Assembly (NCBI GenBank): GCA_001179505.1
Contig: CDMY01000271.1
Location: 62,001-126,000, forward strand
DNA length: 64,000 bases
From: Vitrella brassicaformis CCMP3155
Lineage: Eukaryota; Protista; Chromerida
Direction: 5' to 3'
Made by a program: the position numbers and the translations under genes. A model generated the notes under the pieces. That model had not been told where the DNA came from, did not search any database, and worked only from the letters and a program-made list of their open reading frames with translations. Of the stretch, positions 1 to 64,000 are shown one piece after another. The number at the start of each line of letters is the position of its first letter. Position 1 is the stretch's first letter.

Positions 1-511
1 TTCATGCATGCATTGATTCGTGTACACCTACTTCATGTGTGTGTCAGTGATTGATTGCCCCATTCATTGCCCCATCCATCCCCATGCACGCCTCTGTGTC
101 CCCATGCGTGTGTGGTGTGTACAATGGTTGGTTGGTTGGTGGCTGGCTGGCTGGGTGGATGGATTGCTGGGGTGGTGGTGGTGGCTGTATGCATGCACTG
201 TTTCGGCTGCAGTTTTGCCACGTTTGCTACGCATTCGCGACAGACACACAGACAGACACACATAGACAGAGAGGTGGATGGACTGACTCCACACACCCAC
301 ACTTGCGTGTCCGGTACATTGATGACTGTCAATGTGCTGATGGACGGATGGGATGGATGGATGGGCACGGATGAAGACCCGACGGGTGTGGATCAATCCA
401 AGGAAGAAGGTGTCTGTCGACCATCACACACACACACAGCACCTCATCAATGAGCTGCAAAGCATGCAGCACTAATCACCGGGCCTAGTATTCACAGCAC
501 AACACCCAACT

Positions 512-3500
512 CTACTCTGGCCGAAAGTAATCGGTGATCCGCCGCTGCCGTGGTGGGACATGCACACCAACGGGGCGGATCTCAAGGCGATAGTCGAACT
601 CTAGCTGCGACAGCTCAACCATCTCGTAACCTCTATTGCGCAGGAGGGCGTAAAACTGCCCCCTCTCCTCACCGTACGTCACCCAGACAGACTCGATGAC
701 ATGGTCGAGTGGGGGCGGGTCAGCCCATGTGTGTGCCTGTCTCATCTCCCTCTCCTGCCTCGCACGCCGTCTCTCTCTCCAAACCGCCTCCCTGTCGAAC
801 CTCTGCCTCTCTGCCGCCCACACATGACGGTTGGCTATCTCTTCCTCGATGAATGCGGTCATGTGTGCACGTGCAGCGTCTGAATCTGGGTGCATGCCGT
901 CGCCTGCGTCCTCCATCTCATCATCAAGATCATCCGGATGATGACCAGAGGAGGATGCACACGACGGCATGGATGCGTCGCTGTCGCTCAGCTCAGTGGC
1001 ACACTCATCGTCAGTGTATATGTGGTCGAGCCGCTCTTCCACTCTGCACTCCAGCACAAGTGAAGGCAGACGGGGAAACGCATCGAGGGCAGACAGGCAG
1101 ACAGGCGCTAGCTCGTGCACGTAGGCCTGCTCTGCGTAGTGCTCCAACGGCACGTCAGCTACCCGCAGTGACACCTGGCTGATCCTGTCGACCACCCGGC
1201 CCTCTGTCTGCATCTCGTCTGCTCCTTCCTGGTCCCCCCTGCCCACACACAGTGACCACTCGTTGGCCTGTGACCTCCTCTCTCTCTGTGAGGAATGCGC
1301 TCGCAGATGGAGTGAGGGGCGCTCGCTGACACACTCACGCAGGCAAAGTGGCACGGCGCTAGGGAAGCGCATGTCGCCGTCAGACCTCTCTGGGAGGAAG
1401 GTGACGGTCTGCAGCTTCGGCAAGCGACTAAAGGCTACCTGCACCACCCCCTGGCCAATCATAATGGTGCCCCCTGCCCTCTGCGCCTGGCTCAGATCGA
1501 GACAAGTGACACGCGGGAAGAGAGAGCCGCGAAAAGACTCCAAGAGGGCGTCCGGCAGGGGAGACCAGCCCTCACGAGTCCTGTCTACACTCAGGCGTGT
1601 GACTCGCGGAAAAGTGAGACCAGACACGACAGTGGATAGGGTAAGGGCAGACGAGTAGGAGTAGGTGGGCGACGGGAAAGGGTCGAGGCCGCTCGGAATG
1701 GACGCTTCTGTCGCCAGAGAGGCCAGCAGCTTGACCGTGGTCGCCCGATCCCAGAGGTCGCTGGCGGAGAAATTGAACAGCTTTCTCATGGGGAATGAGA
1801 AGCTGCGGGTGGTTGTGTAGTCCTCGCGAGCGCCTGGGGCCAGCCAGTACTGCCGAATCGAATGCAACTCCTGCACCAAGAAGCAAGCGCACAGCCTGTC
1901 TTTGCCTTCGCAGTGCCGCCAAGAAGCAAGGCTCACTCACCTTAATACAGCAGAAGGTGACCTCCTTGATGTCTATCTCGGCCGTGAGCTCCTCCAGCTT
2001 GCACGACGTGCTGGCAGCCTGCGTCTCCGGAAAGACGCCCCAATAGCGCAAGCCGGTGACCTTGGGGCCCTTGAGCCGCTTGAGCGTCGTTCTGTTCTGC
2101 ACCACAGGCTGCAGGTCGCGGAGCTCCATCCCTCTGGCTGTGAGGGCGATGGGGCCCGCGCTGTCAGCTGGCCCCATCCATGTCGAAATGTGCCTGCATA
2201 TTGGGTACGGAGTAACTGCCCACTTCGACGTCCAGCTCCTCAAGAGGCCTGTGGACAGACAGACAGACAGACAGACACCAAGAGCAGCCGGACTCAGCAG
2301 AGCAGACAGACGCACATGGGATGCGTGTGAGATGTGTGGGTTACCTCGTCGTCCAGTTGCGATGATGTGCTATTGACACCCACCCGCCACTGACTTTCAC
2401 CTGCACACCAGAGAAGGGGCAGGGCAGCAGGAATGGAGTCAGACACCAGCAGACAGTTCTGTCTGACTCCCGCACTCGGGCACGCACCTTGGTGAGCCTG
2501 AAGAAGTCCCTAGGGTATGGCAACCGGATGGCATCTCCTCTTTGGCCCCGGCAGCAAGCCTCGAGGGACTTGAGGGTCGCAGCTGCGCGCTCGACCAGCA
2601 TCACCAGCTGCACTGTCGGGGCTGCGCGAATGACCATCGCTTCAGTCCGACTGAACAGGTGCAACCACTCACGGCTCTGCTCCCAAGTCATCCTGACGCA
2701 GGAGCGGGATCTGATGACGACGGTGCGGTGCATGGGCTGCCGGCGGGACAGCGAGTGGAGGGAGGGGTGCGCACGAGCCAGATCCACTAGAACGGACTGC
2801 GTACCTGCAGCCAAACCGACCCAACCAACACACAGCAAACTTGCTGCCTGTTTTGCCGTGCGCTTTGGCCAATCGCCGTGGGCTGGCTGCTTTGCTTACC
2901 CAGAAGGGGGCTGAGAAATCGATACCATAGTGGCTCGGGAAGGTCGCACAGGAGCGCAGGCGTCACAACCTGAAGTTGCAAGGGCCAACCAGCCAGCATT
3001 GCGCGGGCGGCTGTAGAGTGCCTGTCTTTCTTGCTGCCTGCCTTTGTTTGCGCCCCACTTACCGGCAGGTTGAGCGTCTCGGCGATGAAGTCACACTTGG
3101 TGTGGGCCCGCTGGATGAGCTGTTTCTGCGGCTCAAGGCCTTGGCTCATCACCGACGCGGCCTTCAGCAGCTTCAGGCAACACTTGTAGTGGACTGACAC
3201 ACGCTGAGAAAAGCACAGCGCAGTACACGGCAACGACTCATTGCAAGCAGCTGAGCCTGCCTGCCTCATCGTATCCTCCCTCTCACCTCGGCAACGGTTT
3301 CTTCCAGCCCCGACGCCTCCTTGGAACACTTCAGGGCAAACACCTCCTTGGCCTGCATCCAACGCGCCGAGTGAATGAGTCATGCAATTCGACCCATGCC
3401 AGCCAAGTGAATGAAGGTGTCCGCACCCTTCCTTACCCGCGCATTGAGTGTGTCCATGCGCTGTCCTACATCGTCCAGCCGACGCCTCGCAGCCGCCACA

Positions 3501-3547
3501 GCCCCGGTGGCCTCACGCTCCTGTGCGGCCATACGCATCGCAGCCAT
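512..3547 (-). CDS. Multi-exon lineage-specific protein with an F-box-like motif, possible LRR-like middle, acidic tract and C-terminal PIP box
   Basis: ORF pieces 3380-3700, 2787-3383, 2341-2838, 1572-2315 and 512-1936 are separated by GT-AG introns. F-box-like LLCDLPEPLWYRFLSPLL at about 2900-2957; C-terminus QRRITDYFRPE*. Start uncertain (MAAMRM at 3547 chosen). Confidence 0.6.
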
Positions 3548-3764
3548 CACGAACACCGAGTCTGGGTCACAGATCTGTCTGTTGTTTCCCTCCCGTCGTG
3601 CACACCTCCGTCGAAGCATGAGGGATGTCCAGCCGCCGCCTGAGGTTCCTCTGCGGAGGCTCACTGACAGGCGGCTTTGGCCGACTGAGCCCAAGTTCAA
3701 ACATCTACTGATCGAGCCCCTGCTGGGAGCATGTTAAAGCCGCGCTGCGCAGCTTCATCCCGCC

Positions 3765-3840
3765 AGGGTTAGAACCCTGAAACCCAAACCCTTGTAGATT
3801 CTTTTATCCGTTGTGGCGCGCGCGCAGATTCGCGCGTATC
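3765..3840. promoter_or_regulatory. Telomere-like motif cluster plus GATTCGCGCG in divergent promoter
   Basis: AGGGTT-AG-AACCCT inverted pair 3765-3778, then AAACCC and AAACCCT to 3792; GATTCGCGCGTATC 3827-3840. Confidence 0.45.
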
Positions 3841-3974
3841 ATCAAAGGTAGACAACCCAGGGCGGGAGAGAGATACAGACATATGGCCGTTGGCTCATCA
3901 ATGGGTTGATCTGCGCCTTCCATCCGCCATATGATCTATCGACGACGGCCCTTTAGTGACTGATTGACTCGACG

Positions 3975-6268
3975 ATGGCAAAGCAGCAACAGCAGCAGCA
4001 ATACACGTCAGCCCGAAGACCACAAAGGAAAAAGGTGAGTCACACCAGCCAGCCCAAATGATATGAGTCACACCTGCTGCTGTTCTGACGCCTCTCGTGC
4101 CTCGCCTTGCTTCTGTGTGTGTGTGTTGTGTGTGCAGATCGTTTGGCTGTGAGTGAGTGAGCATCTCTTTGCCATGGCGCTGCAGCCGTTCCTCCAAGAC
4201 AACAAACTCAACGTCTTCCGGACGCGGCCGTGCGAGCGTCTGGCCCGCTACCGCGACGGCCACTGGCAGTCGGGGAAATGTCAATTTGGCTCCAAGTGCC
4301 AGTACAGCCACAACGCCGACTGGCTCAGGCGGCCGCCTCTCCTTGACCTCAAGGGAACAGCTGGCCCTGGTGAGGGTGGGGGCAGGGGCGGCAGGCCGTC
4401 ACCTGGCGGTGGCGGTGCCACCGGACCGGGGCCGAGTTTTCGGTATGTGGCTTTGTATTGTCCATTCATCCGGATCGAGGGCGGCAAGCTGGTGGAGACG
4501 ACGTGCACGAGGTCGGATGGGTGCCCCTTCGCACACTCGTATGAGGAGCTCATCTTCCACCCACTCTTCTACAAGACGCTCCTGGTACGGACTGACTGAC
4601 AGGCAGGTTGACAGACAATACACACACGGGGAGTGGTGGGAGGGGGGGGATGATCGATTTACGTGCATGGCTTCGGTGGACTGCTTCTCTCTCTCTCTCT
4701 CTCTCTCTCTGTTCTGTGTTCTGTGTTGTGTGTGCTGTTGGGTGGTGCTGCAGTGTCCCGATCACACGCACTATGGCCACTGTCCGAGGTATGTGTGCAG
4801 CGCAGGCAGACGGAAGAGAGACTGCACTGCATCGATCACTCACTTTTTCCCCTTTCTGTCTCTTTTGTGCCTTCCTTTCAGGTACTACTGCCACTTCGCT
4901 CACAGTGAGCATGAGCTGCGCGACCCCCAGTCGCTGGCTGACATTCCCAAGCCGCAGCTGGACCCCCACCTCCTCTCCCTCTCAATCGCTGCCTCATCAC
5001 CCACACTCGTCAGCCCAGCCGACATCGAGAACAGCCCACAGCTCTCGCTCGCCTACAGCCTCCCCCTACACCCGTCCGTCACGCCCCTCCTCGGCATCGG
5101 CCCCACCACTCTGCCCCAGATGCCCTCGCCTGTCGGTGGCGGCCCATCGCCCGCTGGTTCGGTGACGCCCAACTTCTTCCCCGGGTACCCCCAGGCGGCA
5201 GGCACTTCGCCCATGAGCGCGCCGTCGCCCTCTCAGGGCGGCCCCGAGGAGCGGCCTGACCATCAGCAGCAGGACCACTACATCGGCGTGTCGGGCTACG
5301 GCTTCCAGGAGCCTTATTTTCACTTCCGCAGCCGGAGTGTGCCGGCGGAGCAAGCAGCGTCGCCCACACGCGTCCAGCAGCAGGAGGGCGGGGAGGGCCC
5401 CACCAGCACGACTAGCAGCGGCACAAGGACACCGCCGAGGAGGGGAGGGCGGCACACCGTGAGGCACCCTTACTCGTACACGGGCAAGTGTCGGGTGGTG
5501 GCGCCCATGCCTCTCGTGACGGTCAGGGAGATGCCACCTGACGTACCCTCATTCCCAGCCGTCCCGCCCCCGCAATTCCCGCTCCCGCTTGGCCCACCAC
5601 CAGCGGCCGTCAGCGTGAGTCCATACCAGCACATGCATGCCACCATGGCCCCAGCGCCAGCTGTCAGTGTCGCTGCCCCGCCTCCTCCCCCACCCCCGCC
5701 ATCCTCAGGAGCACCGCCACCGTCACCATCACCATACCCTCATCCGCCCGGCCNNNNNNNNNNNNNNNNNNNNNNNNNNNNNNNNNNNNNNNNNNNNNNN
5801 NNNNNNNNNNNNNNNNNNNNNNNNNNNNNNNNNNNNNNNNNNNNNNNNNNNNNNNNNNNNNNNNNNNNNNNNNNNNNNNNNNNNNNNNNNNNNNNNNNNN
5901 NNNNNNNNNNNNNNNNNNNNNNNNNNNNNNNNNNNNNNNNNNNNNNNNNNNNNNNNNNNNNNNNNNNNNNNNNNNNNNNNNNNNNNNNNNNNNNNNNNNN
6001 NNNNNNNNNNNNNNNNNNNNNNNNNNNNNNNNNNNNNNNNNNNNNNNNNNNNNCCCCTCCACCCCCACCACCACCCTCACCACCACAAGCGCCGCCGCAG
6101 GTGATTATCACAATATCACTGGAATATGGCGATCGAATCAATCATGCATTTCTGTCTGTCTGTGTTTGTCTTGGTGTGTGTATGGTTGTTTGGTGTGTGC
6201 AGCCACCGAGCGAGGGGTACGTGTACCGCTATGGGCACCCAGCACAGTGGCCGGGCTACAGAGGCTGA
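3975..6268 (+). CDS. Unkempt-like tandem CCCH zinc-finger RNA-binding protein with Pro-rich C-terminus
   Basis: Spliced exons 3975-4034, 4186-4584, 4754-4788, 4882-~6100 and 6203-6268 give three CCCH fingers: FRTRPC..CQFGSKCQYSH..WLRRPP, YCP..CTRSDGCPFAH and YKTLLCP..CPRYYCHFAH. The gene crosses the N gap 5754-6053. Confidence 0.8.
5754..6053. other. Assembly gap (300 N)
   Basis: N run flanked by C-rich, Pro-coding sequence. Confidence 0.95.
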
Positions 6269-6732
6269 GTAATGACGGACAGACAGCCGCGCGGGACAGA
6301 ACAGAGGGAGGGACGGCATTTAGCAGGGATTGGGAGCACGGGATTTGGGGGGGCAGATGCATTCGCTCTGTCAGGCAGGCAGGAAGGCAGGCAGAAAGCC
6401 TGGCTCTTTTCCGTCACTGGTGTGGTCTTGTGTGGTGCGGTGGGTTTTGTTCAGTGTGCCTGGTGTGACCGTCTGTCTGTCTGTGAGTGTCTGTCTTTCT
6501 GTGTGGTGTGTGAGGGAGCGAGTGAGTTCTGGTGTGATGCGATGCTATCAATCTATCTAGCTCTCTATGCTTCTACGTGAATACGAGTGCACGTAGCGAA
6601 GCTAAATGGCTGGCAGCCTTTTCTCTGTCTACCGGGGAGGGGAGGCGATGCGTCATCGCATCAGTCAATGAGGGAGGGAGGGAGCGAGGGAGAGAGGGAG
6701 AATTGGGGATGGCTGAGACGGCTGGGCGGGCG

Positions 6733-7032
6733 NNNNNNNNNNNNNNNNNNNNNNNNNNNNNNNNNNNNNNNNNNNNNNNNNNNNNNNNNNNNNNNNNNNN
6801 NNNNNNNNNNNNNNNNNNNNNNNNNNNNNNNNNNNNNNNNNNNNNNNNNNNNNNNNNNNNNNNNNNNNNNNNNNNNNNNNNNNNNNNNNNNNNNNNNNNN
6901 NNNNNNNNNNNNNNNNNNNNNNNNNNNNNNNNNNNNNNNNNNNNNNNNNNNNNNNNNNNNNNNNNNNNNNNNNNNNNNNNNNNNNNNNNNNNNNNNNNNN
7001 NNNNNNNNNNNNNNNNNNNNNNNNNNNNNNNN
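6733..7032. other. Assembly gap (300 N)
   Basis: N run flanked by G-rich tracts. Confidence 0.95.
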
Positions 7033-7214
7033 GGGATTGGGGGGTTGGGTGCTGGATTTGTTTGTGCTGACGTAAGTGGTGCTACTCGCGTGCGTACGTA
7101 CGTGCGTGCGCGCTGCGTACATACATACATACCGACATACATACATACATACAGACGACACGGGCAATAACAGATGGATGGATGGACCGAGGGATGGATG
7201 GACCTTGGATGAGA

Positions 7215-7275
7215 GTCTGTCTGTCTGTCTGTGTGTCTGTCTGTGTGTCTGTCTGTGTGTCTGTCTGAGTGAGTG
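7215..7275. repeat. Compound microsatellite (GTCT/GTGT), approx. 12-nt unit GTCTGTCTGTGT repeated
   Basis: Directly visible tandem repeat; similar tracts occur throughout introns and UTRs. Confidence 0.8.
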
Positions 7276-8669
7276 AGTCAGAGATCCGCACGCGAAAGGC
7301 GCCAGTACATGCATGACCGTAATTGCCTGCCTGCCTGTCTGCCTGTTTGTCCGTCGATCTATCGGTCCGGCCGCTATTTCTTATGCATGTCTGTCTGTCT
7401 GTCATCATCCTCTGTGTGTCTGTGTGTCGTGTCGGTCTGTCCGTCAGTCAAGTACGTGCACACGGAAATGAGTGTGAGTGGTGCACAGCAGGGCAAAGCG
7501 GCGACATGGCAACGTGGCGTGGCCGCATTCATTGTCCATCTGTCTGTGTAATGAGTGGTCCTCCTCACTCACGATGTGTGTATGGTATGGTATGTCCGTA
7601 AGTTAGAGTGAGTGGTTTTGGTCTCCTTTGTGTGGGTGGGTGGGAGGGAGGGAGGGAGGGTGGGTGGCTTTGGTCGATTATCTACCTAGCTATCTGTCAG
7701 TGGCTTTGGGTACTAGATAGATACATATACGTGTGTGTGTATGTGTGATGCAATTCGTCCGTGGGAGGGGGTGCTGTCTATGCTATGGTCGCTCGTGGGG
7801 CTGAGTGCTGCCAGACTGGCTCGGCTGCTCACCCCCAGCAGAGAGGGGGGAGGGGGCTCTCCTGGGGGTGACAGACAGACAGACTGGTGGGGGCGGGGGC
7901 ACCGGACAGACAGATGGACAAACAGACGGACGGACGGACGGACAGACGGGGCATACCACACACACGCATCCTCTCTCTCGCTCTGTCTCTCTGTCACATT
8001 TGACACCCCACTCTGTGTTGGTTTTGTGGCTTTTGTACACCACACACACAGACAGGTGAATTGGTGGGCGTACGTCCCGCGCACACACATCGATCTAGGT
8101 CGGTAGTTAGGCAGGCAGGCAGGTGGGTGGGTGGGTAGATAGGTAGGTGGAGGCACCCACCTGGCCCGGCTAGAGGGGGAGGATGGGGGCGTGGCGTGGC
8201 GGGTGTCCGTCTGCTGTCTGCCTGCCTACATATAGTCAGTCTGCCATGCCAAAGCTGCAACGTGGAATGGCTGGAGAGAGGGAGCTGGAGCCAGACACGA
8301 TCAATGATTGCAATCACATGTCCATCCATCCATCCATCTACCGCGTCGGTCAAGGGAGGAGGTTCTTTTTCTCCAAAGGGAGAGGGGCGGGCGGACCAGT
8401 TGGCTCACTCTCATCCCACAACTCTTGTTCGTGCACCTTTCCCATGACCGCTCAGTGATCGACTGACTCAATGACAATGACCGTTCATCCATTCATTCAT
8501 TGGTTGATACATCGATGACTCATCAATATGACCATGAACATACTCCATCCATGGCATGAGCCACCTCACCTTTCCCAGTAAGTACGACATCCACCCACCA
8601 GCCCCAGGTGGGGTGGACAACAAGTGTTTCTATCGACACACACGAATGCATCACACGCAGCACGCACAA

Positions 8670-10739
8670 CTAGGCCGGCCGCAGGGTGCCGATCTGACAC
8701 GACTCGTCTTCATCGTCGCGACGCTCTCCACCCTTCAACCCAGCCACCCCCTCCCCCCTCTCCGCATCCGCGAGGCTCTTGCCACACCTGTCGCTTGACC
8801 GCAGGAAGGGCCGTGACGGGAAGGGCGACACACCTGGGTGGTACTGGTCGAATCGCCTCACTCGGACATTGCTCTGCACAAGGAGGAAGGACAGAGCGGA
8901 AAAGGGTGGTGCATGTGGATGTGTGTGGGTGATGACGTTGACGGGCGGGCGAGCGTCCGCGTACATTCTGCAGGAGGGGCACCGAGCCGCTGTCCAGGTC
9001 GTAGTCCAAGGCATAGATCACCTCCGTAATGCCCTGAAGGACAGACAAAAGACACTCATGCACACACCTCCGTCCGTCATCTCTCTCTCTCTCTCTCTCA
9101 CACCGCCTGTATGATGAGCTTGGCGCATCCGAGGCACGGCGTACAGGTCACAAACACCATCCCACCCACACACCGCTCGCGACCTGTTGATGGGAGAAAC
9201 GACAGACAGAAGCATGGTTGGTGGCCTTGTCTTGTCTCTCCCTCTCGGCCCGCCCATCCCATCCCATCCGTGCCCCCACGCCCGCCCACCAGCCTCCAGC
9301 AGCGCATTGGCCTCAGCGTGCATGCACAGGCATATCTCTAGCGCCTGCCCCTGTGCAGTGGCCGCATTGCACCGCCTGCAGCCGCCCTCGTTGCAGTTGG
9401 TCACACCGAAGGGGGTGCCGTTGTAGCCCGTCGAGACGACCTTCTTGTTCTTGACCACTAAGGCGCCCACACTGACATGAATGAACGGCACATCTACACA
9501 TGTGTGTGATGCGTGTGCCCGCTGTGGCTACCTTTTCTTCATGCAGTTTGATCGAGACGCTGCAAGGAAGGCCAATCTCATGAAGTAGGTGTCCCACGAA
9601 GGCCTCGTCAGCTCTGGATTCAGCAGATCCAACGCTGCACAACGGGGGGACGCACTCACAGCGGGCTGACGCGCAGAAAGAGATTGACACGAGCATCGTC
9701 CCTTGCTGACCATCTAGTGACTCTGCCAGGTGCTGTAAGGAGCCGCCGTTGACGAGCTCAATATCGGCTTCTGACATGCCTGCACCGACAGATCAGATCA
9801 CACAAATGTGGTGACACATGCGCGGAGAGCATCAGTGCGTACAGAATGCAACGGATGCTCCCATTCCCGTTGGGCCCTGCTGCGGACCAGCTGCACCGAA
9901 CTCAACCTGCATGGCCACACACACAGACACACACACACACAGGCACACAGGGATGCAGGTATTACACTGACACGCCTGTCCGAACGGCCCTTCGCCTACT
10001 TGGTCTTGTTCCCTCAGGAACGACAGCATCTTCTCAGCATCCACATCGCTCACATCTCCGTGGATGCTCTTTGAAACAGATCGATGATCTAGGCTACCAT
10101 CGTCGCCCTCCTGTGCGATGCTCCGTGCGAGGCGTGTCAGTATGGGTGCCTTGACGGCCATCTGGTGTAGCAAGGCCTGATACATTCAAGAGGCTCTGAT
10201 AGCTTGTGCCGCATACCAGCAGGAAGAACGGCCGCCGCCTGCAAACAACCATCAATCACACGGGCATGGGAATGGCATTGCGTACCTTTGTGCGTGTGTG
10301 TGTGTGTTTTCTGTTGTATGCGTACCTGAAGATCTGCATCTCCTCCCGTAAAGTGATGGGAAAGACCACGTGAGGCGTCTGCCAACGCTGCATTACTGAA
10401 ACCACAACAGCACAGCACGCCATTGACGCCTTCGAGGACCATCTGTGTGCTCTGCCTACTTCGCTCGAGCGCCTCGTGAGCCGCCTGCTGCGCCAGATCC
10501 ATCGCAGACCTGTCCTCTGACGCATCCGCCTGTCCTCCGCCATCTACTTGGCCATCGTGGACGCCGTTGCATGCCCTCATCTGGTCCTCTTGGCCACCGC
10601 ATGCATCGCATCCTTTGCGCTCGAGTTCACGTCCGAGCTGCTTCAAGTTCAGCGCGACGAAGCCCCTTTCTTCTTCGAGCAAACGGGCAACAGTCGCCTT
10701 GCCACTCTTGGGAGGCCCGCACAGGCCGACAATCACCAT
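8670..10739 (-). CDS. DCTD: dCMP deaminase with N-terminal P-loop NTPase domain (fungal/protist DCD1 architecture)
   Basis: MVIVGLCGPPKSGKATVA (Walker-A-like), RRPFFLL, RPSWDTYFMRLAFLAASRSNCMK.RVGALVVK..VVSTGYNGTP, CLCMHAEANALL (HAE) and TPCLGCAKLIIQ (PCxxC zinc ligands). The 3' end is approximate. Confidence 0.93.
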
Positions 10740-10897
10740 CTCTCACTCATCCCAGCTTGCCTCCCCCGGAAAACGGGTGTCGTGCATCGCTCCCCCCTCG
10801 CGGAGTCGTCTTTCTCCGCCAGCAACCACCAGCCAGGCGTCCAGTGACGTGCGAAACCTTTGTCTGCCCTTGATCCGTCGCTCGGTTGTCCTCGGTG

Positions 10898-11580
10898 ATG
10901 GTGTACAAGAAGGCATATTGCATTCTACATAGCAAGGTTGGAGACCACACGAGAGCTCGTCTTTCCCCTCACACAGGCTCCTTTGCTGTTCAGGGTTGTT
11001 GCCCGAAGGGCAATGCGTGCAATTACGCACACAGTTTTAACGAAATTGATATGACAAGTAAGCGTCACACCAACGGGGAAACACTGTGTTGCACAAGGGT
11101 GTTCAAGGTCGAACAGGGCGTGTATGCGGTGTGTGCGGCTGTGTGTCTCTCCTCTCAGAATACAAAATAAACATTTGCCGCGAGTGGAAGTCAATAGGGC
11201 GGTGCCCCCGTGGCGAATTTTGTACTTATGCTCATTGCCGAAAGGACATGCGCTTAGAAGAATGGTGTGAGTACGTATGGAAAGGTGAGCAAGGGAAGAG
11301 GCAGGGGAAGCAGAACAAATTGGCACCTCTTGCCATGTGTGCTGATCTGTGCGCAGGTACGAGTTGCCATCGGGGTGTGGACTGCCACAAAGCCCACTCA
11401 GATAGTGAGCTCAAGCTGCGAAAGAAATTGTACGCTAAGCCAATGGCGGACGCACATCACATTCGCCTCAGCGGTACAGCCACCATTCGCCTCAGCGGTA
11501 CAGCCACAATTCCCGTGTGTGCCTTGTGCGTGTTCAGGAATGACGAGATGGCCGAGAAGATAGCCAGCTTTAACGGCTGA
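10898..11580 (+). CDS. Small protein with three tandem CCCH zinc fingers (TIS11/TTP-like spacing)
   Basis: Exons 10898-10936, 10994-11057, 11159-11284, 11357-11429 and 11538-11580 splice in frame: YKKAYC-x7-C-x5-C-x3-H, KYKINIC-x8-C-x5-C-x3-H and C-x8-C-x5-C-x3-H. Confidence 0.85.
11460..11507 (+). repeat. 24-nt direct tandem duplication in intron
   Basis: CATTCGCCTCAGCGGTACAGCCAC x2, exact. Confidence 0.9.
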
Positions 11581-12126
11581 GAAGGTACCCTGCAGTCCGG
11601 TTACCGAGAGCTTAGTAAATTACCAAATTTTGCTGCCTGGCTGACTGACCGACTGGCTGGCTGGATGGCTGAGTGACTGACTGAAGGTCTGTGTGTGGCT
11701 GGATGTCGCATGTATGGGTGGAGGGTGGGGCGGAAGCGCAACGCGTCGACGCCAGCTCCTCCATCCCATCTTGTTTGTTTAAGATGTCTGTCGGCGGTGT
11801 GAGGTGTGTATGCATCCATGTCTTTCCATAAGCTGCCTGCGTGAGTTGTACCCTCTGCTTGGGTCTGCTGGGTTTTGGGAAGCGTGTACGGTTTTGTTGG
11901 GCTGCGTGTGGTGCGTCTAGCGATGCATGGTGTACATCTCCTCTCTCTCTCGCTTGGCTGAGATGTATGTACGCACTACGTGAGTGGGTTTCTTTTGACA
12001 TTCTCACGATCCTTCTTGCGAACGATCTCTCTTGCCTGTCTGACCGGTCAGGAGGTGACTGGTGTTGTAGTCACTAGACAAGCGGCTGTAGGTGCATGTC
12101 TGACTGTAGCACATCCAGGGCATGAT

Positions 12127-12163
12127 CAGCAACGTGTGGATCGTACACATCCACACGTTGCTG
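12127..12163. repeat. Perfect 15-bp inverted repeat with 7-nt loop
   Basis: CAGCAACGTGTGGAT-CGTACAC-ATCCACACGTTGCTG. Confidence 0.9.
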
Positions 12164-13368
12164 CCTCGCCTGAGCCCGGCTGCCTCCTCGTCTGCCTGTC
12201 TGAGGTCTCTTGTCTGAGGTCTTTTGTGAGTTTGCCTGCCAATGACGATTTGGCCCGCAGTTTTTTTCTCTCCCCTTGTATGTGAGTGGCTGCGAGTTGG
12301 TGGGGAAGGCCACAAGGGGTCGGGTTCTTACTTGAAAATCTGTAAGCGGCGTTTTCCAGAGACAAGACATGTGCCTCGTCTTTCTTGGGATCCTTGTCAT
12401 ATATGTATGTCTACATAATTGTAAGACCTCTCTCCCTGTGCAGTCAGTGGTGTGTCGGATGCATTCACCCATATACACAGTTTTGACTGACTGGCGACTC
12501 TCTCGTGGCTGTATGTATGTATGTATGTGGGTCAATGCCAACGATATCTCTCTCTCTTCCAGCGATCTCCCTCCCGCCTGATCATTGCGTGTATGGCTGT
12601 AGGTGCATGCCTTCATGTGCATGTCTGTGATATTTATCCATCATCATGTGCCTGCCTGCCTGATGCACACGATGCACACGGTACACATTCATACGCTGCT
12701 GCCTCGTCTGCGACGTCACGATTTTATCCATCGGCTGCGAGTCTGCCTGAGTGCAATGTGTGTGTGGATGCGACATCACGCAACAGCGCACACCATTAGT
12801 GTCATGCATCTACACACCTGTCTGTCTGGCTAGCCTAGAAGGGACACACGGGGGGCTAGCCTGGACACATTCGTGTCGTTTTTATCCATCATGTGTCACG
12901 ATTGTGTCCATCGGCTGCCTTCCTGGCACTACACCATGGCTGCTTCCCCTCCCTGCCTGTCGTGGATGCGCTGCACGTCTTGTTCTCCAACGACATGTGT
13001 GGTGTTTGTTCCTTCGTGACACGGGGGGAGCTATCTTTTGTCCATCGCTGTGCGTCGTTGTCGCCCTCTTGCAGACACGCATGGTTACCGTCTGTCTGTC
13101 TGTCTGTCTTTCTGTCCATCCGTTTCGCACGACAACACGGGAAGGGGTGCTTTTTGCGCGCACACGCATCGGCACTCTCTCCAGGCTTCTCAAGTTCACA
13201 CAAACAAAGCACCTATCGACCCTTCGCCGTATGTGTCTGTCGGTCTGTCTGTCCGTCTTTGCATGTACGTGGGCAGGGGGTTGTTTTTCCACACGAACCG
13301 GGACGTGGGGTTCTAAATCAAGTTCACATAACAACGTGAGCCCGTTCCCAGATGTAAACGGAACTGAT

Positions 13369-13386
13369 CTGCAATCCGGATTGCAG
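13369..13386. promoter_or_regulatory. Perfect 18-bp palindrome 4 nt upstream of the TopoVIB-like ATG
   Basis: CTGCAATCCGGATTGCAG equals its own reverse complement. Regulatory function is inferred from position only. Confidence 0.5.
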
Positions 13387-13390
13387 CCAG

Positions 13391-16300
13391 ATGGATGGGT
13401 TGATGGATTCGGGCCCTCCCGGCCTATCCGGAGGCAACTTCTTCCTTGAAAGTGAGCACAGCACATCCATCCATCCATTCACCATGGTGTCCATGGCATT
13501 TGCTTGTCCGCTTATCTCTCCACCCGTGCAGACATGGCGCTGACGGGGTTCACTGCGGATGAGGGCGTGCTGATGACGGCCAAGGAGCTCGTCGACAATG
13601 CACTCGATGCCGTCAAGCGACTGCAGCCGCACGCACGGCAGTTCGAGTGCCAACACAAACAGCGTACGACGAACAAGGATGGATCAGGGCCGCTGCAGTG
13701 CCTCCGTGTGTGTGCTGTGTGTGCAGAGGTAGAGGTGTTGCTTGAGGATCACGGTTTGAATGATGAGGACCTGCTGCACCCCACCGATGGGCAGCGTTTC
13801 GTTGAGGTGGTGGTGAGGGACTCGGGCATAGGCCTCCAACACAACAACGTCGACCTCCTCGGTGCGTCGATCGGTGTGGGTGCATTGCACGACACGTGAG
13901 GCGAGAGAGCCCATCGGTGTTGTGTTTGTGCATGAATGCAGGCACGATATTCGGCAGCTCTTCGTCCGCACAGAATGCCGCCAATGACGCACTCAGCGTC
14001 GCCGGCAAATTCGGTCGGTACGCACACACGTCGGACACTCAGGGGTGACGTCCGATGCGCGTATGCAGGTGTTGGCCTGAAGATGGTGCTGCTGAACTCA
14101 CACATCCACGCAGACGGCACTGTGCGCATCAAAAGCAGACGTAAGGCGACACGGGGGAGGGGTGCAGCCACCGAACTCCTCGTACGTGTCTCGTCTGTCA
14201 GTGTCTTCGCGAGAGTTTTTCCACTTCTCGTTGTCTTACAGTGGCGACGACGGCGAGGTGACGGCCCAGCCAGCAGAGGATGCCATCGCAACCAACTTCC
14301 CATTCATGACTGAGTGAGCCCACCCCGACAGACCATTCTGGACGAGAGGTTCGATTGGTTCAGGTTTCGTGTGTGCATCGCCTACCCATCTGAGACACTG
14401 CTGCCGTCGATTCAGCGCCTCTGCAACTACCTACTGCTGGTAGGTACCAACGGGGCACGGCGTTCACAGATGTTGCTTACCAGTCGTTTCTTGGTGCGGG
14501 CATGATGTGTCAGGCCAAGGTGTGGCATCCTGAGCTGGAGCTGCGCCTGTGTGTGGAGTGCCAACACGTCGACATGCACCCCTTCACACTGGACACGACA
14601 CACCAACACCCACAGGAAGTCATCAGCTCACTCATCGGGTCAGAATCCTGCTCGTCCAGCGCACAACACAACATGGCCTTTTACCCATCTCCTTCTGCCC
14701 TTTGGTTGCAGTGTGGACGGTGCGGGCTCGTCTGGCAGTTCGTCGGTCGTGGTGCACCACACACATTTCGGTGCCACCTTCAAATGTGAGATGGTCGCAG
14801 TCCTGGACAAGAAGGCACCACAGGCGGGCCACCACGGCCAGCAGACCGCCGAGCAGGGTGAGGGTGACGAGGCCGACGACGACGCCACCCAGCATGAGGA
14901 GGCCGACGGCCCTCCTGAAGGCGACGAGCTGAGACGCGCAAGCGACGACCAGACATACAATGGGACCATACAGGTGAGAGAGAGCGGGACTGGCGCATTG
15001 GGATCGTCTACGGCTCTGATATCCTGTGTACGTGTCTGTGTGTTCAGCTGTATCGGAGTGTGAACGGGATGCCACTGTTGTCGAGTGAGGCGCTGTCATG
15101 CGGGCTGACGTCCCTGATGGGCGGCTTCCTCCGGAGAGAGGGCGAGCAGTACGGCATCACACTCAACAACACGCACAACAATACCACAATCGCACAAGCC
15201 AACCAGGATGACTCTCAGGGGTAGGGGAGGAGAGAACGAACGAACGAAAGAAAATATCGATATGATTGGATACAAGGAAACCAGGCCATCCGTCTGTGTG
15301 TGGGATTTGTGCACAGTGGCATGCTTGGGGGCGTGGAGTGCGTGACGTTCACCATCGCAAAGAAGACAGACGACTGGACGCGGCTGCGAGTGGTGGGGTG
15401 CTGGCCAACACAATACTACAAGGATTCGTCTGACACATTTGCACTCTGTGTGTGTGTGGTGTGTGTCGTGCGTCGTGTCGTCAGTTTGTGAATGTGAGCG
15501 GTGCGTCGATGGAGTTCGGTTCGTTTCAGAAGTCTTTTGTCAAGGCATCCCACCACCTGGAGACGGCCGTGCTGCAGTGCACAAGGGCCATCTTCAAGGC
15601 ACTCAGACACAAATGCCCCGACGCGTTCCAATGCGACGAGGAACGACGGGTGAGAACGCACACACAGATCCACCGACAAGAGGTGCCTGCAGGTGAGCAT
15701 CGCTCTCCTTCTTGGTGTCTCTTTGTGCAGTATGAGGCGGCCAGGACGATTTTCCTGCCCGTCATGTCCAGCAACCTGTGCGACATCGTATTCAGAAGTG
15801 AGCCAGACGCGCAAGGCACAGACGAGACATGAGCCCTGTGCTGCCTTGCCCTTCTTCTTGTTCAGGTCAGAATGGTGCGTTCCGCGATGAGGTGCTGTCG
15901 CTGTTGTCACTCGCAATGCAACGAATGGGTAAGTGAGATACGCTCTCCCTCTGGACCCACACGCCTCCTTGTGGTTCTCAGAGGCCTCGGCGCAGCTTGC
16001 AGACGCCCCTGACGCCGCTGCGGGTGCTGCTGGTGATGGTGGTCCCCCCGACTCCCAAGCCACCATCCGCGTCGACTCGCAGCAGCATCAGGAGCATGAG
16101 GCACCACCACCACCACCACCACCCCTCTCCCGCCCCCAGGCCGAATCCATCCTCACAGCCCTGCTGCAGAAACGGCTCGACCGACTCAGCGGCGGCCCCA
16201 ACGGCGCCAAGGCCAAGAGCAAAAAGAAGAAGAGGCGCAGGGCGGCGGGTGCTGGTGTGGCGGGTGGTGGTGTGAGGGCGAAGGCCAAGGCCAAGAGGGC

Positions 16301-16576
16301 GCCGGCACCGCGGGCTGCACGTGACATGGATGACACGCTGAGGGAGGAGGACGGTGGCCCGGAGGAGGGAGAGGGAGAGGGAGGCGAGGGGGAGGGGGAG
16401 GACGAGCAGCAAGACGACGATGCCAACATGCAAGACACGTACGGACGCCTACCCCCGCAGCGTGGCCTGCAGCATCATGGGTGTGGTGTGTGAGAGTGTG
16501 TTTGTATTTTTGCAGGTATGATGAGGAGATGGGCGGTGGTGGCTCGCCGTACGAGGACCTCATCGAAGGGTGGTGA
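13391..16576 (+). CDS. TOP6B: Topoisomerase VI subunit B-like protein (GHKL ATPase + transducer, no H2TH evident, acidic tail)
   Basis: Spliced N-terminus SGGNFFLENMALTGFTADEGVLMTAKELVDNALDA matches SPAEFF..N..LAGF...RELIENSLDA. Also DSGIG (G1) and GKFGVGLKMVLL (plant TOP6B GKFGLGAKMAL), transducer LYRSVNGMPLL and EQYGI, switch-loop-like EFGSFQKSF, and stalk FLPVMSSNLCDIV. Confidence 0.85.
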
Positions 16577-16781
16577 CTGACTGACTGACTGATTCAACCA
16601 TCCCAGCATGTGTATTTGTACGCGACTGACTGAGTGAGCGGATGAATGCGTGCATTGAGGACCATCATCGCATTAGTGACATGATCAAAGAGCGGCTGCA
16701 CCGCGCACGTCTCAAAAATCGCGTCCTATTCACCCATCCACCACCACAACTGCCTCGACATTTGTCTGCCTGCCTGTGTGC

Positions 16782-17081
16782 NNNNNNNNNNNNNNNNNNN
16801 NNNNNNNNNNNNNNNNNNNNNNNNNNNNNNNNNNNNNNNNNNNNNNNNNNNNNNNNNNNNNNNNNNNNNNNNNNNNNNNNNNNNNNNNNNNNNNNNNNNN
16901 NNNNNNNNNNNNNNNNNNNNNNNNNNNNNNNNNNNNNNNNNNNNNNNNNNNNNNNNNNNNNNNNNNNNNNNNNNNNNNNNNNNNNNNNNNNNNNNNNNNN
17001 NNNNNNNNNNNNNNNNNNNNNNNNNNNNNNNNNNNNNNNNNNNNNNNNNNNNNNNNNNNNNNNNNNNNNNNNNNNNNNNNN
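16782..17081. other. Assembly gap (300 N)
   Basis: N run followed by a poly-C tract. Confidence 0.95.
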
Positions 17082-17319
17082 CCCCCCCCCCCCCCCCAGC
17101 CCACGAGAAAAGCGCATGAAGGCTCGTACATCAGAATGTATGTATCCACCCGTCGATAAATTTAAACACCTAGCTACCAGTGCATGCCACGCCACACGCC
17201 ATGCCATGCCGCCCCGTCTGTACAAGTATGCAGCACGCGCTGCATCCACCCATCCATCCATCCATCCCTCCATCCATCCGTTGAAAGCTACATATTCATT
17301 CACCCACTCATCTGTCTAC

Positions 17320-19016
17320 CTACGCCTCCCCAGCTGACACTGGTTGTGTCTGCCTCTCGCTCGCCTTCTCTACTCGCGGCACCTCCTCCTTGCCGCCGCT
17401 GCTGCTGCTGCTACTGCTGGTGGTGGTGGTGTCAGCTGCCATCGTGGTTGCCTCAGGGGGCACCAGTGCCGCCCCGGCAGCGGCCCGCCCGTTGACAGAG
17501 ATGTCCCCCAGTATCTCATCGTCCTCTCGCGGCCGCCTGGATGCCCGCGGCGGCACTGCATGCGTCTGCGCGTCCTTGAGGAGGTCCTCCCAGCTCATGT
17601 TGAGTATGTCCGACACGTCCGGTGTGGGCAGCATGTTCTTGAGCTCCTCTGGTATGATGTCGTCGAGCTTGATGTCATACTCGATGGGGTTGCTCTTGAA
17701 GTACTGCTTGAGGGACCAGCTGATGGCCGTGACCAAGACGTTGCTGGCAATCCAGTAGATGACCAGGGCACTCGGTACCGACAGGGCGAAGTAGCCGATG
17801 AGGAAGGGAAGGTACTTGAGCAGCTCCTGCACACGTTTCGACTGCTCGTCCTCGGCCGGTGGCGTCAGGATGGCCTGCGAGATGTACTGCGAGATGACAT
17901 AGATGACGGGGACGGTCAGGTAGAGCAGCGTTGCCTCCCATCCGAGCGGAGGATTGGAGCCGTCCCAGCCAGTGGTGAGCCAGTTGAGTGCCTGTGCGGG
18001 GTCGGCACCGAATGTGGGGCCCTCGAGGTTGGGGATCCAGAGGAAGCTCTCGCTGAGCTGGCCGTCCTTGGCGAGATTGGACAGGCTGCGATAGAGGCCC
18101 AGGAAAATGGGAATCTGCACGAAGGCCGGCAGGATGGAAGCCAGGGGGTTGACCTTGGCCTCCTGGTACAGCTGCGCCGTCAGGAGGGTCTGGATCTGCT
18201 GGTTCTTGCCGAAGCGCTTCTTGATCTCCTGCACCACCGGGTTGAGGGCCTGGATCTTCTGCGTGCCCTGCATCTGGTTCCACGTTATGGGGAAGACGAA
18301 GATGCGGATCAGCACGGTGAAGACGATGATGGCCCAGCCGAACTGGGGAATGCCTGCACACAACACGCGACAGGCAGGAGAGTGAGAGGAGACATCGAGA
18401 TATCCCTGGAGCCGCCGTGCTTGCTTCCCCTATCCCCTGTGCACTTGCTGACCGAATTTGTCTTCCATGACGTGGTGCACTTGATAGATCATATTCTCCA
18501 GGAAGCTCACGTAGTTGTCCCACCATCCCGGCTCCTTGGCCACCTCCTCAGTGACGGTCTGGACTGCCTGTCCGACGGCCTCCCCTCCCTCCCCGGCAGC
18601 CTGGGCCACACCCTGCAGCACCTCCATGACGGGCCCGAACCCACCGGCTGACACGGGTGGCGACGGGATGAACGACAGGGCGGCGGGGAGGAGGGCTGAC
18701 AGGGTGGTGGGATCCAGCATGCGCGGAGAGGGGCGAGACCGACGCAATGGTGGACGAGAGGCCTGCAACGACCGCACATAATGGTTTGCCATCAGGCCTC
18801 ACGGATCCTGTCGTGTCCATTCTACCTGCAGCCTGTTCACGGCGGTGAACGCTGAAGTCCTCGCGAAGCCAGCCTGAATACACCAGACAGCATGCACGGT
18901 CATGCTCCTTCCGTGATCTCTGTGTGCATGAGGATGCTCTTGCTCACGGCATAGTGGTTGAGGCCGATGCAGAGAGCCAGCGCAGCGGCGAGCCACTGCC
19001 TCCGATGATACCTCAT
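17320..19016 (-). CDS. ALB3: Plastid YidC/Oxa1/ALB3 membrane insertase with bipartite targeting presequence
   Basis: GWAIIVFTVLIRIFVFPITWNQ..IQALNP..IKKRF, VNPLASILPAFVQIPIFLGLYRSL, FLWIPNLEGP and ALVIYWIASN. Extra 5' exons 19016-18948 and 18873-18826 encode MRYHRRQWLAAALALCIGLNHYAAGFARTSAF. Confidence 0.93.
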
Positions 19017-19068
19017 CCTCTGAACACTGCTGTTGCGTAGTCAACGCCAGATCTGCGCAACGATCCCT

Positions 19069-19085
19069 CGAGCTTAGCTCGCAAG
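19069..19085. promoter_or_regulatory. Shared divergent-promoter motif AGCTCGCAA overlapping palindrome CGAGCT-T-AGCTCG
   Basis: The same 9-mer occurs in the divergent gaps at 26559, 53930 (reverse) and 61592. Confidence 0.5.
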
Positions 19086-19240
19086 TCAAGCTTGCAAACT
19101 CAGTCTCGAACTTAAAACCCTTCCTGCAGTCACAACTGCAAGGTAAAGCTGCAGCAACGTGCATTCGCCTCCATTTGTTTCCTTTTATCTGCAGGTTTTT
19201 CGTTCATTCCATCACAAGTGTTGCAGTGTGACTCACAAGC

Positions 19241-22200
19241 ATGAGCAGCGGCGGTCCATCGTCGGGCCTTCGTGGCCCTGAGGGCGAGGGCGGGAGTGTG
19301 CGGATGGAGTTCGACGGCGATGACATCCCCCCCTTCGCCAACGAGAGCAACAAGCGGCTGGATGCGGCCATCAAGCAGAAGAAGGCGCGGCTGGTGGACA
19401 TGGAGGAGCAGATCACGGAGGTCACCGAGAGGGTCCAGACCATGACCAGCCACCTCAAGAATGTGCAGCAGGAATGCCAGCACACACAGGCCCTCGTCGA
19501 GGCCAAGAACAAGGAGATAGAGACGGAGGAGCATATGACACATCTCGCCAAGAGGCAGGCCGCCCGTCTCGGTGCCGAGTTGAAGCGATTGGAGGGGCTC
19601 ATGGAAGAGTACCAGGTCAGCAAGACAGCCATGACAACGCATAGCATATGTATTGCTGCGGTATGATTGTCTTTTATCTTTCTATCTTTGTTGGTTGTGT
19701 GTGTCCACAGGACCGGATGAATACGAACCAGAATGAGATCTTCAAGGGCAACGAGAAGCTGGACCAGTTCAAACTGGAGATGAACTGGAACCAGGAAGAA
19801 CTCGAGCAGTGGGCAGTCGCCGCTAGACAGAAAGAGGTCAGCAAGCATAGCATCTGTACCAAACACACCAGTGGGAGACACGAATGTTGTATCGATGCTT
19901 GATGTCCTGGCGTGTGCAGGAGGACAATCTGACGATGGACAAGTACCACCGTGCAGACGAGCAGAAGATCCGCGACCTCAACCTGGCGGTGCAGAAACTC
20001 ACGGTCGGTGCGCCCGAATATAATACTGCAGCGGAGACACCAGTGAGTGACATATGAAGACGCTTGGCTTCCTGTCCTGTCTGTGTGTGCAGATGGAGGC
20101 CAGTGAGAAGAAGGACGAGTTGGAGAAGGAGGTGACGGAGACACAGGCAGCACAGATTGAGCTGGAACGCACTGCCGAGCAGTTCAAGAAGCTGCACATC
20201 GACCGACACGCACTCATCAAACAATGGTCAGTCATGCAAGCATGGCAACCATCGATTCTCCCCTGACGCCGCGCTTGTTGTTGTGTGTGTCAGGGAGGAT
20301 GCGGTGACGGCCATGCGGAAGCGAGACGAGGCAATCCGCCAGGCTGGGGAACACTATGCAGCCCTCCAGAATGACATCAAAGTGCAGCAGCAGAAGCTCG
20401 GTGAGGATATATCGGTGAAGCCGTCCACATCTCCCTGTGCATACATACATGTCTTGATTGGCCTGTCAGGCAAAGCCAAGGCGTTTTTGGCTCAGGAGCG
20501 AGCCACCAACGATCAAGTGGAGACAGAGATTGGCAACACCGACAGACAACTCGTAAGGCAAATTTCTGCACCAAGACGAGAGAGAGGAGAGAGGCGCTAT
20601 TCTCACATGTATGTGACTCTGTCAGGCTAAGCTCCGTCTTGAGTACATGGATTCCAAGAATGGCCTCGTTGAGTTCAAAGACGAGGTAGGTCACAATACG
20701 CAGACACATCCGGAGCTCTTGTTTCCAGGTGCAATATCTCTCATCTGTATCAGGTGGAGGTCCTTCGCAATCAGCTGGCCGGCGCTGCGACAGAGCTGAC
20801 GAACCGCAAGAACAAGCTGGCCAGCGTCACTGAGACACTCGAAGAGAAGAAGAAAAAGTGGGGCGTGCTGCAGAAGAAGGTCGAGACCACAAACAAGAAA
20901 CTGGAAAACGAAATCAAGACAGCCGCCGACAAAGAGTCATACGCCAGAGAGGTCAGCGAGCCAGTCAAACGCACCTGGCCGTACGGCTTGTACGCGTGTG
21001 TGCCCGTCGTGTCTCAGGCTGAGGCACTGCACGCGGAGATGGACTACCGAATGCTTGAAGCAGAGAAGGAGCTCAAGAAAGTCAAAGAAGAGCTCTTCAA
21101 ACAAAATTCGGTGAGCCCTTGAGTCGCAACCGATAAGTCAACACACTGACGTATGCTCTCCTCACCTCAGGAGCTGTATGCGCTCAGAAACGAAGAGGCC
21201 ACCACTCTGGGCGAAATTTCAGGCGCACAGTCGTCCCTCAAGACACTCTCAGTAATCCATTCATTCTGGCACACATCTGTCTGTTTGTTTGTCTCATTCA
21301 GTTCCAGATCCACAAGCTGGACCAGGAGCGGCAGCGTCAGCAGGAGTTGCTTTATGCCGTCGACTTCCAGTCGCAGCTCATGCAGCGCAAGGTCGCTAGG
21401 GTGTCGGGGGAGCGCACATTCGAGGAAAAGGAGGAACTCAACAAAAAGATCGACCAACTCGAAAAGGTACGTACATGGGCACGGACACTCTATTCCCGAG
21501 CATCGCGTGACGTCTATTCTCTTGTTTGTGTGTTGCCAGCAATTGGAGGAGCAGGCGGGTCTCTGGCAGATCCTCAGCACACAAATCAAACGAGTTGACG
21601 CAGAACTCAGGTGCGTGTGGCTGCGATTGACCACAGAAAGAGTGCGTCTCATGAGATGCTTGTCTTCCTCCGTGCTGCTCAGGCAGAGTCGGCGTGACAT
21701 CGCCGCCGTGACCAAAGACGGCGAGGGCCTCAAGACCGTCCTCGATGAGATGAACCTGGAGAGCAAGTCGCTCAAGAGGGCGTTGCAGAACGCCCAGAAG
21801 GAGAGGGCTGATCTGCTGGTCACACACGACCTCCTCAAGCTGGATGTCAACCGTCTCCGCGAGTCCCTCAACGCACAGTCGGAGGAAGTCTTCGCACTCG
21901 AAAACAAAAAGTTCCAGCTCCAAATGACGTAAGCATGGGCCGAGAATACGATTGGAGCGGGCAATATCTATCGTGTCTCTTCCTTAGCATGGAGGAGCGC
22001 GAGAAAAAGGTCGAAGTCCACCAGGAAATTCTCAGAGCACAACAGGTGACAGAGGCAGCAATACGTGATCCTTGACACGCAGTAACTCGCCCTTTTCTCT
22101 TTGTGTGTCAGTGTTCAGCTGAGGAGGAGAAGTCGAAGATCGCCAAGGAGCTGGGGGAGCGCCGCAGCAAGATCAACATCCTCAAGTCCAAGTACGAGTC

Positions 22201-23525
22201 GGTCATGGCGAGAATGAAAAAGGAGGAGGGCGAGGAACACTCACAGGCCTACTTCATCATCAAAGCCGCCCAGGAGCAGGAGGAGCTGCAGCGACAGGGA
22301 GACGAGCTGGACGCACAGATACGGCGACAAGAGAAGGAAATCCGCGCCCTCGAGAACACCCTGGGACACCTCCTCGAGCGCAATCACAGATTCAAAGACA
22401 ACTTCAAAAAGGTCCCTCCCCAAGTGCCGTCAGTCATTCGTGCCAGCAAAGTGACCTCCCTCTCCCCCTTGTCGCTTCCAGGCGGACGCGGCGGTGCACG
22501 CTGAGGCGGACGAGAAGAAGCAGCTGGAGAAAGAGGTGCGTTCCGCCAACGAGCAGCTGTTCGAGAAGAAGCGGACATTGAATGAGATCGAGAAGGAGTA
22601 CGACGAGGACGAGAGGCGGCTGTATGAGCTCAAGAAACACAAGGAGAGAATACAGCTCACTCTGCAGGTAGGAGGGAGGGTGGGACACACATACATGCAG
22701 CCGTCACTTGTGGGTGCGATTCTGTGTCTGCCTGCAGGAGTTGAGTCACAGCAAGAATGTGCTCGAGAAGGAGTTGGCGGACCAGGAGGACAAGATCGAC
22801 AGGGCATTCAAGTCCATGCAGCAGAGGAGAAGGGCAGCCAAGGAGGCTGGCAAAATGGTAGGTAGCAGAGTCAGCAGAAATGCCTTCCGTGGCACTGCGT
22901 CTCGTGTCTCCTGTCGTGATCTGCGCAGAGTGACGCGACTGAGCAAGCACACAGCTCCTTGGAGCTCGACGCTCAGGTACTTTTCTGCAGGTGTTGGTCG
23001 CGAGTGTGACTGACTGATATTCTTCTCAAACCTCTCTCACCGCTTGGCAGTCTGTCGTCCTCAAAGACCAGAACCAGGCCATTCTCCATGCTATCGCGTA
23101 AGAGACACGCACGCGGGGAGAGACTGCTCTGACAAGAAGAGCAGATTGTCGTTGTGCATATGTCTGTGCCCAGGACCTGCCTGCAAGAGCAGCCTGACAC
23201 GCTGCACTTCGTCCAACAAATCGCGCAGCAGAGAGGCTTGCATCTTCCCTCAAGGGCGCCCTCCGCGACACCGTCACAAGGATCAGTCCGGTAGGCGTGA
23301 CTCGCCACGGAAAGAGCACGGTGTGACATACATACCTTTCCTGCTGGCAAATGAACAATAAATAGGAATGGCGATCCTGGCCGAGGGGCGGCCAGACCTG
23401 GCTCCGCTGGGTGAGTTCTCAAAGTCCGACCGAAGATGGAGGAGGCCACATTCACGCCCGGGCTGCTGCTCTGTGTGTGTGTGTGTGTCTGCAGGAGCCA
23501 GGGTGCCATCAATGTTGGTGGATAA
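19241..23525 (+). CDS. CCDC39: Coiled-coil domain-containing protein 39 (axonemal 96-nm ruler, FAP59)
   Basis: IPPFANESNKRL.., NEIFKGNEKLDQFKLEMNWNQEELEQWAVAARQKEEDNL, ELLYAVDFQSQLMQRKVAR..GER and QAYFIIKAAQEQEELQRQGDELDAQI..E.EIRALENTL. Many short introns. Confidence 0.95.
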
Positions 23526-23965
23526 GCTACGGTAGTTTGCGTATTTTTGTTTGTTCAGCGTCTGTCGATAGGGTGGGCCAACGATTGCGTGCGCTGGCCC
23601 GTGGGTCGGGTGGCTGTCTGGTGCTGACTGACTGACCAACTGAGTTCCATTAAAATTGCCTCTCGCGTGTCCCTCCCATTCATTGTCTGTCTGCGGAAGC
23701 ACCAACCAAGCCGACATATGTACCGACTGAACTGACACGAACAAATAAACAGAAGTGTCAGTGAGTGATGCATCTCCGTGCAAAACACCACACCCATGTA
23801 GGATGTGTGTGCAACCAACATACACAAAAAGACAACTACTTACTGGCAAGGCAAGATAATAAGGCATATAGCTGCCTTCCGAAAATCAGACAATTGATGG
23901 ATGACACAGATCGCATCGTATACCATCCTCACCCCCACCCCCCAAACCCCGAGCACCACTCGCCA

Positions 23966-24208
23966 TCAGACCTTTGGCGGCTGTGGGTCATTGTTGATGG
24001 GGGACTGCGTTCCCGTCTCAGTTGACGTGTCGCCGTTGTTCTCATCCACTGGGCCCTTCCCCTTCGGCAGCAGAAGCTCGTCAGGCATCTTGCAGTGACG
24101 CTCTCCGTACTCGAAGAGGTAAACCGTCATGCACAGGAGCCCCATCAAACAACACACTGTCGACGTCAGCGCCAGGCCACCAAACTGGGATGGCTGCAAC
24201 AGCCATCG

Positions 24209-24247
<39 letters not shown>

Positions 24248-26458
24248 TGGAGGCGGCGAGGTTACCTTCTACATCTTCGTGTGAGCCTCACTCACTTTGT
24301 TCCAGATTGCGCACGCAATGGAGAGGATAAGCGATTGCGCGGCGATTAACGACTGCTCTTGGGCATTGATGAGTCCCCTCAGCCTCGGTGGTGTGCCCGT
24401 CTGCAGAATCTGGCTCTGTCCAATGTCGAAGGCATACAGACCGAGACGCGACATCACCACACACACGAGAAAACAGAGCCCCAGCCACGACTAACCCGAC
24501 ACACCACACACCCCATAAGTGAGAACCGCCCCTCGATGTGGCCCTGTGCGCCAACCTACCCGTATGGTGGGCATTGCGGAGAAGAAGATCATTGCCACAG
24601 TGAGGCTGGTCCCTTCGATCAGGAGACAGCCCCATGACGTTTTTGCCACGCCCCACATGCCAGACACCAAAGGGAACAGCAACGTGCCAGTAACACCTGC
24701 CAAACACCCAACACATACGTACACGTACAAGTAGCCATCGTGGCAACGGCCAATATGTCCAATTGCCCATACCCGCGATCGCCCCAGCGGATCTGGCGAG
24801 GCCGACCTCATCTTCCGGCAGCCCCTGGCTCCTCAGCCACGCCAGAAACATCGATGATGAACCCATCACGTTGAAATACAAAAGAACCACAGCTATCACG
24901 GGCAGCAACATCTGCACATTTAAGGGACACCACAGGAAGGGCACAGCACCATCGAGGGTCCTTGGTGTTTCATCTATCTATCAGGTCTCCTTTGCTAACC
25001 GGTGACCTCAGCAGCACCCGACAGTTGTTGCAGAGTCCGAACAGCGGCAGCCTGTGCATCCACCCCACCATGAAAAGGCAGCAGTTCCTCGACTGTGGCT
25101 CCTCCTCGACGTCGCGGGCTTCAGGAGAGCTTTCACCGTGCGCCTCAACATCGGCGGACCTACAGTGACACCACACACCAAAACACCATTCCTGCGCCGT
25201 ATTACGACTCTGTCTTCTTGCGTGCTCGTGGATTCTCTCACCTTTGCAGGAGGTGTTCCTTTTCGGAATAGACCCACCTGATGTCACAGCCAGAAGCCAA
25301 TACAGTACCATGCACCGTGCAATCGTTTTCTCCGTCGGTTACGGCCCACCCACCTGAGCAACAGATATTCGAGAATGAACGATCCGGCGTTGACACCGAC
25401 GACGGCCAGGTACGCCACAGACAGGTTCGTGAAGACCATAACCAGACCTGCCACCACTGGACACCCAATGTCGTTAATCTGAAGAGCGAGGGAAGAGCAC
25501 GTGCTTGTTCACAGGCAGTCACCGAGTCACCGATTCCGCTCACCAGGTCCAGCCTTTGCATCCAGCTGTTGAGTCGCGTTAAGCTGGCCTGACGCTCTCG
25601 GCCTGGTAGAGACGTGAGTAGAGACAGACAGACACTGTCCCATCTCTTCATTCATGCGGATGGTCATTCCCTACCCTCCGTGTATGCCAGTGCCATCTGT
25701 GGAACCCAGTCGCGACACACGGCTATGCCACGCACAGTCGCAGCTACCTGCACCACAACAGTCCAGAAATAAGGACATATGCGCCACCGCTCCTTCCGCT
25801 GCGTGCCCGTACCTCCATCATGGCTGCTCCAGTGAACAGCAGAACCACGGCGCTCCATAACCTATCCACCCACACACACGCACGCTCTCATCAGACATCC
25901 CACTGACGTTGTCGCCACCTCCTCCATTCCATACCACATCTTGACCAGCGGTTCCTTGGCGCATTCGAGTGCCTCTGCAATCGACTCTGGTCTGCTGGGT
26001 GGCGGGTGGGGGCCGTGAGGTCCGGGCGCGGCGACTGGTCCCTCACGCTGGAATAGCAGGAAGGAGAAGACAGCGTAGCTCGACATGACCGTTGCGAGGA
26101 TCTCTGCGCCGATCGAGGCGGTCACGATGCTCAGCCTGGAAAGAGAGAAAGGCACACAGACATGCTTCGTCCACGAGAAAGCCCTGTTTCTGTTGTACCT
26201 GTTGTGGCGCACAATTGAATCGGCGAAGCACGGTGTCATCAACCTGAAGGCAGGCACACAGATGGACACCTACTCACTCAGCTCTGTGAGGGTTCTCACT
26301 GACAGTTTGCCGATGTTTTGCGAGAAAGCATACAAGGCGACAACGAGTAGGCTCCCAGGGAAAAGGGCATACAACAGCAGGGGGATGGAAAACATCCACG
26401 TGCGGTCACCGAACCGCGTCAGAAAGTGGGAGATCAGCAACACAGTCTCTCCGGCCAT
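23966..26458 (-). CDS. SLC40A1: Ferroportin/IREG iron (divalent metal) exporter
   Basis: SHFLTRFGDRTWMFSIPLLL (TM1 GDRxWxF), RDWV, LTRLNSWMQRLDL, LYFNVMG..WLRSQGL and SRLGLYAFD..Q.LQT...RG.INAQ. Confidence 0.9.
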
Positions 26459-26621
26459 TCTCAGAGATTAATGATATCCTTGGCCCTGCACCGCTGTCAG
26501 CGCCGAGGCCAGATCACCAAGGAATCAACACACATATAGACTTCGTTCCACAGCTGTCAGCTCGCAAGCGTCTGCGAGCTTAGCGCAACGAAGAGTGAGC
26601 GCGGGCGCTTCAGGTCAGGAG

Positions 26622-27392
26622 ATGAAGGCGGCGCACAGAACAAGTAGCTATAGCTACATCGGTCGCAAGCTGGGCAGCTTTGCCAATCGAGTTGTGTATG
26701 CGCCGACTGCATCTGCTGATCTGGAGCGCAAGAAGGCCGAGGCGGAAGCTGACGTCGCCTGGTCCCCGGGGCAGGCAGACAAGACCAATGAGAGGTGCGC
26801 GCAGCATGGCATGAATGGCAGAGTCGAGTAACGAGAATCAAGCTGTGATGGACTGCACTCACCTTGTTGGATGTAGGTTTAGTCCATTGCGTGGAGGCGT
26901 CGCGTCGGCCGTGAAGAACACCTTGCCCCAGCGGAGCAATACGCCAGTGTCCAGTGTCTCGACATCAGATGGAGCGGTGAGTCTGGCAGAGCACTGACCA
27001 TAACGCATTGTCACTGGTTGCACTGTGTCTATCCTTTGTGTGTGTGTGTGCTGCAGTCGGTTGCATCTGATTCGGCCTCAACGGGACACATCCACGTCCA
27101 CCAGCCCGACGGCAAGGCCATCCGCCTGCCTCAATCTGCCATCATAATGGAGCGCATGTGGGACGCGACGTACCTCAAGACCCCGGTGGTCGGCATCCTG
27201 GACACGATCATGCAGTACTCCTTGCTGTTCGTGCCGAGGCCCGATAGGTGGTTTCGAGGCACCCGCTGCCCCTTTTTGGCCATGTGGACCTCCGAGTGCA
27301 CCGCACCATGCGTTTTCCGTGGTCCGCAAACTACGGGCCGGTGGACGACAGTGATGGCGATGGACGAGTGTGCCGAGAGGATGGCCCGGTGA
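26622..27392 (+). CDS. Hypothetical protein (3-4 exons)
   Basis: In-frame splicing MKAAHRTSS..KTNE/SPLRGG..DGA/SVASDS..HIHVHQPDGKAIRLPQSAIIMERMWDATYLKTPVVGILDTIMQYSLLF. No family recognised; the 3' end is uncertain. Confidence 0.55.
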
Positions 27393-27944
27393 GTCAAAGC
27401 AGGGATGCAGACGCTCATCATGTCATTTCTTCACTCGTTCATCTGTGTCGTGTTATCACGTCAGGGTGAGGCCGCCGAACCCGTATGACTGGTGACGTGA
27501 TCCAAGCAAGGGGATGGGATGCCTGACTAAGGTGCATGTGCAGAGTTTCTTTAGTGATTGTCGTGTGCTCTGTCTTGGCGAAGAGTGTGGTCGCCAGTGT
27601 GGCCTGGTAGTGCGGCACCTTCGGGCGAGCATCTTTTTGCTCACTCGCATGCTGTGCCTTCGGGCTGACGGCGGCCAGACAGTCGCTCTGACAGACGTGA
27701 GATAGCGTGATATGTGATGATGCATGCTGCTTTTTTCTCTTCGTCATTGATTGTCCCTGCGAGCCTTGGAACGACTGCTGTAGCATATCAGTGTGAAGCT
27801 TATGACTCACACACCATGTTTGTCTGTCTATCTGCCCGTTTGTCTGTTTGTCTGTCTTCTGTTGTGCATGTACATACATACATACATTTTGAGGGCGACT
27901 GACTGGCTGTGAAAGACACGAGGCATTGAAGTGATCATCACACG

Positions 27945-29406
27945 ATGAAAGCGTCTCTTGTGTCATGCACTGTCTGCCTGTTGGCCTGCCTCGGCGCTGT
28001 GTCGGCTCTGCGCCGCCTCGTGCCGTCGGTGTCCATCCCCACACGAAAGATCGAGCGTATTGTCTTCAGCAAGTTCTTGTACTCCGAGGAGAAGAACTGC
28101 ACGAAGCAGCAAGTGAGTCCCGACAGAGAGCTGAAATTCAGCTTTGTCAGTCAGGACATCGCAGGTGAGTGAATACAGTGGCGAAGAAAGACATCTGTCG
28201 TCCGTCTGAGTGTCTGTTGGTCTGTGTGTCTCCGTGCTGTTTGTGCAGGGTGGCACAGTGGCTACGTGGAGGGCGGCGACAAGGCTGTTTACCATCTGGG
28301 CTCTGAGGACATGTTCTACAAGAAAGTAAGGGACCATCGCATCCAGCTACACATCCATACACGCACAAGAACAGACGGTTACTGCACCGTCGATCTGCTT
28401 TGTGCGTGCGCGTGTGTGTGTCTCGTCTGCAGCCCAAGATCAGCCCCCTCATGCCTGTGCCACAGATTGTCTCCGCCGCATCGCTCCGCAAGGCCATCAT
28501 CCTCCGCAACTTCCAGTGCCCGTCGGCACACGTCTCCGTGGACGTCGCACTCGGCGCGCCGGGTGCCGTCAAGGCGGGAGCCGTCGGGCTTGTGCTGCGA
28601 GTGAGCATCCATGTGAAGCAAAGCCAATCGAGACACATTGTCTGCGTGTGTTGCGCGGCAGGCATACGACACAGAGAACTTCTTTGTCATCATGATCAAC
28701 ATCAATGCTGTATGTATGCGGGACTCACAAACGGAAGCATGTCGGCCGCCACCGGTGTCTGTGTCTCTCTGCAGGTCGAGTTGTATCAAGTGGTGGACGG
28801 CGAGGCGACTGTTCTGGACACCAAGAAGAAGTGGGGCGACGGAAGAGAAGTTCAGCTCCAAGGTCAGGCAGGCATTCAGAGAGAGAGCGACCCACTTGTT
28901 GCTGTGCGGATGTGTGTAGGCTATCCCCAGTTCTACCGATTGGTTCTCGATGACGACTTAGGCGACGTTACGGTGTCGCTCACGAGCCTCCAGGAGGGCG
29001 TGCAACAGGACCTCAACTACACACGACCCCAACAATCACCCTCGGAACTCGCCAACCCGAAGGTAAGACACATAGCTCCAGAAGACACGAAAGATGACCG
29101 GTTGTGTCTCGATCCGTCAGAATCTCCCTCTGCCTCCGTGTATCTCTGTCAGGCTCAGGCGATTGGTCTTGTGACTTCGAATGGCGGCGGCTCGTTCAAG
29201 AAGCTGTCTGTGGAACCGATCGGTGAAAAACTATGTACCCATCTCATCCATCCTCAGTCCTTGCTCGGGTTGCATGTGTGTCGATGCATGCAGACTACGA
29301 GGCGCTGTTGCCTCCCAATCCGCCCCAAGTGACGCCTGCGCCCTTCAGCATTTCTGGCGGCGGCAAACAGGGCCTACACCCAGAGAGTGGCACGGATTAC
29401 TGGTAA
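27945..29406 (+). CDS. Secreted beta-sandwich protein, ConA/LamG-like
   Basis: Signal peptide MKASLVSCTVCLLACLGAVSA. Spliced GLVLRAYDTENFFVIMIN, VELYQVVDGEATVL and YRLVLDDDLGDVTVSL resemble ConA-like strands. Ends ESGTDYW*. Confidence 0.65.
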
Positions 29407-29914
29407 CAGCAGCGCCAACGCAGCAGACTGAAAGTCGAATGGAAAGACGTTGATTGGTTGCCTTGTGTGTGTGCAGTCCCCCTGGCGCTCTCTGTGCTCC
29501 CGAACCTTACAAAGCCTTCCATGTCGATTAAGTGATCACCAGGACAGTGTCGCGTCACATACAGACATGCAGTGACTGAGCAGCAGCCAATCACCATTCA
29601 AGCGCATCATGTAAGTGTTCACGTCTCCTCTACGCTCTTCTTCTACACGCACCCATCTATTCAGCCACCCATCTATTCAGCCACCCATCTATTCATGTGA
29701 AGCTACCGATCCATCGATGCAATGCCATACGCGACACACACGCAGATTCGCCGAGCTGCATCATCACACATGCTGCAGGTACAATCGTTCGTGCCTCACT
29801 TGCCATGTATTGAGTCTTCCTCGCCGGAGCTCCTTCAACTTGGCCCCGGCCCCAAAAAATGGCGAACTTCCCCTCGGCCCCCTCTTGAAGCTGTGTGAAG
29901 GAAATCAGTGCAAG

Positions 29915-32900
29915 ATGCAGCGCCCCCCCGCCACACGTTGGGAGCCCAAGACGATGATGGGGAAGGGCAAGAAGCCTCTATCGCCCGAGGACGATAGCGA
30001 GGACGAACAGCCCCCTCCCCCTTCCTTTCCNNNNNNNNNNNNNNNNNNNNNNNNNNNNNNNNNNNNNNNNNNNNNNNNNNNNNNNNNNNNNNNNNNNNNN
30101 NNNNNNNNNNNNNNNNNNNNNNNNNNNNNNNNNNNNNNNNNNNNNNNNNNNNNNNNNNNNNNNNNNNNNNNNNNNNNNNNNNNNNNNNNNNNNNNNNNNN
30201 NNNNNNNNNNNNNNNNNNNNNNNNNNNNNNNNNNNNNNNNNNNNNNNNNNNNNNNNNNNNNNNNNNNNNNNNNNNNNNNNNNNNNNNNNNNNNNNNNNNN
30301 NNNNNNNNNNNNNNNNNNNNNNNNNNNNNNCCCCCCCCGGCCCAGCCTTCTCCTCCCCCGTCACCTCCCTCTCCCGTCCCCTGCCTCCCCCTGACGGGCT
30401 TATCCCATCCCCCATCACACATACCCACTCCCCACCCCGTCGACGACGACCTGATAGGCTGTTTGGATTTGCTCCAGTGTCTGTTTCTGGTTGTGGCTCA
30501 GACCGAGGTGATGAAGAGTATCCTGGACATGGACATGCCACCATGTGCAGCAAAAGAACTCCAACATCCACGCGACCACAAGTGAGGAAGAATGAAGGAG
30601 ACATGTACGAGCACATAATCCTGGCAAGTGAAATGTGTGTCTGTCTGCATAGCTCTCACCATTCTGGTACACTCTTCAGTCGCTCTAGCGATATGGAGGC
30701 AAAGGGGACTCGAGAGAGCCGGAAGAAGGATTTCGTGACGACAATTGAGAAGTGAGACATCAAACACATCTAGTTGTGTGTGGTGTGTATATCATCTGTT
30801 TTTCTCCATCCAGAGCAAAGCAAATTGCCGTTCGGTTCCTTCGTCAGCTGACGTTGAAATTGGATGAGTATCAAGCCGGTCAGACGATTGATACATTCTA
30901 TCCACAGCTCAAAGACAGCGAACGACAGTCTCATCAGAAGGAGCGGGAGTCTTGGGAGGACAAGTCATCAAGCACTTCATTCGGGAAAGTGATGGACTTC
31001 ATCTTGAGGCATTCTTCCTACTGGGATCGTAAGCAGAGGACTATTGATGCAAGCCTACTGTGTCTCGCCTGCATCTTTCCTTTATTTCACTCTCTGCATC
31101 TGCATCAGTTCAATACTCAGACTCTCTTGAGGAACGTCTTGAAAACCGAATTCGACGGATGGGCGGGGTTTTTCCAAGCAACAACATGGAAGACGACCTG
31201 AAGGCCCTTCTTCGGGCATACTTCTTGTTGTCCGAGCGCTTTGTACGGCTCGTGAGCTATTCAAGCGAAAGGGCTATTCAAGAGAAGAACATGGACTTCA
31301 GAGTTCAAGAAACAATAGTCGTTCGCCAGCCAGCCAATGTCACCAAAGAGATGATCGCCAGGGATCAGGCGGAGCTCAGAAAGCCAGCTCCCGCCCCTTC
31401 TTTCTTAGCTGGGACTGCGGGGGACCTAAAGGGTGATCTGGCGCGCCCTCTGCGACGATCGAGTTGTGTTGAAGATGCTAGAGGACAGCTGGCGGCTATG
31501 GAGGTTATCCTTCAAGACAGGAACCGTGACCAGCTTAATCGTCAGAGTGATGATCAGCCGCTCACCTATCGATCCTGCCAGCCAGTAAGCAGGAGAGAGA
31601 GGCAGATGCGAGAATGCGCATCTGATCACTTAAAGCGTGTCTCTCGATGTTTAGGCTGTGGATGCGTTAAGAGGACGCTCCTATACAGCCGGGGAGAGCA
31701 TGTTGCGTTGGCAGCTTCAGATGTTCGACAAAGCATCGCGGTCCACTTCTCGACTGCAGCCTGAGACACCTGCTATGGAGACAGCAAAGGACTTGTTCTC
31801 CGTGGCACTGCCGGCAGCTGTGGTGTTCGCCAGAAGTCCGTCTCTGCCTCCGCTGGAGTCAGTGATAGCGGCTGCTTCAATAGGAAAGGTAGCTCCGTCA
31901 GCGCAGAACAAAAAAGAATGCAGACGGGGATACAGCGACGCCAATCACTGCGTCTCATCCTTTCTTCACTGCTCTGTTTTCGTTCAGAATGCGCCTGAGG
32001 AAGATACGGACGCTCACCCACCTTCGCTGCAGGCAAGTGATGTGTGCCTACCGCTCAGTGTGCGGCGTGCGATGCTCGTTTCCGGCTTGTCACTGGAGGA
32101 TATCTCGGCGATGCAGGGGCAACAATATGGAGAGGAGAGCGGCCTATCGGACGAAAATACATGGAGACGCCCTCCAAATGTAAGTCACCTCAAAATTAAA
32201 AGAACTGGCTGTCGCACACCATGATTAATTACTGCTGAGTGCTTGTATCAGGCTGGTGTGGTGGAGGAGACACCGGATTGGAATGACGAGATAAATGCCA
32301 AGATTGCAGCGGCGCAAGCAAACAGGGTACGAGAACTAGAGCACGACATCGAGGAGCTGCAGCGTCAGAAAGGGAAGACGGACGAAGAGAACGCGGCCCT
32401 TAAAAACGACATTCGGGCGGTGAAGAATGAGAAGGAGCGGATGGAGACGGACACAAAGAACCTATGGCGGTGTAACAGCGAACTCCGTCAACACCTGGAG
32501 TTGGCCGAGCAGCACGAGAATAATATCAAGGATCTCTTACAGCAAAACAGAACGGCTCTGAGCGAGCAGGTACGGTCCCGGTATCTGAACACTTTAAGCA
32601 CACACTTGTCTATCACTCAAACATTCACTAGCATGCGTCGATTGCCGCGTGTTTGTCCCTTCTTACAGTTCCCACAAGTCCTGCAGAGGATGTCGAGGCT
32701 GGAAGAGAGACACGAGGAACTGAACAACACTGTGATGACTGAACTTCCTCGTCTCAAACCACCCCCCTCCCGCGCAGACGAGAAGCTCACCGAGGTGCTG
32801 CAAAAGCTCTGTCACTTAGAGGATCTCGAGGCCAAGATGACGGACATGCTCGTCAGCATCCACGCGAAGGAAGCCGCCCAGGCATCGAGCCCCACATCAC

Positions 32901-35900
32901 CCCGTAACAAGGCGGTCGTACAAGAAATCGTGAAGGAGCTGCGAACGGAATTCGAGGAGCCGTTACAGAGACTCGGCACTTTCCCGGCCGCCTTCGAGGC
33001 AGAAGTGCAGAAGCTTGGCAAGCTGCATGGCGATATGGAGGGAGTCTTGTGCAGCCAAGCCAACGCTGATGCCATCAAGCCGTCGACTTCCGACAGCAGT
33101 CCGCCCCCGATGACTGATGTGGCCGTTCCCGCCGCGCTAGAGCGAAAAGGATCGTTGTTCAGTGAAGTAGTTGACGCAGAAGCACAGGGAAAGGTAGTTC
33201 AGTCAGACAAGACCCAATAAAAGCCTCATTTATGGATATCGACCTCGCGCTTCATGTCGTGCTTCTGCGCAGTTGAAGGAGGCACAAGAGACCATTGAGA
33301 ATCTCAGAGGAGAACTTGCGCAGGCCGCAGGGCTGAGGGATCGGCTCGAGACCAAGACAGACAAATTGGAGTACAATCCACCATCCTTGAGCCATTGAGA
33401 ATCGAATCGCTCATGGCGTGTGTGTCTCGATCGATGTTCGGTGTGTGTCTTAGGCAAGCGCTGCACGACAGTGAGCTGGAGAGGACAACCGTCTACGGAG
33501 AGTTCTCGAAGCTCAAAGAGTGCATCCAGGACCAAGGCGTAAGGATACAGTTCATGGAACAAGAGCTGGTGGCCACCCGAGAGCGCGATGGGGCCAATGA
33601 AGAAAAACTGCTGTTTGTCATGTCAAAACTGCAGGAAAGGGTTGCATCTCTCACGAAGCGTGTGGCAGAGCTCGATGCTCAGGTAAAAGGTGGAAATGGT
33701 CACTTCTCGAAAGATGTATCATTATATTGCGGTGATTTTTGCTTCATTGTCAGCTTGAAGAGAAAGACGAGGCCCTCAGGAAGGCTCAATTGGAAATTCA
33801 GCGAGAGAAGGAGGCACGCAAGCGGCTGGACGACGAGACACAGCAGCGACTGACAGCGCTTCAAGCCGTCAATGATCGCTGGGACAAGACGCAGACCTTT
33901 GAAGAGCTGGGAGATGGACTCAAGGGAGAGCTGCAGTTCATGCGAGAGGACAAGAAGAAGCTGCAAGAGCAGCACGACAAGCTTGCCACGGAACTAGTTC
34001 AGGTGCGTGCTGATAAGCACTCATGCGACAGGGCTCACAGCGAAACGATGAAGGAGCTCATCGCGGCACGTTCCGAGGCATCCAAGAAGAGCAAGGAGCT
34101 GGAAATCTGCCAGCTTGAGGCTGGTAAGACAGAAAGTCATTGCACTCTCTCGAGTCACTTGTTCTCTTCTTCTTGTCTTTCCCATACAGAGCTTTTGAAA
34201 ACGGAAATGAATGCTGCACTCGCCGAGAGCAAAGGGCTACGCGAGCAGCACGCTGCCGAATTGGGAAAGCTGCGCATGAAGGAGCAGATCCTGGAGCAAC
34301 AGATTGAGCAGATGCAGCAAGAGATGTCGCACGCCAGGGCGGAGAGCGACCGGCAGCTGACAGAGCTGAGAGAGCAGGTCAGTGGACAACATGACTAAAA
34401 CATGATGCACGGGCGATTGGTGGCAATATGTGTGCAGGTCAAGGAAAAGGACTGTGAATTGCAGAAGATGATCGGCGCCTACAAAGCCCTCGAGGAGGAG
34501 AAGGCAGCCCAACAGGCGCACTACACAACGACCCTACACGAACAGGCAACCAAAGGAGAGAGACACGACCACACAGCACAGCCCCAGACATTTTGGCGTT
34601 CTTGTCTGCAGAAAGCCGAGCTACAAGGACAGCTGGTGGCTCTGACCGATCAGCTGAGCAGCGCCGAGGCCGAGAAGGCAGCTTTTGAGGTGAAGCGGGA
34701 TGCCCTGCAGCAGTTGGTGGACAACATGATAATGGAAAAGGACGAGATCGATAGCGAGCTTAAAGACTTGAAACAAAACAGGGTGCAAAGTGACCGACAG
34801 CTGACAGAGTTGGGTACACAGGTCAGCGGGCTACAGGGGGTGAGGCACAATGCAGAATGGATGATTGGTGGCGGTATGCTGCAGGTCAACGAGAAAGACG
34901 CTGAACTGCGGAAGATGGCCGAGGCTTACAAAGCCCTCGAGGAGAAGGCAGCCCAGGAAGCGCGGCACACTAACACCCTCAACCAACAGGTTAGTAACCA
35001 AATGAGAGAGGCAAATGGCAACAAGAGAGCGATCGGCATCCTTCATCGATGGTCGTGTTCATAATGTATATTCCTGTGGGTTGGTGTCTCGTCTTTTTTC
35101 CGTTATCATGTCAGCTCAAAAAGACCTTTGAAGGGCTGGCAGATGGCCTCAAGGGAGAGCTGCACTCCATGCGAGAGGACAAGGCCAAGCTGCAAGAGCA
35201 AAACGACAAGCTTGCCGCGGAACTAGCTCAAGTGCGTGCTGATGAGCATTCAGGTGACAAGGCTCACAGCGAAACGATGAAGGAGCTTATGGCGGCGCGT
35301 GTTGAGGCATCCAACAAGAGCAAAGAGATTGCTGATATCACCGCGCAGCTGGACAAGTGCCAGCTTGAACCTGGTAAGACAGAAAGCAGTCATTCTTTCT
35401 CGACTCACTGTTGTCTTCTTCTTACTGTCTTTCATATTCAGAGCGGGTGAGAACAGACACTCGAGCGACGGAGGAGGCTGCAGCCAACATCGACGCACTA
35501 CAGAAGCAGAATCAAGTGGGCGAAAAGGATTAAGTACTCACTGCATATCATCTTGTGGCTCTCGTCCCTCTTTTCAGGATCTGAGAAGCCGTGAGGTTGC
35601 CAGGAAGAGTGAGAGAGACGCGGCCATGCAGGACCTCGAGCGCGTCAACAAGACAGAGGTGAGCATGGTGCATTGGTCAAAGGTGGAAGCGTGGGCAAAG
35701 GCATGTCTGTATCATGGCTCTCACGTATGCAGGAGGCCACTCGCAAGCACAATGAAGAGCTCAAGAAGAAGATTAAGGAAATGAGCGAGGAGATGAAGAT
35801 CCTCAACGACCGCCATCAGCGACCCAACGTACGAAACAAGACGCTTCATGGGCTTCCCTGCATGTCAATCATCCCTCCTGTCTGGTGTTGTTGTGTCGGC

Positions 35901-36521
35901 GGTACAGGAGGAGAGCACGCAGACTTTTGAACAGCTGGCAGACAACCTGAACTCCATGCGAGATGAGGGTAAGAACGCAGGCATGCTTGCACACATCTGC
36001 CAGCAGCCGCTGCTTTTGCCTTCCATACACACATACAGCAAAAGCATTCTGCCTTCTCATGTCTGTCTCTGACTGCAGTCAAGAATCGTTTGGAGGATAT
36101 CGTGCGGGTGCTCAACAGTCACACGCATCATAACGGGTCGAGCAGGCCTGAGCAATCTGTAAGTGAAAGGCTCTCAGCACGCACTTGCTTCACATGCTTC
36201 CATTTCATTTCAGGCTGAGCTGCGTTCGATATTGAGGGAATTGTCGAGTGAGGACATCGAGGAGAAAAGCAGAATGGCTGCATTTCTCCTCTGGAAGAGC
36301 GATCCCCACAGACACGCCGACGAGGAGAAAAACTATTTTGAGGTACGGGAAGGCGAGATGGAGGATCAATCTGCCGTTTCTTGCCTTACCTTCACCTGCA
36401 TGGACTTGTGCAGGCAAAAGCGAACGTGCTCCAGAGTATAATTCTTGATCGTCTGAAGCTTTCTCCTGAGCTGAGAGTGTTGTCGCAGCGTGAGGGGAGG
36501 GGGGAGGGGGCTAGCCCATAA
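29915..36521 (+). CDS. Large multi-exon protein: Pro-rich N-terminus, unknown globular domain, long C-terminal coiled coil with internal repeats
   Basis: Exons splice in frame from MQRPPATRW across the gap 30031-30330, through ..ELRKPAPAP..DDQPLTYR.., to heptad-rich exons 32260-36521. The start is uncertain. Confidence 0.65.
30031..30330. other. Assembly gap (300 N)
   Basis: N run between C-rich, Pro-coding flanks. Confidence 0.95.
30884..31042 (+). repeat. 159-bp direct repeat, copy 1 (copy 2 at 37861-38019)
   Basis: Only 2 mismatches seen between the copies. Confidence 0.92.
33890..35340 (+). repeat. Intragenic exon-level duplications in the coiled-coil gene
   Basis: TFEEL.DGLKGEL..MREDK block at ~33890-34120 and ~35120-35340; SDRQLTEL..Q/V.EKD.EL.KM..AYKALEE block at ~34340-34520 and ~34785-34960. 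Confidence 0.85.
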
Positions 36522-36847
36522 GTCGTATCGGACGTATTGTTGTAAGGAAAGAAACGCTTCGGACGAGATCTCAGCCAGCAATCTCGTTGCTTGAATCTCC
36601 CTTAATATCATCTGCAGACACTATCTTAACCTCAACTGACACTTGAATCATGTCTCACACAATGCACCTCACTCCTTTCTTTTTTGCACTTCCTGCTCAA
36701 AAATGCGTCCCTTGATCAGAAAAAGTCTCTTTCCCACCCTGACACGTGCAATGATCCCCCATTTTCTTTGCCATCGCGACATACGGAAAATGTGGAAGCG
36801 TCTGTTCTTGTACATCTGTATCTCTGCATATATGGTGAGGACAGCCG

Positions 36848-36891
<44 letters not shown>

Positions 36892-36896
36892 TGTGT

Positions 36897-37586
36897 GCCT
36901 GCCTGACCTTGGAGCTGAAGTTCTCTCCCGTCGCCCCACTTCTTCTTGGTGTCCAGAACAGTCGCCTCGCCGTCCACCACTTGGTGCAACTCGACCTGCG
37001 GAGAGACGTAAAGACACACAGAGACACCGGTGGGGGCCGACATGCTTCCTTTTGTGAGTCCCGCATACATACAGCATTGATGTTGATCATGATGACAAAG
37101 AAGTTCTCTGTGTCGTATGCCTGCCGCACAACACACGCAGACAATGTGTCTCGATTGGCTTTGCTTCACATGGATGCTCACTCGCAGCACAAGCCCGACG
37201 GCTCCCGCCTTGACGGCACCCGGCGCGCCGAGTGCGACGTCCACGGAGACGTGTGCCGACGGGCACTGGAAGTTGCGGAGGATGATGGCCTTGCGGAGCG
37301 ATGCGGCGGAGACAATCTGTGGCACAGGCATGAGGGGGCTGATCTTGGGCTGCAGACGAGACACACACACGCGCACGCACAAAGCAGATCGATGGTGCAG
37401 TAACCGTCTGTTCTTGTGCGTGTATGGATGTGTAGCTGGATGCGATGGTCCTTTACTTTCTTGTAGAACATGTCCTCAGAGCCCAGACGGTAAACAGCCT
37501 TGTCGCCGCCCTCCACGTAGCCACTGTGCCACCCTGCACAAACAACACGGAGACACACAGACCAACAGACACTCAGACGGCGACAA
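36897..37586 (-). pseudogene. Inverted near-identical partial copy of ~28197-28874 (internal exons of the secreted ConA-like gene)
   Basis: Reverse-complement match with a few SNPs and one small intronic indel. Lacks the signal-peptide exon and the 3' exons; bounded on the left by a (CT)n(GT)n tract. Confidence 0.9.
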
Positions 37587-37639
37587 TGTGCATGGAGGAT
37601 TTAATCGAACGTAAATGGCGAGAATAGTGAGCGCGTCTT

Positions 37640-39330
37640 TTTGATTTCTGCACTGTTTCATTTTCCGCATCGCGCCCATCCAAGGCCTAACGGCAATACC
37701 GCCCGCCGAGGAGCCACCTTCGCTCGACGACCTCCAGCACCCTTTTCATCAGCTCGTCTGGCGACAGATAAAGCACACATCGAGGAGCCAAGAGAGAGTA
37801 TCCTCGAGAGGGTCGGTTGTGCGTGCCATGGGAGAGTGATGCCGACAAGGAGGGCGACGAACGATTGATACATTCTATCCACAGCTCAAAGACAGCGAAC
37901 GACAGTCTCATCAGAAGGAGCGGGAGTCTTGGGATGACAAGTCATCAAGCACTTCATTCGGGAAAGTGATGGACTTCATTTTGAGGCATTCTTCCTACTG
38001 GGATCGTAAGCAGAGGACTGTGATTCAACCATGCTGTGTCTCGCCGGCATCTTTCCGCTCGAGGGCCTTTCGGCTGTTGATTGGTTGGTGTCCTCTCCTA
38101 AGCGTGTGACTGTTGCTCGCCTGGTGTGACTGCAATACACCGTCGGTCACAACTCCGCCAAGCAGGCCGTAATCCGTACAATCCGGTATCACAATGCAAT
38201 TACTCCTTACTGCTTGTTGCCTTGCATTGCACATGTGTGTGTGTGTGTGCTCAAGGTCCCAAGGATCACAAGGTGAGGCTGTATGTACCTGAGTATGGTG
38301 TCTTTGCATATCTTTTTTTTTCCCCTTTCAGTGCTGCATCCAGGAGGGGTTTAGCCAGGAGACGCTATCAAGGAATCAGACTGCGCGATCCCGAAGGACT
38401 TCGTGCTCATCAATTGGACCCATGGCAGCGATCAGGGACGGCAGATTGCACCCATGATGCGGAGGCTGCCACCACATCGACGAGACCTTCAGCTTTCGTA
38501 CTCGAGCTTCAGCTTCCGCGGCGTGTACAAACCGCAAATCCCGAGGGTCGAGAGAATCTCCGATGTGAGATCGAGAGCGGCATCTGCTCAGGCACACACG
38601 CTGGTATCGTCTCCTGGACTGGGCGGGCTTCTGGCTTGCTAACGCTTATGTACTCGAATGAGCCGCTGCAGCCAAACAACGTCCGAGAGCCCTTTATAGA
38701 TATGAAAGCCCCTCGTCTTGACACGGACCTTGCTCGAGACGTCATTCAAACAGCCATTGAGGGCGACGGGAAGCTTCTGGATCAACTCGGGACGTGATCG
38801 CGCTTCCTGGACGTCTTCGGCTATTCGTGTGTGTGGCCGCCATGCTATCTGGCGTGTGACGAGTTGGGGAAGGCCCCGGAGGTCAAGGCGGCCCTCGGCG
38901 GAGGCTTCGCCACTGAGACCGAAGAGGGCGAAGTAACTCGAAGCCGGGCTTCCACCATCAAGGGCATGATCGACAAAGACGCCCGAGAGCTTCGAAAGAC
39001 GCCCCCCGCCCCTCCTTCTCTGACGGGAGCTCCTCTTGACGTGTATGAGGATCTGCCGGGCCTGATGCGACAAGGGACTTGTGTTGAGGGACGAGGGCGG
39101 GCGACGGCCTTGGACATCCTCCTCCAAGACAAAACAGACGGCTTAGACCACGACAAAGGTGACGATCAGCCGCTCACCTATCGGTGTAGCCACTGTGTAA
39201 GCGCAACTGAGGGAATTAAGGAGAAAAGAGTGTATGTGTGTCTCCTCCCTCTTATTTAGGCCACAAGCAGGCCAAGCGAAGAGCGGAGAAGACAGCGGAG
39301 AAATAGCGGCGGGCTGAGTACTACTGGATA
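37640..39330 (+). pseudogene. Degenerate paralogue of the N-terminal domain of the 29.9-36.5 kb gene
   Basis: KDFV/QIA..YKPQIPRVERIS versus KDFV/QIA..FYPQLKDSERQS, and ELRKTPPAP..CVE..LQD..DDQPLTYR versus ELRKPAPAP..CVE..LQD..DDQPLTYR with the same downstream intron position. Homologous pieces lie in different frames and an in-frame TGA occurs at 38795. Confidence 0.65.
37861..38019 (+). repeat. 159-bp direct repeat, copy 2
   Basis: Near-identical to 30884-31042. Confidence 0.92.
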
Positions 39331-40538
39331 GCGGCGTCGAGAAATAGCGGCAGCCGCCTCACCCTCGCCCGAAGAGGAAGACGGCAGGCGTAGGGCTGGT
39401 TGATGGGCGGCCACTGTGTGCTGTGCAGGAAACCGGGGGTGTGAATATTCAGAAACGGAAGGCACGCGAGGCTGTGACGTGCCTGCCTTGCACACCCAGC
39501 CATGTCTTCACCGATGAAGTCGATGCCATCGCCACAAGGAGGTAAGTGGCCACAGACGGTGTCCGTCGATCTGGTGAGTGGTCACATGCATCGGATGTGT
39601 GTCTTTCTACGTCCTTTCTGCAGGCATTTCGATGCGCAGACTGGATCGACACAGTTGACACTGCTGTGAGTGACCGCACAGTACTTTGATAGGTGCGAGA
39701 CAGCCATGGATGGATGGATGGATTTCTCTCTTGTTGAATAGATGGGAAGCGAGACGGATAGAGGCCATCGTTGCCTACATTTTATATTGGTTGGGCTATT
39801 TGACCGACACGAGACACGCATGAGTCGGATGGTGGTTCAACTGATTGCCTTCCGTCGCAGGAGATCAGTGGATGGTGACACCCCCGTACTCGAACAAGGC
39901 ATTGATTGCTGAAAAGCGCGTCACGAAGCCCAATGCGTCTTTGTGTGTGACGCGTTGTGTTGACCCTAATCAAATGGATGTACCTGTCTGTCGTGTGTTG
40001 ATTCATCCTGTCCGTGCTTGGCAGTTTGATTTGCCACACCAGAGCGAGCGAGCGAGCGAGCGAGCGAGCGGGGCATGGATTGCTACCGCCGCTGCTCTTT
40101 GTCAAAGGATGCATAAGAAGACAAAGAGTTGCAACCATCAATGCGTCTTGTGTGTGTGGTGTGGACGGCAATACCCTGCGACGCGGTGCTTGTGTCGAGA
40201 AGTGCTTTGAAGAAACTCGTCAGTCACCCGACAAACATGCATTCATTCATCGAGTGGTCCGGCTGAGCATGTTTGTGTACATGCCGGGCGTTGAGGAACA
40301 TGACCGATGGAATAATACTCTATACTCATTCAATTCGGACCGCATCCATGTGTCCCCCAGCAGATTCTGCTCAATCCCAAGACCAATGCAATGCCACTTC
40401 GTGCATAAGGTTGTATGGACAATCGATCGTTTATGCTACTGAACAGACCCACACATTGCTAGTAAAGGAATTGGCAGTGCTACGTGCAGTGCTCCCAATG
40501 CAACACACCCACACACGTGAGGCGGCAAAGCAGCACAA

Positions 40539-42370
40539 CTAGGATGGATCGCCAGGGCCTTCTTTGCCTTCCTCTTCCGTTGACCGGCCTGGCGCCTGGT
40601 CGCCTCCTCCAATTCTGGCTCGTTTGCGCGGATGATGTGGCGGGAAGTCGATGCAGTCGGGCAGAGCTGTGCTGGTGTAGAGGTCCAGGACGACCTCTTT
40701 CCTCTTCGCGTCATAGTACAGGAGGCCCTGGTTGTGATCCTCGAGCTTGTCGAGAAGGAAGGCAATCACATCGTAAAGGAAACGGAGGCACACCTCTGGC
40801 TCCTGAAGCAACAACAAGAAACAAGAGATGGCACATGGATACCTCTCTCAAAGAAGACAGACATGGTTTCCTGTACCCATAGCGGTGTCCTTTTGTTGCT
40901 GTTGACTATCACGGGGATCTGAAGAGTGCTGCACAGCAAAGAAACATGGTGACACTCGCACAATGGTGGTTGTTGTGTCTTGCAGTGCAGGGGTACTCGA
41001 AGGTCTCGACAGCTTGGAGAGTGCCTCTGTCGTCTCGGAAGCCACCTGTGTCAGTAACAGGGAGAAAGAGAGAGAGACGAGGAGAGCACCAGACAGACAG
41101 ACAGACAGACAGGGCGGGAGGGTGTTGTTTGGGTCGATATGATGATAGCTCAGATAGGCGTCATCGCCACACTGCTCTGATCTCACGCCCACATAGGATC
41201 TTGGGCACGCCGGGCATGTATGACTGAATCCAATACTTGAGCAGCTTCCGTTCGAAGTTTTGTCTGGCCCGTCCATTGTCGATTCGTGGAGTGACCTTGA
41301 GCTCAACATACTCACCCTTATCTGAGCTCAGCACACAAACACCTTTATGGCGGTGGCACGCTGGTATGGTTGTCTTTCCTTGTTTGCGCAGCTGACTGAC
41401 CATCGATACAGTCGATTTCTGATGAGAAGAGTATGTTGTAAGCACCAATGCGCCTGTCATCATCGTACTCGGCAAGTGCTGACGAAACAAGTGTGTTGTA
41501 GTTCTGCAATGGTGACAGAAAGGAAAGCTCAGCTGGTGGCAAGCAGCGCGTTTCCCGTTTGTGAGGTCACCTCTTTGCCGCCACATGGCTTCGACAGATC
41601 TCCCCCAGTCACGCAATGCTCAAACTGACCACACAGCAACATATCCACCTACGAAGTCAGTCGGTCCATGCTGCAGCTCACCCTGTGTCCCCTGTAGTTG
41701 ATTTCGTGCGGGATTGGGTTCTTCTCCGTCTCCTCGTTGATGCGGACATCCATGATGAGGCAACCGTGACGCCTGACCATCAAACGCGACAGAGCAATAG
41801 CCCCGATATGCCTCTTTGCAGGTATCTCGGCTGTCTACCTGTAGACGGCGAGTATCCACGGAAACCGGTCATTGTATGGCGTGCCCATTATTTTGTTGAT
41901 ATTGTTCCTGTATGTTATCAGGTGGCTGTCGTACACGTCGCCGTCCTCGCAGAAGTGCGCATGCATGGCGAAAATGTGCTCGAGCGGAGCACCGGGGATG
42001 GGCTGGAAGGGATCAGGCGCTGGCTTCTTGGCGGCCTCTTGTCGCTGAATCCACTCATCGAGAAAGGCATTCAGGTCACACGGCAGCTGGGGAATGCACA
42101 GCTTGGCCTGCAGAAGAACGAGAGAGATGCAATGGGGTCACATCACAGACAAGCTGCTGAGATCAGATCTTGTTCATCTCGCACCAGACAGGATTTGTTC
42201 ATGCGGCAAACGCCTCCCTCAGCCTCTGACGAGCTGTAGCCAATCTCGCGCTGCAAACGAGTCCACAGATCCACCCCTCACCCCTGCTTGTTTTTGTTGC
42301 TTTTGCTTACTGGTCGTTCGTAGTCGATGTTGGTTTGCCGCCTTTGCAGCTCCCTCAAATCCACACGCAT
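40539..42370 (-). CDS. DXO: DXO/Rai1 decapping and 5'-3' exoribonuclease
   Basis: RPREIGYSS, LITYRNNINKIMGTPY, YRGHRFE, LFSSEIDCID, YVELK, KLLKYWIQSYMPGVPKILCG and PEVCLRFL..IAFL match the Rai1/DXO motifs in order. Confidence 0.93.
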
Positions 42371-42486
42371 CGAATGGCTCGAGAGAGGCTTGCGCGTATC
42401 TTCAGTCGACGCCATTTCGCAGCAGCGATTGGGAGCACCCTAGCGATACCGTGAAACCAAAGGAGAGGGATTCGCTAAAAGAACCG

Positions 42487-45400
42487 ATGGAAGACACAGC
42501 AGAATCAACTGAAGACAAGCACGTAGAGAACAAAGAGCATGCATGTGTGCTTACTTGTCACCTGATGCGTGTGTTTCTCCGATTGTCCTTCTTTGATTGA
42601 ATCTCAGACAATGAGGGCTCCACCTGGCGCCGTGCTGCAACCCATTGCCGTTGAATCATGGCTCGCGTGGCAGAAGGAGGCTTTACAACCGCTGTCTCGG
42701 GGACAGGCAAGATGCAGCGGCCCTCCTCCGTCTTCTTCCCCCTCGAGGACGACACGAATACTGCAGAATGCATGGCAGAACCGGCAAGGAGTACGGCCGT
42801 TCATCAAGGATCCCTATGAACAAACAATGCCCACAGACCTCACGCCCATTGGCCCTCGCCTGCCGTCGATTGGCGGTGCAATCAACCGCATGGATCCGCG
42901 CATCGAGCCTCCCCATCTGCACCTCAGCGATGGAGGAGTAAGGCTTCACCAGGAGCTCAACAAGAGCAGAGAAGGAGGGACGCGAATGGTCGGTATCGGC
43001 CCGCTCGAGGCGTCTACTCCTGTCGATATGTACGAGAAACAGGTTGCGAGGAGTGGTGTGGACTTGGAGGCCAGCGCACGGGCGGCGCAGGGAGGTGTCA
43101 CGGTCAATACAGAAAAAGGGCTGGACGAGCTGACGAGCAAGACAGATGGAGTGGGCGGCTTCGTCCAGTCTGTACCACTCAATGGTAGGCAACTAGTAGT
43201 AGGGCAGGTCAGTAATCTGATGCTGTATACGTGGACATTCAGTCCTGTCGAGAACTCCACCAGCAGCCAACCTCGTCAAGGTCAGCAGGACTGAAGGAGA
43301 TCCAAGGAAGACGTATTTATTCATCCATGCATACTGACATGGATGGCATTTGCCCAGCTGCATCACTACCTCCACGTGGAGGCCCCTCGGCAGACGGAGT
43401 GGGCAGCCAAGATTGTCTTCAAAGAGGACCAGCCACCCCGACCGCCACCGATTCGAGTTCAGACCCGGCCCGCCCCGGAAGAACTCACTCCTCCTTCCCC
43501 ATTCCAATACAGTGACGGCTCGGCGATTGACTATCATCGGGACTTCACACGCAAGATGGTTAGCGGAGGCCTGTCTTGTACAGAGCGCGGCGACGTGTCT
43601 CACCTTCTCTTGCACTGCTCGTCAGATGGCGTGGCAACGTGCTGTGCTGGATCGTAATGCGACGAGAATTCAGCGAGCATGGCGGCAAAGGGGAGGGAAG
43701 AAGCTGTCGTTTTGGCGGGGGAAGCCGATGGAGCGACTGTCGGCCAAGGCCAATCGATTCATGGAGTAAGCATAAGAAACAGGGAAACGACTCAGCCAAA
43801 GTATGCTCCGGCCTGTAATCAATTTGCAGCGGATGGAAGACAGCTCAGAAGACAGCTAAGGTAGCTTCGCAATCCATGCTTTTCCCGTGCCCCATGTGCG
43901 CTTGTGTGCTTCTCTTCTCGTCTCAGGAACGGAATGAGGAGGAGCAGCTCAGGGTACAAGAAAGAGCTGCCACTCTGTTCAAGTAAGGTCTTTACGGCAC
44001 AAAGAGCACATGTGGTACAGACGTGTGCTCATGTCGATCTTTCAGAGACTGGATACCTTCAGAAGAGAAACCGCCTGTCGAGGCTCTCCTTCGTCCCGCC
44101 ACTGCCCCGGTGGCACCGTCGGCTGTAGAGGGCCTTCTTGGAGAGCCTTCGCCTCCTCCTGCCGCCATTGCTGACTTGATCTCCGGTCGGCCGTCAGCGG
44201 CTCCCTCTGCGCCTCCTTCTGCTTCCCGTGCCCCTCAGGGTCTCCTTCCTGAGACGCCATCGGCAGTACAGGGTTTGGTCAGTCCGCCAAGTGCAATCGA
44301 AGGGCTGGTGTCAGAACAGCAGCCTCCGCCGACATTGGCTGGACTCGTCGACGAAGAGAGACCTGCAATTGCCGGCCTGTTGCCAGAGTATGGCGAGGCC
44401 CCAAGTGCGCTGGCGGGTTTGGTGCCCTCTGCGGTGTCGACGAGCCCCAGGGAAGAGAGGCGACGTGTGAGTGAGGAGACACTGCAACAGATGAGTGTAT
44501 TGCTGAGAAGAGCCGAAGAGAGACGCCGCAAGCAAAGGACAGAGGAGCAGCATGATCGAGCCAGGTAAGAAATCTTCATGCAGATCGGCTGATGTGCCTC
44601 ACGGATGCGGCTGATGTGTGTTCCAGCTCTATTCGTGAGCAGTTTCGGACGGTGAGGCCTGTGGCGTTCCATCAGATGCGCATGCGCGAGGAGCTTCATC
44701 GCACAGAGGATCGCAGACGCAAATCGATAAGGCAAAAAAGCGCAAAGAAGGCAAAGGTGGAGGGAAAAGCACGGAGACGAAGCTTGCTGTAAGCCCATTG
44801 TGACAATTCATCAACAGATCACTGTGCCGTGTCTATGCATCAGAGAAGGGCTGCTCGGTCCGACTCAGCTGGCGGACTTCTTTGCACCCCCCACGAGGAC
44901 GACCCCAGTGACACCAGCAATGATCCCGCCCCCTGCTGCCGTGTCTGAGGAAGAGGGGCTGCAGAGACAAACTGCAGCCAGAGACATACAACGAGCATTC
45001 CGGTCAGCTGTATGAATGGCACAGATGTCTTCATTAATGTTTGATGGTGGATTTCTTGCACATATCAGAGGTAGTCTAGTCAGGCAAGAAACAAGCGCTC
45101 GGAAGGCTCGACTTGCTCACGAGGTACTCTTTGGCTTCGAAGTAAAACTCGGCCATCTACTTGTTTGCCTCGTCCAGCAACTTGAATGGGGAGAAGCTGC
45201 TCTGTACATCCAGCGGCACTTCCGTGGCATGAGAGGCCGCAAAATGGCCGCAACCAGGCGCAAGGAGGTGAGCTGGAGCGCGCTGCGCTGATCATTTTTC
45301 ATGTAATTCCTCCATGCGTTATCAGGAGCAGGAGCGCCAGGCAGCGCTGTGTATTCAGCGGCTATTTCGTGGCCGCAAGGGAAAGACCATTGCTACCAAA

Positions 45401-48400
45401 ATCAGGCATGACGTAAGTGCCTGGTTGTCTGCGGTGATTGTCTTGCTGACGTCTCTTCTTTGTACGTCTGCTGTCAGCGCCTCAAGCATGATTCAGCTGT
45501 GCGGATACAGCGGCTCTTCCGAGGCAGGAAGGCGAGAGAGAGAGCCGACCAAATGCGATCCCAGGTAACAGAGACATCACCAATCCAAGCGGCCTATTTG
45601 GAGCATGTGTTGGATGTCAGGAGCTAGCGTCGGGCCATTTGTCCTTCCTCTCCATGGACCGAATCCTCGAGAATCTTCAGGTACGACTGCCTGCCAATCC
45701 GTCGCCGCGCTTCAATTTAGCCCTGCCTCCCTCTGTACATGTCTCAGCGTCGATTAGAGACAGTGGCGGAGAACGAGCGACAAGTCATGGGCAAGGCACC
45801 TCCCTCGGTGTCTGCACCCCCGACCCGTCGACCGACGCCCATTCGTCGCCCGCCATTCGCAACTACTCTCCCAGAGGAGGTGCTTGAACGACGCCCACCG
45901 GAGAGGCCAGCGATTCATCGTCCGCTGGAAGGGACAGTGCAGCCACAGTCGGCTGTCGTGGCTGAGGTGCACACGCTCACCAATGAGATATTGGAGCTAC
46001 TCGGGCAACCGCCGACTGAGTTGCCTTCCTATCAGCCCCAACCACCACAAGAAGAGGAGAAAAGTGACGGGGAGCTTCAGGTCGCTGAGGAGCGTGAGAG
46101 CGTCAAGGAAGAGGCCGCGGAGCGAGAAGATGAAGAGCGTCTCGAGCTCGAGCCAGCGAATCGTGCCTCAGACAAGCCATCTCGAAGAACAACGCTGATG
46201 TCAAAGGTCGCTTTTGCCACGCTTGCCTTCATGCGGCCACCACCTGAGAAGAAGGGCAAAAAGAAGAGAGCTCCGATGCCAATGCCCGCGATCACCAAGA
46301 AGGGCCAGAGGAGGGACTCGAAAGAAAGAGACGTCTCGCCAGTGCATGTGAGGTTGATGAGACGCCAGCTGGAACGCGTGGAGCGTGAGCGTGTGTTCCA
46401 GCGGAGACGCGACATGCTGAAGTGGAGGAGGCAACAGCGAAGAGACAAACGATGATACATGAGCCGCCGACCATGACAGTGCCACCTGCGATACAAACCC
46501 TCGAGCGTGAAGAGGCTCCCAGCTCATCTGACATCGATGCTGATCACGGCGGCAGGATTGAGACCGTCACGATGGCGCAGCGCATCATGAAGTAAGGTCA
46601 CCAAATCGTTCTGCCTCTATGTCCCTCTGTTTGTCCAGTCTATTCACTGTTCAAGCCACTGCTCCAGACGAGCACAGGCAACGATCCATCGCCACACCAG
46701 GCAACGATGTCCAGAAGTTGATGCGGTCCGTCAAGGCCTTCCAGACCGCCAAAGCTATGGCCTATCAAGCTGCCAAGGGGGATGGCGGCAAGGGCAAGGA
46801 ACCGCCACCAGAAGGAGGCAAGGCAGCCGAAGCTCAGCCATCCGCAGCAGCCAAGGCTGCATCCAAGCTCAAGAGGGTGACTGTGGCAGCTGCGGCTCGA
46901 GCCGCAGGCCCAGCAAGCAGTGGCAGATGGGGCTCTGAGGCCGAGTCGTCCGCCCCGTCGGCCGAGTCCTCTTCGTCCTCATCTGAGGTCGACGCCAAGC
47001 AGTTCAGCAGACTCAGGGCCTTGACGACGGCTCAACGATTCGCAAGGTAGTACAGAATGTAGACAAGAGCTGGGCTGAGACGAGAAGTGGGAAATGACCT
47101 ATTTTGTGAGCAGTCTCTTGAGCGTCCAAGCGACAGCCATCGATGACGAAACCCGCCGTCGGACAGTAGGAACGGCGGGGAGAGACGTGCAACGAATGAT
47201 GCGAGGAGTGAGGGCCTTCAAGAGCGCTGCCAGTGACAAGGAAGCCAAGTCAGAGAAGAAGCTCGTGGCGTTCAGCAAGGAGGAAGGCACCGAGGCAACG
47301 AAAGAAGGCAGGGCGGCATCGATGCTCAAGAAAGCGATCTCCAAGACGAGCGGCGAGGAGAGCGCCGTCTCAGCCAGCTCTGCAGCGGAGACATCGGAGA
47401 GCAGCGACAGTCAAGAAGCCGACGCTGGCAAAGTCGAGACGCAAAAAGACATGTCTCCTACGGAGCGTCTTGGCAGGTCAGCGAGAGTGTGGAGAAGCGC
47501 TTGAGCTTTGCCCATGGTCACGCCTGGTTTGTCTCTACAGACTGTACAGTGTCCACGCTTCTGCAATCTCTCAAGAAGGACGGACTTTCAGTCAGGCAGG
47601 GACCGACGTGCAGAGGCTGCTTCGAGGTGCTGCAGCGTTCAGAGCTGCAGGAAAGAGACGAGCCACCGCACCGTCTGCCCCTCCGCAAGCTGACGAGGAC
47701 CAGTCGCGAGAAGCTGCTTCAGCCAAGGCTTCGTCAGCTTTTCCAAAGAAGGGCTTGCCACAAGGCATTGCATCGAGGCTGAGATTGAAGGCGAAGAGTG
47801 CGGCACAGAGCGGTAAAGAAGGTGGCGAGATATCGGAGGTCGCAAGCAGCTCAAGCTCGTCTGAAGTCAAGGCCGAGGACTTCGAAAAGCAGGAAGGCGT
47901 GACGACCACCGAGAGAATGGCCGAGTAAAAGAATGAACATACACCGCAGACAATGCGCATTCTTTTACTCGGCCAATTCTTTTACTCGGTGTGCGTGTCT
48001 TTTTATTCCCTGCAGCCTACTGAGAGCCCAAGCTGGAGGTCAGTACAGGTTGCGATGTCTGCATTGGTTTCTTCTTCATGTATCCTGTGGATGCTTAGCA
48101 ATCGCGGAAGAGCGAGGCAGAAGCATGAGCACGGCAGGCCGCGACGTGCAGCGAATGCTGCGAGCGGTAAGTGCCTTTCGCATGAGTTCTCCAACCCCTC
48201 CTCAGCCTTCTCGTGGCGGCGAAGGGGAAGCAGAGCAACGAGAGGGAGGCAGAAGACGCGGAGGTTCGTCGTCAGCTCAGCGATTCATCAGGTGAAACCG
48301 TACCAATCGATTCACACAGCGAGGCATCTGTTCGTACCATATTCGTTCGACACATAATTTTCCATGCAGTATGTATCGAGCCGAGCGCAAGAGTGAATGA
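42487..48400 (+). CDS. Large IQ-motif (calmodulin/centrin-binding) protein with four C-terminal exon-encoded repeats
   Basis: IQRAWRQRG (~43670), IQRAFRGSLVR (~44990), IQRHFRGMRGR, IQRLFRGRKGK and IQRLFRGRKAR (45200-45540). Repeats AGxDVQ(R/K)xxRxxxAF at ~46700, 47170, 47600 and 48135. The start may be 42611. Confidence 0.75.
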
Positions 48401-48929
48401 CAGGTGTGTATGTATGTATTCCTTCCAATGCTTCTCTCTTTTTTCCCGTGCCGTTCATGTCCCGTGTCTCCCTCACAATGTTCATCAATTATGAGTCGGG
48501 AACGAATTCTTTGCCTGGTGGCACAGGCTGGTGCGATTGCGTTTGAGGCGTCACACTGTGGCTGTAGAGATGGGATTTGGTTCTGTGCGGGATGGTCGGT
48601 CATTGTGTTCAAGTGTTACGAGACTTGTGTAACCCCAAAGGGCCTATCGATATTGCGCACAAACGTGGCAGGACGGGGACAAAAAAAAACGGAAAGGGAG
48701 AAAGAAGAAAAAGGGAGAGAGAGAGAGAAAAAAAAGAGAGAAGGCTGACGTCCCAGACCCAAAACTTAAGTTTCACGCGGGTGTCACGTCTCAAACACTG
48801 GAAAACTCTCTCCACTCTGAAAACTCTCTCCACACTCTTGGCGCACGGAGAGGATGAAGGATGACTGGCCTACACTGTTTGCGAGACTTCCGTGTCAGCC
48901 GTACCAACCACCCGCACCAGACGACAAGC

Positions 48930-49843
48930 ATGGCTACCATGATGGTGCTGTCGGGCTATCTTGTCATTCTCTTGATCATCATCCCTTCATGTTCCGCTTC
49001 TGCTTCGCTGGAGTCGCTGCGCCTGAGATCAGGTAGGCTCTACACGGCTCAGTGCATGACGGGGCAATGATCCGTGCTGTCTTTGGATGCAGGAGGCTCC
49101 CTTGCCCTTCAGCTTGGCACGGCCAACGAGACTGACGCGGCGAACGCGACGGAGGGCCTCCACCAAGGTGAGCAGACGCACCTTACACATTGATTCACTC
49201 GACACTTCGTTTGCCTTCTGTTGTCTTGGCTGCAGCGCACAAGGGTGCCGATCTTCAGGCTAAGACACACGGCGGTCAATCGGTACAGCAGTGCCCGGGC
49301 ATGAGTCCCGCTGTCGTCGCGCAGCCAGCCTGTCATTTCGCCCATGCACAGTGTGGCCGGGGAGCTGTTGATCCGTCCGTCCCTTCAGTGACGCAGGGAA
49401 GCCTCAACTGCGTAACTGCTCAAGCCTTCTGGGGGCTTAGCGCGTGCCTGACCGATGGCGAATGTGGTGTCCGATGCGTCAGCCATGCCCACCTCTACAT
49501 CCAGGTACGTGAGCACAGCTCTTTCCTTTGCCTTCACACACACAGAGACGTCGATCTTGTGTTGCGTGTGCTGTTTGCTTTAGTTCTGCGGGAGGGACCA
49601 CAACGGTGACCACGGTCACTGCACATCCGTCCAATTCTACGAAGCATTCCGGGAAGGACTGGAGATGCAGTGTGGAGCACGCATACCCCACCGTCAACTT
49701 GGTAGGCCCAGGCAGTGCCCCCACGAGAGAGGTGTACGACAGCACTTCATGCCTGTATGGCTCGTTTTGTTCCTTCAGCGAATTGGCGCCCAACAGCCCC
49801 GCCGGCGCCCCGTTCTGGCCACGTCCCAAGTCTCGGCCTGTAG
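48930..49843 (+). CDS. Small secreted cysteine-rich protein
   Basis: Signal peptide MATMMVLSGYLVILLIIIPSCSA. Five exons splice in frame with about 9 Cys in the mature part and N-glycosylation sequons NET and NAT; ends PSLGL*. Confidence 0.65.
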
Positions 49844-49980
49844 AGAACTATGAAGCCTTCAACTTGGCTGCCCTCGACGCCCTTGTGACCACTTCGTGCC
49901 CATACATACAAATGCATGCAGTAGCTTTGTCAATGTGGACCCAGTGTAGTCTCTGGGTCGCCGAGGGATGATTGACTGAC

Positions 49981-50026
49981 TTGACGATTGAACTGTAGAT
50001 AGCTTGACGATTGAGCTGTAGATAGC
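49981..50026 (+). repeat. 23-nt tandem duplication
   Basis: TTGACGATTGA(A/G)CTGTAGATAGC x2. Confidence 0.85.
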
Positions 50027-51901
50027 TTTGTTTTGTGAGAGAGAGTGCCTGTCATGGGACTGTGCTTTTGGTCAACGAACGGTTGTCGATAACTTGAGCG
50101 AAGAATGGAGACTCGATGGTGTGTGTGTGTTGCCTCGATGGGCACAGCCCAGGCCAACATGACGTGTGACTGAAGAAATTAATCAATGGGAGTCCAACCA
50201 ATATCGCATGCAGGCAACGACGTGAACGAACGCACAGAAAACACACACACGTGCATTCAGAGGAGGGAGTCAGGCGTGCATGCGTATGCATATCCGCCGT
50301 TCGAACACGAATATTGAGTTCGGCAAAAAAGTGCAAAGTGAGGCTACGCTGCCCCGAGACAAACGGAGAGAGACCCGTTCGCACTGAGAGTGAGGAAAGC
50401 AATGCGAAAGGACAGGTGCAGCCCCCATGGTCGTGTGTATCATCCTGCCTTACAGAGGCGTATCGCATCGTCTGCAGCACCCACCTCTCTCGATTGGTCG
50501 TGTCCGCCGTCTGTGTGCCCGGCTGGCTGATTGTGTGATGTCTGTCCTTCCTGGACGAACTCGGGTGGGAATATGAGATGAGATGTGTAGAGGAAGGGAC
50601 AAACAATCCGTGAGACACGCAGTGACGCACACGAAGGGGCGACAGCAAGAAACGAACCCCTCATCAGGGCGCAAAAATCCCATCGAAAGAAAGACCCGTA
50701 TGCGGGGCGCGTCCTTGAAACCAATATGACACGCCCTCTGGCTCACGAAAGATAGAGAAAGTGCCACACACACAACCCCGTGTACAAATACGACCCTCCT
50801 CTTCGCGCAGACAGACACACAGACAGACAGACGACAGACACACAGATATATAGGCAGGCACAGGCAGGCAGGCAGGCAGGCACTCACTAAAATTTCGCGC
50901 ATTCTCATGTTGTCTGTTTGTTTTTCGCGCGTGCGATGTCAGTAGACGAATGGACGGCACGCACGTGTATTGAGGGGGCGGGGGGAGGGGAGGGGAGGGG
51001 AGGGGCAGCGTGGGGTGAAGATGGGTGTCGCTCAAGGGAGTTCGCTCACTGCTCAATCAAAAGATGATGAGAGATAGTAGCTGAGGTCAGTTAGGTGCCA
51101 TGTTCCATGCATTTCTGATGCATGCATGCATTCATCCGTCCGTCTGTCTATCCATCCGTGTACACATCACATCCTCCCTGCCTCCCTCCAATCCACATGT
51201 GTATAGGTTACACACACACACGGCCGGCCACCCCCCCACCCCATCCAATCCACCCACTTCGCGTATGCATTACGGGCGTACTGACTGAGGAGATAGAAAA
51301 ACAGCCAATGACAGACACGGGAGGGAGGGGGACCGACGGACTGCAAAAACGCGACCCTCCACACAACAGATCGGTACGTCTGCGCAAAATACATACGAGC
51401 ATGGTGCTACATAGGATCTCTCTCTCCCTCTCTCTCTCTCTGCATGCAGGCACATCACATGTACATGCGATATAGACGGCGGGCGAGCACGCACGTGGCC
51501 GGTCCAACCCTAGGAGCTGGTGAGCCGAGGCGCGCGAGCTCACTTTCATTCATTCTCGCGCTGAATGAATGCAGAGCACGCAAACGAGGAAGAAATGATC
51601 ACATGCATACCAACATACGCACGAGCAAGACATACACACATACACACATACACACAGACATGAACAGCCACGCACACAAGGCAGGCATGAAAGCGGGAAG
51701 GGCATGCAGCAGCCAGCCAGTCAGTCAGACAGACAGACGGTAAGCATCCAGCCAACATACATCCATACCATGCACCCACCCGAGCAAGAATGACCATGTC
51801 ATGACCATCAATCACCATACATACAGACGAGACAAAACTCCCCTTGATTGCTCCTTTCTCTCTTTCCCGCCCGGGGTGAGCAGAGCATGCACCTCTCCTC
51901 C

Positions 51902-53868
51902 CTACGCAGCCTCTGTCTGCTGTGTCTGCTGTGTCTGCTGCTGCTGCTGCCTGTTGGTGGCCGACTTGAGCATGCCGACCACCTTGTCGCGTGTGGCGTT
52001 GAGGAGCGGGGTGGCATGCTCCCGCACCCGCACCGACAGGCCCTCCAGGTTGCCCTTGAGGTTCTCAATGGACGTGTTGGTGTACTCCTTGACGGGCACC
52101 GGAATCTGCAGGTACCCCATGTACACCGCAGCACCGATGCCGCCCGCGAGCACGAGCAGTGCCAGGATGGTGATGAGGATGGTGCGGCAGAGGGTGGATC
52201 GGCGAGGGGGCTGTGGCGCGCCCAGCAGAGGGCCGCTGGGATCCTCCTCCGTCATGCGCGGGGCCTCGGACGCCTCGGCTATCGTCGGCACCTCAGTGCG
52301 GATCGATCGGTCGGTCATCATCGACTGACAAATATATAAACCAAGACACACAATCACCATCCGCCCCAGGTGTTGTGCCTCTGTCTGTCTGTGGTCTTCT
52401 GTCTGACCTTTTCCTGGGTCTCCTCTTGTGTGGTGTCCGTGGTGAGTGTGGCCCCGGTGGTCTCTCCGCCCTTGCTTCGCTCGACGGTCTTGCCCATGTC
52501 CTCGGTGCTCGCCGAAGCAGCAGGGGGCAGCTCCGCCTTGATCAACGGCCGGTGCTCCGCGTCAGGCTCGTCGCTGTCCTCACTCTTGCTCGGTGAATCC
52601 TGTAAGTAAGCAAACAGACACCAAAGACACCCATCCCATGAGAGAGGTTGTGGGTGCCAATCCTGTTAACTAGCCTTACTCCCCTCACCTGTCCGGGTGG
52701 CATGTCGGCCCTCTGCTGGTACTGCACGCTCGATGGCGAGGCCGTTGCGGTGGCGGTGGCCCTCTCCACGTCCACAGTGGCATCGACGTCATCTGGCGGC
52801 TGAGAGGGTTCTGGCTCCTCCTCGTTGACGACCAGCTGCGGCTCGCTGGATGACTGTGCGGGGGGCTGGGCGGGGGGAGGCGCCGCCGACGCAGTGGCTG
52901 ACGGGCTGATCGAGGGATGCATAGATGGGATGGACAGGAGGGAGACAAATGTGCACTGCACATGTCTGTGAGTGTAGGGACCTTGGTGTCCGTGCGGTGC
53001 GTACCCCTCGATGAGCAGTTGTCCCTTTCCGTCGGTGGTGACGTCCCCGAACTTGCCGTCGTTGACCGCGAAGTTGGAGGCCTCGGGCATGATGAACATG
53101 CGGTTGATGGAGAAGTCCTCCCAAGACACCTGGTCGCCAGGCTTCGTAATGACGTACTTGTACTCCTGTTGGTGACAGACAGACACCAGCAAACACACAC
53201 ACAGGGTCCCAGTGGCCCACCGTTTGCCGTGTCTGTCTGCGTACGATCTGCATGCCGCTCTTGGACGATCTGAACTCGGTGACTGGCGACGACCACACGG
53301 GGAAGTTGTCCCCGTCTGTCGCCATCAACAACGCGTTGGACACCTGCCAAACAAAGGACACACACGGGCAACACAACACAACGTGGGTGAATGTCCTGGA
53401 CATCCATCGATTGATCTGCGCTGCTCTCTTTCTGTGGCCGGCATCCCTACATCCCAAGATCTGCACACAGACAGACAGGCATACAACCGGGACAGATGGA
53501 CATGACATGAAAACTGCACGTTGCTCTGCTCTGCTCTGCGCCTGGCTCCGCACGCATCTTGCTTACTTACCCCAGCTCGTCGATGTTGCCGACCACCCGC
53601 ACGGATTCACCCTGGGAGAACCAACACAACAACCAAACCAGGCAAACCAGAGCAAGGAAGTGCGCCGAGACCAGACCACCGTGCGGGCAGTCGTCGTTGT
53701 GAGGCGTACCAGCGAGGTGTTGCAGGAGATCTGAACGAAGCAGACACGGCAACACACAGACAAGCACAGCGGGGTCACCGTTGCTCTGTGCCGTTTCCAG
53801 CGGTCTTCACCGATCTCCCTGATGGTAGATCGTGTGGTTCTCACCTTAAATTTTCCGAAGCTCGACAT
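51902..53868 (-). CDS. CBM20 starch-binding protein with low-complexity linker and C-terminal transmembrane anchor
   Basis: MSSFGKFK/ISCNTSL/GESVRVVGNIDELG.WD..ALLM..DNFPVWS..EYKYV..WE..NR is a CBM20 pattern. TM ILITILALLVLAGGIGAAVYMGYL at ~52110-52180. Confidence 0.85.
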
Positions 53869-54020
53869 CGTGAGGGGAAGGAAGGACGCAGCGACGCCAA
53901 AAACTTCCCCTTCTCGCCCGTCCCCTTTGTTGCGAGCTCAAGGTATGCGAGCTAAGCGTAGGTTCGGAGCGTGTTTTCCGGAGATCTGCAGGCCTGTGCG
54001 GCCACGTTGTCGTAGAAGCG

Positions 54021-55635
54021 ATGCCGTCATCGGGGCGTTTCCAGGTGCGGGACGGTGAAGAGAGCAACGGAGGGCGGGAAACGAAAGATGCGCTTGCCGA
54101 CTGATCAATGGTGTGTCTGTTGTGTGTGGTCTGTCTGTGTGTGTTGGCGGTGTGCAGGTGACGTGTCAGACAGAGCTGGTAAGCACCGAGGCACTGAGGA
54201 CCTATCTCTCTCACTTGTGGATCACATCTCCCTGTGCTATCATCACGGCTGTTGGTGTGCAGGGTGAGGAGGTCCGTGTTGTGGGCAGCATCGACGAGCT
54301 GGGCCGATGGGATGTAAGTCGCAAACACTGCCACACACCACAGACCGGACAGCGTCAACTGACGCATCCATCCATCGGTGGTGTGCTCGCCGCCCGTGTC
54401 ACTCAGGTGTCGAAGGCCCTCCCCCTCACCACCGACGAGCGCAGCTACCCTCTGTGGTCCTCGGAGGTCATGAAGTACCCCTCGCTCAAGACAGGCATGA
54501 AAATGGTGGGTAACAACCTCTGCAACTCTCTTGCAACACAAGCAAGCGTTGGTTGCTTATTTGCGCTTGTGTGTAATGTCTGTCCTTAATGACTGCAATG
54601 CAGGAGTACAAGTATGTGGTGGTCACTCCCGATGGCGAGGTCAAGTGGGAGGAGTTCCCCCTCAACCGGCTGTTTGTGTTGCCGCCCTCGTCTCGCTTCC
54701 GCGTGACTGACGGGACGTTCGGTGAGATGTCGCCCAACGAGACCAACAGGTCCAAGGTCATTGTCGAGGTCTACGCACCCCCCGACTGGACAGTCGTCGA
54801 TGGGTGAGGAAGGAACAGAAAACACCTTTAGAACAAACATGCCATGCCGTGCCAACGAGGTGTGGTGTCTGTCACATGCTTGAATGTCTGACAGGTCGTC
54901 GATGGAGTCCCCGTCGCCCAACGTCTCTCCCCAGTACTACCCGCCCTCTCTGCCCCCTCCCCCGCCCCCCAAGCAGCCCCTCACAGAGACCAGCGAGACG
55001 GTCGTCATAGTCACCAAGGAGACCCCGCCGCCAACCGCACCCATTCCCATACCCCAGCCAGAGGAAACAGTCCCCACCACAGTCCCCTCTCCCTCACCCG
55101 CAGCAGCATCGCCTGACGCCACCACAGTCAGCCCCTCGTCGTCAATCGCGCGTATGGCTGCTGTGCCTGCCCCGGAGGAGACCAAGGAGATGGGGTCGCC
55201 GACTCTGTCTGCCGAGGGCATGACGGCCGACAGCGAGGGAGATCTGGACGAGGGCAGCCATGCCCCCGTTACGGGGGAGGGTGTGGTGGTTATGAGCGAC
55301 GTCAAAGAGGCCTTGTCGCGTATCTCGGAGGGTGAGGAACTGACCAACGATGATGTCAGCGGCGGTGAAACCAACAAAGTGCAGCAGCAGGTAAAGGGCA
55401 AGCCAAGCCAGCTCGTCATTCGTGTCTCATATCTGCAGACATTGTGTCGCTTTTTTGTCCGTGTGTCTTGCTGTTATATGCTCAGAGTGCCCCCGTGTGT
55501 GTGTCTGATGTACGCCAAGTGATGCCTCCCGCGCCTCCAAACCGGTCCCTGTTCGGCCCTTCCTCACGCAAGTCGACCCCTGCAGACATCGAACGATCCC
55601 GGGCATTCCTCAGCCGCATGTTCGGGGGCGTCTAG
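54021..55635 (+). CDS. CBM20 starch-binding protein with Pro/Ser/Thr-rich tail
   Basis: MPSSGRFQ/VTCQTEL/GEEVRVVGSIDELGRWD/VSKALPL..YPLWS..EYKYVV..WE..NR; the first introns fall at the same positions as in the divergent paralogue. Confidence 0.87.
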
Positions 55636-56945
55636 GGAGAAGAAAGGCAAGACTCAACCTCCGTGCCCTTCCTTCTTTTTCTCTGTGATTTTTCTGGCAT
55701 ACCAGACGCCTGCAATCAAATGATGGATGGATGCTAGGCTGCCTGTTGTCGCCTGTGACCGTTTGTTTTCATGTTTCACAGAGAGAGGGAGGGAGTTTTG
55801 GCGAGCAGGGCAAGATCGTAGGGAGGGAGGGGGGAGGAGAGGAACGAAAGAAGTGTTTCTGTCTCGGATTTTTCTCTTCTCACATCATGTGCACACAAGA
55901 CATGGCTGCTTTATTCATTCATCCTTCCATCTATCCATCTGTCATCGCATCTTTTCTTTTCGTCCGTTTGGTCGTGTGTGGGAATGCGTCTGCACACTGA
56001 CGGCGCAACGGCTGACAAGAGGGGCGCTCTTTTGGCTCCATCGAATGCATTGCGTTACATTGCGTATATCGCACACACATGGGACATGGGGGCAGAAGGA
56101 GGGGGAGGGGAGGGGAGGGACGGGAGAGACAGTGACTGACATATGCCGGGGTGTTTTTCAGTGAGGAGAAAGTGGGAGTGAGAGCTGCCGACCGGCCGGC
56201 CGGCCGACTAGAGGAGAGGGAGAAGTGTCTACTACCTGCCCATCCTGTCTGCCTCTATCGCTTCTATCCTTTCCTCTCTCAAACCAGACAGAGGCCATTT
56301 CCTTCCATTAATTGCGGTACTTAGTGAAAGCGCGGGGGGGCGGGGGGGCGGGGTGTAGTGCTGCGCTTGGCGGACAGTTGTATATATAGAGAGGGAGAGA
56401 GAGAGAGCACGATGAATTAGATAGATCCAACGACACGACACACATCAGACAGGCCGAGAGCAGGCAAGAAGAGCGAGCCAGACGGGCTGCGCACCGTCCA
56501 TTCCCTTAGATTATCCAGTGCCGGCCGTTGCGTGAGTTTATTCAGAGAGAGATGATCCATCCATCCATGAGTGGCAGACTGCCTTGATCGCATCCATCTC
56601 ACTCACCAGAGCAGGTTTTGTGCTGGCACCATGGACAAATTGGCAGGCACCTCCCGCAACCGAGAGCATAGCGTGTACTCGTGAATTCGGAATGACGTGT
56701 GTGCGTGTGGGGGAGGTGGTGGCTCGTTTTGGTGTAGTGACAGACACGACAGACACCCCTCGGTCTGGCGCGGCTGATGACTGATTGCTGGCAGGGCGCA
56801 CACGGTGGGCATGGTGTCAGCACTCAAGTACCACGTGCATGACAGAGCAATAACTCAGGAAGTGTCACTTATCATAGTACACAGCACCCAAAAAGCTGAC
56901 GACCGGTTCAATCACATCACACGACGACTGCAGGCTGGCCGGCTG

Positions 56946-57235
56946 TCATGGCCTCAGATCCTTGATCTGCCATGCATCGAGCTTCTTCTTCTGCCGCTCT
57001 ATGTCACGGAGAACACCCGAGTGACGTTTCTGATAGATCAACAGGAAGAAGCACACACACAGGACAGGCAGGCAGCGATGTGACGATGGATGGGAATGAC
57101 AGCGATCTCTCTCTCTTTTGGTCTGCTTACGTCCCTGTTGTCTTCTTTGTACCAGTTGACGTACACAAACATTCCCAGGAACCACACGCTGGCCGTGCCG
57201 ACCCAAAAGAGCTCCCGCCTCGTCCAGGTGCTCAT
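56946..57235 (-). CDS. PET117: PET117 cytochrome c oxidase assembly factor (62 aa, two exons)
   Basis: Exons 57235-57131 and 57029-56946 give MSTWTRRELFWVGTASVWFLGMFVYVNWYKEDNRDKRHSGVLRDIERQKKKLDAWQIKDLRP. This aligns without gaps to the PET117 signature TM-VH-x12-GVIRDIERQ, recalled from the human protein. Confidence 0.85.
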
Positions 57236-57294
57236 TCAAAGGCTCGGCTTCGGCGGCACGCCAAGCCCATGGACTCCTGAATGGCTGGCTGCAC

Positions 57295-57374
57295 GATTCG
57301 CGCGCTCGCCTTAGGGTACTATGGAACCAAAGAGTTTCACGAAGTCTCTCAAACCCTAAGGTCAAACCCTAAGG
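57295..57374. promoter_or_regulatory. Telo-box (AAACCCTAA) pair plus GATTCGCGCG in divergent promoter
   Basis: AAACCCTAAGG at 57351-57361 and 57364-57374, reverse ACCCTAAGG at 57309-57317, GATTCGCGCG at 57295-57304. Confidence 0.55.
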
Positions 57375-57574
57375 AGGGAAGACTTGGAAGAAATCAACTC
57401 GCCGCGAGGGAGGACAAGGAAGGACATCGTCACACAGCAGATCCAGCCCACATCCACCCCAGATCCCATCAACGAATCGCATCAACCTCACTCAAGTGAT
57501 CAGTCAATCGCACCAGCTCTCTCTCTGTACCTACCGCACATCCTTCCATCTATCGCACTCACCCGTCGCACTGA

Positions 57575-59058
57575 ATGAAGGTTCCAGCAGCCGAGAAGCA
57601 GGGCGTCCCCACCGACCGCACCCTCGCCTTCCAGAAGGCGGCAACAGCCTCGGGCGGCGACGATGCCGAGCGGATCGTGCACCTCTTGCGCTCATGGGAC
57701 ACTGACGGAGATGGCATGTTCAGGTGGGCAAAGAGAGAAAGGGGGGCAGGGAGACACGCATGCGTGGGTGGGTGTGGGACTGACTGGTTCTGTGTGTGGG
57801 ATGTTCGTGTGTGCAGCGTCCAGGAGGTGTTGTCGGCTGCCCGCCAGATGATGTCTGAGCGCAAGACCAACCGACGCCTTCTCTGGGTCATCGCTGGCGT
57901 GGCCGTCCTTTATGGTGAGTGAGATCACACCCCACACACACTGATCACTGAAGCATCCGTCATGCACACGCTCTCTCCCTCTGTGTGCCTGTGTGCAGTC
58001 CTCACCGTCGCGGTCCTCCTGGGCATCACTGTGGGCGCCGTCGAGCTCGCCAAGGATGCCAAACCCGACGAGAACGGCAACATGATCAACCTACACGGAG
58101 CCAAGGATGTCGTTCGTAAGTCAGACACGCACGGAAGGGACAAGGGAAAGAACACCGCTTTCTTGCAAAGTATGAGTGTCGGTTCTGTGGTGCTTGTCTC
58201 TTCTATCTGTAGACACCAAGGCGAAGACCGACGTCGCCTCCCCGTTCGACTTTGTGACTCAGAGCCTCGCCGACCTCGAACAGGTGACAAGGCACAAACG
58301 CACACCGCTCCTTCATTATCGGTGGTGATGGACGCATCTGTCTGCCCTCCCTCGTGTCATCGGTTATCTGTGTGCAGATCGACGCCCTGTACATTGACGA
58401 TCTGCTCACCAAGGAGGGCAAGACGATCGAGAGATACTACAAGGTCATGACGGTCTCCAGAAGCAAGGACGACGGCTCCGTCAAGGTACGCAACACGACA
58501 TGTCGAGTTGTTGCATCGCACCACTTTGGCCCACATCTCCTTCCCCTCTGGTCTCTCGCTGGTTGCCTGCAGGTCGAATTCTTCGGCGGCGACTACCTGG
58601 AGGTGGACAAGGAGCGTGCACTGCTCTTCCGGCCCAAACCGGAGAGCGGCTGTGGCGCCGAGGCCGAGGGCTTCGAGGCCCCCGAGGGTTTCTGTCCCGT
58701 CGCCGAGATCATCAACGGGGCCGACCCTCGTGACGCTGAGGCGAGCGGGGAGCCCGACGCCAGACGTCTGCTGCGCGACGGCCGCCAGCTGCAGGCCAGA
58801 ACCTCCATCGTCGGGCCCGCCTACAACACTGGCCCGCGCGGCGTCGGCGGCAACATCAATTTCAATACGGGCCGCATCTACGGCAGCGGTAAGGACGACG
58901 AACGTCACACGTGGCCTCATTCTATCATGTGCGCCAACCTCTCTGTATGTATGTGTGTTTTGTGGTGTGTTGCAGATGGCATCGTGTCCTTGGGCAGATC
59001 GCGGTTCTTCGGGCAAGGCCAGTTCCGCAGCTGCAATGGGCCTGCGTGCTCGTTCTAA
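57575..59058 (+). CDS. EF-hand + transmembrane protein with luminal/extracellular domain
   Basis: Seven exons splice in frame; canonical EF loop DTDGDGMFSVQE, TM LLWVIAGVAVLYVLTVAVLLGITVGAV, ends CNGPACSF*. Confidence 0.8.
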
Positions 59059-60056
59059 GGGACACCTATCGCGACAGGCGACGTCTCCGGGGTAGGGGAG
59101 GGGTAGGTTTTTTTTCGCTCGTTCGTGTAGGCGTACATGTGTGCGTAGCCTGCTGCCTGCCTCACCACTGCTTTTTTTCTCGGGGCGAGGCAGGCCTGTC
59201 TGCTCGCGGATTGCACAGGGGGGTGTCTGTGGGGTTCTGCTGAGGCGCGAGTGTCTCTCTCGGCGTGTGTCGGTCGTGTCACTGGGCCGAGTCTTCTCAG
59301 CCAGCCCTGTCTTGTCTTGTCGACCACCGGGTGTATTTGATCCATTCCTTCATGTGTGGCGTGGCTTCCAGCCACTACCTACTCGCTTCCCTGCCTGCCT
59401 GCCTGCCCATCACGCACTCACTTGGCGCGCAGCCTGTCTGTCCATTTGCCTACTTGCTCCCTGGTGCATGTGCATATATTCATGTCTGTCTGTCTGTCTG
59501 TCTGCGTGGACGTTTTTCCGTATTCCCATCCCCTCGCTGCACCCTCCCCCCGCGTGCGTGTCTGCGCGTGTGTGTTTGTGCCGCTCTTTTATGGAGCTGG
59601 ACGTGCGTGCTGGCATGCTCTCTGGGGCGGTGGGTGCGTGAGACGGTTTTCTAGTCGTGCGTGCGGTGTATCGAAGCACCTATATGCCAGTCAGTCGTGG
59701 CGCATGCTTGTTTATGTGATGTCTAAATGTCGTGTGTCTCAGTCTTGTGTAGGTGCATATATCACATCCATACTTTCTTCTTCACACGGACCGCTCAGCG
59801 TGTGGGGGGATGGACAGGACTTGGGGACGGACGGCTGCATCATTCATCGATTCTACTGAATGGCATTACTTCCACCATTCTTTGTAGAAATGGATCACAC
59901 GACTCGCATGTAGTCATGGAAATAATATGACACCACACAAAGCCACACGTTGTCCATCCATCCATCCATCCATTCGTCGATCATTTTCTGAGTCTTTCAC
60001 AAATAGGCAGTGCCTGTCTGTCTGTCTGTCTGTCTGTCTGTCGACCAGCCATACAC

Positions 60057-61604
60057 TCATCTCATACCAATGCTAGAAGGGCCCCCCCGTCCCCCCGACC
60101 CGAGGGAGAGCTTGACAGCCGCCCCAGCTGCCGGCACCAGCTCCTCCGCGCCCCTGTCCTCCCCCCGCCTCAGTGCACGGTTCCTTCTCCGCAAAAGTGC
60201 TAGCTTCTCGGGCGCCTGCGTCTTGACGAGGTTGAGGCGGTCCCGCAGGTCGGAGTAGTCCTCGCTCTCTACCACCTTGCACTTGTAGTATAAGTCGCGC
60301 CGCTTCTTGGGGTAGAGGTAGAGCATCAGGAAGTCGGCTGCCAGGGTGGCGGTGCGGAGGAGGGCCATGCAGGCGCCTATCTGGATGACAATGAGGGTGA
60401 GGGCGACCTTCCTGCCGATGCCCTGCGAGTCGACGAGGATGCGGATGCCCCGCATAAAGTACGCGTCTCGCCGGTCGGTCTTGCTGCCGCTGTCTCGGTA
60501 GTGGTGCGCTCTCTTCTGCGTGAAGCCCCCACTCTGGGTGCCGATCTGCTCTGTGGTCGATGCGTTGAAGTCACGATCCAGCCGCTCCACCTTGACGTCA
60601 TACGGCTCACACTTCATCGTGACGTCGCAGTCCCACAGGAAAGTGACCCCCAGCAGGACGCCGGTGTCGCTCACGGCGTCGATGGTCAGCGATGAATGAG
60701 TTTTGTTGAGCAGCCCTGCCAGGGTGATGTTGCGGAACTCAGGGATGGAGGCCACAAAGAGGTAGTTGCCGATGTTAGGGAAGGCGATGCCCGCCTGCAG
60801 GTCGAGGACGAGCTTGTCCAGCCCCTTGACCTTGGTGATCTCCATGTCGCTCGACTTGTCGGCCGTGGCCTCATTGATGGTCGGACACCAGTTGGCGCCC
60901 TTGCAGTGCTTTGTGGCCTCGTCACACGTGGCTGGCGGCCGGCAGGGACACGGGTCGGTGAAGTCAACGCAGTCGCCCACCTGCTGGCCCCTCTGCACCA
61001 TGATCTTTGAAGCGATGAAAACGCCTGAAGCCTCGATCTCTGGGAAGCGGAGGTCGGATATGTCAAAGGCCCTCTGGGGGTTGGCGGCGTCGATGCTCTT
61101 GCCCTTGACTTTGGCTACGATAAACCCGTTGCCGGGCTCTTGGAACTGGTGGCGGCCCTGCTTCCACAGATTGAAGATGGCGAAATACAGAATGATCATT
61201 GTCACAATGCTCCAATACAGAAGTCCCAGCCACCGATCCTGAAGCCATCCATCCATCCATATGTGTGTGTGGGTGTGTTGGCTGCAAGGCAATGGTGATG
61301 CACCTCACCTGGATGTTGACGACTTTGAATGTGCGGTACCTGCACAGCACAGAATGGACAGCGCGCCGCAGCACACAGACCGATGCACAGTGTGGATGCG
61401 TCAGATCTGTCCATCAACTCACGCGAACACACGGTCAAGATCCACTCCACAGAAAAGCTGCGGATCCTCATCCCCCTCGCGATGGTACGCACCGCTTGCT
61501 GCTGCTGCTGCAGCGGCGCTGGACGACGTGTGCTGCGCTCCTGGGCCGCCAGACATTGCAGGAAGCCTCTTCCCTCGGAGATTTACGTCAAAGCTCGCAA
61601 CCAT
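60057..61604 (-). CDS. P2X: P2X purinoceptor-family cation channel
   Basis: VFAYRTFKVVNIQDRWLGLLY (TxK site, TM1), AKVKG, Cys-rich head (GDC..WCP), WDCD, RGIRI, TM2 IGACMALL.TAT..ADFLM and YxxxK (YYKCK). The start may be 61556. Confidence 0.93.
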
Positions 61605-61723
61605 GAACCCGCTGCGTCTACCCTTAGAGCCCAAAGGCCATGATTGCAGCCGCGTGCTCTGCTGTTTGTAGCGGGGAAACAGCACCTGCAGATCTTGGCG
61701 CCTCGTCCTGATAGCTTATCGCG

Positions 61724-63905
61724 ATGTTTGGTGGCGGCCTTGGCGGTGCGAGCGCAGTCAACTACAACACCAACGGCGACTACGAGGTGCCCCAATGCCC
61801 CACAGACGGTACGAATGAATGACCTGACGTGCCGGTGAAGATGTCAATCGTCCATCGCTCCGTCTGCTCGTGTGGTTGGTTCGTTAGGTATATCTGAAGT
61901 AGCTTGGGCGAAGGGTCGCAACATTCTCGCGTGTGCGTCATGGGACAAGAGTGTGCGGATATGGGAAGTGACGGCGCAGCAGAGTGAGGGAGGGGAGGGC
62001 GGCAGAGAGGGATGGGGGGGAAGAAGAACGCGTTTGTGCGTGTCATGCGTTTCGTGTGTGGCATCTAATCTCCTGTTGTGTTCCATCAGCGTTTGGTGCC
62101 GCCGGTGGGTACACGGCAGCGCCCAAGGTGTCGTACAACCACGAGAGCCCGGCACTCACATGCGAATTCTCACACGTGAGCAACATTGGCTGAAGAGGAC
62201 AGACAGACAGACAGGCAGACAGCCTAGAGCCAGGCAGGAGTCATGTTGTCCTTTCTGTCCTTTGCGTGTGTTAGGATATGCAATACCTGTGGAGCGCTGG
62301 CTGCGACAAGAAGATCAAAGTGTGCAACCTGGGGGCGGCGGGCAACCCCACACAGGTGAGGTCGGTCAGGAGAGCGAGCGCACAAGAGAGGACACATACA
62401 CACATGCCCATCCCTGATGCGATCGTCTGACTGTGTGTCCATCTCATCTGCCTGTTGGTGTCATGTCCTGTGACGTGACAGGACTGTGGTACCCATGATG
62501 CGCCTATTCGGCATATCAAGTGGTGTCAGGAGCTCAACATGCTCATATCTGGTACGTGCCTCCCACATATATCAGCGACACCTACCTGCATTGTTCGGCT
62601 CTGTTTCTGTCAGGCGGTTGGGATCGTACGTTGAAGTTCTGGGATTTCAGGCAGGGGCAGCAGGCCACCACGCTGCAGCTCCCAGAACGGGTGGCTGATT
62701 GGAAGGAAGGGGCGGAAAGACGCGCAAAAGGCGACCATCAATCTTTCACTTCACTGGCGCTGTTGTGTCCTTGTCATGTCAGTGCTATGCTATGGATTTG
62801 AAGTACCCTGTGTTGGTTGTGGGCACGGCTGACCTGCACGTGCTCATCTACAACCTCCAGAACATACAGCAGACCGGCGCGCCCGTCAAGGTAAGTAAGG
62901 TACACAGGCAAGACAAGACGTCAATCAGCCGAGCCCTGTCAATGCATTGCAATGCGTTGTGTGTGTGAATGATGTAATGTGTGCAGACGGTGACGTCCAA
63001 CCTGAAGATGCAGACGCGTTGTGTGTCCATCTTCACCGACAAGACGGGATGGGCTACGGGGTCGGTGGAGGGGCGCGTGTACATCGCATACATCGACGAG
63101 AGCCAGTCGTAAGACACTCACACCCACACCACACCACACCACACCACACCACACAACATCCACCGCACACACCTGCCTGACGGTGGTTGATTGTGGTGCG
63201 TGCTGTCTGTGCAAGCTCCAGTGGCAAGAGTTTTGCGTTCAAGTGTCACCGTGTGGATCGCGGTCACAACGAGAGCGACATCTACCCCGTCAACTCCATC
63301 GACTTTCATCCCCAGTTCGGCACATTCGCCACCACGGTGCAATGCACTTGACGAGGTGGCGCCCTGGTCTGATTGATGTTGTGATTCACTTATTGCAGGG
63401 ATCTGATGGGACGTTTGTGTTCTGGGACAAGGATAACAAGCAGAGGTCAGAGGCACGCAGGCCGAGAGGAGAGGAGGGAGGGCAGCGATGGAGGATATCG
63501 TGCGTCTGTCTGCCTCATATTTATTGTATGCACAGGTTGAAGCAGTTCAAGCCCGTCAACATCGCCATCCCCTGCGCCCGCTTCAACTATGACGGCTCCA
63601 TCTTCGCATACGCCTGCTCATACGACTGGCACAAAGTGCATCCAACACGCAACCCACAACAGCCACCCACACGCAAGGTGAGGTGGCTGTCTGTTGTGTC
63701 GTTGTCTATCAGGGTCACGATGGCGCTCTCTCGACCAACCCGAACAAGATCTTGCTGCACAGGGTGGGTAGAGTGGAGGGCCAACGATGGATGGATGGAT
63801 TGCCACGCGTGTGTTGTGTTGATGGGATGGATGGATGCCACGCAGGTGACCGAAGACGAGATCAAGAACAAGAAACCACAAGGCGGTGAGGGAGAAGTGC
63901 AATGA
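61724..63905 (+). CDS. RAE1: RAE1/Gle2 WD40 mRNA export factor
   Basis: YEVPQCPTDGIS..W, ASWDKSVRIWE, GGWDRTLKFWD, LPERCYAMD, LKMQTRCV, GSVEGRV, FAFKCHR, YPVNSIDFHP..GTFATTGSDG..FWDKD and IFAYACSYDWHKG. Confidence 0.96.
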
Positions 63906-64000
63906 ATGAAGAAGGGGTCAATGCACAGCCTTAATTGTGGGTCCCCACTGGTTGCTTTCGTTCGAACAGGTGGTGGCCGCCGATAGACAGCGGGACGGGA

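What the first reader, a model, noticed from the sequence alone, without database searches (positions are those of the whole stretch)
13391..16576. TopoVIB-like protein intermediate between archaeal/plant Top6B and meiotic MTOPVIB/TOP6BL
It keeps the ATPase N-box with catalytic Glu (KELVDNALD), G1 (DSGIG), G2 (GKFGVG) and a switch-loop-like lysine (GSFQKSF). It appears to pass from GHKL almost directly into transducer strands with no H2TH domain, and the WKxYG motif is eroded to GEQYGI. Loss of H2TH is characteristic of meiotic Spo11 partners, whereas intact ATP boxes are characteristic of topoisomerase B subunits. It is a candidate Spo11 partner in a lineage whose meiosis is poorly characterised. 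The first exon (13391-13451) is missed by the ORF track.
Basis: partly seen in the sequence, partly recalled or inferred. Interest (0 to 1): 0.75.

Follow-up and report, generated by a model that had tools for sequence, protein, structure and literature searches.

The report
Divergent Topo VIB-like gene without H2TH
This is a real, transcribed 16-exon gene of the alga Vitrella brassicaformis for a very divergent relative of the ATP-binding B subunit of topoisomerase VI that lacks the DNA-binding H2TH domain, a type already described in related protists as the likely partner of the meiotic DNA-cutting enzyme Spo11.

Summary
Window 13391-16576 (+) is a 16-exon gene. Spliced contigs from two studies confirm 14 of its 15 introns. 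It matches the public 702-aa protein CEL98482.1 / A0A0G4ENB0, listed as "unnamed/uncharacterized".

- **GHKL domain:** residues 10-168 are Topo VI-B type. They carry the N-strap, the N-box (E39, N43), G1 (D96-G100) and G2 (G131-G136). NCBIfam Top6B gives E 9e-15, hhalign against archaeal Top6B gives 96% probability, and a MutL profile gives only 3.8 bits.
- **Transducer:** the C-terminal half matches the archaeal transducer weakly but collinearly, including the N355 strand, K448 and P497. Only 0-1 of 2000-3000 shuffles reach the real score. The ESM Atlas model's nearest structures are Top6B families, a plant MTOPVIB-like cluster and an oomycete cluster.
- **H2TH:** no trace was found.
- **Eroded features:** the G3 glycine, three invariant lid residues and WKxY are not kept, so "intact ATP boxes" is only partly true.
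- **Novelty:** H2TH-less Topo VIB-like proteins with conserved Bergerat boxes are already published for chromalveolates, SAR and Apicomplexa (PMC9665070, PMC11302465). This is a new, unusually divergent member of a known kind; sequence searches found no relative.
- **Untested:** Spo11 partnership and ATPase activity.

The scan noted this same stretch once more in an overlapping window (s1-218707).

The parts
13391..16576 (+). Whole coding region: 16 exons, 2109 nt, 702 aa plus stop. Equals public protein CEL98482.1 / UniProt A0A0G4ENB0.
13391..13451 (+). Exon 1 (residues 1-20 plus one base). ATG at 13391; in-frame stop upstream at 13355.
   Evidence: Joint 13451>13532 in spliced contig
13532..13663 (+). 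Exon 2: end of the N-strap and the N-box.
13727..13861 (+). Exon 3: G1 box. Follows a 63-nt intron (13664-13726) that a raw ORF reading reads through.
   Evidence: Joint 13663>13727 in two runs
13942..14013 (+). Exon 4: ATP-lid region and first half of G2.
14069..14140 (+). Exon 5: second half of G2 and the following strand.
14202..14313 (+). Exon 6: GHKL beta strands.
14364..14439 (+). Exon 7: strand at the G3 position, and a helix.
14514..14638 (+). Exon 8: end of GHKL and start of the short linker.
14712..14973 (+). Exon 9: Gly/Ser linker, first transducer strand, acidic insert.
15048..15220 (+). Exon 10: LYRSVNGMPLL strand, helix, GEQYGI, Asn-rich loop.
15317..15392 (+). Exon 11: extra strand and W427.
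15485..15649 (+). Exon 12: strand, lysine loop (K448), long helix.
15731..15797 (+). Exon 13: helix with P497.
15866..15928 (+). Exon 14: last transducer helix.
15982..16438 (+). Exon 15: low-complexity tail (Pro run, Lys/Arg run, acidic Gly/Glu run).
   Evidence: Contig covers 15981-16355. The 3' end at 16438 comes from the match to P0001; that joint is not in the listed rows.
16516..16576 (+). Exon 16: last 19 residues and the stop.
   Evidence: RNA-derived contigs start at 16516 in two runs
13424..13551 (+). N-strap, residues 12-27 (spans intron 1). Aligns to the N-terminal strap of S. shibatae and other archaeal Top6B.
13582..13611 (+). N-box, residues 38-47, with E39 (general-base position) and N43 (Mg position).
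13816..13833 (+). G1 box, residues 95-100 (D96, G98, G100).
14004..14076 (+). G2 box, residues 131-136 (spans intron 4).
14309..14385 (+). Strand at the G3 position, residues 194-202. Archaeal 'GT' most likely aligns to E195-F196, so the G3 glycine is absent. MAFFT offers G175-E176 instead.
14622..14766 (+). Short Gly/Ser-rich linker, residues 257-280 (spans intron 8). It stands where canonical Top6B has an H2TH domain of about 80 residues.
14806..14961 (+). Acidic low-complexity insert, residues 294-345, between the first two transducer strands.
15048..15080 (+). Transducer strand, residues 350-360. Candidate anchoring Asn N355; matches the archaeal lyryankiPll motif.
15141..15158 (+). GEQYGI, residues 381-386. 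First candidate remnant of WKxY (Tyr kept, Trp and Lys lost).
   Evidence: Spacing from the strand. Inference.
15369..15383 (+). DDWTR, residues 425-429. Second candidate remnant of WKxY (Trp kept, Lys and Tyr lost).
   Evidence: MAFFT aligns W427 with the invariant archaeal Trp
15518..15538 (+). Lysine loop, residues 444-450. K448 aligns ungapped with the invariant Lys of the archaeal G-K-E motif.
15539..16025 (+). Helical C-terminal part of the transducer, residues 451-545 (spans introns 12-14). Presumed Spo11-binding stalk. P497 aligns with the invariant archaeal Pro at the same 49-residue distance from the lysine.
   Evidence: Spo11 binding is inferred.
16026..16549 (+). Low-complexity, probably disordered tail, residues 546-694 (spans intron 15).
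   Evidence: Composition
16550..16573 (+). Terminal motif YEDLIEGW, residues 695-702. A possible partner-docking peptide.
   Evidence: Sequence only. The analogy to the Trp-containing C-terminal REC114-binding helix of mouse TOPOVIBL (PMC9671922) is speculative.

Best explanation
The gene encodes a Topo VI-B-family protein of the H2TH-less, Topo VIB-like (TOPOVIBL/MTOPVIB) type.

**Shown here.**
- An N-terminal Top6B-type GHKL domain with a dimerisation strap and N, G1 and G2 boxes.
- A short Gly/Ser linker directly after it, in place of the H2TH domain.
- A divergent Top6B-type transducer: two strands split by an acidic insert, an Asn-bearing strand, a lysine loop and a helical stalk.
- A long low-complexity tail ending in a short Trp-terminated motif.

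**Inferred mechanism, from what is established for Topo VI and TopoVI-like complexes.**
- The helical end of the transducer binds a Spo11-type A subunit.
- The GHKL domains bind nucleotide and/or dimerise through the strap, and this helps bring two Spo11 protomers together for double-strand cleavage.
- Without H2TH the complex would act as a break-maker (meiotic DSB formation) rather than a strand-passage topoisomerase.
- Because G3 and several lid residues are lost, ATP turnover may be weak or absent.
For: - **Real, expressed gene.** GT..AG joints appear in spliced contigs of two runs from two studies. The model is identical to the public protein.
- **Top6B-specific N-terminus.** NCBIfam NF003218 'DNA topoisomerase VI subunit B' gives E 9.1e-15 for residues 13-168. 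The best PDB sequences are S. shibatae Top6B (1mx0, 1mu5, 1z59, 2zbk; E about 0.002), with the strap included in the alignment. hhalign against 8 Pfam-verified archaeal Top6B gives probability 96%, E 4.8e-9.
- **Discrimination from MutL.** 120 prokaryotic proteins were selected only for sharing the N-box. The eight best matches to P0001 are all among the nine archaeal Top6B in that set. A MutL profile scores 3.8 bits against 28.6 bits for Top6B.
- **Transducer.** Three collinear HMM matches were found: profile 11-147, 368-386 and 411-505 against residues 12-168, 346-364 and 431-525. The real sequence scores 5.9-6.2 bits; 0 of 3000 global, 1 of 3000 block and 0 of 2000 shuffles reach it.
- **Structure, independent of my alignments.** The ESM Atlas's own model has pTM 0.63. 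Its nearest structure is a 483-aa eukaryotic, mostly oomycete, GHKL cluster (TM 0.75 by row, 444 residues aligned). Next come Top6B families carrying Pfam Topo-VIb_trans. For residues 257-560 alone the listed nearest structures are four Topo-VIb_trans families, a Streptophyta 'topoisomerase 6 subunit B-like' cluster (171 residues aligned) and one GyrB-type family.
- **No H2TH.** The H2TH profile finds nothing. About 100 profile positions have no counterpart.
- **Published criterion.** Absence of H2TH is the published distinction between Topo VIB-like and Topo VI-B (PMC11302465; PMC9665070).
Against: - Pfam Topo-VIb_trans does not hit. HATPase_c is just under its cut-off (25.8 against 26.4 bits).
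- The transducer similarity is weak: about 6 bits, and TM 0.39-0.49.
- The second half of the GHKL domain is no better than shuffles against the archaeal profile.
- Both AlphaFold2 runs failed (pLDDT 37 and 35), so I have no model of my own and ran no fold search.
- No homologue was retrieved by any sequence search. There is therefore no conservation or phylogenetic evidence, and no direct comparison with apicomplexan or oomycete TOPOVIBL sequences.
- Expression stage is unknown. No Spo11 interaction was tested.
- G3 and the lid invariants are lost.
Confidence: 0.7

Rival explanations
1. It is the B-type partner of the Vitrella-private family of very divergent Spo11/Top6A-like genes that sit head to head with AP2 genes, not of the canonical meiotic SPO11. 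Together they would form a lineage-specific type IIB-like DNA-cleaving machine with a non-meiotic role.
For: - Earlier scan notes (unchecked by me) report several such Spo11-like genes in this genome.
- This protein is itself a sequence orphan, as would be expected for a co-evolving private partner.
- Transcripts are present in ordinary RNA data sets.
Against: - No AP2 or Spo11-like gene lies next to it in this window. The neighbours are an Oxa1/Alb3 insertase and a CCDC39-like gene.
- Nothing links it to that family beyond shared divergence.
- Fast-evolving TOPOVIBL is the rule even with canonical SPO11 (PMC9665070).
Confidence: 0.1
2. It is a degenerate canonical topoisomerase VI B subunit (TOP6B) that has lost H2TH but still works with a SPO11-3-type A subunit as a topoisomerase.
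For: - The N-strap and the N, G1 and G2 boxes are kept, along with a lysine at the G-K-E position.
- The stalk has archaeal-like spacing from K448 to P497.
Against: - All canonical TOP6B surveyed keep H2TH, G3 and WKxY (PMC11302465 and PMC9665070). Here H2TH, G3 and WKxY are not kept.
- TopoVI is reported absent from Apicomplexa and Perkinsozoa, the neighbouring lineages.
Confidence: 0.07
3. It is a GHKL ATPase of another family (MORC, MutL, Hsp90 or sacsin-like) whose S5-fold second domain only superficially resembles a transducer.
For: - Weak NCBIfam hits to HSP90/HtpG and the sacsin ATP-binding domain (E 1e-5 to 1e-3).
- A Morc6_S5 cluster appears at chance level (0.82) in the feature search of the C-terminal part.
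Against: - Top6B is the best family by ten orders of magnitude.
- The Top6B-specific N-strap is present.
- The MutL profile scores 3.8 bits on the N-box only.
- The family sets listed for the nearest Atlas structures are Top6B families, an oomycete GHKL cluster, a plant TopoVIB-like cluster and, for the C-terminal part, one GyrB-type family. No MutL, MORC or Hsp90 set appears.
Confidence: 0.07
4. It is a decaying or functionless remnant of a TopoVIB gene that is merely transcribed.
For: - Extreme divergence and loss of G3, lid residues and WKxY.
- No detectable orthologue.
- Large low-complexity inserts.
Against: - An uninterrupted reading frame runs across 16 exons with canonical splice sites and correctly spliced transcripts.
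- The catalytic-position residues E39, N43, D96 and K448 are retained.
Confidence: 0.06

Closest known systems
TOPOVIBL with conserved GHKL in chromalveolates/SAR, e.g. Aphanomyces astaci (Brinkmeier et al. 2022, PMC9665070)
   Same: - N-strap plus N, G1 and G2 boxes are retained, H2TH is absent, and a transducer with C-terminal helices is present.
- The nearest ESM Atlas cluster, by both features (0.98) and structure (TM 0.75 by row), is a 483-aa eukaryotic, mostly oomycete, GHKL protein family without a Pfam transducer hit. I take this to be that group.
   Different: - No sequence-level hit to any of them could be obtained.
- The Vitrella protein is longer (702 aa). It has a 52-residue acidic insert, an Asn-rich loop and a tail of about 150 low-complexity residues.
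- That the Atlas cluster is the published oomycete TOPOVIBL is my inference, not checked.
Apicomplexan putative TOP6B (pTOP6B), re-assigned to the Topo VIB-like family (Allen et al. 2024, PMC11302465)
   Same: - A sister lineage of chromerids.
- GHKL domain with N, G1 and G2 boxes but no G3-box glycine.
- No H2TH.
- A transducer-like domain.
   Different: - Apicomplexan pTOP6B is similar enough to Top6B to be auto-annotated as such. The Vitrella protein is annotated only as uncharacterized and falls under Pfam cut-offs.
- Orthology was not tested, because no apicomplexan sequence could be fetched with these tools.
Archaeal topoisomerase VI subunit B (S. shibatae 1MX0/2ZBK, M. mazei 2Q2E)
   Same: - The best sequence match in the PDB and in NCBIfam.
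- Shared strap, N, G1 and G2 boxes, the Asn-bearing strand, the G-K-E-position lysine and the Pro in the return helix, in the same order and with the same K-to-P spacing.
   Different: - No H2TH. G3, WKxY and lid residues K104, Q109 and R111 (L066 numbering) are not kept.
- In the first 150 residues only 18 of 41 invariant archaeal columns are kept.
- Inserts and a tail are present.
Plant MTOPVIB / mouse TOPOVIBL
   Same: - H2TH-less GHKL-like domain plus transducer architecture.
- The transducer part of the Atlas model aligns over the most residues (171) with a Streptophyta 'topoisomerase 6 subunit B-like' cluster.
- A long disordered C-terminal region ends in a short Trp-containing motif, as in the mouse REC114-binding helix (PMC9671922).
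   Different: - Plant and animal proteins have lost the N-box and most ATP-binding residues. This one keeps them.
- The C-terminal motif analogy is speculative.

Membership tests
Topoisomerase VI subunit B (canonical Top6B/TOP6B) | N-terminal strap and Bergerat N, G1 and G2 boxes | tested here: met
   NCBIfam NF003218 E 9.1e-15. hhalign probability 96% over residues 10-158. E39, N43, D96, G98, G131, F133, G134 and G136 sit in columns invariant across archaeal Top6B.
Topoisomerase VI subunit B (canonical Top6B/TOP6B) | G3-box glycine and conserved ATP-lid residues | tested here: not met
   phmmer aligns S. shibatae 'GT' to E195-F196. Archaeal invariants K104, Q109 and R111 (L066 numbering) are not kept. 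Caveat: MAFFT offers G175-E176 as an alternative for G3.
Topoisomerase VI subunit B (canonical Top6B/TOP6B) | H2TH domain between GHKL and transducer | tested here: not met
   The H2TH-only archaeal profile gives no match in residues 151-460. 221 profile positions correspond to 178 residues, of which 52 are an acidic insert. The transcript-confirmed exons leave no room.
Topoisomerase VI subunit B (canonical Top6B/TOP6B) | Transducer domain (Pfam PF09239) with anchoring Asn and switch Lys | tested here: inconclusive
   Pfam PF09239 does not hit. The archaeal transducer profile scores 5.9-6.2 bits, and 0-1 of 2000-3000 shuffles reach that. N355 and K448 are in register. The Atlas model's nearest structures carry PF09239, at TM 0.39-0.61.
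Topoisomerase VI subunit B (canonical Top6B/TOP6B) | WKxY motif | tested here: not met
   The motif is either G381-E-Q-Y or W427-T-R-L. Neither keeps the full motif.
Topoisomerase VI subunit B (canonical Top6B/TOP6B) | Co-occurrence with SPO11-3, RHL1 and BIN4 in the genome | not testable with these tools
   Only this 64-kb window is readable. The scan notes list no such genes, but they are not exhaustive.
Topo VIB-like (TOPOVIBL / MTOPVIB / apicomplexan pTOP6B) | GHKL or GHKL-like fold derived from Top6B | tested here: met
Topo VIB-like (TOPOVIBL / MTOPVIB / apicomplexan pTOP6B) | Complete absence of H2TH, the published discriminator (PMC11302465, PMC9665070) | tested here: met
   criterion
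Topo VIB-like (TOPOVIBL / MTOPVIB / apicomplexan pTOP6B) | Transducer-like domain ending in helices that bind SPO11 | tested here: inconclusive
   Residues 431-525 match archaeal transducer profile positions 411-505 collinearly and ungapped. Structural neighbours include a plant TopoVIB-like cluster. The helix count could not be read from a confident model, because AF2 failed.
Topo VIB-like (TOPOVIBL / MTOPVIB / apicomplexan pTOP6B) | Physical interaction with SPO11 and requirement for meiotic DSBs | not testable with these tools
   No multimer prediction or experiment is available.
Topo VIB-like (TOPOVIBL / MTOPVIB / apicomplexan pTOP6B) | Phylogenetic grouping with known TOPOVIBL, e.g. apicomplexan pTOP6B | not tested
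   No TOPOVIBL sequence could be retrieved. All sequence searches returned only the protein itself.
MutL / other GHKL ATPases | Match to a MutL profile beyond the shared N-box | tested here: not met
   A profile of 60 MutL sequences scores 3.8 bits on residues 38-47 only. In phmmer no candidate outside the Top6B set scores above 3.3 bits.

The most novel reading that the evidence does not exclude
This orphan Topo VIB-like protein may not be the ordinary meiotic Spo11 partner. It could instead be the missing B subunit of the Vitrella-private, AP2-linked family of divergent Spo11/Top6A-like genes reported elsewhere in this genome. Together they would form a lineage-specific, possibly ATP-gated, type IIB DNA-cleavage system acting outside meiosis.
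Probability: 0.1. Interest if true: 0.7.

Novelty: new member of a known kind. Interest (0 to 1): 0.35.

Why it matters
- **Lineage gap.** Chromerids are the free-living photosynthetic sisters of Apicomplexa. Naming their Topo VIB-like subunit fills a gap between the dinoflagellate, perkinsid and apicomplexan surveys. Neither survey mentions Vitrella or Chromera in the text I could search.
- **Annotation.** It gives a functional label to a protein that is public but uncharacterized.
- **A test case for ATP gating.** The protein keeps the catalytic-position Glu, Asn, Asp and Lys but has lost G3, lid residues, WKxY and H2TH. That makes it a useful natural test of how much of the ATP gate a Spo11 partner needs.
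- **A concrete reagent.** It offers a starting point for studying the still-unproven sexual cycle of Vitrella.
- **Limits.** The kind of protein is already described, so this is an incremental finding.

Tried and rejected
- **Exon-by-exon Pfam and PDB searches by reference.** These gave only marginal results: HATPase_c E 0.07 and nothing in the PDB. Exon-level NCBIfam gave the first specific hint, Top6B at E 4.9e-4.
- **The one HMMER search of 1.84 billion representatives, with the N-box/G1 exon (an ORF piece that reads through the 63-nt intron).** It returned only the protein itself and a spurious bacterial repeat protein.
- **All three word searches** (whole protein, residues 1-262, residues 346-545; the last two at E up to 10). 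Each found only the protein itself.
- **The metagenome scan.** It found no relative.
- **AlphaFold2.** It failed both without an alignment (pLDDT 37) and with P0001 plus 8 archaeal Top6B (pLDDT 35). I therefore ran no fold search, because low-confidence models give meaningless matches.
- **MAFFT global alignments (A2, A3).** They mis-register the middle of the transducer, pairing the NGMPLL strand with the preceding archaeal strand. I trusted the HMMER local alignment instead, because it has 9 of 19 identities on the lyryankiPll motif.
- **The N-box DNA pattern scan of prokaryotic genomes.** It mostly returned MutL genes. I used these as a negative control.
- **The apparent 703-aa ORF at 4157-6268.** It runs through a 300-N gap and is an artefact.
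- **Joined sequence.** I did not build a joined exon sequence. Full-length analyses used the database protein P0001.
Full report
**What is there**

Window 13391-16576 on the + strand is a protein-coding gene of 16 exons.

- I laid contigs of four public runs on 13300-16700. Two runs, from two different studies, hold spliced contigs. One contig of 2014 nt carries 14 GT..AG joints.
- The last intron (16439-16515) is not among the listed joints. RNA-derived contigs in both runs do begin at 16516.
- An HMMER search of 1.84 billion representative proteins with the N-box/G1 exon returned a 702-aa public protein, P0001.
- Every exon translation, taken by reference and in its own phase, matches P0001 exactly. 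All 15 introns are GT..AG.
- P0001 is CEL98482.1 / UniProt A0A0G4ENB0, 'unnamed protein product / Uncharacterized protein' of Vitrella brassicaformis CCMP3155.
- An in-frame stop lies 36 nt upstream of the ATG.
All full-length work used the database record.

**The N-terminal half is a Top6B-type GHKL domain**

- Exon by exon the signal is marginal: Pfam HATPase_c E 0.07, NCBIfam Top6B E 4.9e-4, and nothing in the PDB.
- With the full protein, NCBIfam NF003218 'DNA topoisomerase VI subunit B' matches residues 13-168 at E 9.1e-15. That is ten orders of magnitude better than HSP90, sacsin or HtpG, though far under the equivalog cut-off.
- Pfam HATPase_c is just under its threshold, and Topo-VIb_trans does not hit.
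- The best PDB sequences are the S. shibatae Top6B entries. Their alignment covers the N-terminal strap, the N-box, G1 and G2.

To make a fair discrimination test I scanned prokaryotic genomes for DNA encoding the shared N-box.

- The scan gave 120 loci: mostly bacterial MutL, plus nine archaeal Top6B that I verified by mutual similarity and, for four of them, by Pfam.
- All candidates share the N-box by construction. Even so, the eight best phmmer matches of P0001 are all archaeal Top6B.
- A profile of eight Top6B scores 28.6 bits (E 3e-11). A profile of 60 MutL scores 3.8 bits, on the N-box alone.
- hhalign gives 96% probability, E 4.8e-9, over residues 10-158.
- E39, N43, D96, G98, G131, F133, G134 and G136 fall in columns invariant across archaeal Top6B.

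The ATP site is not fully conserved.

- Only 18 of 41 invariant archaeal columns in the first 150 residues are kept.
- The lid invariants K104, Q109 and R111 (L066 numbering) are replaced.
- The G3 'GT' most likely aligns with E195-F196.
- A missing G3 glycine is also what Allen et al. report for apicomplexan pTOP6B (PMC11302465).

**The C-terminal half is a weak but real Top6B-type transducer**

- The archaeal profile finds three collinear pieces:
  - profile 11-147 with residues 12-168;
  - profile 368-386 with residues 346-364, the Asn-bearing strand, with 9 of 19 identities;
  - profile 411-505 with residues 431-525, ungapped.
- The third piece puts K448 on the invariant lysine of the archaeal G-K-E motif. 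It puts P497 on the invariant proline 49 residues later, in both proteins.
- The scores are low (5.9-6.2 bits). However, 0 of 3000 global shuffles, 1 of 3000 block shuffles and 0 of 2000 shuffles reach them.
- The ESM Atlas holds this exact sequence with a model of pTM 0.63, independent of my alignments. Its nearest structures are a 483-aa eukaryotic, mostly oomycete, GHKL cluster (TM 0.75 by row, 444 residues aligned, feature score 0.98), then archaeal and bacterial Top6B families that all carry Pfam Topo-VIb_trans.
- For residues 257-560 alone, four of the six listed nearest structure sets carry Topo-VIb_trans. The others are a Streptophyta 'Type 2 DNA topoisomerase 6 subunit B-like' cluster, which I read as MTOPVIB (171 aligned residues, the longest alignment), and one GyrB-type family, which carries a related transducer. 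TM values are 0.39-0.49.
- No MutL, MORC or Hsp90 family appears among the structural neighbours.

**No H2TH**

- Between the GHKL match and the Asn strand the archaeal profile has 221 positions. P0001 has 178 residues there, 52 of which are an acidic low-complexity insert, so about 100 profile positions have no counterpart.
- A profile of the archaeal H2TH segment alone finds nothing in residues 151-460.
- The last residues that align to the end of the S. shibatae GHKL domain ('HPQEV', 252-256) are followed by a Gly/Ser linker of about 25 residues and then the first transducer strand.
- The transcript-confirmed exon structure leaves no room for a hidden exon.

**WKxY**

The motif is eroded whichever way it is aligned.

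- MAFFT instead aligns W427 (W-T-R-L) with the invariant Trp. That would fit the remark in PMC9665070 that mainly the tryptophan survives in TOPOVIBL.
- I could not decide between the two without a confident model.

**What failed**

- AlphaFold2 gave unusable models both without an alignment and with nine sequences (pLDDT 37 and 35). I ran no fold search.
- No relative was retrieved by any sequence search: the big HMMER search with one exon, three word searches, and a metagenome scan.
- The protein is therefore a sequence orphan. I could not compare it directly with oomycete or apicomplexan TOPOVIBL, or build a tree.

**Comparison with the literature**

- Brinkmeier et al. 2022 (PMC9665070) describe TOPOVIBL of several chromalveolates. 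[quoted passage not shown]
- Allen et al. 2024 (PMC11302465) make absence of H2TH the defining structural difference. On that basis they re-assign apicomplexan 'TOP6B', which has a GHKL domain without a G3 glycine and no H2TH, to the Topo VIB-like family.
- Neither paper mentions Vitrella or Chromera in the text or supplement I could search. No held paper links chromerids with topoisomerase VI.
- Vitrella is reported to keep the full core meiotic gene set (PMC7522995).

**Mechanism**

- Shown here: the domain order and the retained residues.
- Inferred from the family: the helical end of the transducer binds a Spo11-type subunit, and strap-mediated, nucleotide-dependent GHKL dimerisation helps assemble the cleaving dimer. 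Without H2TH the complex makes breaks rather than passing strands.
- ATP hydrolysis is doubtful, given the lost G3 and lid residues.
- The long low-complexity tail ends in YEDLIEGW. This recalls the Trp-containing REC114-binding C-terminal helix of mouse TOPOVIBL (PMC9671922), but the link is speculation.

**An open alternative**

- Earlier scan notes, not checked by me, report a Vitrella-private family of very divergent Spo11-like genes paired with AP2 genes.
- This orphan B-like protein could be their partner rather than, or as well as, that of canonical SPO11.
- Nothing in this window supports that link. The neighbours are an Oxa1/Alb3 insertase and a CCDC39-like gene.

**Verdict**

- This is a new, unusually divergent member of the H2TH-less Topo VIB-like family.
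- Its function as a Spo11 partner is inferred, not shown.

Noticed in passing
window 16782-17081 (also 5754-6053, 6733-7032, 30031-30330): Four 300-N assembly gaps. One begins about 200 nt after the stop codon of this gene, so its 3' UTR and terminator region are incomplete in the assembly. The apparent 703-aa ORF at 4157-6268 runs through a gap and is an artefact.
   Followed up: partly
window 17323-18366 (-): A long exon of an Oxa1/Alb3/YidC-type membrane insertase (Pfam 60KD_IMP, E 4.7e-42), convergent with the Topo VIB-like gene.
   Followed up: partly
window 21153-21929 (+): An exon with similarity to CCDC39 (Pfam PF24161, E 5.6e-10), an axonemal ruler protein. This is consistent with a flagellated stage in this alga.
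   Followed up: no
window 13464-13483 and 16574-16592: Short CATC(C) and GACT(GA) microsatellites lie in intron 1 and right at the stop codon. They attract many unrelated contigs, producing depth spikes and loose ends in the read lay-out, and should not be read as expression peaks.
   Followed up: partly
L070 (Thorarchaeota MAG), match at 3791-3816 (-): This archaeal locus carries the ELVENSLDA-type N-box in a 603-aa ORF that is not similar to Top6B in my phmmer test. It may be an archaeal MutL-like GHKL protein.
   Followed up: no
P0002: The only other hit of the large HMMER search was a 1092-aa bacterial-type protein made of tandem repeats of about 100 residues. It matched a short acidic/Gly stretch and is a chance hit.
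   Followed up: partly
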